Source: a virus. From it: a stretch of DNA of 64,000 nt. A program made the position numbers and the translations under genes. The stretch spans positions 1 through 64,000 of the IMG/VR virus record IMGVR_UViG_3300037634_005704. One strand, written 5' to 3'. Shown here in pieces: positions 1-64,000 of the stretch. Each line of letters starts with the position of its first letter. Positions within the stretch are counted from its first letter, which is position 1. The notes beneath the pieces were generated by a model, which searched no databases, was not told where the DNA came from, and saw only the letters and a program-made list of their open reading frames with translations.

Positions 1-2473
1 TTCCAAATATAGCTTTAGCACTATCAGCAAATTCAAGAGCATTATCTGATTTATCCCAAACAACATTATTAGCAGCACCGGTAAATGTTACATCACCATC
101 ATGTGTAGCTCCATCATCTACAACTGTGCCAGTTACATCGATGCCTCCAGTAACCGTGTCTAATTTTTTACTTCCCTCATAATATAACTCTGCAGTCGTT
201 GCTGTTGTTCTAATTAAATCATTACCAGCGCTATCTTCTATCGTGAAAGTGTCACTCTGTACAATAATCGCACCCGTACCGGCATCAGTTATATAGCTAT
301 TACTTCCATCATGATAAATTTGTAAATCTGAACCAGTACCAAATGCAGCTTTAGCATTATCATTGAATATCAAATCATCAACTGACTTATCCCAAGTAAC
401 GTTAGCAGCATCACCAGTAAATGTGACATCTCCATTAAGAGTAGTAGCTCCAGTGACTGATAAAGGTGTAGCAGGATTAGTAAGTCCTATTCCAACATTA
501 CCCCCTGAGAAATAAATATCATCCCCTGTTGTTACCCACTGTCCACTAGGATCAGAAATCCAAGAAAGTGTCCCACTACCATCCGAAGCTAATATGTAAT
601 TTGCTCCCGCAGCGTCAGCAGCTGGTAACGTATAAGTGATATTGCTAGCAACAGTACTTGGAGCTTTAAAAGAGATATAATTACTTGAATCAGCATCCGC
701 ATAACGCAACTCATTCTGAGCATTAATCTGGATATCCCCAGTTACATTGACACCCCCAGTAACCGTTTCTAACTTCTTACTACCGTCATAATATAATTCT
801 GCAGCAGTTGCTGTCGTATTGATTAAATTATTACCGGCACTATCTTTTACAGTAATAGTGTCACTTTTCAGAATAAGAGAACCAGTACCGGTATCAGTTA
901 TATAACTATTACTTCCATCATGATAAACCTCTAAACCATCGCTACTAGTACCAAATACAGCTTTAGCATTATCATTGAATATCAAATCATCAACTGATTT
1001 ATCCCAAGTAACGTTAGCCGCTGCACCTGTAAATATTACATCTCCATCATGTGTAGCCCCATCATCTACAACTGTTCCAGTTACATTTATTCCTCCAGAA
1101 ACAGTCTGAAGCTTACTTGAATTGTCATAATAAAGATTTACAGCCCCATCGAGTGTGCAATCTATATAATTCTCTCCACTTGCACTTTCTAAAATAAGAT
1201 TACTGGCCATGACATGGAGATTTCCAGTTCCAGCGTCTTTGACATAGCTATTACTTCCGTCGTGGTAAATTTCTAAATCACCACTTGTTCCAAATACCGA
1301 TTTAGCATTATCGTTAAATATTAAATCATCAGCTGACTTATCCCAAGTAACGTTAGCAGCATCACCAGTAAATGTGACATCTCCATCGTGTGTTGCACCA
1401 TCATCTACAACTGTTCCAGTTACATTTATTCCTCCAGAAACAGTCTGAAGCTTACTTGAATTGTCATAATAGAGAGCTACAGCACCGTCAGCTGCGGCTG
1501 TGAAGAAAGTCTCACTACCAGCTGCATTAGCTAAGATATAACTATCAGTCCGGGGTCTAATAACTGTACCTTTGAGAATTAAATCGCCTGTACCCCCATC
1601 TTCTACATAACTGTTACTTCCGTCGTGATAAATCTGTAGATCTGAACCAGTACCAAATGCAGCTTTAGCATTATCATTGAATATCAAATCATCAACTGAC
1701 TTATCCCAAACAACGTTGGCAGCAGCACCAGTGAACGTTACATCTCCGTCGTGTGTCGCACCATCATCTACGACTGTTCCGGTAATATTTATACCTCCAG
1801 TTACCGTCTGAAGTTTACTTGAATTGTCATAATAAATAGCTACTGAACCATCCGAAGTACACTCTATATAGTTCTCTCCACTTGCATTCTCTAAAACAAG
1901 ATTAGTCCCCATAACCTGGAGATTCCCAGTTCCAGCATCTTTGATATAACTATTACTCCCGTCGTGATATATCTGTAAATCATTAGCTGATCCTACCTGA
2001 ATCTTTTTATTATCTGGGAAATTAAATCCATTCCCATCCATAGTGAAAATCTGGGTCCCATTAGCAGTAAGGCCTACTGTTCCACTAGAAACTGAATACA
2101 ATCCTGTATCAGTATCATTACTAAAAGTAATACTTGGTGCAGTTTCACTACCAGAAGGAAATTCTGTACCTACCGTGACATAATCTGCACCTGATAAAAT
2201 TACACCAAAAAATGCATGCCCACCAGTAGGAGCAGAGCTGAATACAATATTGTTCCCTAATACTTTGAAACCTGAACTACCAGTCGGATCTGGTTCCTGT
2301 ACAATATTGTTAACCGAAATATAAATCTGCTGAGTATTAATTGGAAAGGGTATAGGAACTACACCACCAACCAGTAAAGCGAATGATGTCGTACTCCCAT
2401 TAAAGCTAGAGCTTATATCATCAATAATCCGATTACCTGATTCAGCAACCTGCAGATCATTCCCAATATACAT
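1..2473 (-). CDS. tail fibre-like structural protein, N-terminal ~824 aa (gene runs off the left edge)
   Basis: Minus frame is open from ATG at 2473 to position 1; it is absent from the track because no stop lies in the window. N-terminus MYIGNDLQVAESGN; fibre-type motif APSITFSNDTDTGLYS. At least 5 repeats of LQIYHDGSNSY...LYYDNSSKLQTVxGGIxVTG...ATHDGDVTFTG. Confidence 0.8.
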   Translation of the reverse strand, partial: MYIGNDLQVAESGNRIIDDISSSFNGSTTSFALLVGGVVPIPFPINTQQIYISVNNIVQEPDPTGSSGFKVLGNNIVFSSAPTGGHAFFGVILSGADYVTVGTEFPSGSETAPSITFSNDTDTGLYSVSSGTVGLTANGTQIFTMDGNGFNFPDNKKIQVGSANDLQIYHDGSNSYIKDAGTGNLQVMGTNLVLENASGENYIECTSDGSVAIYYDNSSKLQTVTGGINITGTVVDDGATHDGDVTFTGAAANVVWDKSVDDLIFNDNAKAAFGTGSDLQIYHDGSNSYVEDGGTGDLILKGTVIRPRTDSYILANAAGSETFFTAAADGAVALYYDNSSKLQTVSGGINVTGTVVDDGATHDGDVTFTGDAANVTWDKSADDLIFNDNAKSVFGTSGDLEIYHDGSNSYVKDAGTGNLHVMASNLILESASGENYIDCTLDGAVNLYYDNSSKLQTVSGGINVTGTVVDDGATHDGDVIFTGAAANVTWDKSVDDLIFNDNAKAVFGTSSDGLEVYHDGSNSYITDTGTGSLILKSDTITVKDSAGNNLINTTATAAELYYDGSKKLETVTGGVNVTGDIQINAQNELRYADADSSNYISFKAPSTVASNITYTLPAADAAGANYILASDGSGTLSWISDPSGQWVTTGDDIYFSGGNVGIGLTNPATPLSVTGATTLNGDVTFTGDAANVTWDKSVDDLIFNDNAKAAFGTGSDLQIYHDGSNSYITDAGTGAIIVQSDTFTIEDSAGNDLIRTTATTAELYYEGSKKLDTVTGGIDVTGTVVDDGATHDGDVTFTGAANNVVWDKSDNALEFADSAKAIFG
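3..1990 (-). repeat. tandem ~336-363-nt coding repeats inside the tail-fibre gene
   Basis: Anchor ccaaat..agctttagca (one variant ccaaataccgatttagca) recurs at 3, 339, 951, 1290 and 1653. The YHDGSNSY-coding block recurs about 40 nt upstream of each. The 339-951 interval carries an extra unrelated ~270-nt insert. Confidence 0.85.
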
Positions 2474-2544
2474 TTGTATTTAGTAACTTATTATTCTCTA
2501 TTGTATTCTGCCCTTATTTATCTATCTAACCTAATCTACTAAAA

Positions 2545-2886
2545 CTATGTCTGATCAAGATAGCTCACAGTTAAATCAATCGCAGATGCAGTATCCGCAC
2601 GTGCTCTAAGAATGTCATCAGATTCAAGAACAAGCTTACTTCCAACAGTTAATTCCAAAGATGATCCAGCTGGAATTGGTACACTCTTCAAAAGATAGAC
2701 GTTGTCTCCACTACTTGGTACTAAATAAACATCTATATTCGCATTAGTACCTGTCTTGTTAGCCGCTAATACGTTAATTATGACAAGCGTCGAAGAAGAA
2801 CCGGCGGTCACAATATTTGTATCAGCACTAGCCACTGCTGAAGTAGATAAGCTGGACTTAGTTGCTTGTTTAAAAGTATTGGCCAT
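2545..2886 (-). CDS. hypothetical virion-module protein (113 aa)
   Basis: ORF track. The start abuts the stop of the upstream gene (TGAATG at 2884-2889). Ser/Thr/Ala-rich; lies between two fibre-like genes. Confidence 0.6.
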   Translation of the reverse strand: MANTFKQATKSSLSTSAVASADTNIVTAGSSSTLVIINVLAANKTGTNANIDVYLVPSSGDNVYLLKSVPIPAGSSLELTVGSKLVLESDDILRARADTASAIDLTVSYLDQT

Positions 2887-3291
2887 TCAAGCTAATGCTA
2901 TGGTGATATTGATGTTGTCATTAGAGTTGAACAATCCATCCACAGTTAAACTCCCTGTAATAGAAGTATTGCCTGGAATAGTAATTGATCCTGACCCATC
3001 TATTGTAAGTCTAGCAACACCACCAGTAACTACAGAAACTTGATCGGCACCAGGGGATATTATTCCTGTATTAGGATCACCTGCAAATTTAAATGCACAA
3101 CTATTTACCGCCCCTAAAGAGAAAGAACAATTAGTCCCATCTTCTCTTAAAAGAGGAAAACCACCAGCATTAGTTCCATCGTGGATAACACAGACTTGTT
3201 TATCTGTATCTACAGTAACCTCACCTGCAGCCCCCGTAAAAAGGCCTGTTTCATTAGATGTGCCTCGCCGGAATTGTACTTGAGTTGCCAT
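2887..3291 (-). CDS. short tail fibre-like protein (134 aa)
   Basis: N-terminus MATQVQFRRGTSNETGLFTGAAGEVTVDTD fits the xQxRRGT...GE..vDtD motif seen at the start of many phage fibres (Mtd_N-like). Gly-rich beta-like remainder. Confidence 0.65.
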   Translation of the reverse strand: MATQVQFRRGTSNETGLFTGAAGEVTVDTDKQVCVIHDGTNAGGFPLLREDGTNCSFSLGAVNSCAFKFAGDPNTGIISPGADQVSVVTGGVARLTIDGSGSITIPGNTSITGSLTVDGLFNSNDNINITIALA

Positions 3292-3321
3292 ACCTAATTT
3301 TACGTGTAAGAAACTTACTCT

Positions 3322-3555
3322 TTAAAAAAGTAAGCTAGGAGTAACACCAAACTCTTCATATCCTAGAGGAGACATATCTGATCCATCTGCAAACTCACCC
3401 TGGCTATACATACTTCCAGTAGGAATATGAGTCCCACTTTGACTATAAGATGATGAACCACTCCGATATTCTTTCCATTTAGAAGCCTTATCTTTAGCTT
3501 CATCCCAGCCGCCATTAGCCATTACAATGGGAAAATCATTGTCACCCATCGTCAC
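3322..3555 (-). CDS. hypothetical protein (77 aa)
   Basis: ORF track. The GTG at 3555 overlaps the upstream stop; an alternative ATG lies at 3549. Same-strand gene train. Confidence 0.5.
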   Translation of the reverse strand: MTMGDNDFPIVMANGGWDEAKDKASKWKEYRSGSSSYSQSGTHIPTGSMYSQGEFADGSDMSPLGYEEFGVTPSLLF

Positions 3556-3788
3556 GCCACACCACCAAGTTGGTGCAGAAATTCACCAACCTTATCTCTT
3601 ATTCCGATACCCTGAGAAGCAGCATTCATAGGGTTAGTTTTTGCTGCTGCAGCCATATTAGCAGCTGCGTAAGGAGCACTAACAGCCTGACCCTGAGTTA
3701 CATAACCACCAGGTAACTTTGATTGACGACGAGGATCACCCAAAGCCGTCATATCAAATCCAGCTTGATCAAAACCGTCGCCGTTCAT
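3552..3788 (-). CDS. hypothetical Gly/Ala-rich protein (78 aa)
   Basis: ORF track; same-strand gene train. Confidence 0.5.
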   Translation of the reverse strand: MNGDGFDQAGFDMTALGDPRRQSKLPGGYVTQGQAVSAPYAAANMAAAAKTNPMNAASQGIGIRDKVGEFLHQLGGVA

Positions 3789-3836
3789 TACTTTATAGAC
3801 TATTTATATTAATTATAAAGCTATAACTATCTATAA

Positions 3837-5042
3837 TTAACCAAACATTCCAGGCGGTGGAGTCCAGCTACCTCCCACAGGGGTAGGAACATTACCTCCC
3901 ACAGAGGCAGCAGGCATAAAGTCCCCATGAGTAAAAGGTCTACCATGACCTCTCTGCCATTGCTGATCACCTAAATGTGTTTGCCATCGTTGATCATTAC
4001 TAAATGCACCTGACTGTGCAGCTGGACTGTTAGCAGTTGCATCAAGCCATTGGTCACGCGCCTGAATTTCAGCAGGGCTCATTGCTTCCTGTAACATCTG
4101 AGCTTCTAAATTAGCCTCATTTTCTAATTGTTGGCCAAGTTCGAGTCGCCTTAAAGCAATTTGCCTGGCACCGCCACCTCTTTGGTAAAAAGCACTAGAA
4201 CCTTGCAACTGGTCTAACTCCCCTAGAGTTCTGATATCACTAAGTCCTCCTCCTTGTAAGGCTTGATTCTTAGGAATATCTATAGTTGGAGATATATCAC
4301 CTAAGGGAATTTGGAATTTAGTACCTGGAATACCGATTGATCGATCAGTATACTTTCCAAGCCCACCAGTTCTTGAATGAACCGTACCTCCACCTACAAC
4401 AGGTCTAGTATCTTGAAAAGAACCACCAGGTTGACCTTTGACAGGAATCCCAGCTGAAGTTGTCATTCCAGGTGGAATGTATGCGCCTTGCCTCAGACGT
4501 TCCTGAAGTTCATAATCTTTAGTTCCTACAGGAATATTTGCCATTCCTGTATTAATAGCATTACTATTATTCACTCCCTTTGGTGGAACAAGTTTATCAA
4601 AAAGTCTCCCACCTGCTTCCCAACCAGCTCCACCTCCAGCTGTAGCTAGCGCAAAATCAGCAACAGGTAAAAAAGGAGAATCAGCAAAAAATCCAGTAGC
4701 ACCTCCTAAAGCAGTTCCTAAAATACCTCCTCCAAACTGAGCTGCCGGACGTCCATAAGCCCTCAAAGGCCCCTCTTCTGATTGGTTAGCAAGACCAATA
4801 CCTGCAGTACCAGTTGCTGCAAGACCTTTCTCCCAACCCGGCGTCTTAACAAGATTACTAGCAAATTTCTGAAGAAATTGAGGAGACCTATCATATGCAG
4901 GTCTAAGCATCTCTTTACCCCACCGCCAAGCTGCAGGATTAGAACCCATCGCTGCCCGTTGACCTGCCATATTCCTAGCAAGCCACAACTTGTTCATAAG
5001 CTGTGGACCTAATACCCTAGCTCCCTCATAAATAGTTTTCAC
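3837..5042 (-). CDS. Gly/Ala/Gln/Pro-rich virion-module ORFan (401 aa)
   Basis: ORF track, GTG start preceded by AAAGG. Composition resembles the 33-39.7 kb ORFan block. No domain recognised. Confidence 0.65.
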   Translation of the reverse strand: MKTIYEGARVLGPQLMNKLWLARNMAGQRAAMGSNPAAWRWGKEMLRPAYDRSPQFLQKFASNLVKTPGWEKGLAATGTAGIGLANQSEEGPLRAYGRPAAQFGGGILGTALGGATGFFADSPFLPVADFALATAGGGAGWEAGGRLFDKLVPPKGVNNSNAINTGMANIPVGTKDYELQERLRQGAYIPPGMTTSAGIPVKGQPGGSFQDTRPVVGGGTVHSRTGGLGKYTDRSIGIPGTKFQIPLGDISPTIDIPKNQALQGGGLSDIRTLGELDQLQGSSAFYQRGGGARQIALRRLELGQQLENEANLEAQMLQEAMSPAEIQARDQWLDATANSPAAQSGAFSNDQRWQTHLGDQQWQRGHGRPFTHGDFMPAASVGGNVPTPVGGSWTPPPGMFG

Positions 5043-5094
5043 GAGATCTTGTATACCTTTCTTATAATAATATCATCGGGAAATAATAAATAAG

Positions 5095-5265
5095 ATGACA
5101 ACTTTCACCCACGGAACAACATTAGAAACCTTTGAAAATAGAGGACATAAAACCCGATTAGTTTGCTGTCCAGGAGGTGGCATGTGCCGCTATGCAAAAG
5201 ATGAGTATGAAGCAGAGGATTTTGCTCGAATGTTCGAAGAATTTTTTGAATATCATTGTGCCTAG
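5095..5265 (+). CDS. small Cys-containing hypothetical protein (56 aa)
   Basis: Below the track cutoff. Reads MTTFTHGTTLETFENRGHKTRLVCCPGGGMCRYAKDEYEAEDFARMFEEFFEYHCA, which is more protein-like than the antisense track ORF 5105..5308. No clear RBS. Confidence 0.3.
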   Translation: MTTFTHGTTLETFENRGHKTRLVCCPGGGMCRYAKDEYEAEDFARMFEEFFEYHCA

Positions 5266-5318
5266 GTATCTGAGTGTCATATAGTTTTCCTTGAGAATTA
5301 ACAGTCACATACCTAACC
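5263..5318. repeat. imperfect hairpin A carrying a 21-nt repeat arm
   Basis: Left arm taggtatctgagtgt (5263-5277) pairs 13/15 with acagtcacataccta (5301-5315). The 21-mer ttaacagtcacatacctaacc at 5298-5318 is repeated exactly at 5515-5535. Confidence 0.7.
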
Positions 5319-5489
5319 CAAAATCATAAAAATATAAATAAGTGTAAAAACAGTCGAAAAAACAGGGTGGGGAAGTCGCCTTTTTCAACCGTCCTCCGCT
5401 GAAATCCGTTCTCCCAGAATCGATTTACTATCAACACCCAAGTTCAGAAAAAAAAGGGCGGTTTCACTTAGGTACGTATATGTTGTGGA

Positions 5490-5535
5490 TAGGTAGTTGA
5501 CTGTATATAAAGAGTTAACAGTCACATACCTAACC
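5490..5535. repeat. imperfect hairpin B carrying the same 21-nt repeat arm
   Basis: Left arm taggtagttgactgt (5490-5504) pairs 13/15 with acagtcacataccta (5518-5532). Exact 21-mer at 5515-5535. Confidence 0.7.
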
Positions 5536-5649
5536 TCACTTTTCTTAGAAGTAAGTAAATAAGCCTAAAAAAAATTGAATTTGGCTGTTGAATGAGTTAG
5601 GTTGCTACAGCTGGGATCTAAGTAGTTCACTCCTTGCACCCTACTTAAT

Positions 5650-6756
5650 ATGCTTAAAGGATCCGTATTTCTCTATGAAAATCTCACTCCTTACGATCAA
5701 ATTACATTCGCAAAAGCATTTCAAATAGCCCTGCAGTTATGGGATAAAGATGAATGTTGGTGTATGAAAGAAAAAAATCACAACGTATTTAAAGGCTTCA
5801 ATACAAGTAAACCAAATCGCCTCCTCTATAAAAAGCGAGATGCCAGAATTCTTATGCTTGCTATGACGAATCGTTTCTATAGTGAAGAAAAACCTATTAT
5901 TGTTAGATCTGGAAAATGTAAATCACAACACTGTCTAAACCCATCCCATTACTATTGGGGGACAAGAAAAGACGTAGCCCAAGAGAATACAAATCGTAAA
6001 GATAATGGGATTAATAAGGAATTAATAACTGAACTAAGAACTAAAAATAAAGAAGGAATTAATAGTTTAAAGTTATCAAAAATCTATAAAATTCCTTATC
6101 ATATAGTTAGGCGAATCTGTAATAATGAAACTTATAACAGCATTGCACAAGAACTACAATCAGATAGTCTATGGGAGACAACATTAGCGGTATGTGAAAG
6201 TCTCACAACCACATATCCCTTAGAAGCAAAAAAATTCAATCTGACTTATCACGTGACAAACGAACTTGAATGCCCCTGGCATCGACAATCTGAATCTAAA
6301 CATAAAGGTAACTTCGGCTTAATGGGCGAATGCCTAGATTGTTTAGAAGAAATCAAAAATGGACGCTGTACAGTAGATGTTCGAAATTTCGATTTCCAAT
6401 GGTATTGGCAAGTCAAGCGCTTCTGGGATCAAGTTGATATAGGAGATTCAGATCTCTGCTGGAAATGGAGAGGCGCTACCAGGAAAAACAATACGGAATC
6501 AACTGCATATTTTCCATCTCCGTTTCACGCAGCAAAAACCCAGTCTGCTTCAAGGATTGCATTCTGGTTAAGCCGTGGCTATACAGGGAAATATAGAATT
6601 TTCAGTAAATCCTCTTGTGAATCATTCTGCTGCAACCCAACACACCTTACAATCAAAGAACTCAAAGATTGCCCCACTCCAAATGAAATTGAGAGAATCC
6701 GTCTTGCCCATGGAAATATCTTTCAGCACTACAAAGAGAAAGAAGATAGTTGCTAA
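5650..6756 (+). CDS. His-Me finger (HNH-type) homing-endonuclease-like protein with two nuclease-type modules (368 aa)
   Basis: Two C-x-NP-x-H motifs (SQHCLNPSHYYWGT and CCNPTHLTIKE) plus CWKWRG. HTH-like segment LSKIYKIPYHIVRRI between them. Confidence 0.65.
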   Translation: MLKGSVFLYENLTPYDQITFAKAFQIALQLWDKDECWCMKEKNHNVFKGFNTSKPNRLLYKKRDARILMLAMTNRFYSEEKPIIVRSGKCKSQHCLNPSHYYWGTRKDVAQENTNRKDNGINKELITELRTKNKEGINSLKLSKIYKIPYHIVRRICNNETYNSIAQELQSDSLWETTLAVCESLTTTYPLEAKKFNLTYHVTNELECPWHRQSESKHKGNFGLMGECLDCLEEIKNGRCTVDVRNFDFQWYWQVKRFWDQVDIGDSDLCWKWRGATRKNNTESTAYFPSPFHAAKTQSASRIAFWLSRGYTGKYRIFSKSSCESFCCNPTHLTIKELKDCPTPNEIERIRLAHGNIFQHYKEKEDSC

Positions 6757-7081
6757 AGAAAGTTCTATAGAGCCAAGCAATTATCATTTAGGCGATGATA
6801 GGCAATATGCGGCTCTTGTAGCTATAAATGACAAAGTAACTTTCTCAAACTGGTATGACACTAAAGAAGAGGCTGAAAGAGCAAAAGTATTTTTAGAAGC
6901 AGCATTAGATTATGGCTCTTATATAACTATGGAAGAAGAAGGTACATATCCTGAGCGCGCTACAATAATGAGAGAAAGATATGAAAAATCCGGTAGAGAT
7001 GATCCAAATCATCCTATGCATGGATTTTACACTGGATTAGCAACAGAACATGAGCAGATTTCTAACAACAATCCCAAATAA
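6710..7081 (+). CDS. hypothetical protein, weak AP2-like DNA-binding resemblance (123 aa from ATG 6710)
   Basis: Track ORF 6575..7081 trimmed to the ATG at 6710 because the upstream part overlaps the endonuclease gene. The segment QYAALVAINDKVTFSNWYDTKEEAERAKVFLEAAL is weakly AP2-like. Confidence 0.4.
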   Translation: MEISFSTTKRKKIVAKESSIEPSNYHLGDDRQYAALVAINDKVTFSNWYDTKEEAERAKVFLEAALDYGSYITMEEEGTYPERATIMRERYEKSGRDDPNHPMHGFYTGLATEHEQISNNNPK

Positions 7082-7724
7082 CTCAGGATTCTATAATTTT
7101 GGAACTATTGAAGCATATCCAACAGGAGGAACAGGGCCTACAGCATATGGACCAACTTCGTATTATGGCTCTGATCCTCTACCAGCAAACACTGGGGATA
7201 GTCTTAATAACCCAGTAGATTTAGGTACTTTCCCATCTATATTTCGATCAATTCCAATAAAGAATACACATGGTGGATTATCCAGAAAGCAGACAACTTT
7301 TTATAAATTAAAACTACCAGGAGCACGGGCAGTTCAATTTACTCAAGATTATTCACAATTTTCTTATGAAAAGAATACAAATAAAAATACTTTACTAGCT
7401 TTTTATCGAATAACTGAAGATAAACTGAGAGAAGAGCTACCTATAAATGATGAGGGCTATGTATATACAGAAAGTGCAATTGATTATTTAGATGAAAGTG
7501 TAATAAGCGGCGTTGAATCAGAATATCCGACAACAAACTTAGCTGCAGGAGACTATTTATTTCTAATTACAAATGATATTCGATATTTAGAGACAACTTA
7601 TTCAATAACTCTAAATATTAATCTTCTCGATTGGGGGAAAGTTATTGATGAAGTTGATGCTTCAATACTATTTGAATTTGTAACTGATGTAGTCACAGAT
7701 GCCCTTGACTTTGAAAACGTTTAA
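7050..7724 (+). CDS. hypothetical protein (224 aa)
   Basis: ORF track. Its stop overlaps the stop of the convergent gene in TTAA (7721-7724). Confidence 0.55.
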   Translation: MSRFLTTIPNNSGFYNFGTIEAYPTGGTGPTAYGPTSYYGSDPLPANTGDSLNNPVDLGTFPSIFRSIPIKNTHGGLSRKQTTFYKLKLPGARAVQFTQDYSQFSYEKNTNKNTLLAFYRITEDKLREELPINDEGYVYTESAIDYLDESVISGVESEYPTTNLAAGDYLFLITNDIRYLETTYSITLNINLLDWGKVIDEVDASILFEFVTDVVTDALDFENV

Positions 7725-8812
7725 GCGCACTCACGGAGCCCCTTAACAAAGAACGCAACTTCGGCTAATGCATCATTAACTTCAGTACTTTCTAATGGAG
7801 CAATATCAACTTTAAGACGTTCATCACATAAACCTAAGAAACCACCGCCGCCGCCGCTATCGTCAGCCAAAGGTGCTCTATCAGGATAGAAAACATCTGG
7901 CTTAGGATCTCTAGGTTCAACATAGATATTTCTATCTCTCCAGTCCTCATAGATAGGCTCCCAATCCATATCAGCCCAAGCGGGTTCTCTAAATTCTTCA
8001 GTTGGTTGGAATCCAGTAGCAATTTCTTCATCTCTCCGACTCTGCGCTAAGTCATAAGCTCTTTGAGCTCTTAAAGTTCTCTCAGAAGGCTCTCTGTCTT
8101 GTGCCATCTCAAAAGCTTCTTTCCCTGAATAACCTGCATTACGTAACTCTCGTTTATGACTTCTGGCATCAGTCCTATCTTCCTTTTGTGCATACGCTAA
8201 CTCTGTTCTATCCCGGTTTAAGCGTTGCTGTAGTGGAGTTACACCACGATCAAAATCCTTTTGCTCAAGATTTTGTCTAAGTTCATGATTCCGTCTCATC
8301 ACATCAGCCATTTGCTGATATGTTGCTTTTGGAGTTATCTCATGAACAATAGTCGGAGGAGTAGGTGCAGAAGGGACAAAAACAGGTGGTGGAGGACCAA
8401 CCTGTTCTTTATTTCCATTATGTAGAAGTACTCCATCACATACGTATGTATGTGCACCTTCGACTATTATTTCAACTGAATCGCCTGTCCCTAATTTCTC
8501 TGAATCAGTAAATTCTAATTCACCATCCAATTGAGAAACTTTATCTCCTTCCTCTAAATCAATTGCACTAAGCCAACTTTTCCTACTAGGAGAATAAAAA
8601 CGATCTTCTTCTGAACAAGTAAATTTCCTACCTGAGAAGTTAAGATTAACTAAAGGAGATTCAACAATTCGAACATAGCTAATCTCAGCCTCACCTCTTT
8701 TTAAAGTATGTTGATGAAGAGTATCTAATTTATCGCCTATTTTTAGATCTCTTATCGTTTTAGTAACGCCTCCTGCTAAGAGGACCTCCATATCAGGTAC
8801 GCGGACACCCAT
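7721..8812 (-). CDS. Hint (intein-like) domain protein with S74-like C-terminal tag (363 aa)
   Basis: Residues 5-132 read VPDMEVLLAGGVTKTIRDLKIGDKL ... VEIIVEGAHTYVCDGVLLHN, matching Hint blocks A and F/G. The C-terminal 35 aa CDERLKVDIAPLESTEVNDALAEVAFFVKGLRECA are shared with 34934..35542. Confidence 0.75.
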   Translation of the reverse strand: MGVRVPDMEVLLAGGVTKTIRDLKIGDKLDTLHQHTLKRGEAEISYVRIVESPLVNLNFSGRKFTCSEEDRFYSPSRKSWLSAIDLEEGDKVSQLDGELEFTDSEKLGTGDSVEIIVEGAHTYVCDGVLLHNGNKEQVGPPPPVFVPSAPTPPTIVHEITPKATYQQMADVMRRNHELRQNLEQKDFDRGVTPLQQRLNRDRTELAYAQKEDRTDARSHKRELRNAGYSGKEAFEMAQDREPSERTLRAQRAYDLAQSRRDEEIATGFQPTEEFREPAWADMDWEPIYEDWRDRNIYVEPRDPKPDVFYPDRAPLADDSGGGGGFLGLCDERLKVDIAPLESTEVNDALAEVAFFVKGLRECA

Positions 8813-8867
8813 TGTACTACTTTAATTTAATCTCTATACTGATTCTATCTGTCACAAACCCATGTAA

Positions 8868-9281
8868 ATGTTGGACCCCTATCCACCCAACAGGCAAAAG
8901 TGCCAGGACCAGAATCAATTCAGCGTAAGTGATGGGGCGACGCATAATAATGAACAGTATCCTTTCCTTAGAGAGTTTAGCGACCTTATCACTAGATTGT
9001 CCAGAAAAGAGTTAGAGCCGTTATTATCTCATCAACAAAAATTATTTGCAACAGCAATTTGGGAAGCAGAAAATTATGGAGGATCGACTAAAAAATGCCG
9101 AGATCGGCTAACAGAACTGTATGGTCCTCATTTTAAGCAAATCTTATCCAGCGAAGAACTAAGAGAACACATGACCCCTATCGAAGAATATTACAGATAC
9201 GTTCTTCGATTAGATCATAAAAGACAGTGGGATAATCAAAAAAAATTCGCTAAACTCGCTTCAAGTAAGGACTCCGAATGA
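8868..9281 (+). CDS. hypothetical protein (137 aa)
   Basis: ORF track; first gene of a plus-strand island. Confidence 0.5.
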   Translation: MLDPYPPNRQKCQDQNQFSVSDGATHNNEQYPFLREFSDLITRLSRKELEPLLSHQQKLFATAIWEAENYGGSTKKCRDRLTELYGPHFKQILSSEELREHMTPIEEYYRYVLRLDHKRQWDNQKKFAKLASSKDSE

Positions 9282-9877
9282 CAACTATCAATAAAGAAGA
9301 ATGGTTAGTCATCTTAAATCAAAACGAATATATACCAATAGAGCGTGATGCCAACCTATATCAAAGTTATAGATTCTCAGAACTCAATATAGATACAGTC
9401 ACAATAGAAAATTACAAAGATCTACTTGTTCCATCACTCTGCAAACAAATTGAGATATTTATCCCACCATCAGGAAGTTTCGAAACACCTGATCTCAGAC
9501 GATATCTAGAGCTGATTTGCAGTTACGAAACCAGTACAACTGATGCAGTGCTAGGACTCTCCTTAGCGGATCAAATTCGACTGACCTTTAGTGATATGCA
9601 AACTAGTACAATCTGTGATCGCTACCCTGAAATAAATTTGACAGAAAAACGGCGATATCGATGCGTTGCAGAGTATTTAATACGACAAGAAGAGCTAACC
9701 AAGCTTAGAGATAGTGATGGCAAACTAATCAAAAAAATCGGAAATATGCAAAAAGCTGTAGTTCTTTATCGACCGCTACCAAAACTATTAGAAACTCTAA
9801 AAAAATCTGGCTTAGGGCATCTAATTAAATCAATACCAAAAGTTGCGAATGCCCCTGTAAAAGAAGAAAAAACTTGA
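9278..9877 (+). CDS. hypothetical protein (199 aa)
   Basis: ORF track; ATGA start/stop overlap with the upstream gene. Confidence 0.6.
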   Translation: MTTINKEEWLVILNQNEYIPIERDANLYQSYRFSELNIDTVTIENYKDLLVPSLCKQIEIFIPPSGSFETPDLRRYLELICSYETSTTDAVLGLSLADQIRLTFSDMQTSTICDRYPEINLTEKRRYRCVAEYLIRQEELTKLRDSDGKLIKKIGNMQKAVVLYRPLPKLLETLKKSGLGHLIKSIPKVANAPVKEEKT

Positions 9878-9902
9878 TACACTTAATCAGATCTAATTAA
9901 TT

Positions 9903-10313
9903 ATGACTAATAGACGAAGCAAATTACTCACAAAACTATTACAAGGAGTAAAAGGAGAAGACGAAGCAAAGCTCCTAAAACTCACAATCGAGCGCATCTG
10001 CGCAGATATGTGTGAATTTTATACAAAGTTCTATGAAAAAGAAGGCCCAGGGGCCATGGTTTACGTCCCGGATGCAGAAGATGAGAAAAAAAGTATGTTT
10101 TATCTCACGGTTGATCACTTAATAAACGCTCTTAACGACTTCAATAATAGGAGTATGAGTGGTGTTGCAGAAGTAATGCAAAAAGCTATAAATCGTGCTG
10201 AACAAATCGAACCTGATAAAGAATCACTATTTATCATTCAAGATCAAGAAAAGATGCAACTTGTGCATTATAAACACGATAGTGAGGGCGCTGATTTTAT
10301 AAAAATAACGTGA
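9903..10313 (+). CDS. hypothetical protein (136 aa)
   Basis: ORF track; same-strand train. Confidence 0.6.
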   Translation: MTNRRSKLLTKLLQGVKGEDEAKLLKLTIERICADMCEFYTKFYEKEGPGAMVYVPDAEDEKKSMFYLTVDHLINALNDFNNRSMSGVAEVMQKAINRAEQIEPDKESLFIIQDQEKMQLVHYKHDSEGADFIKIT

Positions 10314-10936
10314 AAAAAAGAAAATTACGGTGGTCTGACTATAAATTCGTACTAGGACGAATAGCACACTTAAATAGTGATTGGATAACACCAGCAGACT
10401 ATCTACCTTACATTTATGCGCTATTAGGTGATGTTGACCTGGATCCCTGTTCAACACATCATGCAAATGTAGAATTCGTGCGTGCTAAGAAGATTTATAC
10501 ACTAGAAGAAGACGGATTAAACATTCAAGAACCCTGGACTGGTAAAACCTATCTATTTCCCCCTACATTTGGTCGTTGTTCTTTCAGTAAAACTCGCGGA
10601 ACGTGGAAATGGAGCTTAAGAGCTGGTGCATCAGCAAAAGCACCGTCAGTAATTTGGTTTCGACGCCTAGTAAAAGAGTGGAAACTCAGAAATATTCCTG
10701 AAGCTCTGTTTTATACGATTTACCCTGAAATGATTAGAACATGCCCTGAAATGTGGGATTTTCCAGTCTGTATTCCAGAAGATCGAGCTAATTTAATCCA
10801 TGGTAAAAAACTATTTACTTTAAAAACACCGATGTTTTGGGGTTATTTCATATATTTGCCAAATCTTGAGTTCGGTTTTGATCAAATTGAGAGATTTAAA
10901 GATATATTCTCTAATTTAGGGAAAATTATCTGTTAA
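10310..10936 (+). CDS. phage Dam-like (N6-adenine methyltransferase fold) protein with non-canonical FPPTF motif (208 aa)
   Basis: SDWITPADYLPYIYALLGDVDLDPCS...EEDGLNIQEPWTGKTYLFPPTFG fits the W.TP...fDlDPc...dGL..W.g..f.NPPY pattern, but NPPY is replaced by FPPT(F). GTGA overlap with the upstream stop. Confidence 0.55.
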   Translation: MKKRKLRWSDYKFVLGRIAHLNSDWITPADYLPYIYALLGDVDLDPCSTHHANVEFVRAKKIYTLEEDGLNIQEPWTGKTYLFPPTFGRCSFSKTRGTWKWSLRAGASAKAPSVIWFRRLVKEWKLRNIPEALFYTIYPEMIRTCPEMWDFPVCIPEDRANLIHGKKLFTLKTPMFWGYFIYLPNLEFGFDQIERFKDIFSNLGKIIC

Positions 10937-10964
10937 ATTGTATTTTTATAAGCTAAATATCGTT

Positions 10965-11273
10965 ATGACAAAAACACAGTTTGAAATCGCCAAGATATGT
11001 GACGACGTAAAGGAACTCCTTTTATATAAAAATGAGAGATATGGTGATTCTGCGTTAAATCCTTGTCGAATATTCAGTAAAGCAAGTCCTGTAGAGCAAT
11101 TACTCGTCCGAATTGACGATAAAGTCAATAGAATTCATAAAGGAGTAGGATTGCTAGATACTGACGAAGACATTATTATAGATTTAATAGGATATTTAGT
11201 ACTACTTAAAATTGGACTAAAAAATCAAAAGCAACCTTTAGAAATTCTGCCATCATGCGATACGAGGCACTAA
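10965..11273 (+). CDS. DUF1599/MazG-like all-alpha nucleotide-pyrophosphohydrolase-superfamily protein (102 aa)
   Basis: KNERYGDSALNPCRIF...LLVRIDDKVNRI...DEDIIIDLIGYLVLL fits the KN.dYG...vRl.DK..Rl...D...DliNY pattern. Start moved from the TTG at 10938 to the ATG at 10965. Confidence 0.55.
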   Translation: MTKTQFEIAKICDDVKELLLYKNERYGDSALNPCRIFSKASPVEQLLVRIDDKVNRIHKGVGLLDTDEDIIIDLIGYLVLLKIGLKNQKQPLEILPSCDTRH

Positions 11274-11321
11274 TAGAAAACTATTCTCCCAACCTTCAAT
11301 TAATAGATACATTAGAAATGT

Positions 11322-12068
11322 TCAAACATTTCGAACCGAACGCGGCGGAGATCCTAGACCACTGGGCTTTTGAGTCCAATAACGAAAAAAACGACGTAGA
11401 ACTTCCCCAGAAGGGTCCCAATCAAGCAGCTTTTTCTCAAGATATTCAATTGCTTTCAACTGATTGGGAGCCCCAGTATAAGTCTCAGGGAGATTTAGTA
11501 GGCATCTCTTCACCCGACAACGATGAGGTACTAACGTGGGAATCTCTTTATCTGCAGCGTAATAGATATCCAATTCAACACGACGTTTATCTATCATTAG
11601 ATCACCACCAGATGTCCAAAGACGATTGATATAAGGACTCCATTCTCGGATAATCTTATTCTTCCCTGAAGAAGTATTTATCAACTCCAATAAACGACAA
11701 GTCTTGAATGAAGATATTCCAATACTATGAGCGAAACTGAGTAATGCTGCTTTTCGATTAGTATTTAAAGGAACTAGAACATATTGCGCCACTAAATCAG
11801 AAAACTCTTTCAAGTCTTCTTCGAGTTGGAGGTCTATTTCTTCCTTAGTTGCCTTATCAACAGAATTAAGCCATCTTTTACCAAGCTTTTTACTTCCATA
11901 ACCAATCCGCCATATACTTTCTCCATAATCTTTATAAGAAGCATAACGACCCATACCAAGATGAGTACGAGGTAAAGTATGCTGCTTTATTAAATTAATA
12001 CCTTTTCGAGTTAGGAAAGGATGCTCTTTCCATCTAGTCTGTATTTTCCGTTTCTTATGGGACGACAA
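11322..12068 (-). CDS. GH24 (T4/lambda-type) lysozyme-like endolysin candidate (248 aa)
   Basis: RIGYGS...LEEDLKEFSDLV...LNTNRKAALLSFAHSIGISSFKTCRLLELIN fits the tiGYG...Ln.nq..ALvSf.fN.G...f..StLlk.lN pattern. Extra ~70-aa C-terminal tail. Confidence 0.65.
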   Translation of the reverse strand: MSSHKKRKIQTRWKEHPFLTRKGINLIKQHTLPRTHLGMGRYASYKDYGESIWRIGYGSKKLGKRWLNSVDKATKEEIDLQLEEDLKEFSDLVAQYVLVPLNTNRKAALLSFAHSIGISSFKTCRLLELINTSSGKNKIIREWSPYINRLWTSGGDLMIDKRRVELDIYYAADKEIPTLVPHRCRVKRCLLNLPETYTGAPNQLKAIEYLEKKLLDWDPSGEVLRRFFRYWTQKPSGLGSPPRSVRNV

Positions 12069-12438
12069 CGCTACCGCTGTAATTAACCTCAGAATAGCCG
12101 TCTAACTTTAATAAAACAACGTAATTTTTGGCTGCATTTGTCACTGTTACCCCAACTACACCCTTACCTTTACCATCACGAGCAATGTTTGTAAACTTTT
12201 TATACCCAGTAGGAGCACTTCCCCCTGTATAAGCATCTTCTTGAAAAATTTCCATAGTATTAATTCCACTACTCTTATCAAGTGTCACCTTGATATCCCC
12301 AGTACCACCAGGATTTACACGAAATCCGCGGATAGCTTCTCCGGGATTGTTTGCTGCAGTAGACCCAAGATAAGTAACCTCAGATCCGGTATCAACGCTT
12401 TGAGTATCTAGAGTGCCGTCAATAGTACGAGTAGCCAT
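12055..12438 (-). CDS. hypothetical beta-rich protein (127 aa)
   Basis: ORF track; 14-nt overlap with the downstream lysozyme gene. Confidence 0.6.
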   Translation of the reverse strand: MATRTIDGTLDTQSVDTGSEVTYLGSTAANNPGEAIRGFRVNPGGTGDIKVTLDKSSGINTMEIFQEDAYTGGSAPTGYKKFTNIARDGKGKGVVGVTVTNAAKNYVVLLKLDGYSEVNYSGSVVVP

Positions 12439-12443
12439 GGTAT

Positions 12444-12659
12444 TTAGGAAATTTGCTCCATCGTGGAAAGATTGAATTTAATGTCAGCATCTATACCATG
12501 ATCCTTTAAAATATTAAAGAACATCTGGCGATCCAGAGCTTTTTGATGAAGCATTTCAACAAATGCTTCTTCTAAAGAACTGCGATCAAGATTCTGAATT
12601 GCAAGAGAAGCAGCGTGAATTGAAAATTCTACGTCAACTGGAAGCTCTAATGCATCCAT
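12444..12659 (-). CDS. hypothetical protein (71 aa)
   Basis: ORF track; same-strand train. Confidence 0.5.
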   Translation of the reverse strand: MDALELPVDVEFSIHAASLAIQNLDRSSLEEAFVEMLHQKALDRQMFFNILKDHGIDADIKFNLSTMEQIS

Positions 12660-12684
12660 AAAAAATTAAAACCTTATATTTATA

Positions 12685-12825
12685 TTACCAGCGCTGAACT
12701 GAGGTGGCAATTATTCTTCTAGAGTAGCTCTCTCTATGCTTTTCCATAGTACGCCTGAGAAGTAACGTACTAAACCCATAACTCCCACTAAAAAGAATTG
12801 CAAAACTGAGAACAATAGCTTCCAT
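12685..12825 (-). CDS. small membrane protein candidate (46 aa)
   Basis: Below the track cutoff. Reads MEAIVLSFAILFSGSYGFSTLLLRRTMEKHRESYSRRIIATSVQRW: one TM segment plus a basic tail. The ATG lies 1 nt after the upstream stop (TGATATG). Confidence 0.35.
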   Translation of the reverse strand: MEAIVLSFAILFSGSYGFSTLLLRRTMEKHRESYSRRIIATSVQRW

Positions 12826-12826
12826 A

Positions 12827-13015
12827 TCAAGTATTAATGACTTTATCGTCCATCTTTTCTCGAACAGTATTAGGCTTCTTACCTTTTAATGCACGCTCAC
12901 CAATATTGACATCACGTTCAGTCCTATGCTCTTCCATCTCTCGACCGACTGCTATTGCTCTGTCACGTAGAAATTTATAAGGATCTCGATTAGGTGTAAC
13001 TTCTGGATCGGCCAT
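12827..13015 (-). CDS. hypothetical charged protein (62 aa)
   Basis: ORF track; same-strand train. Confidence 0.45.
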   Translation of the reverse strand: MADPEVTPNRDPYKFLRDRAIAVGREMEEHRTERDVNIGERALKGKKPNTVREKMDDKVINT

Positions 13016-13047
13016 CGTTAATCTACAAAATAAATAAACTTCCTAAC

Positions 13048-13293
13048 TTAGTTTAGCAAAGCCCCCTCTTCTTCTACCTCTTTAGCAGGATCATAATCGG
13101 CATCCTCTAAAAGTTTCAGTAAATAGTAATGAATTCGTCCTGTAACCCAACGTAAATCATCATCACTAATATCACAAATAATAGCGTCAATAGAGAGCGC
13201 ACGAGACGGGGATCGTACATGCTCAGCAAGGAGCTCAAGTGCACGATATCTGTCTTTCGTAAGTTCTCCTAACATGACATCATGAGCCCTCAA
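13048..13293 (-). CDS. hypothetical protein (81 aa)
   Basis: ORF track; 14-nt overlap with the upstream gene. Confidence 0.5.
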   Translation of the reverse strand: MRAHDVMLGELTKDRYRALELLAEHVRSPSRALSIDAIICDISDDDLRWVTGRIHYYLLKLLEDADYDPAKEVEEEGALLN

Positions 13294-13486
13294 CTACTTC
13301 TGTACTGTCATCTGTAGAAGATTCAGCCTGTTGTTGTTGAATCGTAGCAAACTCAAGAGCTCCCATAACTTTCAAGTATTGTTCTTTCGAACGAGCAATA
13401 GACAATTCTCCCTCTCTAATTTGATTTTCTAGCTGCTGTCTCTGAGTTTGTAGTTGCTCTACTAAATCAGGAGTAGTCTCGGACAT
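13280..13486 (-). CDS. hypothetical coiled-coil protein (68 aa)
   Basis: ORF track; heptad-like, Gln/Glu-rich. Confidence 0.5.
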   Translation of the reverse strand: MSETTPDLVEQLQTQRQQLENQIREGELSIARSKEQYLKVMGALEFATIQQQQAESSTDDSTEVVEGS

Positions 13487-13545
13487 AATTCAAAAATTTA
13501 TAATATCTGAATTGAGTATAACTCTTTACAGCTTGTATTGCTATA

Positions 13546-14343
13546 TTAGTGTTCTCTAAAATTAACCCAACACCAACCAGAAGCTCCTCCACTTGCAAAT
13601 AATCTTGGATTCATATTTTTAAAACTATATTGAACATTCTGTCCTGAGAACTGGCTTCTATCAGACCATAAACCATTAACTAAATCCATTTTTCCAAAAG
13701 GATCCTGAACTTGCCAATAGTCTTTACCATATCCGGTAATCGCTACAAGATGAGTCCCACGAATGGGATTAGTAACATCACCTCTAACTAATAAACTTGC
13801 AGCAACAGGGCGCCCACTATGCAATTCTTCTTGAATATCTAAAGAATCCGCAGATAAAGTAAAGTTCGCATTCATTCCAAATTCATTTAAAGTTTTCTTA
13901 TGTGCCTCTCTAGAAGACCCCTTACCATGCTTATTAAGTACTTCTAAATAATCCATAACCCCATTAATACCAGGGGTATCGAGATACTTCAAACACATAG
14001 CAAGAGTAAATACTTGACTATTATTCCATCTATTCGAGGCCTGTGGGTAATAAGGGAAACCTCTTAAGTAGATCAAATCTCTATCAATTGAATAAGGTAA
14101 TTGACGTTTCTCATCTGTTAAACCATCCCAGTGTTCATCATCAATCCACCAATCTCCTAAACCTGTTCTTAAATATGTATGATTACTATCTCGATCTAGA
14201 ACTTGACAGCGACGTATAGATCTAGCTGATAAAATTTCAGCTTTATCACCAGAAGTGAGTTCTGACACATCAATGGGTCTTTTCTTCAACCATGTTCGAC
14301 ATCGAGATATAACAGAAACCCATCCCCAATGAAGGTTAGGCAT
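13546..14343 (-). CDS. C39-like/papain-like peptidase-domain protein, possible cell-wall peptidase (265 aa)
   Basis: PYYPQ...SQVFTLAMCLKYL ... GRPVAASLL...GTHLVAITGYGKDYWQVQDPFG resembles the Peptidase_C39_2 layout (Cys region ... His ... Asp). The Cys is not at the canonical spot. Confidence 0.45.
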   Translation of the reverse strand: MPNLHWGWVSVISRCRTWLKKRPIDVSELTSGDKAEILSARSIRRCQVLDRDSNHTYLRTGLGDWWIDDEHWDGLTDEKRQLPYSIDRDLIYLRGFPYYPQASNRWNNSQVFTLAMCLKYLDTPGINGVMDYLEVLNKHGKGSSREAHKKTLNEFGMNANFTLSADSLDIQEELHSGRPVAASLLVRGDVTNPIRGTHLVAITGYGKDYWQVQDPFGKMDLVNGLWSDRSQFSGQNVQYSFKNMNPRLFASGGASGWCWVNFREH

Positions 14344-14379
14344 GGAAAATTTTAATACTGCTCACATACTACAACATTG

Positions 14380-14838
14380 CTACATAGTGTACGTAGTTTT
14401 TTCTGAAGGATCTTCAGCCTTAATTACTAATGGAGCCTGCTCAATCCTAATAGTTTGTACAGCAGAATTTGCTGCAGCTTTTTCAATCATCTGCTCCATA
14501 TCTTTCTTACTAACTTGGCCATTACTATCACCATTCATTTTCATCGTGCCATCACCCTTTTTAGAGGCTGTAGCAATCCCAAAAGACGCCAAAACTCCCG
14601 TGAACACTGAAGCTATGAAGGTTGGATCTATCTTCTGTTGAGGAACTCCTGGAATAGCAACGTAATTTAAAGTTAATATTCCTCCGCTCCAAACCAATAC
14701 TCCAATTCTGACCATTGTGGAGATGATTGCAGCCTGTTCTTCCTGATCAGGTAATAGTGCATCTTTGACTTTGCCAAGCACACTTTTCTTTTTAGGAGAA
14801 TCCTTTTTCTTAGGATCCTCAATCACATTTTCAGACAT
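14380..14838 (-). CDS. two-TM membrane protein, holin candidate (152 aa)
   Basis: Charged N-terminus, TM segments AAIISTMVRIGVLVWSGGILTL and PTFIASVFTGVLASFGIATA. Sits immediately upstream of the peptidase-like gene. Confidence 0.45.
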   Translation of the reverse strand: MSENVIEDPKKKDSPKKKSVLGKVKDALLPDQEEQAAIISTMVRIGVLVWSGGILTLNYVAIPGVPQQKIDPTFIASVFTGVLASFGIATASKKGDGTMKMNGDSNGQVSKKDMEQMIEKAAANSAVQTIRIEQAPLVIKAEDPSEKTTYTM

Positions 14839-14909
14839 CGTATAGTAGCAATACGTATTAAGTTTACCCTCAGGTAAACTTATATTGAATTGAGATATTA
14901 ACTGCCACT

Positions 14910-15422
14910 ATGTGGAAACTTCTACCGTTTTTAATATTACTTATTTCACCAACTGCAAAAGCAGATCTGGTTCACCGCCTATCAACGAGTACTCAGCTCA
15001 CAGTTAATGGAGCAGCAACCGTTGCAGACCGTGTAGGAAGTACATATACAGTGTCGGGTTCCAACATAAAAGTAGGCGCCGGAAATAGTGATGTATTTGG
15101 AGGCTTAACAGCTGGTAGTGCAACAACAGCAGCAACTATGAAAGCAGGAACTTATGATGTAAATACCGCAGGATCTGCATTCAGTTTTTCTGAATCATGG
15201 ACCCAAGGTGATGCTGTACCAGCAATAGGAGCTGGTGTTGATGTTACTACTGGAGTCGTCACAGATATGCCAGCATTCGGATCAACAACAACACAATCTG
15301 GTGGTGTTGCTGGTTCTTTAGCAGGTACAGTTACGTCCGCTGGAATTGTTACTCTAACTGCAGGAGGTGCAGGCACAACAGCAACAGGACAATTCGTTAG
15401 TGAAATAACTGTCGGAGATTAA
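14910..15422 (+). CDS. secreted Thr/Gly/Ala-rich protein P1 (170 aa)
   Basis: Signal peptide MWKLLPFLILLISPTAKA|DL. Paralogous to P2 (STYTVSGSNI vs WQYTVTGTNV; SAFSFSESWTQG vs NSFQFTESYQAPG). Confidence 0.65.
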   Translation: MWKLLPFLILLISPTAKADLVHRLSTSTQLTVNGAATVADRVGSTYTVSGSNIKVGAGNSDVFGGLTAGSATTAATMKAGTYDVNTAGSAFSFSESWTQGDAVPAIGAGVDVTTGVVTDMPAFGSTTTQSGGVAGSLAGTVTSAGIVTLTAGGAGTTATGQFVSEITVGD

Positions 15423-15429
15423 AAAGATC

Positions 15430-15861
15430 ATGAAACAGCTATTAACGCTGTTATTTTTTATATTTATACCAAAAGCTTCAGCAATTCCGGTGGTGCCTAA
15501 TTTCACCCAAGGAAGTATGACATCCCATACAGAAACAACATCCAAAGTAACTGAGACGATAAACTCAATGGATTACGCAACTGGATGGCAGTATACTGTA
15601 ACTGGCACAAATGTCGATCACTCAGGATCAACTATTTCGCCTACGTCAACAACTGGTAATACCAATACTCTGCAAGGTGTCACAACAACATGGTCGGGCT
15701 TGGATCTATCAAACAAACCAAATTGGAACATGGTAGTTCCTGGCAACAGTTTTCAATTTACAGAATCATATCAAGCTCCAGGTTTAGTCAATCAAACAAT
15801 AATCCAACGAGAAACAGAAATAAGAAGTGTCACCGATACAACCTCTGTCTTCTCCAACTAA
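15430..15861 (+). CDS. secreted Thr/Ser-rich protein P2 (143 aa)
   Basis: Signal peptide MKQLLTLLFFIFIPKASA|IP; paralogue of P1. Confidence 0.65.
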   Translation: MKQLLTLLFFIFIPKASAIPVVPNFTQGSMTSHTETTSKVTETINSMDYATGWQYTVTGTNVDHSGSTISPTSTTGNTNTLQGVTTTWSGLDLSNKPNWNMVVPGNSFQFTESYQAPGLVNQTIIQRETEIRSVTDTTSVFSN

Positions 15862-16706
15862 AATATCTTTTTATAACACTTTTAAATACAATAATATTTA
15901 CACCAACAATGGCTTTGGCAACTGATGTTGGAGGAGTATCAGCAACTGCAAATCCGGTCGCAAACTCCTCAGGAAGCGTTACTAATCAAGCTATACAAGT
16001 TCTACAAGGTCCATATATAACTAATACTTATGGAGATGGAATCAGTTGTCAGGGTCCTACCCTCAACATCACGCCCTTCTTAGCTGATAGTAAATCTTGG
16101 CAGATTCCTAAGGAAGAATATTATGATCAACCTGTCTATGACATGACAACTGATGATGATGGGAACTTAAAAAATCCAGGAGATATTGTTTATTACGTAC
16201 CTACTAGAACTGGTCAAAAAGATACTTTTAACTTTAATTGGGGAATATCAGCAACTATAGCTGTCCCATTAGATGAGCAATTACAAGATCAATGTAAACA
16301 ATCTGCAAACAGTCAAATATCCTACAGAAATCAATTAGTAGCAAATAAAAGATTAGATTTTGAATTAGCCAGGCTTAAAAATTGTGGGGACTTAATGAAA
16401 GAAGGAATTCAATTCCATCCGAAATCACAATATGCAGCTATCTGTGCAGACGTAATGCTGACACCTATCCCTGGGAAAGTTACACCTCATATACACTCTA
16501 TTTCCGCATTGCCCGACGAAGCTCCATCACTGCCCGATTCCGAGATCTCTGAGCAAGAATCCGCTCCCTCAGAGAAAGTTCCTTCGGCTCCTTCCCAAGG
16601 ATTTTTTGGATTTTTCCGATCACTTTTTTCACGGCAGGCTTCACAACCTTTAGAAGAAGATCAGCCAGAGGTTTTGCTAGGAGGGCCGATGTCGTTGCCA
16701 CAGTAG
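15690..16706 (+). CDS. exported/membrane-anchored protein P3 (338 aa from ATG 15690; 266 aa from ATG 15909)
   Basis: The hydrophobic signal-like stretch LCLLQLKYLFITLLNTIIFTPTMALA|TD lies upstream of the ATG at 15909. The only upstream canonical start is the ATG at 15690, which overlaps P2 by 172 nt. Mature part has 6 Cys. Confidence 0.5.
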   Translation: MVGLGSIKQTKLEHGSSWQQFSIYRIISSSRFSQSNNNPTRNRNKKCHRYNLCLLQLKYLFITLLNTIIFTPTMALATDVGGVSATANPVANSSGSVTNQAIQVLQGPYITNTYGDGISCQGPTLNITPFLADSKSWQIPKEEYYDQPVYDMTTDDDGNLKNPGDIVYYVPTRTGQKDTFNFNWGISATIAVPLDEQLQDQCKQSANSQISYRNQLVANKRLDFELARLKNCGDLMKEGIQFHPKSQYAAICADVMLTPIPGKVTPHIHSISALPDEAPSLPDSEISEQESAPSEKVPSAPSQGFFGFFRSLFSRQASQPLEEDQPEVLLGGPMSLPQ

Positions 16707-17256
16707 CAATAGCGGCAGTAGTAGCTACAATCTGTGGTGCTGGTAAATATTGCTCAGCAATTCCAATATTTTCATACAAAGTAATACAAGTTTTACCGTC
16801 TTTACTTAACTCGAATCCAGATACTTTTTCTTCTTTACTCTGTGTAACATCCCCTATGCGAGGAGCATTAGGTCCTGGACATTCAACTTTTTCCGTTGGT
16901 TTAGTAAGAGACGAATCAGGAGGTGTAGGGGGAGGAGCTTTAGGTTGTTGATAAGCCGGAGGTTCTGCAACAGTTGTATATAACAACTCCTCAGGAGAAT
17001 AATCCATTGCATGAAAAGATGGGTATTCACCATGAGGACATAGTGTCCTAATACCTTTAGGATCTTCTATAAGTAAATTACCTGCTCTTTTATCATCAGG
17101 ATGCCATTCAACACAGCCTGGAAGGTCAACTATAGGAAATCCTATAGACGTTGTAACTGGAGGGCTTACAACAAGACTAGAGGGTGGTTTAACAGACCAA
17201 AAAGGAATCTGATGAATAGTTAGATTCCTAATTGGAACATCAGGAATTTCTTCCAC
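16498..17256 (-). CDS. hypothetical protein with Pro-rich linker and C-terminal TM anchor (252 aa)
   Basis: ORF track, GTG start. C-terminus IVATTAAIATVATTSALLAKPLADLLL followed by a basic tail. Confidence 0.6.
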   Translation of the reverse strand: MEEIPDVPIRNLTIHQIPFWSVKPPSSLVVSPPVTTSIGFPIVDLPGCVEWHPDDKRAGNLLIEDPKGIRTLCPHGEYPSFHAMDYSPEELLYTTVAEPPAYQQPKAPPPTPPDSSLTKPTEKVECPGPNAPRIGDVTQSKEEKVSGFELSKDGKTCITLYENIGIAEQYLPAPQIVATTAAIATVATTSALLAKPLADLLLKVVKPAVKKVIGKIQKILGKEPKELSLRERILAQRSRNRAVMELRRAMRK

Positions 17257-17507
17257 TAAAACCCAGGTAAACCTAAGCCTTTAGGAACCCCAGGGATAGA
17301 TTTTACCCCTGGAAGGGCTCCTCCAGTAGAACCAGGTAGTTTTGAATCAACTAACCCAGGAAGTGATCCAGTGACCGATTTAAGTACCTGAGACTTAATA
17401 CTATCAACGAGTTTATCTCGCTGTAAGTATACATATAAGCCACTCCCAACAACGGCAAGAGATACGACACCAGCCGACACTGCGATGACATTTACAACTT
17501 TTTGCAT
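17256..17507 (-). CDS. N-terminally anchored small membrane protein (83 aa)
   Basis: TM segment VVNVIAVSAGVVSLAVVGSGLYVYL, then repeated LPG/VPG motifs. Confidence 0.55.
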   Translation of the reverse strand: MQKVVNVIAVSAGVVSLAVVGSGLYVYLQRDKLVDSIKSQVLKSVTGSLPGLVDSKLPGSTGGALPGVKSIPGVPKGLGLPGF

Positions 17508-17539
17508 AACTGACTTAGAAATTAGAAATTAGAATTCCT

Positions 17540-17872
17540 ATGAGAATTATAACAATTGGTGATATTGGAAAATCTTATAAAAATATTCATAACTCAATTA
17601 GAATAAAAATAGCTCAAAGTAAAAAAGTGTCCACGGAATTAATTGCTGCAATCATATCAGGAAGTATTGGTGCCTTTGCAGGCTTATCAAGAGCACTATC
17701 CAATTTTAATCAGAAATTAGACAAACGATTCGAAATAGTGGAACGTGATATCGATAGCTTACATGAGCGAGTAATTAGGGACTATGTTTTAAAAGAAGAC
17801 CTATTAAGAGAAATGCAAGCTGTACACACAAAATTAGATCGCATCTTCGATCATTTACTTAGCCATAGTTAA
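17540..17872 (+). CDS. single-TM coiled-coil protein (110 aa), opposite-strand insert
   Basis: TM segment LIAAIISGSIGAFAGL, then a helical charged C-terminus. Isolated plus-strand gene between minus-strand virion genes. Confidence 0.5.
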   Translation: MRIITIGDIGKSYKNIHNSIRIKIAQSKKVSTELIAAIISGSIGAFAGLSRALSNFNQKLDKRFEIVERDIDSLHERVIRDYVLKEDLLREMQAVHTKLDRIFDHLLSHS

Positions 17873-18294
17873 ATAGATACCCAGGCTGTAGTCCCCAAAT
17901 TATACATATAAAGAGTACTAGTTGATTGATTGTAATGCAATTGACCATCAATTGGATTAGCAGGATACCCAGCAGAATTAGAAACGACTGCCTTCACTGT
18001 CTGCCAATTACTGCCATCAAAAATTTTATGTACCTGTGTGCTGGCAGTATCTAACCAAGATTCACCTTTACTAAGAGAAGTAAAACCAGCTGGAGAAGTG
18101 TTTGGAGCTGTAGAACCTACAAATGTAGGTCCAACTTTAATTAAACCTGTTGAAGGAGAAGCTGTATTGTCAGCAAAAAAAAGTCCTGGCTCCCCTGCAT
18201 TGTTATTAATAGCCAGCTCAGCAGCCCCAAGACGAATAGGATAAGGCCGATCACGGAGAGTATTAGAACGACGAGAAAGAATTTGTACAGCCAT
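17869..18294 (-). CDS. short fibre/tail-associated protein (141 aa)
   Basis: N-terminus MAVQILSRRSNTL...GAAELAIN is a degenerate version of the xQxRRG...GE fibre start. Follows the 753-aa tail gene by 2 nt. Confidence 0.55.
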   Translation of the reverse strand: MAVQILSRRSNTLRDRPYPIRLGAAELAINNNAGEPGLFFADNTASPSTGLIKVGPTFVGSTAPNTSPAGFTSLSKGESWLDTASTQVHKIFDGSNWQTVKAVVSNSAGYPANPIDGQLHYNQSTSTLYMYNLGTTAWVSI

Positions 18295-18296
18295 AT

Positions 18297-20558
18297 TTAA
18301 ATATTAATATAAAGATCAGCATCAACAACTGTATCCTGATCAGTAATAGGACTATAAGTACTACTGTCTATTGTACTGGTGGAAGCTGAATCTTCAACTG
18401 GGGTACCATTAATATATTCGCCTGCGTCAATTAATCCGACTTCAAACTCAGAGGTGTATTCGTCAATAGGCTTATCAACAATGCCGAATTTTATATCTTT
18501 TAATAAAGTAGGAGATCGATTAAACAACTTATTAATTAATGTAATCATTCGATTTGTCGTATTAACATCTTTCCCAGTTCGACTTAAACGACCGTCTGCA
18601 TCACGTTTTAAACCGTCTGTCAAAGTCATTCCAATAACAGATGGATCAAAATCTGCTATTGATTGAGGTTGATTCCGATTACCAGTAATATCTTTACCTC
18701 CACTCCATTTTGTATTTTGCCTTGTCAATAACAACGTATTAAAAGCATCTTCTAGACGTGTTTGCTCCTTTTCAAAAGTTTTTTCAAAATGTACCAAACC
18801 TGCCCCAACTGGTTTATCACTTGGCTCTAACAACCAAGAACGAACATAATCGTGCTTTTTTAAATTACTAACAGTGCAATAACCACTAGTGGTACTAGTG
18901 AAAGGATAGATAATAACAAAACTATTTGGATCAGGAACTGAAGTAATTGTGTATTCACCAGAAACTGCATTCCCACTCGTAAAAGTGATTTCTACTTTAG
19001 TATTAGACTCTAACCCATGATTGTCAACATCAACTGTTATATTTACACCAGATTGAGTGTACTTCGCTATTAAATTAATTGGTTCATTACCTTCGTCATG
19101 AGTTAAAGCGAACATTGCTGCATAAATATGCTTACACCATCTCAACTGATAATACATTAAACTTTGCGCTGAATTTTCAGCAGTATCTTTATAACTAGGA
19201 AGTTGATAAAAACTGTTAATTGCTACAAATCCTAAATCTCTAAAAGTACCTGGTATATCACGTTCGTCACTTAAAGTTCCATCAGGTTCCAAAACTTGAC
19301 CAGGCTTTGTTGAACGAACTGTTGTTCTTGGAAAGCGGTCACTCCGTAAATCACTATATAAATCATAACTATCCCGTCGAGAAAAATCTTGACAAGAGCA
19401 TTGCCATCTTAACTCAGTAGTTAAATAACGCCCTACAAGAAAGCCACGTTGAGCTGGAACCACAGTAGATGTTTTTTCATCAGCTGTAGTTGCTCCATAA
19501 CTGTCTTTACGTTGGAAAATTATTTCTTTTGTTGCTGCATCTAATCCCTTAACTGTATAACCAACATAATTTTTATAATCACGACCACGCAGTAATCTAC
19601 TAAGTGTTAAATTACCAGAAGTGGTTCCACTAGTAATTGTTGTTAGCGTGAATTGAGTAGGACTGGTAACAGTAACTGTACATCTACCAGAAGAGACGTC
19701 GCCACTACTAACATCAATAAAGACTTTATTTCCACTAGATAAACCATGGACAGAAGCACAGGTAACAGTAACAGTAGATCCACTTCTCGAATATGTCGAG
19801 GAAACACCAGGATCTTTTTCAATAATACGATCAGCTAGACGTTCGCCTGTAAAGAAAGAAAGTTCTGTAGGCAAATAACGAAGGCGAGCTCGTGTAGTGG
19901 TCCAACGTGAATCCCCAAAAGTAGTCGATAAATAATAAGTAACGTTCCCGTCATTTGTCCCTGATGCAGATGTAGTTACAGTAAATGTATTTTGTGTAGT
20001 ACTAACAATTGAGAGAGTTTCATCAACACCTCCACCAGTTGAAATATCTAACCAAACACTCTCTCCAGGATACAATCCATGGTCTTGTTTAGTTACAACT
20101 AAAGTAGTACCTGATTGACTATATGTTCCACTTACTGCATCCCCTAAATATCTAACTGCAAGGATTGGTAAACCAAAATCATAAAAATTAAATGCGTCAG
20201 TGTCACGCATGCCAACCATTTGCTCACCTAATTCTTGTCGAGTAGATGGAAAAGTGTAAATCCTGGCAGGTATAAAAACACCAGGAAATTGTTGGAAAGT
20301 AAAGTATACTCGATAGTCCCCACGACGTTGTCTTTCTCCAGCTGTAGACCCCAACATACTTTGGGTCATTGTATACAATTCGTATCCTCTACGCCAACGA
20401 CTCCATAGAGAATCCTTATTATAAAAGCTAATTTCACTGTTTTTATAACTTCTTCCACCACTCTCAACAATAGAGAATGGTCCTCCTCCACCAATATTTT
20501 TTGAAAAATCTTTGTCAAATCTTGAAGGATTATTAAACTTACCTATCCCAAAAGGCAT
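18297..20558 (-). CDS. large tail (tubular/nozzle-like) structural protein with 3 inserted ~65-aa modules and a SWIM-like CxC...CxH motif (753 aa)
   Basis: Size and position downstream of the head genes. Modules at residues ~144-207, 254-319 and 498-562. WQCSCQDF (C387, C389) ... WCKHIYA (C475, H477). Confidence 0.7.
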   Translation of the reverse strand: MPFGIGKFNNPSRFDKDFSKNIGGGGPFSIVESGGRSYKNSEISFYNKDSLWSRWRRGYELYTMTQSMLGSTAGERQRRGDYRVYFTFQQFPGVFIPARIYTFPSTRQELGEQMVGMRDTDAFNFYDFGLPILAVRYLGDAVSGTYSQSGTTLVVTKQDHGLYPGESVWLDISTGGGVDETLSIVSTTQNTFTVTTSASGTNDGNVTYYLSTTFGDSRWTTTRARLRYLPTELSFFTGERLADRIIEKDPGVSSTYSRSGSTVTVTCASVHGLSSGNKVFIDVSSGDVSSGRCTVTVTSPTQFTLTTITSGTTSGNLTLSRLLRGRDYKNYVGYTVKGLDAATKEIIFQRKDSYGATTADEKTSTVVPAQRGFLVGRYLTTELRWQCSCQDFSRRDSYDLYSDLRSDRFPRTTVRSTKPGQVLEPDGTLSDERDIPGTFRDLGFVAINSFYQLPSYKDTAENSAQSLMYYQLRWCKHIYAAMFALTHDEGNEPINLIAKYTQSGVNITVDVDNHGLESNTKVEITFTSGNAVSGEYTITSVPDPNSFVIIYPFTSTTSGYCTVSNLKKHDYVRSWLLEPSDKPVGAGLVHFEKTFEKEQTRLEDAFNTLLLTRQNTKWSGGKDITGNRNQPQSIADFDPSVIGMTLTDGLKRDADGRLSRTGKDVNTTNRMITLINKLFNRSPTLLKDIKFGIVDKPIDEYTSEFEVGLIDAGEYINGTPVEDSASTSTIDSSTYSPITDQDTVVDADLYINI

Positions 20559-20566
20559 GATTCTCT

Positions 20567-21355
20567 TTAGTAATATCCTCCTTGTACATTACAATAGAAA
20601 CCATTAGTTAATGCAGTTGCTCCACTAACAGAGACATATAAAGCTTGACCACGTGAAAGCATTAAACCACGTTGTTTAGGAGCTATTTCATTATTAGCAG
20701 ATCCAAAATTAGAGCCTGCTTGAACAACAGGATGATTCACAAATGGCAGAATCTCTTTCAATGTAAGACTGCAATATTGTTGTGCAGCAACAGAATCAAT
20801 ACTGGCAACAAATAGAGGAAAGAATTGGTTAATGTTAGTAACTGAACCAGTGCTAACTAAATAGAAACAAAAATCAATTGGATCATAAACACTTACATTA
20901 CCTGTAATAGTACTGCCCACAGCAGGAATTGTGACAGTGAATGTTGTCGGAGTAACGGTAACAATTGTAAATGTCCCATCAATTGGAACAGTGCCTGCGC
21001 TGTAACTTGTGAAATCTAAAAAGACACTTTGACCAACTTCTAAATTATGACCGCCACTAATCGTTATTGTGGCTGTAGTTGAAGCAGCTGAATATGTACC
21101 AGAAGTTGCAGTTTTTGCATCAATCTTCTCGATTACCCGTTTACTATAACGGAACCATATATCATCAATATAAGCACCACTAATTGAAGTATCTGTTAAA
21201 GCAGAGTCAGCATCAAAAACCTTTGTAGCATTACCTACAGCAGTTGGAATTAAACTGGTAGAAAATGCTTGCCCTGAAGCAACAGTTAAGAGCGTCGAAG
21301 TTGTCGCTGGACGATCAACCATCAATGGTTGTTTATTTGAACTACTGCTTGACAC
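20567..21355 (-). CDS. tail structural protein carrying one copy of the same ~65-aa module (262 aa)
   Basis: GTYSAASTTATITISGGHNLEVGQSVFLDF...GTFTIVTVTPTTFTVTIP matches the modules in the adjacent 753-aa protein. Confidence 0.65.
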   Translation of the reverse strand: MSSSSSNKQPLMVDRPATTSTLLTVASGQAFSTSLIPTAVGNATKVFDADSALTDTSISGAYIDDIWFRYSKRVIEKIDAKTATSGTYSAASTTATITISGGHNLEVGQSVFLDFTSYSAGTVPIDGTFTIVTVTPTTFTVTIPAVGSTITGNVSVYDPIDFCFYLVSTGSVTNINQFFPLFVASIDSVAAQQYCSLTLKEILPFVNHPVVQAGSNFGSANNEIAPKQRGLMLSRGQALYVSVSGATALTNGFYCNVQGGYY

Positions 21356-21400
21356 GTTTATTTACAGATAGACTTAAAAATCATTATAGCGGAAGGGTTT

Positions 21401-21553
21401 TTACTCCTCTCTCATTTTATTCTTTTCTTCTAAACGTAAACGTGCTTTATTAAGTGCTTCTTCTCTCTTCTCATTATCATTTTTAGATGAGTCTGTAGCT
21501 TTATCCTTTTTAAGAAGTTCTAATATTTCTAATGATTTTCGTTTTTTAACCAT
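21401..21553 (-). CDS. small highly charged protein (50 aa)
   Basis: Below the track cutoff. Reads MVKKRKSLEILELLKKDKATDSSKNDNEKREEALNKARLRLEEKNKMREE. The ATG overlaps the upstream stop (TATGGTTAA). Confidence 0.35.
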   Translation of the reverse strand: MVKKRKSLEILELLKKDKATDSSKNDNEKREEALNKARLRLEEKNKMREE

Positions 21554-21863
21554 AAGGTCTATTTTCGTAAGGATCTAAATTTTCATCAAACGTCTGCCAA
21601 GGTGTAGGACTATCTTCTACTTCCCAAGCATCACGTTCTTCTGGAACAAATCCACGACCAACTCCATAAGGGGCATCCAGTTGACCTGATCTAGCCGTAG
21701 CTAATCTGACGTCTCCAGCCATCCTAGGAATAGGCGCACGACCTTGTTGAAATCTTCTACCAGTATCAGGTCCTTCAGACTCCCAAGGGATATTGTTTCT
21801 CCTAGCGCCAAACATATAACCAGTCCTAGTTGTAGGTTGAACAGCGCCAAAACGACCAGCCAT
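21546..21863 (-). CDS. hypothetical protein (105 aa)
   Basis: ORF track; same-strand train, 2 nt after the upstream stop. Confidence 0.55.
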   Translation of the reverse strand: MAGRFGAVQPTTRTGYMFGARRNNIPWESEGPDTGRRFQQGRAPIPRMAGDVRLATARSGQLDAPYGVGRGFVPEERDAWEVEDSPTPWQTFDENLDPYENRPYG

Positions 21864-21865
21864 CT

Positions 21866-22210
21866 CTATGCAGCTGCTACACTAAAAGTGACTGTCGCGG
21901 CAGTCCCACCCGCTTCACTAACCCACTTTGTTCGAACCCACCTAACAGGTCTATTAGCGACACTATATACGGTTGTCCCGTTAGCAGTTATTGTTTGATT
22001 TGCAATTATAGGTGCATAATTAGTACCATCAATACTTCCTTCTAAACATACAATTACATTTGTATCAACAGATGCCACAGTCACTATCAATGTGTAGTCC
22101 GTTGTAGAAAAAAGATTAGTATCAGCAACTTTTAATGCAGTACCAGTGGCAGGAGCTGTGAGTGCGCTTCCTGTAGTAAAAATTGTATCTTGAAAATAAG
22201 TTACCGCCAT
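21866..22210 (-). CDS. hypothetical beta-rich head/tail-junction-region protein (114 aa)
   Basis: ORF track; Thr/Ala/Val-rich. Confidence 0.55.
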   Translation of the reverse strand: MAVTYFQDTIFTTGSALTAPATGTALKVADTNLFSTTDYTLIVTVASVDTNVIVCLEGSIDGTNYAPIIANQTITANGTTVYSVANRPVRWVRTKWVSEAGGTAATVTFSVAAA

Positions 22211-22265
22211 GAAAATACCCTGAGCCTATTTACTAGAATAACAGGGGGAAATGTGCTTCTCTCTA

Positions 22266-22745
22266 TTAACGATGAGAGTTTTCAAGAACAAGTCTTGTTC
22301 CAACTGCAACATCAGCAGGTCCAGGTAGAGCTTGAATAAATTCAGCACCTTCCCTATTGAAACGATATCGAGCTTGTTCTGGATTTCGATAGTTTGGAAC
22401 ATATAAATGCAGAGCTAATCGGTCTGTTTCATATAAATAAATCTGTGTCCAAGTTCTCAATGTCTCCTTAAAATCTGATGTAGAAATTGTCCGGTCAACG
22501 TCACCTAAAATACTTTCAACCCGACTTTTAGGAATTGAATTATTATTGACACTACCTGTCATGTCAGTTCGCTTTTCAGCTTCGTCACAACGACCGATCT
22601 GTTCAACAATCTTGTCGTACCAGAACGAATCTTGAATATTATTCAATGCTTCCTCGAGACGTGCTAAGTCACCGCCGGGAATTGATGTTAAATTGTAACC
22701 TAAATGCCAACGGACTTTAGATTGTAAATACGTATCGAGCTTCAT
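22266..22745 (-). CDS. hypothetical protein, possible head-tail connector component (159 aa)
   Basis: ORF track. The functional guess rests on position only (between the capsid and tail genes). Confidence 0.5.
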   Translation of the reverse strand: MKLDTYLQSKVRWHLGYNLTSIPGGDLARLEEALNNIQDSFWYDKIVEQIGRCDEAEKRTDMTGSVNNNSIPKSRVESILGDVDRTISTSDFKETLRTWTQIYLYETDRLALHLYVPNYRNPEQARYRFNREGAEFIQALPGPADVAVGTRLVLENSHR

Positions 22746-22771
22746 TAATCAACATTAGAACAAGCCTAGTA

Positions 22772-23212
22772 TTAGTCTACGCGAACTAAGTTCTCTTTAA
22801 AAATTTCATCCCAATCAACTCGTTTAATACTTCTTAATTGCTCCAACTTTTGGAATTTTTCTCCTGACTGAGAAGTCTGAAGATCTTTAATGTCACGAGC
22901 AGTTTTAATACCTACACCAGGTACAGCGTCTGCAATTTGGCGTGCAGATGCATTATTAATATTGACACGTGTATCAATAGGGAATGTTTCTCTAGTAGTT
23001 AGCTTAGGTGGATCAACACCATCAGCTGCTAATTCAGCGGTAAGCCTCTCCTCAGTCCTCATCTTCTCATTAGTAGCATCTAGATGCGGAGTTAAATCCT
23101 CTTCATTTACGTAAAGGACTTCATCTTGGGCATCTAAACACATCATGATGCCTTCACCATGCTTAGATATAACCTCTACCAGACCTCCGGTGATTTTGTA
23201 TTGGTACAACAT
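22772..23212 (-). CDS. helix-hairpin-helix (ComEA-like) DNA-binding motif protein (146 aa)
   Basis: INNASARQIADAVPGVGIKTARDIKDL fits the HhH pattern (..a....L..lpGiG...A..I). Confidence 0.55.
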   Translation of the reverse strand: MLYQYKITGGLVEVISKHGEGIMMCLDAQDEVLYVNEEDLTPHLDATNEKMRTEERLTAELAADGVDPPKLTTRETFPIDTRVNINNASARQIADAVPGVGIKTARDIKDLQTSQSGEKFQKLEQLRSIKRVDWDEIFKENLVRVD

Positions 23213-23392
23213 AAATTAGATCAATAGTCTTTGATTAGCTTACCAAAGTAAATCTTTGTTTTCAACCAGGATGATTAGGATGGGAATTATCGTAAAACAG
23301 GAAACAAAAATAAATAAGAATTGCCAGGATAAGCAAAACAGTAATAGGAATCACAAATCAATTAGGATGAATACCTCTGAATATATAGCATG

Positions 23393-23426
23393 AAAAAGCG
23401 GGCTATTAAAACCCGCCTTTTCTTTT
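23393..23426 (-). terminator. rho-independent terminator after the capsid gene pair
   Basis: Stem gcggg (23398-23402) / cccgc (23412-23416), 9-nt loop. T-run on the minus strand (A-run 23393-23397). Lies 18 nt downstream of the stop at 23444. Confidence 0.65.
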
Positions 23427-23443
23427 AAAGAGTTATTCCGCTC

Positions 23444-24265
23444 TTATTCGTCGTTACCACCTACCTGGGAAGCAAAATCAATGAATCCTTGGATATCATT
23501 CCAGGAAACATTAGCAGCAGGACGGAGATAGTTGACACGAGCAAGAATATATCCTACACGGCCAGCATCAGAGTCATCCTGGCTAATGTATACACCGTCA
23601 CCAGATACAGAAGTATTGGTAATAGCGTCGACATTATAGATTTTGAAAGTCGTGTCGGCTACGACTTTATACATCATGGAGTCGGCTGCGTCAGCACGAG
23701 CAATCGTAGATGTTACGCTTGACCAGAAAGGTAGATTACCTGTAGTTGTGTCAGCGGCGCCTTGAGCAAAAGCACTAGAAGCAGCAGTAATTGAAGCACT
23801 AGCTGCAGCGTTACCTAGAAGCTGAGTAGAAGGAACACCAATAGGAGATCCACCGTTGTCAGGACCTAGGAGCAAAAGCTCAGTAGATGTAGCACCTAAA
23901 TCAGCTGTTACAGGAGCAGCAGGGAATCCTGCACGATCTTGAGCAGCTGTAGGAACATCCTGGCCAATAGCGATTGAAGCGCCATAGACATAAGCAGGAC
24001 GTGCAGCAGAAGCTTGTACTACGAGACTGGTACGATCATTACGAACCCTGTCACCAGAACGGCGGTCAGGAGAAGGTACTGTAAGGCTGAAGCTCTTATA
24101 GGAAGCCTTATCGGCTGCTACGTTTGATACCTTGGCATAGCCAACGAGTTCAAAAGCTTCAACTCCAGGGAGTCCGTAAACACCTTCATCATTAAAACCA
24201 GAAAGCTTATTAATCTGGTTACCTGGCTGGAGAATAGCTCCAGCGGAAGACTTGTAAGTTGCCAT
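23444..24265 (-). CDS. abundant capsid-associated protein (decoration or second capsid protein candidate, 273 aa)
   Basis: Strong SD (GGAGGTATTTAACTAATG) 15 nt after the capsid gene. GC-richer codon usage, followed by a terminator. Confidence 0.6.
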   Translation of the reverse strand: MATYKSSAGAILQPGNQINKLSGFNDEGVYGLPGVEAFELVGYAKVSNVAADKASYKSFSLTVPSPDRRSGDRVRNDRTSLVVQASAARPAYVYGASIAIGQDVPTAAQDRAGFPAAPVTADLGATSTELLLLGPDNGGSPIGVPSTQLLGNAAASASITAASSAFAQGAADTTTGNLPFWSSVTSTIARADAADSMMYKVVADTTFKIYNVDAITNTSVSGDGVYISQDDSDAGRVGYILARVNYLRPAANVSWNDIQGFIDFASQVGGNDE

Positions 24266-24280
24266 TAGTTAAATACCTCC

Positions 24281-25426
24281 TTACTCAGTTACAGTGAAAG
24301 CTGTAGTGATGAAGTCCTTGTTCAAATTCGCAAAGCCAGCATAAAGCTGCCAAATAAGAATTATGAAACGGCTGAAGTCATCATTATTGTTAATAAGGAC
24401 TTGAGCGTTTGGACCACCAATACCTACACCGATTGCCTGAGGGCCAAAGAATAGACCTGCAGGAGTGGTTTTAGACGCGGCACCGTTACCATCACCAATA
24501 TCGACTGTTATGGTTTTGGCTGGGAAGTTAGTGGATTCGAAGAATCTCACACCTTCAAACACGAAGCCTGCGGGCATAACGGGCTCACCACCTACGAATT
24601 GTGCCTGACCGAATTGGCCACCACCGTAGATAGCTGCGTTAGGAGCCATGGCACCCATAAGAGGGTTAGGCTGCCCCATGCCAGGGTAACGTGCAACTTC
24701 ACGGAAGCCTTGATCGGCACGCAGATCCTTCATCAATGAAGGGTCAGCAATACACCGGTAATAGCCGTCTGTGAAGACTGGTGCGTGACGCTTTCTAAGA
24801 CTCTTGACTACTTCTAAAAGGTCAGTTTTTACGTTGAACTTAAAGCGCTCAGAAGCATATTCTGTAGCGGTATAAGCGGTAAGAGTTGTTGAGTTTGTCT
24901 TAGCCTTATTATTTGGATAGTAGTATCCACCTTGTGAATCACTACTTTGACCACGTGATTCAGTTTTGAATAGCTCGTCTAGGAAGACGCGATCGCGCCA
25001 ACGGCGATAATCATCCAAAAGTGTCAACGAACCAATCGACTGGTGGAACATATTAAGGTTCCCAGTATCGAGCAGTAGACGCTGAGCGGTCATTAAGGTC
25101 TCACGAGCAATCTTAAATGTGCTTGGGAGATTTGTGTTATTAGGGTCAGCAGGACCTGTATACTCACGAAGAGATACAAGTACTTTGTCCTTAACAATAG
25201 ACCTGCTGTTAGCTGTACCTATGGTTTGATCCTGGGTACGCTCACGGCTTGTCTTCGTGCCAGGGTTACCGAAGAAGCGGTAACGATCTAGCTGGACAGT
25301 TTGACCCGGTTGCTTAGTGAAATCGTGGACAACAACTGGCTCTGCAGCCATTTCCACGATGTAAGCTGGATGAGGGCGGTATAACTCCGCACCCAACAGC
25401 TTCGGGAAATCGTTATCAATAAACAT
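24281..25426 (-). CDS. major capsid protein candidate (381 aa)
   Basis: Size and position (terminase, portal, scaffold-like, then this gene). GC-richer codon usage typical of a highly expressed gene. HK97 fold not verifiable by eye. Confidence 0.7.
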   Translation of the reverse strand: MFIDNDFPKLLGAELYRPHPAYIVEMAAEPVVVHDFTKQPGQTVQLDRYRFFGNPGTKTSRERTQDQTIGTANSRSIVKDKVLVSLREYTGPADPNNTNLPSTFKIARETLMTAQRLLLDTGNLNMFHQSIGSLTLLDDYRRWRDRVFLDELFKTESRGQSSDSQGGYYYPNNKAKTNSTTLTAYTATEYASERFKFNVKTDLLEVVKSLRKRHAPVFTDGYYRCIADPSLMKDLRADQGFREVARYPGMGQPNPLMGAMAPNAAIYGGGQFGQAQFVGGEPVMPAGFVFEGVRFFESTNFPAKTITVDIGDGNGAASKTTPAGLFFGPQAIGVGIGGPNAQVLINNNDDFSRFIILIWQLYAGFANLNKDFITTAFTVTE

Positions 25427-25573
25427 TGGGTTTTTTCAGCGCTATGTAATTTGCTGATATCTGAGAACAAAATCCTCTAAAAGAGGACTAATTCTCTATA
25501 TCTGGAAAATAAATTCCATTAAAACAATTATAACAACAGTTTATCAATCAACTTATATAAGTTTAACGATCAA

Positions 25574-25759
25574 TTAGGCAGTATTATACGGAGAATAAGA
25601 TGTTGAAGGTACAACTCCCATACGATGGAAAGGTGTTGTAAATCCGTCTTGAGGTTGCAATGTAGCTGGAGTAAGTCCCTGTTCTTGAGCAAGTAAAGCC
25701 ATGACGGCTTTATAATCTAAAGACTTTTTAACTGCTTCGTTAGCTTTAAGTTCGTTCAT
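25574..25759 (-). CDS. hypothetical protein (61 aa)
   Basis: ORF track; 4-nt overlap with the upstream gene. Confidence 0.45.
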   Translation of the reverse strand: MNELKANEAVKKSLDYKAVMALLAQEQGLTPATLQPQDGFTTPFHRMGVVPSTSYSPYNTA

Positions 25760-26157
25760 TTTTTCTTAGCAGGAGGGAAGCCAACAGGTAGTGGTATTTG
25801 GGCACCCCTTGGCATAAATTTAGCCATTTGCACTTGATACTCTGCTAAAAACATACGTTGATTAAAAATCGCATTAGCTAAAGTTTGAGCAGCAGTTAAA
25901 CCCATTATAGGGAGCGGCGATCCAGGTAGATTTAACTTTAAATATGAAGAATCTAAATCCGTAGGCATTGCAGCATCAGTAACATCTGGATTTCGTTTCG
26001 CAGCGTTATTATCTAGCAGTCCGAAACCAATCTGATTTTGAATATCTCCAGCACCAAAAGCTACTAAATTAGGAGATCCAATAGCTCCACCAGAAGTTCC
26101 TAAACCTTGAAGGAATGCATCTGCTTTTGCCGCTGGTTTACGCTTTTGTCTTGCCAT
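25756..26157 (-). CDS. hypothetical head-module protein (133 aa)
   Basis: ORF track; basic termini (MARQKRKPAAK ... PPAKKK). Confidence 0.55.
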   Translation of the reverse strand: MARQKRKPAAKADAFLQGLGTSGGAIGSPNLVAFGAGDIQNQIGFGLLDNNAAKRNPDVTDAAMPTDLDSSYLKLNLPGSPLPIMGLTAAQTLANAIFNQRMFLAEYQVQMAKFMPRGAQIPLPVGFPPAKKK

Positions 26158-26230
26158 TATAAGAAGTAACTTTTAAGCAGTGCTTACTATTTAATATTTT
26201 ACTGTCAATAACTTCTGGAAACTCATAATC

Positions 26231-26268
26231 AAAAAAATGCCCTACCAAGCTTTTACACCAGGTAGAGC
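26231..26268 (-). terminator. rho-independent terminator-like hairpin after the scaffold-like gene
   Basis: On the minus strand, GCTCTACC-N14-GGTAGGGC (8 bp with one G.U) followed by ATTTTTTT. Plus-strand coordinates: stem 26239-26246 / 26261-26268, A-run 26231-26237. Confidence 0.5.
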
Positions 26269-26284
26269 AACTTTTAAAATTACT

Positions 26285-27310
26285 TTATTCCATTACTAGG
26301 AGCTTCTGACGGAAGATCTCAGGGCTCTGCTGTGCAGCATTCAGATAGCGCCATGCATTCTGAGGATCTCTGTCGGCTGCACTTCCGAAGTTGTTCCAGA
26401 AGTCAGTTGGATTACCGCGTCTCTGAGGCTGTGGAGGAACAGGCATCTGAGGACGACTTGGAGCAGTAACGTTAGGCTGTCCAGTAACATTAGGCTGATT
26501 TGCAATTCTAGGAGCTCGAGCACCCTGAGGGGCAGCCGCTCTTGCCTGAGCTGTAGGAACAGGATAAGGGCCTTTAGGTCCAAAGAATGCACAAGTGTAG
26601 TCAGCGAGAATATCTGGATCAGTCAGCATACGCTCGTAAATTTTGTGCTCCTTAGAAAGCTCACCGAGAAGTCCAGCTGCTTCATTAAGCTTTGAATTGG
26701 TCGCTATAACAGCGTCTTCTAATTTACAAGAGTAGTCATTAAGAATCGCAGAGGAATCTGGACCGAAACGATCAATGACATGAATACTCTCAGGACTAAC
26801 GCCGTTTGCGAGCAGCTGTTCGGTTGTTATCTCCTGTTGCGAAGTTTGGGAAGAGCTGCTGTAGGATCCCTGGTTGCTGTTGATCCCAGGCGTATAGGTC
26901 TGAGCTGCCTGGTTGACGTATGGGGTCGTTTGCTGGGAACTGTAGCTGGCCGGGTCTATTCCTTGTGTCTGAGGAGACTGTTGACCCTGGAACGGGAATT
27001 GGACTGGTGAACTCAGGAGGCCCACCACCTTGTTGAACGCTTCCTTGTAAGGACTCTCTTGTTGTTGGGGTGCCTGGGACACCTGGGGATACGATGCTGT
27101 AGGGGTTGATTGATAACCCTGGACGCCCATCTGGGCTTGCATTTGGGGCGCCGGTGCCGCCATCGGCTGGGAGGCTGCCACCCATTGGGGAGATGTTCCC
27201 ACTACCGGTGCTTGCGCTGCGGTTTGCGCTACCGGAGCCGCGTAGCTGATCGGCTGGGTCTGGGATATTTGGGGTGCCGATTGGGTCGGCGCTACGGTAG
27301 CGTCCTGCAT
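26285..27310 (-). CDS. Gln/Pro/Ala-rich scaffold-like protein (341 aa)
   Basis: ATG at 27310 preceded by GAAGGAAG. Position between portal and capsid. Its first 172 codons overlap the 3' end of the portal ORF in another frame. Confidence 0.55.
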   Translation of the reverse strand: MQDATVAPTQSAPQISQTQPISYAAPVAQTAAQAPVVGTSPQWVAASQPMAAPAPQMQAQMGVQGYQSTPTASYPQVSQAPQQQESPYKEAFNKVVGLLSSPVQFPFQGQQSPQTQGIDPASYSSQQTTPYVNQAAQTYTPGINSNQGSYSSSSQTSQQEITTEQLLANGVSPESIHVIDRFGPDSSAILNDYSCKLEDAVIATNSKLNEAAGLLGELSKEHKIYERMLTDPDILADYTCAFFGPKGPYPVPTAQARAAAPQGARAPRIANQPNVTGQPNVTAPSRPQMPVPPQPQRRGNPTDFWNNFGSAADRDPQNAWRYLNAAQQSPEIFRQKLLVME

Positions 27311-29048
27311 AAGTTACTTCCTTCTGAAGGGATTCGAGGGTTCTATATAAAAATGGGGTGAGATCAAGTCTCGGATCCGCAGCCATCGGTAAGTTCGGTT
27401 GCTGTGGATGTGGCGTTCTCATTTCCATATTGACTAAGTCAATGAGACTTGAGAAAGCCCTTTGTACTTCTCCAACTATTCTGAACGGATAACCGGAGAG
27501 CATTCCCGCGATTTCTTCATCAGTTTTAGAAGGAAATAAGTACTTCAGTGCTTCTATACTATCAACACCCAATTCTTGTAGGTTTCTACAGAACATAGAT
27601 TGGTTTAATTTATCTTGTGCAGTATCTTCATAAACTGGCCCCATCCATCTCCATGTAACAGTTCTATCACCATCAGGAGCCAGTCCTACTACACCTGGAG
27701 GTAACTCTTTAAGTTCAATCGCCTCATTAATTGCGACTTGTAATTTCTTTTCATAGCGAGCTTTCTGTTTTACATACTTTTCATATTCAACTTCATCGTC
27801 AGGATCCTCAGGAGGTATTGGATATTTTATTCCGGCGTTATAAGCTAAAGACTTACGGAAAATCTGTTCTTCCTGGAAAATCATTAACTCAAAACACTTA
27901 GAAATACCATATGTATAAAGCTGTAAACACTTCTTCTTAGCTGTAGCACTAACTCGACCGTAAGCAGATTTAATCTCTGTTGCAGTTACATTAGTAATAC
28001 TCAAATCGTCAATACCACCTAAAGCAAGTCTTATCTCACTTCTTAGCTGCTCTGAATAACGAGCCTGATCTGTACTTACTGCATTAGGAGTAATAAAACC
28101 AACACGATCTGTAGGTTCAAGATTCGCAATAACACGAGGAACACGATAACCACTACCTGGTTTTCCTATATAACCAGGCTGATTACGAGATGATGGATCT
28201 TGTTTAAAAGTAGAACTAGAAAGACTAAACTCAGATTGGAAACCAGATTGACTTGAAATGCTAGGACGTTGAACTGTATCATCTGAATTCTGCTCAATAA
28301 TATCTTGTTTTGGTCGAGAAGAAAGTAAAGTTGGATTCCCAAAGAACGATAAATTTGCTCTAATATTTTTCACCATCTCATCATGAGCAAGTATCTGAGC
28401 AGATAACCACTCAAATTCACCAGCCCCGTCAGTACCAAATGCATCCGGATTGTTAAAAACTTCTACACATGGAATAAACTCCATGGTGTTGTCATAAACT
28501 TCTTTGTCGTAAGTAGTGAAATCAGTATTCTCGTTATTAAATGATATCTCTTGCTCACTATGAAACTCTTCAATTTCTTGTGGAGTTATACGCAATCGCA
28601 TATACCGCTTATCAGTATTTAACCCAACACCTTTAAACCCTTTAGAAGACTTAACCTTATAAGGATAAATAATAACTACTTCTTCTAAATCACCCTCTGG
28701 AGTATAGTAAGTGCGATAAGCATCTTTATCAAACCAGTAGAGACGATAAGTTTTTTGTGTCGGACGAATATAAAAAAGACCTTTTCCATAAGATAAAAAA
28801 CGATCCCATATCGAATCGAGTCTGGCATCTAATTTATTAAATTTTATGACTTGTTGAATAAAATCAAACCTTTGAGATCCAAAATTATCTTGTTCTGGAT
28901 AAAACTCAACACCCTGACGTATCCCAAACATCTTCATCTGGGACAGATGAGCATTAATCAACATTGTGTCAGCTGACCCAGACCCATCGCGGTTGACTAC
29001 CGCTTTAAGAAGTTCGTCAAGCTCAGACTTAGTAGTGCTATCGCTCAT
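26796..29048 (-). CDS. portal protein candidate (750 aa)
   Basis: Size and position immediately downstream of the large terminase. The last ~172 aa are a low-complexity Pro/Gly/Ser tail encoded over the scaffold-like gene. Confidence 0.75.
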   Translation of the reverse strand: MSDSTTKSELDELLKAVVNRDGSGSADTMLINAHLSQMKMFGIRQGVEFYPEQDNFGSQRFDFIQQVIKFNKLDARLDSIWDRFLSYGKGLFYIRPTQKTYRLYWFDKDAYRTYYTPEGDLEEVVIIYPYKVKSSKGFKGVGLNTDKRYMRLRITPQEIEEFHSEQEISFNNENTDFTTYDKEVYDNTMEFIPCVEVFNNPDAFGTDGAGEFEWLSAQILAHDEMVKNIRANLSFFGNPTLLSSRPKQDIIEQNSDDTVQRPSISSQSGFQSEFSLSSSTFKQDPSSRNQPGYIGKPGSGYRVPRVIANLEPTDRVGFITPNAVSTDQARYSEQLRSEIRLALGGIDDLSITNVTATEIKSAYGRVSATAKKKCLQLYTYGISKCFELMIFQEEQIFRKSLAYNAGIKYPIPPEDPDDEVEYEKYVKQKARYEKKLQVAINEAIELKELPPGVVGLAPDGDRTVTWRWMGPVYEDTAQDKLNQSMFCRNLQELGVDSIEALKYLFPSKTDEEIAGMLSGYPFRIVGEVQRAFSSLIDLVNMEMRTPHPQQPNLPMAADPRLDLTPFLYRTLESLQKEVTYAGRYRSADPIGTPNIPDPADQLRGSGSANRSASTGSGNISPMGGSLPADGGTGAPNASPDGRPGLSINPYSIVSPGVPGTPTTRESLQGSVQQGGGPPEFTSPIPVPGSTVSSDTRNRPGQLQFPANDPIRQPGSSDLYAWDQQQPGILQQLFPNFATGDNNRTAARKRR

Positions 29049-29066
29049 GAGTATTCAGTAATTAAA

Positions 29067-29249
29067 CTATGCGTCAATGTTGTACCCAGCATGTAAACGT
29101 TTGAGTGTGATAACGTCATCCTCAACTTCAACATCGAATCGTTCGCTTGGCTGAATAGCCATATCATGACAAATTTCATCGGGAAGTGGAATAACAACAG
29201 AACCATAAGCATCCTGTTCAATCTCTAGAGTGTAATAGCTGGTTGACAT
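29067..29249 (-). CDS. AbrB/SpoVT/MazE-like swapped-hairpin domain protein (60 aa)
   Basis: GSVVIPLPDEICHDMAIQPSERFDVEVEDDVITLKRL fits the G.v.iP.ei...l.i..gd.v.v......i.l pattern. Confidence 0.45.
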   Translation of the reverse strand: MSTSYYTLEIEQDAYGSVVIPLPDEICHDMAIQPSERFDVEVEDDVITLKRLHAGYNIDA

Positions 29250-29277
29250 TAGAAGGTGATCTTTCCAGTTTAAATCG

Positions 29278-30801
29278 TCAATACTCTAACTCTAGTTTTC
29301 CTTTAGACATTAGTCCATTACATAGCCATACCAAAGCATCTACACAATCATCATGAGAGCTGACTCCAAAATTAACTACCTCATCCTTTAACGCAGTGAA
29401 TTTTCTATACTTATTAAAGATAATTCTCCTCTGTTCAAACAGACCCATAATTCCCCTAAACCTTGCAACTTTGTCCCCGCGAAATCCTTTGACTGCATGC
29501 CAAATCATATTGTAAAGACCGTGTTCTCCTAAGCAAATACGTTTAAAATCAGCTTCTAATGAAGCTTGATAAGCAACGGCTTCCGACCAGATATGAACAG
29601 CGTTCCCTGTTGCAAAATAATTTTTATTATCATGATGAATAATGCCCCACTCTTCCATCATTTCCATAAGACTCTCTAATTTCTCCAAGTTACCCATAAT
29701 TCGCAATCTTTTACAATCAATAATATGAATCTTGTTTCCAACTCTTCCACCCATCACAAAGGCAGTAAAATCATTCTGTTCTCTGATACCTGCAGATAAA
29801 TCAACCCCTACCCCCATAGCATCAAACTGAGTTGCTATTTCTCCTTTAACAATTAAATCAGGTGAAAGAGACAATTCACTAGTTTGAACAATCTGATTCT
29901 GATACTGAAAACTAAAGGCAATTGGAGCTTGTCTTCTCCGATCACGAAGATAGTCCAAAGACCACATATCTGGCCAATAAGATATTTCCTCCCCTTGTTT
30001 ATCAACTGTAATAGCAGATTGAATAATCTGCACCCAATCATTTGCAGGAGTAAAAGTGCTGTTATGAATATCATCGTGGCGGAAGCGAGTTCCGAGACAA
30101 ACTGCTCTACCGCCTTCAAACATCGTTGGAACAATGACCGCATTCCAGTTATCCTCCATTGCTTGACGAATATCCCTATTCTTTATATCATCTGCACTTT
30201 TGATCGCATCATCAATAATACATAAATGAGATCGTTTTGAAGTAACAGCGCCTTTTAAACCCGCACAACAAACACTGAATTCTTCTTCACCTGTAGATCG
30301 AATTCCAGCAAATTTCCAATCAATACTCCAGTATTCATTAGAATTAATGCCTTTAGCAATTTTTACTGTAGGAAAAATTTCTCTATAAATTTTACTCTCA
30401 TCAATAATTCTCTTAATTGCGGCACTCTTTGGTCGTGCAACATCAACAGTATATGAAATATATAAAATCTTCAACGGCATCCTACGTAACGCATGAACAC
30501 CAATTGACCAAGCTGTAAATAAACCAAGTACTGTTGACTTTGCCGAACCACGTGGAGCCAAAATATCTATATTTGGACCAGCAATACCAATTAAACAGGA
30601 GCTACTTTCCCCTGTACATAAATATTTATGCCACTGTATATGATGCTCAGCAGGAGGTTTATTACCAACCACATCACAAAAATATGCAAAGTCTTCACGA
30701 GCCCTCTCAATGTCAACAAGAGAGGTTTTTTTAACTACTTGCTGTTTAGCAGCAGCCCGTGCAGTACGTCGATAGACGCTATAAATACTTGTGCCTGCCA
30801 T
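29278..30801 (-). CDS. terL: terminase large subunit (507 aa)
   Basis: Walker A-like ILAPRGSAKSTVLG, Walker B-like SHLCIIDDA, C-terminal nuclease-like region (HDDCVDALV). Typical size and position. Confidence 0.9.
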   Translation of the reverse strand: MAGTSIYSVYRRTARAAAKQQVVKKTSLVDIERAREDFAYFCDVVGNKPPAEHHIQWHKYLCTGESSSCLIGIAGPNIDILAPRGSAKSTVLGLFTAWSIGVHALRRMPLKILYISYTVDVARPKSAAIKRIIDESKIYREIFPTVKIAKGINSNEYWSIDWKFAGIRSTGEEEFSVCCAGLKGAVTSKRSHLCIIDDAIKSADDIKNRDIRQAMEDNWNAVIVPTMFEGGRAVCLGTRFRHDDIHNSTFTPANDWVQIIQSAITVDKQGEEISYWPDMWSLDYLRDRRRQAPIAFSFQYQNQIVQTSELSLSPDLIVKGEIATQFDAMGVGVDLSAGIREQNDFTAFVMGGRVGNKIHIIDCKRLRIMGNLEKLESLMEMMEEWGIIHHDNKNYFATGNAVHIWSEAVAYQASLEADFKRICLGEHGLYNMIWHAVKGFRGDKVARFRGIMGLFEQRRIIFNKYRKFTALKDEVVNFGVSSHDDCVDALVWLCNGLMSKGKLELEY

Positions 30802-30825
30802 TGGCGTAGCATAGCGTGCTAACGC

Positions 30826-31311
30826 CTAAGATTCTTCTTGTAAAATTTTAGTCCAAACACCCATAGAAGCTTCAGATAATGGTCCTTCAATCGGATCATC
30901 CCTAAATATTGTTAACATCTCACGTAAAGCTCTATCTGCGCCAGCAAGAATCAACCCTTGTTTGTCAAGTAATACTTTCTCATCAGTCAACTGTTTAATT
31001 GTACCTCTTAATTCTTTCTGCAACATCGCAATCCTGGCAGTGCCCATATCTTGCTTCACCATACCCATTTGAATACCGTCTCTTAAGTTAGCAATATCTT
31101 GCTGCATTAGGTCAATTTCGGACTCTAAGACCTTTTGAAAATTACGTTTTTTAAATTTTTTCAACGCCCATTGATCACAATTCACAATGCTGCCAGTGAA
31201 CCCGAGAAATCGAGCATACAAGTACATTTGAATCGGACTACGAGCTTGCTTACAAAAAGCGAGAAAAGCCTCCCGATCTTTAACGGTAAGACTTTTAAGC
31301 CATTCAATCAT
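30826..31311 (-). CDS. terminase small subunit candidate (161 aa)
   Basis: Lies directly upstream of terL, and its start overlaps the stop of the preceding 558-aa repeat-protein gene by 4 nt. N-terminal HTH-like region plus a central coiled coil. Assignment is mainly positional. Confidence 0.45.
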   Translation of the reverse strand: MIEWLKSLTVKDREAFLAFCKQARSPIQMYLYARFLGFTGSIVNCDQWALKKFKKRNFQKVLESEIDLMQQDIANLRDGIQMGMVKQDMGTARIAMLQKELRGTIKQLTDEKVLLDKQGLILAGADRALREMLTIFRDDPIEGPLSEASMGVWTKILQEES

Positions 31312-32984
31312 ACACGAGCAGCGGAACGTGCTTGACTGTAATCCCTATCCTCCTTATAGCGACGGAATTGTTCTCTTTGCTCATCTGTACGACGAGTTTC
31401 CTTTCCAGTTTCCCTAGTCAATGCTCTAGCTTCTTGTCCTCTAGTACCTTCTAAACCCCTTTCTCCCGCATATCTTTCAGCTTGAGTTTGACGAGCCTGC
31501 GTTCCAGTTGTTTCCGTTAATCCCCTTTCTCCCGCATATCTTTCAGCTTGAGTTTGACGAGCCTGCGTTCCAGATTCGCCAACTACTGATCTTTCTCCTA
31601 CATATCTCTCAGCCTGGGTTTGTCTCGTTTGCTCACCAGTTGTCTCAGTTAATCCCCTTTCTCCTGTATATCTCTCAGCTTGGGTTTGGCGAGTCTGTGC
31701 TCCAGTTTCCCCAACTACAGATCGTTCTCCTGCATACCTCTCGGCTTGAGTTTGACGAGTCTCTTCGCCACCAGTTCTTAATCCTTCTTTCTGAGTTAAC
31801 CGTGTTTGTTCTCCAGTTGTCTCAGCTAATCCTCTTTCCCCTGCATATCTCTCTGCTTGAGTCTCTCGTGTTTGTGCTCCACCAACTCTTAATCCTTGCT
31901 CCTGAGTTAACCGTGTTTGCTCTCCAGTTGCTGCAGCTAATCCTCTTTCCCCTGCATATCTCTCTGCTTGAGTCTCTCGTGTTTGTGATCCGCCAAGTGT
32001 TAATCCTTCTGCTTGAGTTAATCGTGCTTGCTCTCCAGTTGCTGCAGTTAATCCCCTTTCTCCCATAAAGCGCTCAGCCTGAGTCACCCTACCTTCAGCA
32101 GCTTGAGTTTGCGCAGTTAATCGTGTTTGCTCACCAGTTGCTGCAGTTAAACCCCTTTCTCCCATAAAGCGCTCAGCTTGTGTCAGTCTCCCTTCAGCAG
32201 CTTGAGTTTGTGCAGTTAACCGGGTTTGTGCTCCAGTTGTCTCAGCTAGTCCCCTTTCTCCCAAAAACCTCTCAGCCTGAGTTTGCCTACCTTCCATCTG
32301 ACGAACTGATTCAGATAAACGTTCCTGTTCACCAGTTGCACCAATATCTCCTCTCTGTCCCATAAAGCGCTCAGATTGAGTCTGCCTTTCCTGTGCAGCT
32401 TGAGCGGCAACAGTTGTCCGCTCTTCAGCAGCACGAGTTGCTTCAAATGTACGTTCCCCCAGGAACCTTTCAGCCTGAGTCTCCCGAGATTGATACCCTT
32501 CTTCAGCACGAGTTAGACGATCCTGTTGTCCAGTTGCACCAATCGATGCCCTCTCTCCCATGAACCTTTCAGATTGCAGTTGCCTATCTTGTGCAGCTGC
32601 CTGCTCCTGAGTTAATCGTGTCTGTTGTCCAGTTGTCGCAGCAGTTGTTCGAGTTTGGAATCCTTCTTCCGCTAAAGTAGCTCGAGCTTCCGTTCCTTTT
32701 GTTCCTTCTAAATCCTGATCCGCTAGACTAACTGTTTGATATTCATCTTTCCGATTAACACTTAACGCGTTTTCAAGATCTTTTTGCTGCTCTGTTGCAA
32801 ATTGACTCATATCTTTATCGATATCAGCCGCAACCTGCATGTTATATCGAGCTTGATCAGCCGCAAGCTGATTCATCGCAACTTGATTTGTTAACTCAGG
32901 AGATACGTTGTATCGAACACCACCAATTTCATATTCATCATCACCCTCTCTTACAATCGTCGGTGCCCTTGGTTCGTCAGCCAT
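31308..32984 (-). CDS. tandem-repeat protein, ~15 x TQAER[FY]xGER units (558 aa)
   Basis: ORF track. Repeats of 22 or 33 aa such as RQTQAERYAGERGLTETTGEQT. Confidence 0.7.
   Translation of the reverse strand: MADEPRAPTIVREGDDEYEIGGVRYNVSPELTNQVAMNQLAADQARYNMQVAADIDKDMSQFATEQQKDLENALSVNRKDEYQTVSLADQDLEGTKGTEARATLAEEGFQTRTTAATTGQQTRLTQEQAAAQDRQLQSERFMGERASIGATGQQDRLTRAEEGYQSRETQAERFLGERTFEATRAAEERTTVAAQAAQERQTQSERFMGQRGDIGATGEQERLSESVRQMEGRQTQAERFLGERGLAETTGAQTRLTAQTQAAEGRLTQAERFMGERGLTAATGEQTRLTAQTQAAEGRVTQAERFMGERGLTAATGEQARLTQAEGLTLGGSQTRETQAERYAGERGLAAATGEQTRLTQEQGLRVGGAQTRETQAERYAGERGLAETTGEQTRLTQKEGLRTGGEETRQTQAERYAGERSVVGETGAQTRQTQAERYTGERGLTETTGEQTRQTQAERYVGERSVVGESGTQARQTQAERYAGERGLTETTGTQARQTQAERYAGERGLEGTRGQEARALTRETGKETRRTDEQREQFRRYKEDRDYSQARSAARV
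31390..32600 (-). repeat. 66/99-nt tandem coding repeats
   Basis: For example, an exact 52-nt duplicate at 31456-31507 and 31522-31573 (offset 66 nt). Many further diverged copies up to ~32600. Confidence 0.85.
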
Positions 32985-33053
32985 ATCCTTTAATTACCCT
33001 TTTCAAGCGAATATAGTATTAATTCTATCTGAGATAATTCTGCTGGAAATAAA

Positions 33054-33872
33054 TTAAGCAGCGAGAGTGGTTGCTACAGGATAAAGATTAGTTGTTGGAA
33101 GACCTAAAGTACCAAATTGATTTGCAGCTAGTTGCTGATTTGCTATGCTATTCCGTCTCTTAGATACTGCATCAGCATACATATCAGCTATCTTTGCTTG
33201 GCCATAATCTGACTTAACAAAGTGATCCATCTGATTCACATCGAGAAGATGACCTTGATATGCAGCTGCGGCACCATATCTCTGTGCCATTGCTAAATAT
33301 TGGGCCATCTTACGTTGATCGCCAATTTGCGCTACTTTTCCTAAACCGATCCCAGCTAAATTACCAAGAAACGAATTTTTTAGAAGATGGTCAGAGTAGG
33401 CCTTCTTACTTTCTAAAGGAGCATTTGGATTATAACTTTCATTAGGCATCCAGGGTTGTACTCTCTTTCTAGTGCCTCCTATAGTCCCAGGCGCAGCGAG
33501 ATTTCCAAATTGACCTATCTCCGGGCCTGCGCTCCATCTCTGTCCACGCTTATCCAAGTCCCAAGTACCTCCCCAAAGTGCCCCAATTGGAAGTCTTCCA
33601 CCTTTACTGAACATATCAAGAGAGCCTTGAAATCCTCTAACGAATGGATTCGTAGAAGCACTTGCATCAATATACCTATTTAATCCGTGATGAAAAACAG
33701 CATTCTCTGGCGTAGGAGCGTAGTAATTACCGGAAGCAGCATCAAGAAGAGCGTTTGGATTTGGAATATAAGGTAAATTCTGATTCTGATTTAGGTACTG
33801 TTGTCCAGTCGTAGGAGTTAAAGGATCCAGACTCCCAACATTTGTTCCTCTGTTTCTAATATTATTATTCAT
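33054..33872 (-). CDS. virion-module ORFan (272 aa)
   Basis: ORF track; Gly/Asn/Ala-rich; no domain recognised. Confidence 0.6.
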   Translation of the reverse strand: MNNNIRNRGTNVGSLDPLTPTTGQQYLNQNQNLPYIPNPNALLDAASGNYYAPTPENAVFHHGLNRYIDASASTNPFVRGFQGSLDMFSKGGRLPIGALWGGTWDLDKRGQRWSAGPEIGQFGNLAAPGTIGGTRKRVQPWMPNESYNPNAPLESKKAYSDHLLKNSFLGNLAGIGLGKVAQIGDQRKMAQYLAMAQRYGAAAAYQGHLLDVNQMDHFVKSDYGQAKIADMYADAVSKRRNSIANQQLAANQFGTLGLPTTNLYPVATTLAA

Positions 33873-33875
33873 ACT

Positions 33876-34682
33876 TTAGAAGTACCTAAACATATTGCGC
33901 TGAGACATGGCATTACCCATAGCTATACCAGCATTTTGTGCAATATTAAGCCCAGACTGTTGAGAATTGAGACTCATCTGCTTAGCCATATCAATATTAG
34001 CTTTGAGCTGTTCTGCAGCAGCTTGACGTTCTAATTCAGCTTTCGCAACTCTTTCTGTTTGACCATAAAGAGCATTACCTAAAGTATTAATAACTGATGC
34101 GTCAGCCTGGGCGCCTAGCACTCGACCTAGACGTTGTGCACTCCCTTGTCCACCTGGAGCTAACTGATACCATATACCACCGTCAGGTCCAACCATTCGA
34201 GCAACCGTGCCAGCAGGTAATCCACCTAATGGATCTTGATATGGACCAACCCCTTGTTGATTTAATAAATGTGCACCTGCACCTACAACATTCTGACCCG
34301 TATTAGCAGCTATATTACTAGCAGCAGAAGCAACCTCTGGTGTAACATCTCCTCCTCCCTGTCGGGATAATAAACCTATACCAGCTAAAGGTACTCCAAC
34401 TTGAGCTAGATTTTGAGCTAGATGAGGATTCATACCAAGACGTGATAAAGCAGCTCCTGATTTAGCCATCGCCCAGTTTTGTCCTGGAAGAGGTGTTGCA
34501 CCTACAAGACCACCAATGAGACCTCCTTTTAATCTATTTCCCAACCCACCATCAGATGTCATTGCTCCTAAACCGAAACCAAGTCCTCCTCGGACTTTTT
34601 CATTACCTAGAAGTCGTGCTCCTTTCTGTAACCAAGGTAGTGATTTTACGGTCCCTACTTGTGCAAGTCTAAGTAAGCTCAT
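33876..34682 (-). CDS. Gly-rich virion-module ORFan (268 aa)
   Basis: ORF track; GGLG/GLIGGLVG-type Gly repeats followed by a coiled-coil-like C-terminus. Confidence 0.6.
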   Translation of the reverse strand: MSLLRLAQVGTVKSLPWLQKGARLLGNEKVRGGLGFGLGAMTSDGGLGNRLKGGLIGGLVGATPLPGQNWAMAKSGAALSRLGMNPHLAQNLAQVGVPLAGIGLLSRQGGGDVTPEVASAASNIAANTGQNVVGAGAHLLNQQGVGPYQDPLGGLPAGTVARMVGPDGGIWYQLAPGGQGSAQRLGRVLGAQADASVINTLGNALYGQTERVAKAELERQAAAEQLKANIDMAKQMSLNSQQSGLNIAQNAGIAMGNAMSQRNMFRYF

Positions 34683-34725
34683 CTAACTAAATTCTAAATA
34701 CTTATATTCAATTATTTTAAGTGCT

Positions 34726-34947
34726 CTAACTCTTCGCCAAAATCTCTTCTCTAGCTAGAGATACATAATTCCTCAAAACATTTAAATCAAGCATCAAAAC
34801 TCCATCTACTTCATGTACAGCTTCAGGAATAATTTGTTGTACTTGTTGAGCAGAAAAACCAGCTCTTAATGATTGACTAGGATCCAATCCGGAACTATAC
34901 CGAAATTGAATAGGTTCAAGTTGTTTTAACTTTTCAAGCGCACTCAC
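34726..34947 (-). CDS. free-standing peptidase-S74 (intramolecular chaperone) core-like protein lacking the SDxRxK site (73 aa)
   Basis: SALEKLKQLEPIQFRY...RAGFSAQQVQQIIPEAVHEVDGVLMLDLNVL fits aLekllkLrPvtFrY...GfiAQEVeevlPeaV...vdy..L. The GTG start overlaps the upstream stop. Confidence 0.6.
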   Translation of the reverse strand: MSALEKLKQLEPIQFRYSSGLDPSQSLRAGFSAQQVQQIIPEAVHEVDGVLMLDLNVLRNYVSLAREEILAKS

Positions 34948-35542
34948 GAATCTCTTTTACGAAGAATGCTATGTCAGCTAATGCATCATTAACTTCAGTA
35001 TTTTCTAATGGTGCAATATCAGTCTTAAGACGAATATCACACATAGCTCCAATTGCAGCAGGCGCAACGGCCTTTACAAAATCACCAAACCATTCTCCAA
35101 AGGATACTGAAGGCTTCCAAGATGCTGTCGGACCAAGACTAAATGGTTTTTCCTCTGGCGTATATAGTCCACTAGTAGACGTCATGGGATCAGAATCAGA
35201 AAATGGAGTAAATCTCTGCGAAGCTCCACCGCCCTGTCCACCGAATAATCCGCTACCTCCTGGAATGAGATCCGGTCCACCGCCGCCACCGCCGCCGCCG
35301 CCAGAACTGCCGCCACCGCCGCCGCTTTGTTGTCTACGCCCTTGTGCAGCGTTATAAGCTGAGGACCAGGATGAATTCCCGGCGCCAATCGCGGCCCAGG
35401 GGGCGCTGGCTTGCGCAAGATCAGCCGCAGTCGGTGAGATGGCAAAAGGATTTCCACCACTGAACCCGCCAAAACCTCCTGGAGGGCTACTACCGAAACC
35501 TCCAGAAGCTGTTCCAATATTAACAGCTGTTCCAAAATCCAT
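34934..35542 (-). CDS. Gly-rich protein ending in the S74-like cleavage-site tag (202 aa)
   Basis: Poly-Gly tract (SGGGGGSSGGGGGGGGGP). C-terminal CDIRLKTDIAPLENTEVNDALADIAFFVKEIRECA is 28/35 identical to the C-terminus of 7721..8812. Confidence 0.65.
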   Translation of the reverse strand: MDFGTAVNIGTASGGFGSSPPGGFGGFSGGNPFAISPTAADLAQASAPWAAIGAGNSSWSSAYNAAQGRRQQSGGGGGSSGGGGGGGGGPDLIPGGSGLFGGQGGGASQRFTPFSDSDPMTSTSGLYTPEEKPFSLGPTASWKPSVSFGEWFGDFVKAVAPAAIGAMCDIRLKTDIAPLENTEVNDALADIAFFVKEIRECA

Positions 35543-35594
35543 CGCTAACTAAGTACTTTCATTACTTATTTACTTATTATACGAGTACTCAAAG

Positions 35595-36494
35595 TTAGAA
35601 ATATTGAGGCCGGTTGTTATACAATTTATCAACCATTGAATTAACATCATAAGCACCACCCCATGTGCCCTGCACTCCTGGTGTTCGAGCTTCTTGTCTA
35701 GCATCTTGTAATGCCATCTTATGTTTAAACTTTTGCTCTTCTAACTCATGTCGATATTGAGCAGCAACACGGGCAGATTCAACACTCGGATTGTAGTTAT
35801 CATCATATCCACCACGTACAGGAGTAACAGGAGCTGCATAAACAGAACGAGGTTTACCTCCTTGAGCAAAACTATGCAAGAAAGCACCTGCTGCTAAAGG
35901 CGTTCCAATACCAATCGTTGTTCCAACAGCTCGAGCAGTATTTTCTGGATTGTCATAAAGCATCTGAGCCCACTCCATACCCGCTGGTGCGACAGGATCG
36001 TGCCCTAAACTTCCACGACCTGGCTCAGATGTATAAGGTGTTGACGTTCCTTTACTAACTCTAGCTGCATATTTTGGATCCCTTCCACTACCAGGTACTT
36101 CCCTAATAGTTGTTTCAAGAGATTCTTCTCCAGGATAGGGTGCTAGTGGATTTAAGAATGGATCTACTGGACGTGCATTCGCTAATTGTCGTCCACTTTT
36201 GCTATTCATTAAATAGCCACTATTTGCTTGTAGCCCTCTAGCATTGACCCCAGCTTCAATATCCGTTAGATGATCATAAACTGCACGAGCCGGTGCCTCA
36301 GCCACATTTGACCAATATCCTTGCATCACATCTCCTAACCACTTCCTACCTCTATTAAGTGCCTCACCACCAGTCGTAATTACATCAGGAGGAAGACTAG
36401 TTACAGCACTCATAACATTTTGTGGAGTAGGCTGGTGCCAAGCTTTCCCTATCTCTCTCCCAGCTCTAATTAGTTCTTCATTAACTAGTGGCAT
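35595..36494 (-). CDS. virion-module ORFan (299 aa)
   Basis: ORF track; its start overlaps the upstream stop by 1 nt. Confidence 0.6.
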   Translation of the reverse strand: MPLVNEELIRAGREIGKAWHQPTPQNVMSAVTSLPPDVITTGGEALNRGRKWLGDVMQGYWSNVAEAPARAVYDHLTDIEAGVNARGLQANSGYLMNSKSGRQLANARPVDPFLNPLAPYPGEESLETTIREVPGSGRDPKYAARVSKGTSTPYTSEPGRGSLGHDPVAPAGMEWAQMLYDNPENTARAVGTTIGIGTPLAAGAFLHSFAQGGKPRSVYAAPVTPVRGGYDDNYNPSVESARVAAQYRHELEEQKFKHKMALQDARQEARTPGVQGTWGGAYDVNSMVDKLYNNRPQYF

Positions 36495-37039
36495 TAAACT
36501 GCTACTCCTTGACTTGGGAAGGTCCCTTCAACATTAGGATCTTTATCAGCATCCCCAGCTGCTGCTGGTTCTGAGAATATCCTACCAATAGTCGTAGGCC
36601 CACTAACAAAATCTAATGGATCCACTAAAAGAGACTTATAATAAGCATTATAAAACCTGTCTACGTCAGGAAAGTCAGGACGTTTTTCTAAACTAAATGC
36701 ACCAACATTTGGATTAGGCCAACTCTCCTTAGCAAGAGCCATTAACTTCGTTTCTGCGAAATCTGATTCTCTAAATCCTTTCTCATCTGGTGTTATAAAT
36801 GATCGTCCATCACGATGAAATTCATCATCTAAAGGTGGGTTAGTGTCAAGTAATTCTGCTTTCCATCCATAGCTACCCGTATTCGGATCTTTCGCAAAGT
36901 ATGTATCTCTACTTAAAGCTCCTGCGTCTGCAAAAGGATTTACTGCAATCTTTTTATCACTAGAGGTAAGAGTCTCATTCTTACTTTTAGCAGCATCTGT
37001 AAAAGCTGCAAGATTATCAACGAGTTGTACGCCAGGCAT
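36494..37039 (-). CDS. virion-module ORFan (181 aa from ATG 37039)
   Basis: Track ORF 36494..37057 trimmed to the ATG at 37039, which has GGGAGG 7 nt upstream. Confidence 0.6.
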   Translation of the reverse strand: MPGVQLVDNLAAFTDAAKSKNETLTSSDKKIAVNPFADAGALSRDTYFAKDPNTGSYGWKAELLDTNPPLDDEFHRDGRSFITPDEKGFRESDFAETKLMALAKESWPNPNVGAFSLEKRPDFPDVDRFYNAYYKSLLVDPLDFVSGPTTIGRIFSEPAAAGDADKDPNVEGTFPSQGVAV

Positions 37040-37041
37040 AA

Positions 37042-37224
37042 CTATACCTCCCACCAAAGAGGAGTTTCTTCCGCTGCTGTTGAAACACGTTCAGCATAAG
37101 CAGAAACAGGCAAAGATTCATCTCTTAGCCCATCTATACCACCAATTGGCATCATAAATTCAGTATGGTCACCTAGAACTACTTTATCGCCAGGGAGCTT
37201 TGGTTCCGCAGAGTTATACATCAT
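37042..37224 (-). CDS. small hypothetical protein (60 aa from ATG 37224)
   Basis: Track ORF 37042..37332 trimmed to the tandem ATGs at 37224/37221, which overlap the stop of the 815-aa gene (ATGATGTATAA). Confidence 0.4.
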   Translation of the reverse strand: MMYNSAEPKLPGDKVVLGDHTEFMMPIGGIDGLRDESLPVSAYAERVSTAAEETPLWWEV

Positions 37225-39661
37225 CCCGATTTGCGATACGGCCACCAAGTCTTTTAGCTTCTTCTTTAGCTTCAAACGCTGCAATTTCCTCTGGGGTAAG
37301 CTGCTCAGTAGCACCTTGAACATATCTACCAAGTATTTGTAGTGGATTCATAGGTTCAGCATCATCAGGTGATTGATACTGTATCGCACCAGAACCACTA
37401 CCCGCGTAGCCAGTGCTCCCACCACCTGCTCCTCTCTTTCCAGTTTCCCAATTAATTCCTGTTGTTCGTCTATCAACCTTTGCTGCTCTATCATCCTGGA
37501 AAAATTCAGAGTTACGATCTCTTAGTCCCGCACGGAATTCTGCTTTCTCCCTAACAGAAGGTCTCTTTCCACCAGCCCAAGTTCTGACATTGACTGGCTC
37601 CCGATAAGCACCTGTCGTTCCAATATCAGTCCGTATCCAATCATCATCAGGTGTCAATGAACCTGGCTGATTCTCCATAGCAGCTAAGACCACCTGATCT
37701 TTAGCTCTTTGAATAAGACGTGAAGGAGCATTATCCTGCTCAAGAGGACCAATATCAGGATGATCATTAAGCCGTCTTCCAGGAACTACAACCCCTGTTT
37801 CCCTAGTCGTTGGTAAAACAGATTCTGAAATTGCTCTTACTTTTGCATCGATATTAAACTGTTGATCTGCTGATGTTTGTAAAGCAGCTAAATTACGCTG
37901 AATACCATCTAAAGCATTATCTAACCCAGGGGATATTACATTACGATTGAATTCCCTACCAGCAGGTACCAACACATTCGTATGGTAACCAGTTACAGCA
38001 GTACCTAATCTTCTACCACCAGGAACTAAAACATTTTCATGGAACTGTCGGCCCCCTGGAACTAAAACATTTCCATGGAATCCAGCAGCAGCTCTACCAG
38101 CTGGGACAAGAACCCGATTATGGAATGGAGCAACAGCTTTACCTGCTTTTATTCCAACTTTAGCTAAATCTTTCGCTGCACCTCCTACAAGTAATCCAGC
38201 ACCTAAACCTATTCCTTCTGCAGCTGTAACTCCACCAGCATTCACAAGATCTGCAACAAGTGGATGTGAACTCAGAAAACTAGAGCCTGCCTGAGCGATT
38301 GTTGGTATAACTTGACCAGTATAAGGAATATTCCAACCGCCAACACTTCCTATCGCATCTCTAACTTGACCTAATGGGCCAGTTACAGCACTAACTCCAG
38401 GAAGATTAAAGATGCCTTGAGTAGCCCCCGGATTAAATCCACTCCCAACAGCTCTTCCACCTTGGGGACCTAATCCTAGACCTCTACCTGCAATCATGAG
38501 TCCAAGATCACGAGCAGCTGCTTTCTCTTTTTGAGCACCAAAAGGCTCTTGATTTATTCTTCGAATAAGAGTTCCTGTATCCTGCCGCGCTCTATCTCCA
38601 GCTCTGGCTAAAGCTCTACCAAAAGCCCCTTTAGGTTGTGCGGAAACAGTTCCTTCAACTCTTTGTACCGCTGGATCATCTGCAGGAACAACGGTAGGCT
38701 GTGTAACCTCGTCTACAAAATCATCGACTCTACCCACTACATCTTTTCTGCCAGTAAGAGCTTTCTGCCCAGCTTGAGGAGGCACGCCACTTACGTAGTC
38801 ATTATAAGTTTGATTAGAACCAGTACCAACTCTCTCATCCTCCCATGGATCGTCAAGAATCTGAGGTGGATTCTTAGACTGGGGTGGAGGAGATGGATTC
38901 TTAGACTGGGGTGGAGGAGATGATGGTGGTGGAGATGATGGTGGTGGAGATGACTGTCGTCTCTCATAAAAATCGTCTGTACCAATAGCTCGTTGAGTTG
39001 AATCGTCAGCAATCCTGTTCGACTGACGACTGTAATAACCTTGCTTTGGTAAATCTTCATGCGATCTCTCTTCCAAAGGTTGTCCTTCGTCATAATCCAT
39101 AATCCAATGCTCGTTTCGAGCAAGCCAGTTATCAACATCATTTCTAATTGGACTTTGATCAACTATTTGAACACTTCCATCAGGATTTGAAGGTAATGCG
39201 TCCCCTATTACCTGAGTAACCCCTTCTTTAGGAATAAAAGGACTTCTTTCAGTTCCAGTTCTAGTTTTAGCAATAAAAGGAGCTCTGTCAGCGACTTCAT
39301 TAGCTATTGCACCCACCCCAGATGCTACCTCCTCTACCTCCTCAGGATAGAAAGGTGCCCTTTTAATAGCACCAGCTACATTCTCTACTGCCTGTGCTGC
39401 TTGACCAACACCTTTTTTATTAAAACCACCCGCTAAAGCGTTAGCAGCAACTAATGCACCCCCAACAGTAGCCGCTTTACTTAGAAAATCTGCTCCTTGC
39501 TGTATAAAAGTTGGTTCTGACTGCTGATAACCTCTATTTTGGACAAAATTATAGACCTCAGGGGTCATTTGCATCCGTTCTTGCGGATTTCTAGGGATTG
39601 GACGACCTGTTGTACGCGAATATAACTCAAAATCAGCAGGAGAGGCTAACACTTTACTCAA
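37214..39661 (-). CDS. large internal-virion-like ORFan with Pro/Ser tandem repeats and 5 x HxNVLVPxGR units (815 aa)
   Basis: ORF track. The start is uncertain (TTG 39661, GTG 39652, or ATG at codon 30). First gene of the minus-strand module. Confidence 0.65.
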   Translation of the reverse strand: MSKVLASPADFELYSRTTGRPIPRNPQERMQMTPEVYNFVQNRGYQQSEPTFIQQGADFLSKAATVGGALVAANALAGGFNKKGVGQAAQAVENVAGAIKRAPFYPEEVEEVASGVGAIANEVADRAPFIAKTRTGTERSPFIPKEGVTQVIGDALPSNPDGSVQIVDQSPIRNDVDNWLARNEHWIMDYDEGQPLEERSHEDLPKQGYYSRQSNRIADDSTQRAIGTDDFYERRQSSPPPSSPPPSSPPPQSKNPSPPPQSKNPPQILDDPWEDERVGTGSNQTYNDYVSGVPPQAGQKALTGRKDVVGRVDDFVDEVTQPTVVPADDPAVQRVEGTVSAQPKGAFGRALARAGDRARQDTGTLIRRINQEPFGAQKEKAAARDLGLMIAGRGLGLGPQGGRAVGSGFNPGATQGIFNLPGVSAVTGPLGQVRDAIGSVGGWNIPYTGQVIPTIAQAGSSFLSSHPLVADLVNAGGVTAAEGIGLGAGLLVGGAAKDLAKVGIKAGKAVAPFHNRVLVPAGRAAAGFHGNVLVPGGRQFHENVLVPGGRRLGTAVTGYHTNVLVPAGREFNRNVISPGLDNALDGIQRNLAALQTSADQQFNIDAKVRAISESVLPTTRETGVVVPGRRLNDHPDIGPLEQDNAPSRLIQRAKDQVVLAAMENQPGSLTPDDDWIRTDIGTTGAYREPVNVRTWAGGKRPSVREKAEFRAGLRDRNSEFFQDDRAAKVDRRTTGINWETGKRGAGGGSTGYAGSGSGAIQYQSPDDAEPMNPLQILGRYVQGATEQLTPEEIAAFEAKEEAKRLGGRIANRDDV

Positions 39662-40549
39662 AAACTACAGATATAAACCTAATTTTAAGGCGAGTACATT
39701 TGCTAAACCCCTTAGCCCCCTACCTCCTCTTAAAAATAGCCAATTTTGGGAAAAAAAAATTTGAGGTGTCTGGCGCAGCCCGGGTAGGATTGCAAGTTTT
39801 AACAAAAAAAAGAAACTATATGTAACAATCAGACACATGTGCCGCTGTCAAGGGCGCGTTACACTTTGAAACACTCCGACACAGTGGAATGCTGAGTATT
39901 TATACCTATATCTACTGAAAGTAGTAGTACAAACGAACCACGAGCACAAATAGCAGTACAAATACACCACGATGAGTAGTAGTTGTTATTTTTTCGCATT
40001 TTTATCTGTAAATGTGGCTTATACCCTGTGTTGCAACTAGAATTAAACGTTTTTCATGCTTTACATAGGTTAATAGTTGGTCCTGCGTATCTGCATTAGA
40101 CACAGTTACGCAAGATTGAGGCAAATTCTCAATAATTTCTTCTTGTTGAGAATGAATCTGATGTTTATTGATAATGATTCTCAACAGTAGCTGCTGCTTA
40201 TTGCAAATGATTCTCAATAAGGAAGCTGCTGCATTGTGCCTCAAGTAGGTATTATTGCTTAGAGTGCTGAATAGGGTCAAATTAGGGCCGAAATAGGTCT
40301 TTTTACCCACTTATACCGTTGGTTTTGCGCCATGTTTTCCGGATTACAAGGGTCAGGGCTGCCAGATCTACAGATACAAGGATAGAATCCTGTCGTACCA
40401 AGGGCGGCAGAGCATGTGGAAATTCGATTGGCTAGATATTGCACACCTTAGAGCAGAATTACATCATTTTGTTAAGCTTATGGAAGTTGGTCATTGCTTC
40501 CATAAGGCCGCAGTTCTACAATTGCCAGCAAGCACGCACACCGCAGCCA
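39662..40549. promoter_or_regulatory. ~0.9-kb ORF-poor divergent control region (candidate promoters, operators or origin)
   Basis: Separates the minus and plus gene trains. ATTCTCAA at 40125, 40177 and 40210, plus an inverted copy at 40146. Perfect 10-bp inverted repeat cttatggaag/cttccataag at 40477-40506. Confidence 0.5.
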
Positions 40550-41440
40550 ATGAACCTTACAGAGTTTAGAAAGACCTATAAGCTCAACTCTTCAAACTTC
40601 CTAACCTTGACTAATCCAAAGGTCTTGAAGTCTGACAAGATCGCACCAACTGCTGTCTTGATGCTTAAGCCAACTGCCCTTGCATGTCCCGCCGCTGGCT
40701 CATGCCGCAAGATCTGCCTAAACACTGCGGGTAATCCAATTTATTTGAAAGGCAAGATTGCATGTAGAACTAGAAGAGATAAGGCACTAAGAGAAGAGAC
40801 AAACACTTTCTACAATATGTTAATCATTGAACTTTTAAGGTTCTATTCAAAGCATAGAGAACATGAGCAACTAGGTGCAAGGCTTAACGGTGTTTCAGAC
40901 TATGCATGGGAAAAGGATTTTATAGATCCTTTATATAGTATCCCTTCAAGTGTCAATGTAACTGCTGAGACTGTCACCACAGTCAAGAAACAATTTAATA
41001 TTTCAATCTTTCAAGGCGAAATAAATATCATTGAAGCTATTTTGTGCGCTTTAGATGATGAGACAGGCCATAAGATAGGCCGCAAGCTTAGATTCTATGA
41101 CTATACAAAGCGAATTGATAGAGATTTTGAACAGTGCAAGGCTCTTGATTATCATTTGACATTAAGCCACGGCTCAAAGTTTGATACTTTAGCTAAAGCG
41201 GAAGAGCTTGGTTTAAACTATGCCGCTGCATTCATTAATAAACTACCTGAGACATTTATCTATAAGGGCAAAGAATACACAGTTATAAATGGAGACCTTA
41301 CAGACTGGAGACCTAGCGATAAATCAGACAAGACATATATCGTAGGACTAGTAATGAAGCTAACGCCAGGGCAAACAGACACCGACCGCCAAGCATTCTG
41401 CATTAATGGCGTAACAACTAAAGAACTAGTGAGAGCTTAA
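40550..41440 (+). CDS. hypothetical protein, first gene of the plus-strand train (296 aa from ATG 40550)
   Basis: Track ORF begins at TTG 40439; the first ATG is at 40550. Cys-rich segment LACPAAGSCRKICLNTAGNP. No family assigned. Confidence 0.6.
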   Translation: MNLTEFRKTYKLNSSNFLTLTNPKVLKSDKIAPTAVLMLKPTALACPAAGSCRKICLNTAGNPIYLKGKIACRTRRDKALREETNTFYNMLIIELLRFYSKHREHEQLGARLNGVSDYAWEKDFIDPLYSIPSSVNVTAETVTTVKKQFNISIFQGEINIIEAILCALDDETGHKIGRKLRFYDYTKRIDRDFEQCKALDYHLTLSHGSKFDTLAKAEELGLNYAAAFINKLPETFIYKGKEYTVINGDLTDWRPSDKSDKTYIVGLVMKLTPGQTDTDRQAFCINGVTTKELVRA

Positions 41441-41442
41441 AC

Positions 41443-41586
41443 ATGAACTATACCCACAAAATCAGCTTTGAAGAGGCGCAGGAACTCCCAGACCTGATGC
41501 CAACAGAGGAGCAAGAGGAACGGGACCAATACGAGTGGGACAGCTATCTAGCTTCAATCCCTACACCCTACGAAAGGAACCGCTAA
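41443..41586 (+). CDS. small acidic protein (47 aa)
   Basis: Below the track cutoff. Starts 2 nt after the upstream stop and ends in a TAATG overlap with the next gene. Confidence 0.4.
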   Translation: MNYTHKISFEEAQELPDLMPTEEQEERDQYEWDSYLASIPTPYERNR

Positions 41587-41960
41587 TGGAAACCATTAAA
41601 ACCACTAGAGAACCATTAAAGAATGGTTATTGGTTACATACATCCTATTACAAGGATGGATCAACCCATAGTTTCAAATTTATTAAATACTGGCACCCTT
41701 ACGAGTTACGCCACACTTTCAGAGACTATGCGGCAAATTCTCCTAAGTCTTACATCCGATTAGGTCAGAAATTAAACTCTATCGGGTTATGTATAGGTGA
41801 TAACTATACAGACACATTAAAAGAGGTCTTAGATGGCATAGAAAGATTTATTTCTATGAATGCTAAGCCATTTAGAAACGATGCCATAGACATAGACAAA
41901 CGCACATTAAAACAGATCTATGACACTGCTAAGAACTTCAGAAACTACTTGGAGGATTAA
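41586..41960 (+). CDS. hypothetical protein (124 aa)
   Basis: Track ORF 41535..41960 trimmed to the ATG at 41586 (TAATG coupling). Confidence 0.6.
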   Translation: METIKTTREPLKNGYWLHTSYYKDGSTHSFKFIKYWHPYELRHTFRDYAANSPKSYIRLGQKLNSIGLCIGDNYTDTLKEVLDGIERFISMNAKPFRNDAIDIDKRTLKQIYDTAKNFRNYLED

Positions 41961-41962
41961 CC

Positions 41963-42124
41963 ATGACGACACCTAATGACACTCTTAAAGAAGACATTCT
42001 CGAAGCTCTTCTCAGTGATAAAGACTTTCAACATCAATTGATCATGGGTAAATATGGCTACCACCCCGACGAAGTAACAGCCAGAGTCAACACCAAAATT
42101 GACGAGCTTATTCAATCGTCTTAA
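41963..42124 (+). CDS. small hypothetical protein (53 aa)
   Basis: Below the track cutoff. GGAGGA lies 6 nt upstream of the ATG. Replaces the antisense track ORF 41957..42190. Confidence 0.45.
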   Translation: MTTPNDTLKEDILEALLSDKDFQHQLIMGKYGYHPDEVTARVNTKIDELIQSS

Positions 42125-42155
42125 CAATTTCTTAAGCATTGCAACCAACAAGATC

Positions 42156-42503
42156 ATGCCCTCACTCACCTTTATTAGTCCTAGTGGCAAGTCATCTGCC
42201 GAAGACCTGGCAAAGATAGCCTATAAGACTATCCACCAGGGCACGCCAGTACCTAAGCAACAGCAGGAACCAAAGCGCCGCCTATGGGTTACGCTCCCAA
42301 ATGGTCGCAGAGCCTCAGTGCTTACTCGCAAGAATTACCGCTATGCAGTAGTTGCGAGCGCAGGGCATTGCACCAAAGCAGCCTCATATTTTCTAGAAGG
42401 TGAAAGAGTCAAAGCACAGCGGCGGGCGAATTACTACACAAAGAGACCAAACACGGGCGGCCAGTTCGTAGTTTTAACAGTTGATGAGGGGGAGGGGGTA
42501 TAA
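42156..42503 (+). CDS. hypothetical basic protein (115 aa), ends ...GEGV in junction element 1
   Basis: Track ORF 42099..42503 trimmed to the ATG at 42156. Confidence 0.55.
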   Translation: MPSLTFISPSGKSSAEDLAKIAYKTIHQGTPVPKQQQEPKRRLWVTLPNGRRASVLTRKNYRYAVVASAGHCTKAASYFLEGERVKAQRRANYYTKRPNTGGQFVVLTVDEGEGV

Positions 42504-42506
42504 ATG
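42488..42506 (+). promoter_or_regulatory. junction element copy 1, GGGGGAGGGGGTATAAATG
   Basis: Exact 19-mer. Its TAA stops the upstream ORF and its ATG opens a 23-codon mini-ORF. Confidence 0.7.
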
Positions 42507-42558
42507 CTTAGTCCTAAGCATGACTTGAAACTGCCATGCACACTTGCTACTTGCCATC

Positions 42559-42717
42559 ATGACAAAACCTTATGAAAACATTGAACAACTAAACGAAGAC
42601 AAAGAAGCCCAGACCGAACAAGTCATTGATAGACGCCAAGCGCAACGCGAACGGGATGAGTATAGCTGGCGTTGTGGATATGACTACATGCACGAGGGTG
42701 CACTAGGTGACTTCTAG
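42559..42717 (+). CDS. small acidic protein (52 aa)
   Basis: Below the track cutoff. The TAG stop overlaps the first G of junction element 2. Confidence 0.35.
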   Translation: MTKPYENIEQLNEDKEAQTEQVIDRRQAQRERDEYSWRCGYDYMHEGALGDF

Positions 42718-42735
42718 GGGGAGGGGGTATAAATG
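42717..42735 (+). promoter_or_regulatory. junction element copy 2, GGGGGAGGGGGTATAAATG
   Basis: Exact 19-mer. Its ATG (42733) is the start of ORF 42733..42918. Confidence 0.7.
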
Positions 42736-42918
42736 ACTAACCAAAGAATAATTGATCGCCTAATGCAACTCGATCTCAATAAACATAAAGACTACATAGT
42801 CAATGAACTTGTTTATTGGGTGTGGAGACACGGCAGCAGGGAAGACATCCTAAGACTTGCAGAACTCGACCTCGAAGAAGAGAAGAACGTAAAGGAAGAG
42901 GAGGGGGAGGGGGTATAA
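42733..42918 (+). CDS. hypothetical protein (61 aa), ends ...GEGV in junction element 3
   Basis: ORF track. The start codon is supplied by element 2 and the stop by element 3. Confidence 0.55.
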   Translation: MTNQRIIDRLMQLDLNKHKDYIVNELVYWVWRHGSREDILRLAELDLEEEKNVKEEEGEGV

Positions 42919-42921
42919 ATG
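42903..42921 (+). promoter_or_regulatory. junction element copy 3, GGGGGAGGGGGTATAAATG
   Basis: Exact 19-mer. Its ATG opens only a 4-codon ORF (MLCN). Confidence 0.7.
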
Positions 42922-42985
42922 CTATGTAACTAAAGATCTAGGAATCATTGACAGCACTTGGCTATTCCTTACCATTTGAATTGTT

Positions 42986-43159
42986 ATGTACACACCAATG
43001 CAACAATCTAATCAAAAGCTCTCTAACCTCATCAAAACTACACCACACGAGGCAGATAGAGCAGCTCAATCTGTTGAATCTACCTTGGCTAAGCGGATCA
43101 AACAGAAGATAGCAAGAAGTCAGGCCAAACGTGAAATTCAAGAGCACCGCTGGTCATGA
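42986..43159 (+). CDS. small basic protein (57 aa)
   Basis: Below the track cutoff; ATGA coupling to the next ORF. The antisense track ORFs here look spurious. Confidence 0.35.
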   Translation: MYTPMQQSNQKLSNLIKTTPHEADRAAQSVESTLAKRIKQKIARSQAKREIQEHRWS

Positions 43160-43308
43160 TTAATAGATCGTTACTCTCACCCGCACTGTACTTCTCAAGT
43201 GGGGTATTAATCATTGCATTTACACTATTCCTGATTACCACCAAAGAGACATCAGGGTATCGGAACCTAGAAGAACGGCAACTAACAATGGAGGCTATCT
43301 TGTCATGA
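43156..43308 (+). CDS. small single-TM protein (50 aa)
   Basis: Below the track cutoff. TM segment LYFSSGVLIIAFTLFLI. ATGA coupling on both sides. Confidence 0.4.
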   Translation: MINRSLLSPALYFSSGVLIIAFTLFLITTKETSGYRNLEERQLTMEAILS

Positions 43309-43493
43309 AACGGTCCTATCAACAAGTAATGCTAATAGGTGGGGCACCCGCCGAGCGGTGGGCCATCACTCACTATTACTTAAAGGAGATGCTAAAGCAT
43401 CAACAGAAGGCAGGTCTAGTCGACTTTGAATTGAAGAGAGCAGTGAAATGGATAGATAAGGATGTATTAGCAAAGCAGGGGGAGGGGGTATGA
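43305..43493 (+). CDS. hypothetical protein (62 aa), ends ...GEGV in junction element 4
   Basis: ORF track; ATGA coupling. Confidence 0.55.
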   Translation: MKRSYQQVMLIGGAPAERWAITHYYLKEMLKHQQKAGLVDFELKRAVKWIDKDVLAKQGEGV

Positions 43494-43496
43494 ATG
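43478..43496 (+). promoter_or_regulatory. junction element copy 4, GGGGGAGGGGGTATGAATG
   Basis: 18/19 match to copies 1-3. Its first ATG (43490) starts ORF 43490..43732, and its TGA stops the upstream ORF. Confidence 0.7.
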
Positions 43497-43732
43497 ACCT
43501 CGATGAACTAACACCCGAACAAAAGAGAGCTACTGCACTATTAGTAGGTGAGGAGATAGCTCTGTGCATTCATGCATTAGGAACAACATCAAAATTTCTC
43601 TCACCAAGAGACGGACCTACGCAGACAACCCAAGCGAGTCTATGCGCCAAGTTGAAAAACATCCTAGACAATCCAGGTAAAGAACATCCATTTGCAAAAC
43701 CAAGAGTCATGCCGTGGCTCAAAGAACTATGA
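43490..43732 (+). CDS. hypothetical protein (80 aa)
   Basis: ORF track; ATGA coupling. Confidence 0.55.
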   Translation: MNDLDELTPEQKRATALLVGEEIALCIHALGTTSKFLSPRDGPTQTTQASLCAKLKNILDNPGKEHPFAKPRVMPWLKEL

Positions 43733-43899
43733 CCAATAGACAACTCAAAGAGAAACTATCTAAGCTCTCTGATGAACAATTAGATCAACCCTGTACTTTA
43801 TATGACACTGTTTATGGTAGTCATCTTAAGGTAAAGGACGTCATTTATGCCGATGAGGAGGATCTAATGCCAAAAGGCTTCCCTCTTATCTCTTACTGA
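43729..43899 (+). CDS. hypothetical protein (56 aa from ATG 43729)
   Basis: Track ORF begins at GTG 43714. The ATG at 43729 gives ATGA coupling with the upstream stop. Confidence 0.5.
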   Translation: MTNRQLKEKLSKLSDEQLDQPCTLYDTVYGSHLKVKDVIYADEEDLMPKGFPLISY

Positions 43900-43932
43900 C
43901 CCCGCCACCACTGCCAAAGCCCTGGAACTGTT

Positions 43933-44196
43933 ATGGATCATCCTGAACTAAATACTAATTTCCTCAATGTATTACGTGAAGAGGCAGAGGTAGCGTTGAA
44001 GAATGGGGACAAAGAGACAGCGCAAGCACTCTATAAGTCTCTAATTCGCCTGTCGTTTCCAGTAGTTGAAGCCGAAGTCAAGGAGAACCCTGAGATCATT
44101 GTAGCCATCATGGCAGAAGCATGTCAGGAAGGCACAGCAGGGCAAGCCGCACAAATAGTTCTCGATCACTTGCACAAGAAAGGACTGGTCAAATGA
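43933..44196 (+). CDS. hypothetical helical protein (87 aa)
   Basis: ORF track. Confidence 0.55.
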   Translation: MDHPELNTNFLNVLREEAEVALKNGDKETAQALYKSLIRLSFPVVEAEVKENPEIIVAIMAEACQEGTAGQAAQIVLDHLHKKGLVK

Positions 44197-44432
44197 CGCC
44201 GACAAAAGAACTCAAAGCAAAGCTTCAACCTCTCTTTACTGAGAACAATTCTCAATTAATTTGTGAAGCTTGGGACATCAATCCCGATGAATTAGAGAAC
44301 TATATCTGTATCAATTCATTAACCACATCTAGTCAAGCATCAACCCTCGAAACTATAGTAAACACAGGCGCACCAAACGGATTCAACCCCCAAAGGAGTC
44401 GCCATCACCACAATCTAACCAGCTTTGGTTAA
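44193..44432 (+). CDS. hypothetical protein (79 aa from ATG 44193)
   Basis: Track ORF 44121..44432 trimmed to the ATGA-coupled ATG. Confidence 0.5.
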   Translation: MTPTKELKAKLQPLFTENNSQLICEAWDINPDELENYICINSLTTSSQASTLETIVNTGAPNGFNPQRSRHHHNLTSFG

Positions 44433-44436
44433 AACT

Positions 44437-44973
44437 ATGCACACCGACCCTACCACTTCCGAAACCGAGATCGAAGATCTTCTAAACAAACTCAAAAGAC
44501 AGGGCTACGAAGTTAAAGACACAGATAGCCCAACCATCCCAGTTGAGAACTTTGTAAAGCCAGGACTAAGACAGAATCTGCCACCAACAGTAGAAGGTAA
44601 GACGACTCAACCTGGCACTCAAGAAATAGATCCTATTGAGCATAATTACTCACTACTAAGGCAACTTAGAGATCTAACCGACGAGATCAATGCTTGCCAG
44701 ACAATTGTCGATTCAATTAAGAGCGAGCTTAAGCCACAACTCATCGCACAGAAAGAGGAGGAACCTGATCAAACTGCCTCAATTTGGGACGAAGGAAAGA
44801 ACAAGAGAGTTCTGTTACGTGTATCCAACAGTTATGAGCATCCACAAGACTTACAAAAGAGTAAAGAGAAGCTACAGAAGAAATTAGATGTTCTTAAAGG
44901 ACAAGAGCAACGTTCCATAAAGGCAGCCACCTCTACCATTATCAAAACCAACTACTCAGTGGTGTATCAATGA
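44437..44973 (+). CDS. hypothetical protein (178 aa)
   Basis: Track ORF 44425..44973 trimmed to its first ATG. Confidence 0.6.
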   Translation: MHTDPTTSETEIEDLLNKLKRQGYEVKDTDSPTIPVENFVKPGLRQNLPPTVEGKTTQPGTQEIDPIEHNYSLLRQLRDLTDEINACQTIVDSIKSELKPQLIAQKEEEPDQTASIWDEGKNKRVLLRVSNSYEHPQDLQKSKEKLQKKLDVLKGQEQRSIKAATSTIIKTNYSVVYQ

Positions 44974-45482
44974 GCGTAACCGATCTCAAATACCAACGCC
45001 ATCGGAATCTAATCCTAGATTTTGTGAAAGGCACAGCCAATCAAGAGGACACACAAACTCTCCTCTCAGAAGCATTTGCTTATCCCGATGCAACGATCTG
45101 GAGTAAGCACGAACTGAGTAACCATCTTGCGGATTACTACAAACTCCAACCAACCCAGATAGAGGATTTTATGTCTAACTGTCCAATGGACATCAGAGAT
45201 AGCAAGGAGCATTTAAAAACGCCAATGCCAGTCTTTGAAGGTAAGGACAGCGAGCAAGCTAAGCAACATCAAAATTGCAATCTGGAAGCTCGCTATCACC
45301 TGAAGAAAGTTAAGAGCGCACTAAACTCAGGGGCGTTATTCCCAAAAAACTACGAGACAATGGAGGGCTTTTACCAGGCCTTCGAGCAACGACGGAAAAT
45401 AGAGGAGTGTTATATGCATATCGAAAGGTTTCTAGAGCTGGACATAGAGAATACAGATCTCTATCTCAATCAACAGAAATGA
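44970..45482 (+). CDS. hypothetical protein (170 aa)
   Basis: ORF track; ATGA coupling. Confidence 0.6.
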   Translation: MSVTDLKYQRHRNLILDFVKGTANQEDTQTLLSEAFAYPDATIWSKHELSNHLADYYKLQPTQIEDFMSNCPMDIRDSKEHLKTPMPVFEGKDSEQAKQHQNCNLEARYHLKKVKSALNSGALFPKNYETMEGFYQAFEQRRKIEECYMHIERFLELDIENTDLYLNQQK

Positions 45483-45688
45483 CTCAGCTTTATAGAGTCA
45501 CTTGCAAAAGATGTAATCACACGGAGATGATGGCAGATCTTGCATGGGGGATTAAATACTGTCCCTATTGCAACTCACCAGGCGATCGCTCGGATTACTA
45601 CATCAATCGGAAAAGATTCTCTCGACTTCGAAAGAGAATATCAAAACTCCGGCAAGTCCTAAGAAGCATTTGGCTCTTTGGACTCTAA
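45479..45688 (+). CDS. zinc-ribbon protein (69 aa)
   Basis: CKRCNHTEMMADLAWGIKYCPYCNSPG (CxxC...CxxC). ATGA coupling; track ORF 45407..45688 trimmed. Confidence 0.55.
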   Translation: MTQLYRVTCKRCNHTEMMADLAWGIKYCPYCNSPGDRSDYYINRKRFSRLRKRISKLRQVLRSIWLFGL

Positions 45689-45722
45689 CCTCTAACCACA
45701 CACACACCCACCTACCAAAGTC

Positions 45723-46163
45723 ATGATTAAAGCTAGTAAGCACAGCATCTCTATCCCTCTTACGGATAAACAACATGATTTGTTTAGACGTATTGCAAAA
45801 GCAGATCGTAGAAAATTAGACGATTTATATCGTCTTATTTTTGCTTGCGGTCTTGAATTTTATTGGTGCGAAGATACATTCTCATTTAAGAAAAGAGATG
45901 ACGAACTAACTAATGAAGAGAGAAAACAAATAGCTAAGAATAAGGAGATCAAAAAAGGGCTACGAAAAACTGAGGGTAAAGAACTATATGAATTGTCAGA
46001 TGAAGAGGAGAAAAAATTAGGGTATAAAGAGGTTTGTATGTACCATCGTGGTGGTGGTTATCCCTCAGATTATGATCAGACTAATGAAACGAATCCAAAT
46101 CTTTGTTATGTCTTAAGTAAAGAAATAACAGAGCCTCTTCTTGATAAGGAGGAAGACTCATGA
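45723..46163 (+). CDS. hypothetical protein (146 aa)
   Basis: ORF track. Confidence 0.6.
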   Translation: MIKASKHSISIPLTDKQHDLFRRIAKADRRKLDDLYRLIFACGLEFYWCEDTFSFKKRDDELTNEERKQIAKNKEIKKGLRKTEGKELYELSDEEEKKLGYKEVCMYHRGGGYPSDYDQTNETNPNLCYVLSKEITEPLLDKEEDS

Positions 46164-46582
46164 CTACAAAATTTCCAGGAATAACCTTTATTAAGTGTAG
46201 AGAGAAACTAGGTTTAAGACTAAGAAGAGAACCAAATTTTGATAGATCTTTAACTACATCCGACCTGCTTTGGGACAAACCAGAAGACCAAGAAAAACTT
46301 AGAAGAATAATTAGCAATTCAATAAATGAAACAGAATGGAAACCACATAATGCTATGTGTATGAAAAGGCTATATATAAATTTGTACAGCAAACTAGGTA
46401 AGAATAAAGGACTTCAAGAAACATACAAACATATAAACCCAACTGATCTATTTGAAGACAGATTACCAGAACAACAACGTGCAATTGACTATGTAGTGCC
46501 TAAAGACGATGCAATACTTACAGAACTCCGTCTAATTAGAAACTACCTAGAGAAGTTAACACTACTACAGGAGGTGAAGTAA
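46160..46582 (+). CDS. hypothetical protein (140 aa)
   Basis: ORF track; ATGA coupling. Confidence 0.6.
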   Translation: MTTKFPGITFIKCREKLGLRLRREPNFDRSLTTSDLLWDKPEDQEKLRRIISNSINETEWKPHNAMCMKRLYINLYSKLGKNKGLQETYKHINPTDLFEDRLPEQQRAIDYVVPKDDAILTELRLIRNYLEKLTLLQEVK

Positions 46583-46899
46583 TGGAACAACCTAAATATG
46601 TCTACATCGTTTACATCCCTTATAGCAGAGCAACAGAAGGTCCAATCATAGGTAACCCGTGTCTATCCAAGGAAGCTGCTGCTGAGGAAGTCCTTCGCCT
46701 ACTAAGCATAGAGGATACCGAGACAGTCATCACGGAAAGGCGACATCACAGAGGCGAAGAGATGGCACAACTGCCAGTCAAGGAAGTGGAGTCTAATGAA
46801 ATAGCAGATATAGCTGCTACACGAAAGAAACTAGAAAAGCTGGAACTTGCAGATGAATTAGTCAACCACCCACCCACTACCAAGGAGGCAAAACAATGA
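46582..46899 (+). CDS. hypothetical protein (105 aa)
   Basis: ORF track; TAATG coupling. Confidence 0.6.
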   Translation: MEQPKYVYIVYIPYSRATEGPIIGNPCLSKEAAAEEVLRLLSIEDTETVITERRHHRGEEMAQLPVKEVESNEIADIAATRKKLEKLELADELVNHPPTTKEAKQ

Positions 46900-47240
46900 C
46901 TGATGAAATGAACAAACATTCCAAGTTCATTCAAAACTTAGGTCTCTCAACTGATGAGACTTTAAGAATTGCTATCGAACTTATCGGGTTGCTCAATAAA
47001 CGTGCCGAACTGGTTCTAGACAAACTTATTGAAGTAAAAGATCTTGAAGGAGTCTCTCCTGGTGACTTCGTAAACGTGACAAATTTATTATCCGTCACTG
47101 ATTCAGCTCTAATGATTCTAATCAAAAGTCTCCCCAGAGAACTTCTTGATGACTTCGATAAAAATCTCTTCCCATTAGAACTATGGAGAGAATCAGTAAA
47201 AGAGATAACAGAAGAACAAACTCAACCAAAAGGAGAATGA
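46896..47240 (+). CDS. hypothetical protein (114 aa)
   Basis: ORF track; ATGA coupling. Confidence 0.6.
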   Translation: MTDEMNKHSKFIQNLGLSTDETLRIAIELIGLLNKRAELVLDKLIEVKDLEGVSPGDFVNVTNLLSVTDSALMILIKSLPRELLDDFDKNLFPLELWRESVKEITEEQTQPKGE

Positions 47241-47244
47241 AGCA

Positions 47245-47523
47245 ATGACTGAACTCAACAACATCATCGAATCATTAAAGCTAGAAACACATCAAGTTGA
47301 ACGACTCCTCAAGCTTGTAGAGGGTGAGATCAATAACACCTTCCAAGACTGGTATATGACGAACAAAGGATTAATGCCAAGTGGTGTTCTAGCTATCAGA
47401 TCAGAGCTCTATGATCTAGCCTCACAATTAACCAAATCACTACATGATAATGCTGGTGGTTTACCTCTTTTAAGAGAAAAAGAAATGGCACCAGAAGATT
47501 ATTCGACGGGGCCAAAATCATGA
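47245..47523 (+). CDS. hypothetical protein (92 aa)
   Basis: ORF track; GGAGAA upstream of the ATG. Confidence 0.6.
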   Translation: MTELNNIIESLKLETHQVERLLKLVEGEINNTFQDWYMTNKGLMPSGVLAIRSELYDLASQLTKSLHDNAGGLPLLREKEMAPEDYSTGPKS

Positions 47524-47729
47524 TTGAAACCCATCCTGATTTCCAAGATCGCATTGAAGATATAAACCAAGAGGATGCAAACACTATCCAAGACATGATC
47601 CAAACCTATAGAGAGATGGAGGAAGAAAAGTATCCAAATCACCCACCTTCGGAAATCTTCACGCGAACCCAACACCGAATATTTACCATGTTCGACGTCA
47701 TTTCTATCAAACATAGGAGGCACCCATGA
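47520..47729 (+). CDS. hypothetical acidic protein (69 aa)
   Basis: ORF track; ATGA coupling. Confidence 0.55.
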   Translation: MIETHPDFQDRIEDINQEDANTIQDMIQTYREMEEEKYPNHPPSEIFTRTQHRIFTMFDVISIKHRRHP

Positions 47730-48241
47730 CTAACACAAGAGGAACAGTTGCTCAGAAGAATACGCGGGTTGAAAGAGCCGCAGAACTTCTCGATCAATCA
47801 CTATCAATCCGGTCTGAAGTCGTACAAGAAATAGCTAAAGAATATAGAGTCTCGATACAACAAGCTAGAGCAGATATAAGAGAAGCTGAAAAAGTATTAG
47901 CCCCAACCTTCGATTTACAAGAAGCTCGATATAAATGGCAAGAAATTGATAATGATTTAAAGCTCTGTACCGTTAGAAGTTTAGAAGAAGGGAACTTAAA
48001 TGCCGCTGTTGGATCCACTAAAGCGAGAGTGAATCACTATAAACAAATTAACAAGATCGACCCAAGTGCTACATGGGATAGAGAATTAACCGCAGCTTTC
48101 TGCGATGATTCTTATCCACCTAATCCGAATAAAAAGATCCCAACAGAGAGACTATCAGAAAGAACGAAGAAGGAACCTTTTAAACCTAAAACCTCAGCAC
48201 GAAAATATGACATCAATTCAGTAGACTACATTCCTTTCTAA
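47726..48241 (+). CDS. hypothetical protein with possible N-terminal HTH (171 aa)
   Basis: ORF track; ATGA coupling. The segment EVVQEIAKEYRVSIQQARADIREAEKVL is HTH-like (weak). Confidence 0.55.
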   Translation: MTNTRGTVAQKNTRVERAAELLDQSLSIRSEVVQEIAKEYRVSIQQARADIREAEKVLAPTFDLQEARYKWQEIDNDLKLCTVRSLEEGNLNAAVGSTKARVNHYKQINKIDPSATWDRELTAAFCDDSYPPNPNKKIPTERLSERTKKEPFKPKTSARKYDINSVDYIPF

Positions 48242-48243
48242 CT

Positions 48244-48342
48244 ATGCTCTTACCTGTTCTCTCAACTGCATTAGCCATACTTATATATGGCACCTGCTTG
48301 TACGCCATGTATAAGCACTTCAGCAACAGAATCCCTTCCTAA
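48244..48342 (+). CDS. mini membrane protein (32 aa)
   Basis: Below the track cutoff. Reads MLLPVLSTALAILIYGTCLYAMYKHFSNRIPS. Starts 2 nt after the upstream stop. Confidence 0.3.
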   Translation: MLLPVLSTALAILIYGTCLYAMYKHFSNRIPS

Positions 48343-48345
48343 TCC

Positions 48346-48576
48346 ATGGCAAAGCTTAACCATGATATCCCGCCAGAACACTGGCGAGCAATTGTTCCCT
48401 TCTTACACCATCACATAGGACACATGGAACCATCGCCCCTAGAACCTGATCCTAGAAGAGTCCTCAAACATCTAGAGGAAGCTATCAGAGAACAGTTCCC
48501 TGAAGAAAAGGCTGTTCGATGCTTTATAGACAGTCACGAAGTTGACTGTGCAGTATTTAAGAAGGACACACCATGA
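48346..48576 (+). CDS. hypothetical protein (76 aa)
   Basis: ORF track. Confidence 0.55.
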   Translation: MAKLNHDIPPEHWRAIVPFLHHHIGHMEPSPLEPDPRRVLKHLEEAIREQFPEEKAVRCFIDSHEVDCAVFKKDTP

Positions 48577-48752
48577 CAATAGTCCAGCTATCAAAAGAGG
48601 AAGCTGAATGTGCATATGACTTATGTGTACATTCTCTTTATCAATTACCTGCAACTGAACAAAAGAAAATTGAAACGTATCCAGCCTTTCAAATCCTTCA
48701 GAAATTAAGACCTGAGTTTCTACTCTCTCAAAGTCTATTCTGGAAGAGCTAA
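48573..48752 (+). CDS. hypothetical protein (59 aa)
   Basis: Below the track cutoff; ATGA coupling. Replaces the antisense track ORF 48472..48777. Confidence 0.45.
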   Translation: MTIVQLSKEEAECAYDLCVHSLYQLPATEQKKIETYPAFQILQKLRPEFLLSQSLFWKS

Positions 48753-48986
48753 CCAAGGGGCGGAGCAGGATACACATGGATCCGTAAACATCGCTGCCCT
48801 AGAGAAAGAAGAGTTACTGGTCGGACCAACTGGTAACAGAATCCCTTCAATCTCTAAGTAAACTCGGGTTCCCATCGAGGAGTATTGAGGGTTCCGGAGG
48901 TCGATTCCCCCATCGATCTTTATCAGCTCAACAACTAAGCATGTTCTCGTAAGACCCCAAAAAACCACTCACCAACATTTAGCACC

Positions 48987-49226
48987 ATGAAAACACCCAG
49001 ATTCAAAATCAATGACAAAGTAGCAGAGAAGGACAGAGGTCTATCATTTAAAAGTCCTAATCAAAAGTATGGAAGTTCACTAAGAGAAGGAATCATTATC
49101 AACTGCACTACAAAGAAAAATAAAGTAGGAAGTGCCTACTTTTATTATGACGTGCTGTGGAATGGCAGTAAGAAACCTCAAGAAGTAGCACAACTACGTT
49201 TAAAGCCAATCACACAGGAGAACTAA
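48987..49226 (+). CDS. SH3/Tudor/KOW-like small protein, paralogue A (79 aa)
   Basis: KINDKVAEK...GIIINCTTKKNKVGSAYFYYDVLWNG...VAQLRLKPI parallels the next ORF. Confidence 0.55.
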   Translation: MKTPRFKINDKVAEKDRGLSFKSPNQKYGSSLREGIIINCTTKKNKVGSAYFYYDVLWNGSKKPQEVAQLRLKPITQEN

Positions 49227-49229
49227 GCC

Positions 49230-49499
49230 ATGACTAAAGAAAATGCAATCCCCCAAGCCTTCCAAATAGGAGACTACGTATCAAAGAAGACGAGTGCTAA
49301 ATATCTTGGTGCAAAAAAAGCGTTTTCTCCTCTTAAAGGAACAGTTGTAGACACAAGAGTAAAGCACATAAAGACAAAGAAGGGTTCAAAAAGACAAAGA
49401 GTTTATGACGTAATTTTTGAAAAGAGAAGCACAGCGCCAGAAAAAGATGTAGCATCACACATGCTACAAAAAATTGAAAGACCTACACGTCAGAGCTAA
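49230..49499 (+). CDS. SH3/Tudor/KOW-like small protein, paralogue B (89 aa)
   Basis: QIGDYVSKK...GTVVDTRVKHIKTKKGSKRQRVYDVIFEK...VASHMLQKI parallels the previous ORF. Confidence 0.55.
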   Translation: MTKENAIPQAFQIGDYVSKKTSAKYLGAKKAFSPLKGTVVDTRVKHIKTKKGSKRQRVYDVIFEKRSTAPEKDVASHMLQKIERPTRQS

Positions 49500-49502
49500 C
49501 AC

Positions 49503-49820
49503 ATGAAAGTTTATCGTCCTTGCCTTGGATGCGGAAGTAAAAACACAAAAGTCACAGCTACACAACAAACAAATGGGGTTGAAATTAGCCGTTATATACG
49601 ATGTTTAGATTGTCATTTTCGTTTTCGTTCTAGAGAACAAAGTACAACTGAATCTAAAAGAGCATCAGGAAGCTTTTCTTTAAATACACATCAAATTAAT
49701 CAAGTAGGATTTAATACTCCTCCTTTATCAATAGACAGATGGGCAGAAATTTATAATGTCTCCACTAGCACAATTACTAAAGCTAAAAATCGATTTTTAA
49801 GAAGAGAAAATGCCTTATAA
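49503..49820 (+). CDS. NrdR-like zinc-ribbon plus HTH putative regulator (105 aa)
   Basis: CLGCGSKNTKVTATQQTNGVEISRYIRCLDCHFRFRSRE resembles the NrdR N-terminal C4 ribbon. C-terminal WAEIYNVSTSTITKAKNRF is HTH-like. Confidence 0.55.
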   Translation: MKVYRPCLGCGSKNTKVTATQQTNGVEISRYIRCLDCHFRFRSREQSTTESKRASGSFSLNTHQINQVGFNTPPLSIDRWAEIYNVSTSTITKAKNRFLRRENAL

Positions 49821-49943
49821 ATTAGTAATTCGAGACTTCTTTGAACACTTTGATAAAGGGTGTCCTTATCACTGCTCCAGTATGGCTGAACTCCAAGAGG
49901 CAATCGATAAAGTAGACCCAACGATCCTACAAAGCGATGCTGA

Positions 49944-50204
49944 ATGGTTCTTTACATGGTCACAAAGTGGCAAACGAGAGTAAGCTATACAAACAACTTT
50001 AAAAGATTAATATTGACTAAACAAAATACAAAATCACCTATTCTTCCTGGTAATACCGTTATAGTTTCAGATGTAACCTCTATCTATAATAGTTACCAAG
50101 GTTTTGTTCAACGAATTAGTGGAAACCGTGCTGCTATTCTCTTTGATTATGATCCTTGGGAAAAACTAATCACCATTCCCATTAAGAATTTAAAAAAACA
50201 GTAA
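49944..50204 (+). CDS. KOW/SH3-like small protein (86 aa)
   Basis: PGNTVIVSDVTSIYNSYQGFVQRISGNRAAILFDYDPWEKLITIPIKNL fits the KOW-like G..V.v..G...G..G.V pattern. The start is uncertain (alternative ATG at 49956). Confidence 0.5.
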   Translation: MVLYMVTKWQTRVSYTNNFKRLILTKQNTKSPILPGNTVIVSDVTSIYNSYQGFVQRISGNRAAILFDYDPWEKLITIPIKNLKKQ

Positions 50205-50341
50205 TGTCTAAAAAAACTTACGAAGAAGAACTTCAATACTATATGTCTATGTCTATTCCAGAGCAGATCGAAAACCTAAAAACTTTAGGAAAAGAATTAG
50301 ATGAAAGATTAAAAAAACTTATCAATCAGCTAGATCAGTAG
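50204..50341 (+). CDS. small helical protein (45 aa)
   Basis: Below the track cutoff; TAATG coupling with the upstream gene. Confidence 0.4.
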   Translation: MSKKTYEEELQYYMSMSIPEQIENLKTLGKELDERLKKLINQLDQ

Positions 50342-50389
50342 CAATTTACTTTCGTTTTAGCCGATTTACTTTCGTTTAGGAGGAACCCC

Positions 50390-50557
50390 CTGTCTTTACA
50401 AAATCACATAGAGAGACCAAAGAAAGAATGGACTGATAAAGAGTGGCTACAAGAAGCACATATAATGGTCCACTCTCCTTGGATCACTGACGAAGACAGA
50501 GAATACTGGCGATCTAAAATTACAGAACTGACAGATCACGAAAAAACCTTCAGTTAA
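50390..50557 (+). CDS. small protein with candidate CTG start (55 aa)
   Basis: AGGAGG sits 6 nt before the CTG at 50390. The frame is open from 50342 with no ATG, GTG or TTG before codon 26. Reads xSLQNHIERPKKEWTDKEWLQEAHIMVHSPWITDEDREYWRSKITELTDHEKTFS. Confidence 0.3.
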   Translation: MSLQNHIERPKKEWTDKEWLQEAHIMVHSPWITDEDREYWRSKITELTDHEKTFS

Positions 50558-50736
50558 TCACTGGAGGTTTTACTGTCAGTCTCCTTCTTATCTCGTTCCA
50601 TTTGTTTCACTAAAGTCGCAATAGCAGCATCAACACCAGCCATACGCTGTTCCAAACGATCACGCCAAAAGTTAAGCATCTTTAATCGCCATTTCTGATG
50701 CTCTTCAGGACTCATCCTCGACTTAGCACATAACAT
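50554..50736 (-). CDS. hypothetical protein, lone minus-strand gene in the plus train (60 aa)
   Basis: ORF track; helical and charged. Confidence 0.45.
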   Translation of the reverse strand: MLCAKSRMSPEEHQKWRLKMLNFWRDRLEQRMAGVDAAIATLVKQMERDKKETDSKTSSD

Positions 50737-50825
50737 TGAACCGCTCTCAATCTTGAGTTATTACCCTAATTTTAAACGAAAGATTAACTCCTTATAAAGT
50801 ACCCACACCTAATAAGTATTTTCGT

Positions 50826-51032
50826 ATGTCTGACCCACTCTCACTAGATTCTACACAGGAAACAAGACTAGTCGTTCAAGCACTCAAAATCGAACGCCTA
50901 GAAGAAAAACAAGACGAATTAAGAGAACGTCTAAAAGTTGTAGAGAAATGGGTTATCGGAGCCGCAGCAGTCTTAGCCGCTGGAGTTACTCTTATAGGTT
51001 TTGCTACGAACATTAGCAAGGCATATCTCTAA
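50826..51032 (+). CDS. coiled-coil protein with C-terminal TM anchor (68 aa)
   Basis: ORF track. TM segment WVIGAAAVLAAGVTLIGFA. Confidence 0.55.
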   Translation: MSDPLSLDSTQETRLVVQALKIERLEEKQDELRERLKVVEKWVIGAAAVLAAGVTLIGFATNISKAYL

Positions 51033-51229
51033 TGAACTTTTTAGCAGCAGCTAATATTGATCTCGCCCAGGCCTGGAGTATGTCATGGGGGGAGGGGGTA
51101 CAATTCATCCTTGTCTTGGTAGTCCTATATTGGTTAAAGAAAAGAATCGATCTGTCATTTGCTAAAAAAGCTGCTAACACTACTATTTATAAAGTAAAGA
51201 TTGTCAATGATTCCCATTCCAATATTTGA
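51032..51229 (+). CDS. small membrane protein (65 aa)
   Basis: ORF track; TAATG coupling. TM segment VQFILVLVVLYWL. Contains the partial junction-element copy at 51087-51100. Confidence 0.5.
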   Translation: MNFLAAANIDLAQAWSMSWGEGVQFILVLVVLYWLKKRIDLSFAKKAANTTIYKVKIVNDSHSNI

Positions 51230-51288
51230 AACAATTATGTTAATTATGGGCGTAGCTTGGCTATGGATACTAATATTAGGCGCAACTG

Positions 51289-51633
51289 ATGACGATGATG
51301 ACGGAACTGGCTATGGCTACTGAAGCTACACTAAGTGCAAGAGGTAAAACTGCTGCCTTCCTAAATAAAATCTCAACTCCTTACATACCAGTGACTGAAC
51401 CAACTCCTGAAAAGCCTAAACTAATAACCCGTCAAGAATATTGGGAAGACGCAAAGAAAAGATGGGAAATTCATACCAACGAGATTAAAGATCTGATCAA
51501 TGATTGCAAATGGATCATCGAGAAAATTAAACCTTATGTACAAAAAGTAGTATCTGTAGTTAAACCCTATATAGATAAAGTAGTAGCTTGGGTACAAGAT
51601 ATATTCAACCCGGATAAAAAGAAAACAAATTGA
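51289..51633 (+). CDS. hypothetical protein (114 aa)
   Basis: ORF track; alternative start ATG at 51313. Confidence 0.55.
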   Translation: MTMMTELAMATEATLSARGKTAAFLNKISTPYIPVTEPTPEKPKLITRQEYWEDAKKRWEIHTNEIKDLINDCKWIIEKIKPYVQKVVSVVKPYIDKVVAWVQDIFNPDKKKTN

Positions 51634-51699
51634 TCCTGCGCCACAACCAAAGACTATATATACAATAGCTATTATTAAAGAATAGTTAGATAAAAAACA

Positions 51700-51978
51700 A
51701 TGACAGCAGAAAATATCGAGTGGGATCCTAATGCGTATGACCCAGAAGGAAATGTAATTAAAGACAAAGCCTACTGGAAAAGGAGCGCAGAAAATGCAGC
51801 TAGAGCTGCGAATAGAGAGGCTAGCCGAGATCATAGAAAAGACGCTCGAGCACTAAGATCAAAAGATAGAAGTATATCTATGCAAAAAGGTAGAGGAAGA
51901 GAAAGCGTAGATAAACGAGATAAAAACGCACATGACTTTTTAAAAAATTATAAAAATCGTCCTATCTTTAAAAACTAA
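51700..51978 (+). CDS. hypothetical basic protein (92 aa)
   Basis: ORF track. Confidence 0.55.
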   Translation: MTAENIEWDPNAYDPEGNVIKDKAYWKRSAENAARAANREASRDHRKDARALRSKDRSISMQKGRGRESVDKRDKNAHDFLKNYKNRPIFKN

Positions 51979-52027
51979 TAATAAGAAACCTATAATAGAT
52001 AAATAAATAGCAAGCAACCAGGTAAAA

Positions 52028-52183
52028 ATGAATCCTCAACCTGAGAGAACTACACGGCAAGGTAAAGCTAAACAACTGCTAGGCGATGCCGCAAATATAG
52101 TAAAACTTAAAGAACTAGTAGCTCAGGGTGAGCAAAGATACATACCTCAGCAATCCCAAAGAAGACCCACCGCAAGGAGATAA
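52028..52183 (+). CDS. small basic protein (51 aa)
   Basis: Below the track cutoff. Its stop is immediately followed by the ATG of the next gene (TAAATG). Confidence 0.4.
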   Translation: MNPQPERTTRQGKAKQLLGDAANIVKLKELVAQGEQRYIPQQSQRRPTARR

Positions 52184-52603
52184 ATGGTTAGAGACAACTT
52201 TGACGACATATCAGAAGAAGCGGAACTGCGCCGAACAAAAGATTATTACTCAGAGGAGTACCCAGCAGGACCACACCCTACAGGACGCCGCGCCGCAGGG
52301 CCACGGCCAACAAGACCGAACTCAGCAGAACTGCACTCAGCAGAAATGAGTCAAGCAGGAATGTTGCAATCGGGAGAAAACCCTGTTGGCGGTAGATTAT
52401 ATGAATATGTTGAACCAAAGTCGTTCCTCGACCGACATTCACATATGTACGACGCGTTGATAAAAAGTTTTGGAGGATACGAAGATGATGCAAGAGAATC
52501 TTTTTGGGCAAATCTCCCAGAAGAAAAACGAGCAGAGCTTTTATATCATGCCAGAAGTGGGATGGATCCTTACTCCCTGTATCTGAGTCCTAAAAGGGCA
52601 TGA
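52184..52603 (+). CDS. hypothetical protein (139 aa)
   Basis: ORF track. Preferred over the overlapping GTG-start ORF 52128..52349. Confidence 0.6.
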   Translation: MVRDNFDDISEEAELRRTKDYYSEEYPAGPHPTGRRAAGPRPTRPNSAELHSAEMSQAGMLQSGENPVGGRLYEYVEPKSFLDRHSHMYDALIKSFGGYEDDARESFWANLPEEKRAELLYHARSGMDPYSLYLSPKRA

Positions 52604-52651
52604 ATAAGTCTTAAAGTTAGAATAAATAAATAGTAATCAATACAAATAAAG

Positions 52652-53602
52652 ATGCAATATGCACTCCCTTCCGACGAAGAAAGGTTAGCAATGCTGACTG
52701 GAACTGGAATGTATGGAGGTGGCACTAGTCAAAGTATGCCAACTGGTAATAGTGGTGGTGGATACTATTCACAATATCAAGATCCACCAAAACGAAACTA
52801 TGGCAATTGGCAAGATGCAATGACTATAGCCGAAATGCGAACTATAGGTGATGACATATTAGACGAAGAAGGTAACCCCACAGGAAAAAAAGTTTACGGA
52901 GACTGGAGAACTATGCCTGTCCCTAAACAAAAACCTTGGAGTCCAAAAGGTACTGATGAACCTCGATACGCAGGCAGTGGAGGAGGTATCTCTGGAATCC
53001 CAGGTGGCGGACGCGGACTCTCCTCTGATGAAGATAGGTATGCAATGCTAACTGGACGCGGCCCCACATCGGAATATGATAGTTCTAATTACGGACCCTC
53101 CTCTGATGAAGATAGGTATGCACTATTGACTGGACGCGGCTCCACATCAGGAGATGACATGGCTTGGTCTGGCGGATCAAGAGACTTTGACGAAAGCACA
53201 GGAACCTATCGTCCCGGATATAGAGGAACTAGTGAAGATGATAGTTCTAATTACAGTAATAATTACGGACTCTCCTCTGATAGAGATAGGTATGCAATGC
53301 TAACTGGGAGTGGTGGTGAGGAGTCTAGTGGAAGTAGTGGCTATGCCCCCTCTAACTACAGCCTTAGCGGCCTCTCCAGTGGACTTTCTTCCGATAAAGA
53401 TAGGTATGCAATGCTAACTGGAACTGGAAGTGGTTCATCTGATTCTAGATATTCACCAAGTCTGTCCCGACTTGACTTTTTAGCACAAGAAAGAGTGAAA
53501 GATCAGGCTGATGGTATATATTCCACAGACGGTTATGCTGAATTCAGCCCAACTGATAGAAAATATATGGACAGCAGAATGAGATATTACAGTGGTTATT
53601 GA
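52652..53602 (+). CDS. Gly/Ser/Tyr-rich protein with 5 x SD[EKR][DE]R[YL]A[ML]LTG motifs (316 aa)
   Basis: PSDEERLAMLTGTG, SSDEDRYAMLTGRG, SSDEDRYALLTGRG, SSDRDRYAMLTGSG and SSDKDRYAMLTGTG. Confidence 0.65.
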   Translation: MQYALPSDEERLAMLTGTGMYGGGTSQSMPTGNSGGGYYSQYQDPPKRNYGNWQDAMTIAEMRTIGDDILDEEGNPTGKKVYGDWRTMPVPKQKPWSPKGTDEPRYAGSGGGISGIPGGGRGLSSDEDRYAMLTGRGPTSEYDSSNYGPSSDEDRYALLTGRGSTSGDDMAWSGGSRDFDESTGTYRPGYRGTSEDDSSNYSNNYGLSSDRDRYAMLTGSGGEESSGSSGYAPSNYSLSGLSSGLSSDKDRYAMLTGTGSGSSDSRYSPSLSRLDFLAQERVKDQADGIYSTDGYAEFSPTDRKYMDSRMRYYSGY

Positions 53603-53690
53603 TGGTAAACTTCTGTACCTAATACATAATTAAAAACTAGATTTGCTACAGATAGAATTAATATCATACAATTAAAAAAATAACCGAGAA

Positions 53691-55166
53691 ATGTCGACCG
53701 TAAAAACTTCAGATCAATTTAAAGATATTGAAAATTATGCAAAAGATATTGGAGACTCTGATAAAAAACTAAGATTCGACGAAATTCAAGGTCTTGCAGA
53801 TAAATGGAAAACAACAGGAGAGAGGATGGCGGGTGAAAGAGTTGAAGCCGCAAAAACAGCAGAGAGAACAGCCGTACAAGATGAATACAAACAAAGAGCG
53901 ACGTCAGCAGGCGCTACAGATGTGGACGACCTTATTCGGACATATGGAGAACGGGGAACCCAGTTATCTGAACAGCAAAAGAGCTATGACCGTCTTGGCA
54001 TTGATGACCACAGTGCCCTAGTTTCAGGGTATGAAACTAGGGGATCAGATATAACGGGGTTACAAGGTGATGCGGCAGCAGCGCAAACAGCGTTTAATAC
54101 AAAATATGGAGATCTACAATCAGAATTGCAGGCAGAAAAAGCATTATATGGAACAGGAGGAGAGAAAGATTATCAGCAAAAAGTGTGGGATCTAGAGCAA
54201 AAACAAAAAGAATACGAAACACTCACCGGAGCCAAGGACACTCTACAAACTGCCTATGACACACAATCACAATTATATGGAGAAGGAGGAGAGAAAGATT
54301 ATTCAGCCCTAAAACTAAAAGAAGCACTAACTTCACAAAATCTGTCACAGTATCAAACAGGAGGAGATAAGGATTATGGTGCAGCTGTACAAGATCTACA
54401 AGACCAGCAGTCAGATTTCAATATAAAATATGGAGATCTACAAGGAAAATATGGAGACCTTAAAGGACAGTATGGAACTTTAGAAGGTGAACATGAAGGT
54501 CTTGGAAAACAATACGGAGACCTACAAACCTCATACCAAGGTGTTCAAGACAAATATGGAACAGGAGGAACTCATGATTATGAAGCCCTACAAGAAAAAT
54601 ACTCAGGAGTGCAAGGAGAGTATGGACTACTCCAAGGTCAACACAAAGGTCTACAAGACTCATACCAAGGTGTTCAAGATAAATATGGAAAAGGAGGAAC
54701 TCATGATTATTCAGCCCTACAAAAAGACTACGCAGGTCTGCAAGGAGAGCATGGATACCTCCAAGGTCAACACACAGGTCTACAAGGCTCATATGGAGAA
54801 CTAAGAGACAAATATGCAACAGGAGGAACTCATGATTACTCAGCCCTACAAAAAGACTATGGAACTTTACAAGGAAGACACGGTGAGTTACAAGGAAGAT
54901 ACGAAGGGCTGTCAGGTAGCCAATCACAACCTACTCGGGCTCCTATAGTTAAAGATGATCGAGGAGTCCAAACGACAAACCTAGGAGCTTATTCAAGTGG
55001 TGGTCCCACTAGCGGATATAGCGCAGGAACTCCCAGACCTAGTGGCGCAGAGGCTTCACCCTATGATTATTCCTATGATTATTCTCGTGACGGTTCAGGC
55101 ACTAGACCTAAAAACCCTAATCTAATGTCCGATAAAGATAGAATGGCTCTTCTGACAGGAAAGTAA
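53691..55166 (+). CDS. repeat protein (6 x Y-x-[TE]-GG-x-[KH]-DY; ~40-aa period), C-terminus MSDKDRMALLTGK (491 aa)
   Basis: ORF track. Repeats such as DKYGTGGTHDYEALQEKYSGVQGEYGLLQGQHKGLQDSYQGVQ. Confidence 0.65.
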   Translation: MSTVKTSDQFKDIENYAKDIGDSDKKLRFDEIQGLADKWKTTGERMAGERVEAAKTAERTAVQDEYKQRATSAGATDVDDLIRTYGERGTQLSEQQKSYDRLGIDDHSALVSGYETRGSDITGLQGDAAAAQTAFNTKYGDLQSELQAEKALYGTGGEKDYQQKVWDLEQKQKEYETLTGAKDTLQTAYDTQSQLYGEGGEKDYSALKLKEALTSQNLSQYQTGGDKDYGAAVQDLQDQQSDFNIKYGDLQGKYGDLKGQYGTLEGEHEGLGKQYGDLQTSYQGVQDKYGTGGTHDYEALQEKYSGVQGEYGLLQGQHKGLQDSYQGVQDKYGKGGTHDYSALQKDYAGLQGEHGYLQGQHTGLQGSYGELRDKYATGGTHDYSALQKDYGTLQGRHGELQGRYEGLSGSQSQPTRAPIVKDDRGVQTTNLGAYSSGGPTSGYSAGTPRPSGAEASPYDYSYDYSRDGSGTRPKNPNLMSDKDRMALLTGK

Positions 55167-55208
55167 TTCTTTCGACTATCATCACTAAAAATAAGAGGAT
55201 TTAAAACA

Positions 55209-55589
55209 ATGGGTAGCGGCGGCGGTTCAAAAAGAAGTTCCAGAGAAAGAGAAGGTGTCTACACCAGAAAGGACATGGAGGAACTGGATGAACATTGGAA
55301 AAGTAACTACGAAAACTTATCAACACAGCACGAGCAACAAGGACAACAGTTAGAACAAACAAGAACTGGGGCTACGCTACGAACTGACCTTCATAATGTG
55401 GAACGAGAAGCTCTACTAGCTGCTCAAGGAGCAGCTATACGTAGACCTCCAGTTCAAATAGCACCAGTAAGTGGACAAGGTATTAGCCCAGTAGAGGAAG
55501 CAATAGCAGCATCTCTGGCAAAGCGAAGTGATGATGAAGAAAATCCATATCTGCGATCCCCAAGATTTGCCCAGCCCCCAGGATATTAA
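55209..55589 (+). CDS. hypothetical protein (126 aa)
   Basis: ORF track. Confidence 0.55.
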   Translation: MGSGGGSKRSSREREGVYTRKDMEELDEHWKSNYENLSTQHEQQGQQLEQTRTGATLRTDLHNVEREALLAAQGAAIRRPPVQIAPVSGQGISPVEEAIAASLAKRSDDEENPYLRSPRFAQPPGY

Positions 55590-55626
55590 ATCCTAAAATA
55601 AACGTATGAATAGGCAGTAAAGTGCA

Positions 55627-55905
55627 ATGGCTAACTTGTACACATACATGATTACTGCCATGAAAAACAGTACAGATATGAATAAACACCATCAATCTGT
55701 AGTTCGCAGATTAGATGAGATACTCAATAGTTTAGATATATTACTAGAAGATCCACTCTTCATCGATAATATCCACGGAGAACAAGATCTCAGTCTGGAT
55801 CAGACTGTAGAGCTTATAAAAATCATAAAAACACAGTTTTTGCCAGGAAAAGAAGCTCCTGAAATCTCCCCTCTCTACGAATCTGGCGCGTTTGATGTAT
55901 CATGA
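55627..55905 (+). CDS. hypothetical protein (92 aa)
   Basis: ORF track. Confidence 0.55.
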   Translation: MANLYTYMITAMKNSTDMNKHHQSVVRRLDEILNSLDILLEDPLFIDNIHGEQDLSLDQTVELIKIIKTQFLPGKEAPEISPLYESGAFDVS

Positions 55906-55929
55906 AAAAGTCCACCTGCACACAACACC

Positions 55930-56097
55930 ATGACAGGCTATGCTCCTCTATTCAATCTCAGTGCTGACAAATCAGAACAGTACCTCCAAGACGAAGCTTT
56001 AAGAGTTCTTAAAAGAGACGCTAAGCATGCACTAAAAAGCCACGATCCTAACGAACGGCTCCAAGGTGTTCGCTCTATCCAACTTCTTAATTATTAA
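55930..56097 (+). CDS. small hypothetical protein (55 aa)
   Basis: Below the track cutoff. Reads MTGYAPLFNLSADKSEQYLQDEALRVLKRDAKHALKSHDPNERLQGVRSIQLLNY. No clear RBS. Confidence 0.3.
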   Translation: MTGYAPLFNLSADKSEQYLQDEALRVLKRDAKHALKSHDPNERLQGVRSIQLLNY

Positions 56098-56257
56098 TAC
56101 TTGAAATCTAAAGATTTCTAAGTAGACAGAACCCTTACCACTGCTAGTATGAGTTTCCTGAACTCAGTCATAGCAGTGGTTTTTCATTGTACAGAACCTT
56201 CTACAGTGCAAATTAATTCCCCTCATAATTAAATACGCGAATAAGAAAATAAAAATC

Positions 56258-56425
56258 ATGATGAGCATGAAAGGAGCTACAGCAACTAAAAAACTTGCCT
56301 GGGCAATACTTACAAAAACAAATCCTAGTGAAGTTATAAAAGTAACCAATCACGAAGAAGCTGATCAAACTGTTAAAGATAACCCCGAGGTATATTACAA
56401 GTCAGGACCATTTCTATTGGCGTAA
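56258..56425 (+). CDS. small hypothetical protein (55 aa)
   Basis: Below the track cutoff. Reads MMSMKGATATKKLAWAILTKTNPSEVIKVTNHEEADQTVKDNPEVYYKSGPFLLA. Competes with the antisense track ORF 56164..56349. Confidence 0.35.
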   Translation: MMSMKGATATKKLAWAILTKTNPSEVIKVTNHEEADQTVKDNPEVYYKSGPFLLA

Positions 56426-56427
56426 GA

Positions 56428-56688
56428 ATGAGCATGAGAGAAACTCTCCTAAAAGCACAGCGTATGCACGCTCAAGGAGAAATTGAAATGCATCGAGCAA
56501 ATATAGAAGTATATCTAAAAAATCCAGTAGGTATCGGAGAACACCCAGGAATTACAGAAGCAATCAGTGAAGAGTTAGATAAAATGGCACGTTATCATGA
56601 TCAATTAGAAATACTCAATAAATATTTCGAACTTTATAAAACAGATAATGATCCAAACAATCTTACTGCCATCCTAGGAGAAAAATAG
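56428..56688 (+). CDS. hypothetical helical protein (86 aa)
   Basis: ORF track. Confidence 0.55.
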   Translation: MSMRETLLKAQRMHAQGEIEMHRANIEVYLKNPVGIGEHPGITEAISEELDKMARYHDQLEILNKYFELYKTDNDPNNLTAILGEK

Positions 56689-56805
56689 CAGATAAAACAA
56701 TGATGCCTGTTGTAACAGAAATTCTTTTTAACCAAAAGTACACTCCAACTATTGCAAGAGAATCGCAATCTGCTAACTTTAATCAGTATAAAGACTCAGA
56801 ACCGA

Positions 56806-57006
56806 ATGGGATTCCCAGTGACCGGCCACGTCGTATTTATATATCACTCAGACGTTGGATCGCATCATCCTCAATTCGCTTCCTTCAGTGAAGCAGAAAA
56901 ATTTGCAAACGATTTACGTGCCCTAACAAAACTCACTGTGAGTGAACCCATCCCCGTTATTGCAACAGAATCACATAAAGAAAGAATCGCAGACTTCCAT
57001 AACTGA
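56806..57006 (+). CDS. hypothetical protein (66 aa from ATG 56806)
   Basis: Track ORF 56752..57006 trimmed to its first ATG. Overlaps the tail of ORF 56700..56891. Confidence 0.45.
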   Translation: MGFPVTGHVVFIYHSDVGSHHPQFASFSEAEKFANDLRALTKLTVSEPIPVIATESHKERIADFHN

Positions 57007-57042
57007 CATGCTATCTTTAGTAATCACGTATCTTTTTAAATA

Positions 57043-57294
57043 ATGGCTTCTGTCATAAGCGTCTCTGTGCCAGCTGAACTCGCTCGTAGATGGAAAGCAT
57101 CAGAGAAGAATATAAGTCCCTCTGCACTCTTCCAAACTGCCTTAGAAACAGAATTAGATAATACAAACAAGGCAATGAATTATTGGAGCGGTCGTGCTCT
57201 TTCAGCTGAGAAAAAATTAAAAACTATTCAAAATGTAATCAATGCCAATGATAAGGATGTCAAGAAATTTCTATTGTTCGAAAATGATCGGTAG
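57043..57294 (+). CDS. ribbon-helix-helix (CopG/Arc-like) DNA-binding protein candidate (83 aa)
   Basis: The N-terminal beta-strand plus helix, VISVSVPAELARRWKA, is typical of RHH proteins. Confidence 0.5.
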   Translation: MASVISVSVPAELARRWKASEKNISPSALFQTALETELDNTNKAMNYWSGRALSAEKKLKTIQNVINANDKDVKKFLLFENDR

Positions 57295-57316
57295 CAGTAG
57301 AATAGATCAGTCATAA

Positions 57317-57529
57317 ATGTCTACTCATTTAATGAATGTAGTTATAACACCAGACTTATTTCCTATGACTAATAAAACTACTGAGCGGCACGAAATACTC
57401 TCCGTCTTAGAAGAACTAAAAGAAGAACATGTAGTGCCAATTAATATGAGTACCGGAGAATTTATGATGGAATGTATGTCTCGAGGACTGAACGATTATC
57501 GAAAAGATCTAGTTGTTTACGATTGTTAG
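57317..57529 (+). CDS. hypothetical protein (70 aa)
   Basis: ORF track. Confidence 0.5.
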   Translation: MSTHLMNVVITPDLFPMTNKTTERHEILSVLEELKEEHVVPINMSTGEFMMECMSRGLNDYRKDLVVYDC

Positions 57530-57555
57530 AATAATTTAAAAAGTAAATATAGAAA

Positions 57556-58086
57556 ATGCCTAGCGAAGAGGAAACTAGAGAGTTTTTAAAACAATTCACT
57601 GCGCAACAAGAAACAGACACAGACCCAACTCAAGTAATGAGCTGGCAAGAGAGAGTGGCTGCAAGAAAGGAAGACAGAATTAGAACTAGACAAGAAGCTG
57701 CAGAAAAAGCAAAGGCAACTTTAGAAGGTAGAAATACAACTAATCCACCACGTAAAAAAGATGGTAAATCAAATCCCGAATATGATGACTATCGTCAAAA
57801 ACAACTAGAAGATGAAGGTCTACTAGGAGAAACTGATCCAAATAGCGTATGGGCTAACCTTGAAAGAGGTGTTCGAATAAGACCTGAGCAAATGGGACAA
57901 GGTCATCAAAATGTAGGTGATTTTGTAGGCGATGCCGAGAATGTAGCTAAGTTTATAACAAAAATGCGTGCCGATTTAAATCTAGAAAATCCGCAAAATG
58001 AACAGCTAAGAGGTGATAATTATCAAGGCTATGACCACCCCGACTTACTACCAGGGGAATATGACCGGAAACGCTATGCCCCATAA
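57556..58086 (+). CDS. hypothetical charged protein (176 aa), last gene of the plus train
   Basis: ORF track. Confidence 0.6.
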   Translation: MPSEEETREFLKQFTAQQETDTDPTQVMSWQERVAARKEDRIRTRQEAAEKAKATLEGRNTTNPPRKKDGKSNPEYDDYRQKQLEDEGLLGETDPNSVWANLERGVRIRPEQMGQGHQNVGDFVGDAENVAKFITKMRADLNLENPQNEQLRGDNYQGYDHPDLLPGEYDRKRYAP

Positions 58087-58603
58087 AATAAAAAATGAAT
58101 GACTTTACTTACGTAATACTCTGGACACTAACAATAAACTTGACCATAGTAATACTCCTCCAAATATTCTTAGATACTGAAGAAGATTAATTATAGTATT
58201 ACATAGTGGAAATTCGATTCATCAACCGAGAAAAGAAATCTTTGCCACCCACTTTGCTATCAGCCAATATATAGTCAGAACCACTGTTGCTGAACCAATT
58301 GACAAAGCGAGAAAAGAGATCATTTGATGGCTTGATTGAGTTCATTATTCATATATAAGTTTATAGGATGTTAGAGGTAAAAGATAAATAATTCCGTAAC
58401 ATCTGTAGCCAATCTAGAGTAATCATATCTGCTAAAAATAAAGTGACTAAGCATTACACCGTTGGATATCACGAAGCTGATCGTTCACATCGAGATATTT
58501 GTACTTATGCTAATAGTTCTTTCGAAGCTGAGGAATTCGCCACAGAAGATGTCATTTACTTACATGAACATCCTAATTCAATCGAGTCAATCTGCCTAGA
58601 AGA

Positions 58604-59284
58604 TTAATAGCCACCCCTCGTGGGATCTCCTCCCGTCATACTCTCTCTAAATCTTCTCTGATATTCAGGCGGACCGCCTGAATTTTCAAGAGTCGTAGGA
58701 TTCGCTATAGTAGCGCCGCCTCCACGTTGATCAGACCCTTGATTAACATTAATAGGAACATTGGCATCAGCAACCAACCAAGGATCAGCATAAGGAACTG
58801 ATACCTGAGGATAATCAAGTAGCAAATCCCGATCCAGACCTGGATCATGAGGTTCATAAACACGCTCAAGAGGATCTATAGGACCCTGTGCATCCATAAT
58901 GCTCTTCATCTTTTCATATTGAGGATCATACGGATTATCAAGAGGATTAGACGCCAGTGTGTCACCCAGAGTTACTCCTGTATTATTGTTCTTACCTGCC
59001 AATAAACTCTGTAAAAACAACCGCCCGTTACCTAAAAACGCAGGATTGGCACCTGGTAAATTGCTCTGATCTCCAACAGATGGCTCTCCATCTGGTCCTA
59101 ACCAGTGGCCAGGAAACGTACCAGGCATAAGCGGATCATCATATTCCATGACGTGCCGATATCTACCAGTACCTCCAGGTTCTTGTTCTACTCCCCTCCA
59201 ATTCCAATTTCCTGTTGGAGAGATAAGAGGTGGGAAAGTGTTTGGGTCTATGGATTCGTAACCGCTCATAGGTTGCATTTCCAT
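58604..59284 (-). CDS. Pro/Gly/Asp-rich hypothetical protein (226 aa from ATG 59284)
   Basis: Track ORF 58604..59338 trimmed to the ATG at 59284, which lies 21 nt downstream of the duplicated 19-nt leader motif. Confidence 0.55.
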   Translation of the reverse strand: MEMQPMSGYESIDPNTFPPLISPTGNWNWRGVEQEPGGTGRYRHVMEYDDPLMPGTFPGHWLGPDGEPSVGDQSNLPGANPAFLGNGRLFLQSLLAGKNNNTGVTLGDTLASNPLDNPYDPQYEKMKSIMDAQGPIDPLERVYEPHDPGLDRDLLLDYPQVSVPYADPWLVADANVPINVNQGSDQRGGGATIANPTTLENSGGPPEYQRRFRESMTGGDPTRGGY

Positions 59285-59305
59285 CTTTCTATCAATACTA
59301 TTTCT

Positions 59306-59324
59306 TTTAATTTTAACTGTACTA
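59306..59324 (-). promoter_or_regulatory. duplicated 19-nt leader/promoter motif, copy 1 (minus-strand TAGTACAGTTAAAATTAAA)
   Basis: Exact 19-mer, also present at 59832-59850. Lies 21 nt upstream of the ATG at 59284. Confidence 0.55.
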
Positions 59325-59338
59325 AGTACTACATCCAA

Positions 59339-59809
59339 TTAGAAGCCTGCCACCGCACTAGTCGCGGGAGGCCAATACTGCTCTAGTTCAATGTTCTTCG
59401 GAAAGAAATCTAGTCCTTGCTTCCACTCTTCACTCCCAAAATCTGAAGCATCCTCAATATAAGCTGGAGCTTGTATTGGAGGCTGATAGGGTAGGAACTG
59501 TGGATGAACTGAATCACTCATAATTCCTGTATAAGGAGAAGCAACAGGAGGTCCTACATAATCTGTTACCCCTAGACTATTCATCAATTGCTGGTCCTCA
59601 ATAGATTCATCAGAAAAAGCATGATCTAATTGCCACTGTCTCTCATGTGCAGGGGAATGTCCTTTTCTCCAACCTTCACGTCCAATCATTTGTTTAACAG
59701 CGTCATTCCCTATATCAGCAGGCTCCCAAGAACGACCGCCTATATATTCTGGTAAAAAACGTCTTGCGTTGTACCAACGATCTTCTATAGAAGGATTAGC
59801 TCCTGGCAT
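59339..59809 (-). CDS. hypothetical protein (156 aa from ATG 59809)
   Basis: Track ORF 59339..59824 (TTG start) trimmed to the ATG at 59809, which lies 22 nt downstream of the 19-nt motif. Confidence 0.55.
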   Translation of the reverse strand: MPGANPSIEDRWYNARRFLPEYIGGRSWEPADIGNDAVKQMIGREGWRKGHSPAHERQWQLDHAFSDESIEDQQLMNSLGVTDYVGPPVASPYTGIMSDSVHPQFLPYQPPIQAPAYIEDASDFGSEEWKQGLDFFPKNIELEQYWPPATSAVAGF

Positions 59810-59831
59810 TTTTCTAATTAACAATATATCC

Positions 59832-59850
59832 TTTAATTTTAACTGTACTA
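59832..59850 (-). promoter_or_regulatory. duplicated 19-nt leader/promoter motif, copy 2
   Basis: Exact 19-mer, positioned immediately after the psbA terminator and 22 nt upstream of the ATG at 59809. Confidence 0.55.
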
Positions 59851-59855
59851 CGTAT

Positions 59856-59886
59856 AAAAAAAGACCTGAGGCACCACCCCCAGGTC
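59856..59886 (-). terminator. rho-independent terminator of psbA
   Basis: On the minus strand, GACCTGGG-GGTGGTGC-CTCAGGTC (8 bp with one G.U) followed by TTTTTTT. Lies 77 nt after the psbA stop. Confidence 0.7.
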
Positions 59887-59962
59887 CTTCAGTTGTTTAG
59901 CACACACGCACACGGTAAAAACCATGCACCTATAAAAATCTAGCTAGAAAAACACTTAAACG

Positions 59963-61054
59963 TCAACCAATTGAAGGTGCCAATAGAGCAACCTCAGTGG
60001 TGTCAGTAGAAGCTAGATCAAGTGGGAAGTTATGAGCGTTACGCTCATGCATGACCTCCATACCTAAATTGGCACGGTTAAGGACATCACCCCACGTTGG
60101 TACAACTTTCCCATTCGCATCAAGGATGGATTGATTAAAATTGAACCCATTTAAATTAAATGCCATAGTGCTTATACCCATAGAGGTAAACCACACGCAG
60201 ACAACGGGGAAAACAGCAAGGAAGAAGTGAAGAGAGCGGCTGTTGTTGAAGCTTGCATACTGGAAGATTAAACGTCCAAAGTATCCATGGGCTGCAACGA
60301 TGTTATAAGTTTCTTCCTCTTGCCCAAATTTGTACCCGTAATTTTGAGACTCATTCTCGGTCGTTTCCTTGATAAGAGAGGAGGTGACCAAGGAACCATG
60401 CATAGCAGAGAACAAAGCGCCTCCAAACATCCCCGCAACCCCCAACATATGGAAAGGATGCATAAGGATATTATGTTCCGCCTGAAAGACAAACATAAAG
60501 TTAAACGTCCCTGAGATACCCAACGGCATACCGTCAGAGAGACTTCCTTGTCCGAACGGATAAATAAGGAATACCGCAAAGGCGGCTGAAACTGGTGCGG
60601 AATAAGCGACACAAATCCAAGGTCGCATTCCTAATCTATAGCTAAGTTCCCATTGTCGTCCCATGTAAGCAGAGATACCAATGAGGAAATGGAAGATGAT
60701 GAGTTGGTATGGCCCTCCGTTATAGAGCCACTCATCAATCGTCGCAGCTTCCCATATTGGGTAAAAATGCATTCCGATTGCGTTGGAACTTGGGACAATC
60801 GCACCTGAGATAATGTTGTTTCCATAAAGGAGAGATCCTGCTACTGGTTCACGGATCCCATCAATATCAACAGGAGGAGCAGCTATAAATGCAATAATAA
60901 AACAGGTTGTCGCAGTCAAAAGACAAGGTATCATTAAGACTCCAAACCAACCGACATAAAGCCGATTATTTGTAGATGTTACCCAGTCACAAAACTCCGG
61001 CCATCCCTGTAGCAGAGAGGAATCTAACTCCCTCTGCTTTATGGCAGTGCTCAT
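59963..61054 (-). CDS. psbA: photosystem II reaction-centre protein D1 (363 aa)
   Basis: Full-length D1 sequence by eye: [103 protein letters not shown] plus a C-terminal extension. No intron. Confidence 0.97.
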
Positions 61055-61336
61055 GATGATTGGTTATTAAAAAATAATTAAGCCTGTTAGATGGCTTAGC
61101 ATAAGTCTACATGGGCTAGATAAGCTTATGATCCAAAAGTATTCCTAATCCCTAAAGTAATCTATCTAGTCCGTATATCACTAGTATAAATACGAGACAA
61201 ATGACCTACAACGATGATCAGGAAGCAATAAAAATCATTTATAAAAATGAATTTTTCGCTAAACCTGAAAACAAACATAGACGTGATGAATTAATAAGAG
61301 AAATCCTTAAAAACCAAGTTGAAACAGAAAATAAGA

Positions 61337-61837
61337 TTATGAACGCAAAAAATCAAACAACAGAATAAATCTCCAAGTCTCAGATTCATTATGTGCCTCG
61401 TGCCATTTATGGTCATCGAATGCAAATGCTTTACCAGGTTCCCAATGATGGACAGTATCTTCAACTCGGAGCCAACAAGAAGAGGAGTTCTTAGGAATAA
61501 TTAATCCTAAGTGACCACGATAAACATCCTCATCAATGTAGCCCTGATGAGGTTTAATATGTGTGTGAGGAGCTAAAGCTGAAAACCCAGCAGTTCTCAA
61601 TCCGGGGATCTTTTCAACTAACTCAGTTGTTTTTGGACACAACTTACAGTTCTTTTCATTCTTTTTACCAAGTGTGTAGAGACCAAAAACATCCCATTTC
61701 CCTACGTATAGTTTGGTATCAGGCCATTCTATGAAGTGATTAGTGTCATGCTCAACTTCATCAAAAAATAAATCATCAAGCTCTTCAAGTATGTCTTGCC
61801 AATTCCCTTCTAGTGTTTCTAAAAATGGAAATTCCAC
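61337..61837 (-). CDS. aspartyl/asparaginyl beta-hydroxylase-family 2OG-Fe(II) oxygenase (166 aa)
   Basis: KWDVFGLY...CPKTTELVEKIPGLRTAGFSALAPHTHIKPHQGY...RGHLGLIIP...FDDHKWHEAHNES fits the Asp_Arg_Hydrox pattern (W..f.l...CP.T...l..ip....a.fS.l.p...i.pH.g...R.HL.L..P...fDd...H.a.N). Confidence 0.8.
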   Translation of the reverse strand: MEFPFLETLEGNWQDILEELDDLFFDEVEHDTNHFIEWPDTKLYVGKWDVFGLYTLGKKNEKNCKLCPKTTELVEKIPGLRTAGFSALAPHTHIKPHQGYIDEDVYRGHLGLIIPKNSSSCWLRVEDTVHHWEPGKAFAFDDHKWHEAHNESETWRFILLFDFLRS

Positions 61838-61867
61838 GGCAAGACATTAAGAGCTTACCCAGTTTAA

Positions 61868-62023
61868 TCAGACTGCTACTTTGCGATCTTTAGGTTCGTA
61901 ATGGTAAACAACGCCACGATAAGTATGCTTCGCTTCACCACGAACACGCTTAAGCTCGCAGTCAGAGCTGCTAAGTACTTCGGGCTTCTGATAAGAAATG
62001 CCTCTGTAGGTTAAACGTTTCAT
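61868..62023 (-). CDS. DUF4278-type small cyanobacterial-like protein (51 aa)
   Basis: Below the track cutoff. Reads MKRLTYRGISYQKPEVLSSSDCELKRVRGEAKHTYRGVVYHYEPKDRKVAV, with two xTYRGxxY motifs as in DUF4278. GAGGA lies 7 nt upstream of the ATG. Confidence 0.55.
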   Translation of the reverse strand: MKRLTYRGISYQKPEVLSSSDCELKRVRGEAKHTYRGVVYHYEPKDRKVAV

Positions 62024-62122
62024 AAGAGTGTCCTCTTGCGTGAGTCCTCTTAATTATACATTTTTTGTAGCGATCGATACAGTTTGTAGTGATACACCAA
62101 TAGTTAAGAAAGTATTAAGAAA

Positions 62123-62209
62123 CTGGAGGGGAGCAGCCCAACCGCTGTCTCTCGGCAAGGCCCTTAATTTAAAAGCGCAGGAAACAGTAAAAACCGCGCT
62201 TCCCTCCAG
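62123..62209. ncRNA. structured RNA candidate (3-way junction closed by a 12-bp stem); strand unresolved
   Basis: ctggaggggagc (62123-62134) pairs with gcttccctccag (62198-62209): 11 Watson-Crick pairs plus one G.U on the plus strand (C.A on the minus strand). Inner hairpin agcgcagg...ccgcgct. Locally GC-rich with no credible ORF. Confidence 0.3.
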
Positions 62210-62444
62210 GCCTGACACTGTTCTTCTCCGGCCCACCGGATATAATACAATTACTATACCCTTCGTCCCAAATTGAGGCGGTTTGATCAGGTTCCTCACT
62301 CTTCTGTTCTTTTTTTAAGACCTATTAAATATTTAGACCCGCGAGCATCGCCAAATAAATGGTTGAAATTTATATTGCTTGATCTTCTGAAACAAGATAC
62401 AGAAGAATCAAAAAAAGCATTGGAATGGGCTCTACCAGCAATGG

Positions 62445-63044
62445 CTAGTTGGCTAGAAGCTGGGTTAATAGATCAGCTGTTTGCGGAATGGATAGAGCAG
62501 TACATCCATCTTTTAGAAAAACCTGAAAACAATCAAAATAACGAGAACCAGCTGTGTTTGCATATAGATTCTTAGGAGTAAGTCCTACTATCTTGAAATG
62601 TTTTCTCACAGGGTCTTGTATAAGAGGAGGACGATACCAACGAAAAGCTTTACGCTTAGTATCTAAAATCCACTCTGGATGATGTTTATGCCAGCGGCTC
62701 CAAGCATGAAACTGCCGATCTGGATCACCGGATGTGCAATCTAATTCAATAAAATCACCTGACTGAATTACCCAACGTAAACGTAAGACTTCTTGAAATC
62801 CTCGACGGATCGCTTTCATTCCAACTTTACCAGTGAACTGATTCTTTATAGATCGTTTCCGTTTATTAGATCGATCATTCCACCAATCATTTAACTGACG
62901 ACGAGACTTACCAACAGCAAAACCAACCTTCCAAAAATAGTGGCCTTCCTCATATTTGTACTCAGGAGAAACACAAACTTTGCAAAGTTGATCCTCGACA
63001 TAAAATGTAGAACTTGTAAACTTGCGGCGTACTCGATAAGTCAT
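62445..63044 (-). CDS. hypothetical basic Trp-rich protein (199 aa)
   Basis: ORF track; no family recognised. Its start is 1 nt from the divergent ORF 63046..63330. Confidence 0.55.
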   Translation of the reverse strand: MTYRVRRKFTSSTFYVEDQLCKVCVSPEYKYEEGHYFWKVGFAVGKSRRQLNDWWNDRSNKRKRSIKNQFTGKVGMKAIRRGFQEVLRLRWVIQSGDFIELDCTSGDPDRQFHAWSRWHKHHPEWILDTKRKAFRWYRPPLIQDPVRKHFKIVGLTPKNLYANTAGSRYFDCFQVFLKDGCTALSIPQTADLLTQLLAN

Positions 63045-63045
63045 C

Positions 63046-63330
63046 GTGGAAGAACTACTAAAGCTAATTCAATCAGATCCTCAGCTCTGGGAAATAGTTG
63101 AACAACTAAAACACCAAGACGAAGAACCTGCTGATTTTTTTCTCAATGTAGCAAACATGCTAGCAGTCGAATTTGAAGAACTGCATAGAACAGATTTAAG
63201 CGACAAGCTCGCAGCTCTGTTCGGGGGTCTACCAGAACCAGCATTCAAAATGGTCCCACTTCTTGTTCACATCGCATTAGACATCTTTCTAATGAGAGCT
63301 ATACCCAATTCCGACGCAATAAAAGATTGA
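63046..63330 (+). CDS. hypothetical acidic protein (94 aa; GTG start, first ATG at codon 38)
   Basis: ORF track; start uncertain. Confidence 0.45.
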   Translation: MEELLKLIQSDPQLWEIVEQLKHQDEEPADFFLNVANMLAVEFEELHRTDLSDKLAALFGGLPEPAFKMVPLLVHIALDIFLMRAIPNSDAIKD

Positions 63331-63333
63331 GCC

Positions 63334-63567
63334 ATGCAAAGCGGATTCGTATTATATGACCCTGATAATAAAAAAATACTGTGCATTTCAGGGGATAAAA
63401 CAAGTGTAGAACTTGTCGACGTTAACAAAACAAACAACCTAAATAAAGCGCTCTGCTTGCCCGACCTAACATCGGTTAAGAATATCTACGAACGATTCAA
63501 AAAACTAGCTTTAGTTGAAGAACTTGATATAGTAAACATCGCAAAATTATATAAAAACTGCTACTAA
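63334..63567 (+). CDS. hypothetical protein (77 aa)
   Basis: ORF track; 3 nt after the upstream stop. Confidence 0.55.
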   Translation: MQSGFVLYDPDNKKILCISGDKTSVELVDVNKTNNLNKALCLPDLTSVKNIYERFKKLALVEELDIVNIAKLYKNCY

Positions 63568-63570
63568 TGC

Positions 63571-64000
63571 ATGCCAAAATACGTATTTGACTGTGAAACC
63601 AATGGTCTAGTCCATGAATTAGACACAGTCCACTGCCTAGTACTTCGTGATATTGAGACTGGAGACGTCATCAGCTGTGCAGATCAAAAAGGATATGAAC
63701 CGCTATGCAATGGTATTCATTTACTAATGCATGCAGACGTACTAGTCGGACACAACATAATAAATTTTGACTTCAGAGCCCTACGAAAAGTTTACTCAGC
63801 CTTCAAAAGGAAAAAAAACTGTGAGCTCGTCGATACACTTATCCTCAGTCGTGTCCTATGGCCAGAGTTAGAGCCAGTTGATGAACAAAAATTCTCGCAC
63901 ATTAATCCTAAAAACAGGGGAAGACATTCTCTAGGAGCATGGGGAGACCGACTAAATGTTAATAAAACCAGCCTCTCAAAAGAGGGCGCAAATAAATGGG
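63571..64000 (+). CDS. T7-type family A DNA polymerase, N-terminal 3'-5' exonuclease domain (partial, runs off the right edge)
   Basis: Open from the ATG at 63571 to the window end. MPKYVFDCETNGL (Exo I DxE), VLVGHNIINFDFRAL (Exo II), DTLILSRVLWPE...HSLGAWGDRL parallels T7 gp5 (DTLVLSRL...HALEAWGYRL). Confidence 0.85.
   Translation, partial: MPKYVFDCETNGLVHELDTVHCLVLRDIETGDVISCADQKGYEPLCNGIHLLMHADVLVGHNIINFDFRALRKVYSAFKRKKNCELVDTLILSRVLWPELEPVDEQKFSHINPKNRGRHSLGAWGDRLNVNKTSLSKEGANKW

What the first reader, a model, noticed from the sequence alone, without database searches (positions are those of the whole stretch)
34726..35542. Portable 35-aa C-terminal tag equal to the cleavage-site part of a peptidase-S74 chaperone domain, with the rest as a free-standing 73-aa ORF
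The Gly-rich 202-aa protein and the unrelated Hint-domain protein (7721..8812) end in the same 35 residues. These are CDIRLKTDIAPLENTEVNDALADIAFFVKEIRECA and CDERLKVDIAPLESTEVNDALAEVAFFVKGLRECA (28/35 identical). The DNA at 34937-35041 and 7724-7828 is also alignable. The tag begins like the SDxRLKxNIxxL autocleavage motif of tail-fibre/endosialidase intramolecular chaperone domains (Pfam Peptidase_S74). Two things differ: Cys replaces the Ser nucleophile, and the tag stops after about one third of the domain. The next ORF (34726..34947) has a GTG start overlapping the stop, in the +1 frame. It reads SALEKLKQLEPIQFRY...RAGFSAQQVQQIIPEAVHEVDGVLMLDLNVL, which is the remainder of the same domain. 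The ALxxL helix is present in both pieces. The conserved ...RECA-stop in two separate genes argues against a sequencing frameshift. Hypothesis: a split, trans-complementing chaperone/autoprotease serves at least two tagged virion proteins.
Basis: partly seen in the sequence, partly recalled or inferred. Interest (0 to 1): 0.75.

Follow-up and report, generated by a model that had tools for sequence, protein, structure and literature searches.

The report
Split self-cleaving tag system in cyanophages
A self-cleaving domain that normally sits in one piece at the end of phage tail fibres is here divided into a 35-residue tag on several unrelated proteins and a separate 73-residue partner protein, an arrangement conserved across hundreds of uncultured marine cyanophages.

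Summary
Two unrelated window proteins end in the same 35-aa tag: a 202-aa Gly-rich protein and a 363-aa PT-HINT protein. A 73-aa ORF overlaps the first gene's stop by 14 nt.

- **Domain assignment.** The 73-aa ORF is a Peptidase_S74/ICA core. It passes the Pfam threshold, and its AlphaFold model matches the MyRF ICA structure. Tag residues 1-15 match the S74 cleavage motif. Cys replaces Ser, and Cys1 and Lys6 are near-invariant.
- **Tag-specific part.** Residues 16-35 are a conserved segment with no detectable S74 homology, so the split is not clean.
- **Not an error or fixed-site frameshift.** About 50 viral contigs keep two ORFs. The start codon is conserved, all three stop codons occur, and there are three junction geometries.
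- **Spread.** An exhaustive profile search finds 234 tag-bearing protein clusters, and the tag is always C-terminal. Cargoes are diverse: Gly-rich, RGG-basic, a T7 gp14-type internal virion protein homologue, PT-HINT and DUF4214.
- **Natural variants.** Tagless variants end at, or one residue past, the predicted cleavage site.

Best reading: a naturally split ICA autoprotease. The tag is the "cable" carrying the catalytic dyad. The small protein is the "cutter", acting in trans on several cargoes. Cleavage itself is untested. This is a new variant of a known kind.

The parts
34934..35542 (-). Gene for the 202-aa Gly-rich cargo protein (cargo part 25% Gly, 14% Ser, 13% Ala) carrying the C-terminal 35-aa tag. 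Predicted cleavage lies between Met167 and Cys168.
   Evidence: ORF list. Composition. AlphaFold2 with a 40-sequence alignment finds no confident fold: mean pLDDT 48.9. Independent gene callers also aa.
34937..35041 (-). Coding sequence of the 35-aa tag. Residues 1-15 (CDIRLKTDIAPLENT) are the S74 cleavage motif with Cys1, Arg4 and Lys6. Residues 16-35 are a tag-specific segment with a heptad-like hydrophobic pattern.
   Evidence: Pfam positions 1-22. hhalign to fused S74 domains: 95%, columns 1-15. Invariant C1 D2 K6 L12 D19 L21 A25. pN/pS 0.32 for codons 1-14 and 0.35 for codons 15-30.
34726..34947 (-). Free-standing 73-aa ORF: the S74/ICA core (the 'donut' or cutter) without the nucleophile motif. 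It has a GTG start.
   Evidence: PF13884 at 35.5 bits against a gathering score of 22. AlphaFold2 pLDDT 82.6. Foldseek top hit is the MyRF ICA domain 7dc3, probability 1.0, TM 0.67. 326 clusters at 90% identity; the 120 best listed are all 73-76 aa.
34934..34947 (-). 14-nt overlap between the small ORF's start and the cargo gene's stop (GTGAGTGCGCTTGA), suggesting translational coupling of the two genes.
   Evidence: Sequence. The same 14-nt overlap occurs in almost all relatives, with TGA, TAA or TAG stops. Synonymous divergence is depressed in the overlap: pS 0.43 against 0.73-0.78 elsewhere in the tag.
34952..34957 (-). Shine-Dalgarno-like AAAGAG, 4 nt upstream of the GTG start of the small ORF.
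   Evidence: Sequence. 27 of 29 GTG-start relatives have a purine-rich SD-like element at this place. Of the 11 ATG-start relatives, 10 lack one.
7721..8812 (-). Gene for the 363-aa protein with an N-terminal PT-HINT-like domain, a Pro-rich linker, a charged region, a Gly5 stretch and a second copy of the tag. Predicted cleavage lies between Leu328 and Cys329.
   Evidence: ORF. Hint similarity: PDB 6y75 at E 4.6e-4, inteins weaker. Homologues carry precomputed PF07591. Homologues at 40-70% identity lack the tag.
7724..7828 (-). Second copy of the tag-coding sequence. It keeps the GTGAGTGCGCTT of the primary junction, but a TAA stop follows and there is no S74 ORF downstream.
   Evidence: 82% nucleotide identity to 34937..35041, with unrelated flanks.

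Best explanation
This is a naturally split version of the intramolecular chaperone/autocleavage (ICA, Peptidase_S74) domain.

**The two pieces**
- The catalytic 'cable' sits at the start of a 35-residue C-terminal tag. It carries the Cys1 nucleophile, Arg4 and the Lys6 general base.
- The rest of the fold is a separate 73-residue protein. This is the beta 'donut' that grips the cable in solved ICA trimers, plus the helices around it. It is made from an overlapping, probably translationally coupled ORF.

**Proposed steps** (inferred by homology, not shown)
1. The small protein oligomerises.
2. Each copy threads the tag of a cargo protein through its hole. The tag-specific segment (residues 16-35) supplies the affinity or oligomerisation that a covalent link and the long C-terminal coiled coil supply in one-piece domains.
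3. The reconstituted site cleaves the bond just before Cys. Cys1 is the presumed nucleophile and Lys6 the presumed general base, as in the Ser-Lys dyad of one-piece S74 domains. The cargo is released with a native C-terminus.

**Consequence of the split**
One small gene can serve any protein that acquires the tag. In this window those are the Gly-rich 202-aa protein and a PT-HINT protein. Elsewhere they include a DUF4214 protein, RGG-rich basic proteins and a homologue of the T7 gp14 internal virion protein.

**Likely biological role** (lower confidence)
Controlled assembly or loading, followed by tag removal, of low-complexity and partly membrane-active internal or ejection proteins of the virion. 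It probably does not fold a beta-helical fibre.
For: **Shown here**
- The small ORF passes the Pfam S74 threshold and has the ICA fold.
- Tag residues 1-15 are homologous to the S74 cleavage motif.
- Cys1 is present in 141 of 144 cluster representatives and Lys6 in 142 of 144.
- The tag always lies at the extreme C-terminus: 234 clusters at 50% identity, on proteins of 41-723 aa.
- The two-ORF structure is conserved.
  - Start codons are 29 GTG and 11 ATG. The GTG starts nearly always have an SD-like element.
  - Stops are TGA, TAA or TAG.
  - There are three junction geometries: a 14-nt overlap, an ATGA overlap in the other frame (L037), and a 4-nt spacer before a 113-aa ORF (L107).
  - The junction RNA shows no unusual structure (z 0.35).
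- Tag and small ORF are adjacent in every locus that holds both. The exceptions are the secondary tags on the PT-HINT protein (window, L080/L100) and on the DUF4214 protein (L106). Both secondary tags carry relics of the primary junction.
- PT-HINT homologues at 40-70% identity lack the tag, so it was acquired recently.
- Two natural variants have lost the tag precisely and keep the small ORF. Their cargo ends ...GGLF* (L036) and ...GGLFG* (L033), at or one residue past the predicted cleavage site.

**Inferred from the MyRF ICA structure (PMC8326128)**
- Trimerisation of the ICA domain is required for cleavage.
- The cleavage 'cable' of one subunit threads through the donut of the neighbouring subunit, so the reaction is already intermolecular within the trimer.
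- The dyad S587/K592 and R590 map to tag C1/K6/R4.
- The hole and holder residues Y615, Y617, Q639, F657, I663, F666 and K671 map to small-ORF F15, Y17, Q34, M52, L58, Y61 and R66. Of these, F15, Y17, Q34 and Y61 are invariant and L58 nearly invariant in the family (alignment, conservation).

**Cargo identity**
- The L043 tagged protein sits after tail tubular proteins A and B. It is homologous to S-CBP1_0034 (BLASTP 6e-18) and to the DSL-LC07 'internal virion protein gp14'.
Against: - No biochemical or proteomic evidence for cleavage or for a complex exists.
- The small ORF ends about 8 residues into the equivalent of the MyRF alpha-4 helix. It therefore lacks most of the triple coiled coil that drives trimerisation in MyRF. 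Its oligomeric state is unknown.
- The tag alone is below the Pfam threshold.
- AlphaFold2 on the monomer gives the tag no confident structure (pLDDT about 50).
- The small ORF persists where the adjacent tag has been deleted (L033, L036). It may therefore have a role independent of that tag. Whether other tags exist in those genomes is unknown, because both contigs are short.
- 1:1 translational coupling with the main cargo does not obviously leave spare small protein for secondary cargoes, unless the small protein recycles.
Confidence: 0.6

Rival explanations
1. The tag is a non-cleaving docking or oligomerisation handle. It is a degenerate relic of S74 that binds the small protein (or another virion component) to recruit or bundle cargoes. 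No proteolysis occurs, and Cys and Lys are conserved for binding or for a covalent link such as a disulfide.
For: - The tag is portable, always C-terminal, and linked to the small ORF.
- The tag-specific segment 16-35 is as strongly conserved as the motif itself.
- The small ORF lacks the long coiled coil of one-piece domains.
Against: - Exactly the residues that are catalytic in S74 are the near-invariant ones: position 1, Arg4 and Lys6.
- The residues that hold the cable in the MyRF structure are invariant in the small ORF.
- Natural tagless variants end at, or one residue past, the predicted scissile bond. This is what one expects if the mature protein lacks the tag.
Confidence: 0.15
2. The tag is removed, but not by the small protein. 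Either the tag is self-sufficient, or it is a recognition site for another protease such as a prohead protease. The 73-aa protein then has an unrelated role or is an evolutionary leftover.
For: - Secondary tags have no adjacent small ORF.
- The small ORF is kept in the tagless loci L033 and L036.
Against: - In MyRF, cleavage needs the trimerised ICA fold, and the dyad alone is not enough. A 35-residue tag cannot form the donut.
- The small ORF is highly conserved (mean column identity 85% among the 39 close relatives aligned; 326 clusters), and precisely at the cable-holding residues.
- The tight physical linkage and the stop-start overlap argue for joint function.
Confidence: 0.12
3. Programmed ribosomal frameshifting or bypassing joins the two ORFs. 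Some ribosomes then make a one-piece S74 domain in cis.
For: - The small ORF lies in the +1 frame and overlaps the stop.
- A fused read would give a full-length Pfam match (50.7 bits with the insertion).
- In L107 the junction is A-rich.
Against: - A start codon is conserved at the same place in all 40 distinct junctions, and the GTG starts come with SD-like elements.
- The stop codon varies among TGA, TAA and TAG.
- The frame relation differs between lineages: +1 with a 14-nt overlap, the ATGA overlap in L037, and a spacer in L107.
- In ATG-start relatives a stop codon lies immediately before the ATG in the small-ORF frame.
- The junction has no unusual RNA structure (z 0.35).
- Secondary tags work without any downstream S74 ORF, and tagless loci keep the small ORF.
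Confidence: 0.05
4. A sequencing or assembly indel has split a normal one-piece S74 domain.
For: None beyond the frame change itself.
Against: - The same split is seen in about 50 independent viral contigs and in hundreds of protein clusters from different samples and assemblers.
- The tag region is under purifying selection in its own frame, right up to its stop.
- The second tag in the same window also ends ...RECA-stop.
Confidence: 0.01

Closest known systems
Peptidase_S74 / intramolecular chaperone autocleavage (ICA, CIMCD) domain of phage tailspikes and fibres (K1F endosialidase, T5 L-shaped fibre pb1) and of eukaryotic MyRF
   Same: - Same fold for the 73-aa piece (Pfam, and Foldseek to 7dc3).
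- Same N-terminal motif, x-D-x-R-x-K-x-[DN]-I-x-P-L, with the conserved Lys.
- Same C-terminal position on the protein it processes.
- The cable-in-donut geometry of solved trimers already places the cleavage segment of one subunit in the neighbour's beta-donut (PMC8326128).
   Different: - The domain is divided between two polypeptides.
- The nucleophile is Cys, not Ser.
- A 20-residue tag-specific segment is inserted after the motif.
- The long C-terminal triple coiled coil is missing.
- No predicted fold, and so no beta-helix or fibre, lies upstream (AlphaFold pLDDT 49).
- Cargoes are low-complexity or basic proteins, among them a gp14-type internal virion protein homologue, rather than receptor-binding fibres.
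- One partner gene serves several cargoes.
Naturally split inteins (for example cyanobacterial DnaE)
   Same: An autoprocessing domain is encoded as two fragments on separate polypeptides. These must associate to rebuild the active fold. The nucleophile is a Cys that attacks the preceding peptide bond. This is an analogy of mechanism only.
   Different: - The fold is unrelated (Hint versus ICA).
- Inteins ligate their flanks, whereas here only cleavage is expected.
- Intein fragments sit inside one split host protein, whereas here one fragment is a portable tag on several proteins.
Phage T4 capsid-targeting sequence (CTS) of internal proteins
   Same: A short portable peptide is shared by several otherwise unrelated internal virion proteins and is removed after assembly. 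This resemblance rests on my own knowledge of T4 and is functional only.
   Different: - The T4 CTS is N-terminal, about 10 residues long, and is cut by the prohead protease gp21.
- Here the tag is C-terminal, 35 residues long, and carries its own catalytic residues.
- Capsid targeting is not shown here.
T4 fibritin foldon and separately encoded tail-fibre chaperones (gp57A, gp38, Tfa)
   Same: Small C-terminal or separately encoded elements that nucleate the oligomerisation of phage structural proteins.
   Different: - The foldon is not cleaved.
- The separately encoded chaperones are not homologous to S74 and do not rebuild a protease site with their client.

Membership tests
Peptidase_S74 / ICA domain (PF13884) | Sequence match to the family profile above the curated threshold | tested here: met
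   - The 73-aa ORF scores 35.5 bits against a gathering score of 22 and covers profile positions 16-58.
- The tag alone is below threshold, at 16.5 bits.
- Tag residues 1-14 joined to the ORF cover positions 1-58 at 57.5 bits.
- hhalign of the tag profile against fused S74 N-termini gives 95.4% probability and E 1.8e-8.
Peptidase_S74 / ICA domain (PF13884) | ICA three-dimensional fold | tested here: met
   The AlphaFold2 model of the 73-aa ORF has pLDDT 82.6. The best Foldseek hits in the PDB are the three chains of the MyRF ICA domain 7dc3, with probability 1.0 and TM 0.67-0.68. The next hits are at chance level.
Peptidase_S74 / ICA domain (PF13884) | Ser-Lys catalytic dyad (S-D-x-R-x-K) | tested here: not met
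   Lys is present and near-invariant (142/144), but position 1 is Cys in 141/144, never Ser. Cys is a chemically plausible substitute. One-piece Cys-type S74 domains also exist: L083, L085 and L096.
Peptidase_S74 / ICA domain (PF13884) | One polypeptide: the domain is fused in cis to the C-terminus of the protein it processes (intramolecular) | tested here: not met
   Two ORFs with a conserved start codon, variable stop codons and three junction geometries. Secondary tags have no downstream S74 ORF.
Peptidase_S74 / ICA domain (PF13884) | [quoted passage not shown] | tested here: inconclusive
   The alignment to 7dc3 ends at about MyRF residue 678, whereas alpha-4 spans 670-705. The model has an 18-residue C-terminal helix. 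Oligomeric state was not testable.
Peptidase_S74 / ICA domain (PF13884) | Trimeric beta-helix or fibre immediately upstream of the cleavage site | tested here: not met
   - The upstream sequence is Gly/Ser/Ala-rich low complexity.
- AlphaFold2 with 40 sequences finds no fold: pLDDT 48.9 and no strands.
- Other cargoes are RGG-basic or coiled-coil rich.
- A monomer model cannot exclude a structure that forms only in the trimer.
Peptidase_S74 / ICA domain (PF13884) | Autocleavage of the bond N-terminal to the nucleophile | not testable with these tools
   Only indirect evidence. Natural tagless variants L036 (...GGLF*) and L033 (...GGLFG*) end at, or one residue past, that position.
Hint / PT-HINT (PF07591), for the second tagged protein | Match to a Hint-family profile or structure | tested here: inconclusive
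   - The window protein itself gives no Pfam hit at E<=10.
- Its N-terminal 140 residues match the Hint-fold chain 6y75 at E 4.6e-4 and inteins at E 0.05-0.8.
- Homologues at 40-70% identity carry precomputed PF07591.
- The domain ends in the intein-like motif VLLHN|G.

The most novel reading that the evidence does not exclude
The tag and the 73-aa protein form a trans-activated, traceless, self-cleaving loading signal. Any protein that acquires the 35-residue tag is recruited to the assembling virion through the small protein. Recruited proteins would include ejection proteins, DNA-binding basic proteins and a PT-HINT effector. Each is then released inside the particle by Cys-Lys autocleavage. 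This would be a C-terminal, protease-independent counterpart of the T4 capsid-targeting sequence. It could also serve as a ready-made tool for inducible, scarless removal of C-terminal tags.
Probability: 0.25. Interest if true: 0.85.

Novelty: new variant of a known kind. Interest (0 to 1): 0.68.

Why it matters
**A family that has not been seen split.**
- ICA/S74 domains are the textbook example of an intramolecular, single-turnover chaperone-protease.
- A natural version divided into a portable nucleophile-bearing tag and a separate cutter would show that the reaction can be intermolecular.
- It would also show that Cys can replace Ser, and that the module serves clients that are not beta-helical fibres.
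- I found no description of a split S74 module in four literature searches.

**An abundant and little-known phage group.**
- The system is common in uncultured marine cyanophages: 234 tag clusters at 50% identity and 326 small-ORF clusters at 90% identity.
- These include an S-EIV1-like lineage in which almost no structural protein has been identified.
- The tag marks a set of candidate internal or ejection proteins in these phages.

**A possible tool.**
- A 35-residue C-terminal tag that is cut off exactly at its first residue when a 73-residue protein is supplied would leave a native C-terminus on the cargo.
- That would be useful for protein engineering.

Tried and rejected
**Searches that found nothing close**
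- DNA search of the region against 50,697 phage records found nothing.
- tblastn of the small ORF found only distant fused tail-fibre S74 domains in isolates, so no cultured phage carries this family.
- The only cultured relative by portal protein is Synechococcus phage S-EIV1, at 52% identity. It has neither tag nor small ORF, only a normal Ser-type fused S74 on a 601-aa protein.
- A scan of bacterial genomes found only distant S74 relatives and no prophage copy.
- NCBIfam and PHROGs gave nothing for the cargo proteins.

- The search for related loci with the 202-aa protein failed because the sequence is low complexity. The tag alone was too short for two tools.
- The word-indexed tag profile search returned only 32 short or truncated gene calls. 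The exhaustive profile search was needed.
- AlphaFold2 of the 202-aa protein gave no fold and no confident tag structure.

**Ideas tested and dropped**
- That tag residues 16-35 duplicate the small ORF's first helix and strand: rejected by hhalign.
- Frameshift, bypass or sequencing error: rejected on comparative grounds.

**Literature**
- Searches found no description of a split S74.
- The K1F papers that tested the chaperone domain were not available.
Full report
**1. The observation**

Both ORFs and the tag are exactly as described. The 202-aa ORF 34934..35542(-) and the 363-aa ORF 7721..8812(-) end in 35 residues that are 28/35 identical.

The DNA of the two tags is 82% identical. Differences are concentrated at third codon positions, and the flanks on both sides are at random level. 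A motif scan of all six frames finds no third copy in the window.

The 73-aa ORF 34726..34947(-) starts with GTG, 14 nt before the TGA of the 202-aa gene, in the +1 frame. An SD-like AAAGAG lies 4 nt upstream of that GTG.

**2. S74 similarity**

Pfam PF13884 results:
- The 73-aa ORF matches positions 16-58 of 58, at 35.5 bits against a gathering score of 22.
- The tag alone matches positions 1-22 but stays below threshold (16.5 bits).
- Tag residues 1-14 joined to the ORF match the whole profile at 57.5 bits.

An AlphaFold2 model of the small ORF has pLDDT 82.6. Its only significant PDB neighbours are the three chains of the MyRF ICA domain 7dc3 (probability 1.0, TM 0.67). A sequence search of the PDB also finds 7dc3, plus a tail-fibre entry, 8jov.

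The tag is S74-like only in part:
- Profile-profile comparison of the tag family with fused S74 N-termini gives 95% probability, but only over columns 1-15.
- A tag HMM aligns to one-piece Cys-type S74 domains over positions 1-14/15 only.
- Tag versus small ORF shows no similarity.

So the tag consists of 14-15 S74 residues followed by a 20-residue tag-specific segment. The S74 homology of the small ORF begins where that of the tag stops.

**3. Not an artefact and not a fixed-site frameshift**

A search of IMG/VR with the small ORF returned 59 loci. About 50 of them, down to 51% identity, show the same arrangement. The other nine are ordinary fused Ser-type tail fibres.

Across 40 distinct junctions:
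- The start codon is always GTG (29) or ATG (11) at the same place.
- 27 of the 29 GTG starts have an SD-like element. 10 of the 11 ATG starts do not.
- The stop of the upstream gene is TGA, TAA or TAG.

Junction geometry varies between lineages:
- L037 has an ATGA overlap in the other frame relation.
- L107 has a 4-nt spacer followed by a 113-aa S74 ORF.

Further points:
- The junction RNA is no more structured than shuffled sequence (z 0.35).
- The tag is under purifying selection in its own frame, in the S74 part (pN/pS 0.32) and in the specific part (0.35). Synonymous divergence drops in the 14-nt overlap, as expected for dual coding.
- Independent gene callers in ENA, NCBI and JGI records also-aa (or 203-aa) and 73-aa genes.

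**4. How widespread it is, and what carries the tag**

The small ORF family has 326 clusters at 90% identity; the 120 best listed are all 73-76 aa and free-standing.

An exhaustive profile search of 1.84 billion representative proteins finds 234 tag-bearing clusters. The tag always ends at or within a few residues of the C-terminus, on proteins of 41-723 aa. Cys1 is present in 141/144 and Lys6 in 142/144 of the representatives examined. The few outliers look like truncated gene calls.

Cargoes are strikingly diverse:
- Gly-rich proteins with a hydrophobic, small-residue-rich stretch just before the Cys.
- Very basic RGG/RK-rich proteins of 330-720 aa.
- Coiled-coil-rich proteins of about 400 aa.
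- The PT-HINT protein.
- A DUF4214 protein.

In L043, a T7-like cyanopodovirus contig, the gene order is major capsid protein, tail tubular A, tail tubular B, a 172-aa ORF, the tagged 419-aa protein, the small ORF, then an 885-aa ORF. The tagged protein is homologous to S-CBP1_0034 (BLASTP 6e-18) and to the DSL-LC07 'internal virion protein gp14'. The S-CBP1 homologue has no tag.

In the window and its S-EIV1-like relatives, the pair sits in a conserved block of low-complexity proteins just upstream of the terminase and portal genes.

**5. Portability**

- Homologues of the PT-HINT protein at 40-70% identity (PF07591) end in unrelated sequences. Only relatives at 87-100% identity carry the tag.
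- The PT-HINT copy retains the GTGAGTGCGCTT of the primary junction.
- The DUF4214 copy in L106 retains TTGAGAAATTAAAACAA, the first codons of the small ORF.

Secondary tags were therefore copied from the primary locus, with sharp borders.

Conversely, L033 and L036 have lost the tag by clean deletions. Their cargo ends ...GGLFG* and ...GGLF*, where relatives read ...GGLF|CD..., and the small ORF is intact.

Tag and small ORF are adjacent in every locus that holds both.

**6. Mechanism**

The MyRF ICA structure paper (PMC8326128) reports the following:
- S587 and K592 are indispensable for cleavage.
- Cleavage requires trimerisation of the ICA domain.
- The 'cable' bearing the scissile bond, from the neighbouring subunit, threads through a beta 'donut'. 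The donut is lined by Y615, Y617, F621, I637, F657, I663 and F666.
- R590, I637, Q639, F666, L667 and V669 hold the cable in place; K671 lies close to the reaction centre.

I derived the chain-to-MyRF numbering offset (+538) by matching the residues named in the paper to the phmmer alignment. On that numbering:
- The dyad and R590 fall in the tag, at C1, K6 and R4.
- Y615, Y617, Q639, F657, I663, F666 and K671 fall in the small ORF, at F15, Y17, Q34, M52, L58, Y61 and R66.
- F15, Y17, Q34 and Y61 are invariant in the family, L58 is nearly so, and G30-Q37 and N60 are also invariant.

The active site is thus divided between the two gene products. The interaction that must be rebuilt is one that is already intermolecular in the one-piece trimer. 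This is inference by homology; it has not been demonstrated.

The small ORF ends about 8 residues into the equivalent of alpha-4. It therefore lacks most of the coiled coil that drives trimerisation in MyRF. The tag-specific segment has hydrophobic positions L21, V/I24, V28 and L/I31 in 3-4 spacing. I propose, without evidence, that this segment compensates for the missing coiled coil.

**7. Biological role**

- AlphaFold finds no fold in the 202-aa cargo.
- The residues just before the Cys are hydrophobic and Gly-rich, or poly-basic.
- The one cargo with an identifiable homologue is a gp14-type internal virion protein.

I therefore favour controlled assembly or loading, followed by tag removal, of internal or ejection proteins over classical beta-helix chaperoning. 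This step is the least secure.

**8. Comparison and novelty**

The module works like an S74/ICA autoprotease. Against the family's defining features:
- Two fail: a single polypeptide, and a Ser nucleophile.
- A third, an upstream fibre, is not found.
- A fourth, the long coiled coil, is doubtful.

The nearest conceptual parallel is the naturally split intein. I found no description of a split S74 in the literature available to me. The paper that defines this uncultured cyanophage lineage reports that most of its structural proteins are unrecognisable (bioRxiv 10.1101/325100).

**Verdict:** a real and conserved new variant of a known kind, with a well-supported anatomy and an untested but specific mechanism.

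Noticed in passing
window 7721..8812 (-), mainly residues 1-135 (about 8408..8812): The second tagged protein begins directly with a PT-HINT-like domain that lacks the usual N-terminal Cys (MGVRVPDMEVLL...) but keeps the intein-like C-terminal VLLHN|G. It may therefore have a second self-cleavage site, by Asn cyclisation, that would free the Pro-rich and charged middle part. It is the only minus-strand gene among plus-strand genes, it converges on ORF 7050..7724 with a 4-nt overlap, and it lies next to an HNH endonuclease gene (5650..6756).
   Followed up: partly
window 31308..32984 (-): The 558-aa ORF between the tagged-protein block and the terminase genes is built almost entirely of tandem repeats of 66-132 nt. 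At the protein level these are units of roughly 22-44 aa, such as ...TQAERYAGERGL..TTGEQTR.... It has no meaningful family match (one marginal PHROG hit, E 5e-4). It may be a scaffold-like or internal protein.
   Followed up: partly
window 33876..34682 (-) and 35595..36494 (-): The two proteins flanking the tag/small-ORF pair both end in similar aromatic C-termini (...NMFRYF* and ...NNRPQYF*). This may be a second kind of shared C-terminal signal in the same gene block.
   Followed up: no
window 37214..39661 (-): The 815-aa protein contains a Pro/Ser-rich repeat (PPPSSPPPSSPPPQSKNPSPPPQSKNPP; tandem repeats at 38863..38953). It also has five copies of a short motif, H-x-N-V-L-V-P-[AG]-G-R. It has no family match.
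   Followed up: no
L101 768..2573 (Synechococcus phage S-EIV1, AHV82127) and L099 19081..21621: The closest cultured relative has an ordinary one-piece Ser-type S74 domain (…TTSDYRLKENITPLDGAIARLNQLPVHRFNF…) on a 601-aa protein annotated as hypothetical. Its annotated large terminase gene is 2,541 nt, against 1,524 nt in this window, which could mean an insertion such as an intein.
   Followed up: partly
L083 8073..10205, L096 4068..6179, L085 5607..8021: One-piece S74 domains with Cys instead of Ser as the first residue (CDERIKDDITPLES…, CDYRIKEDIAPLAS…) occur at the C-termini of 700-800-aa viral proteins. The Cys variant is therefore not restricted to the split form.
   Followed up: partly
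L037 9865..11007 (-): A psbA (photosystem II D1) gene lies 4 kb from a tagged 608-aa basic protein and its small ORF. This supports a cyanophage origin for the subfamily with the 33-34-aa tag.
   Followed up: no
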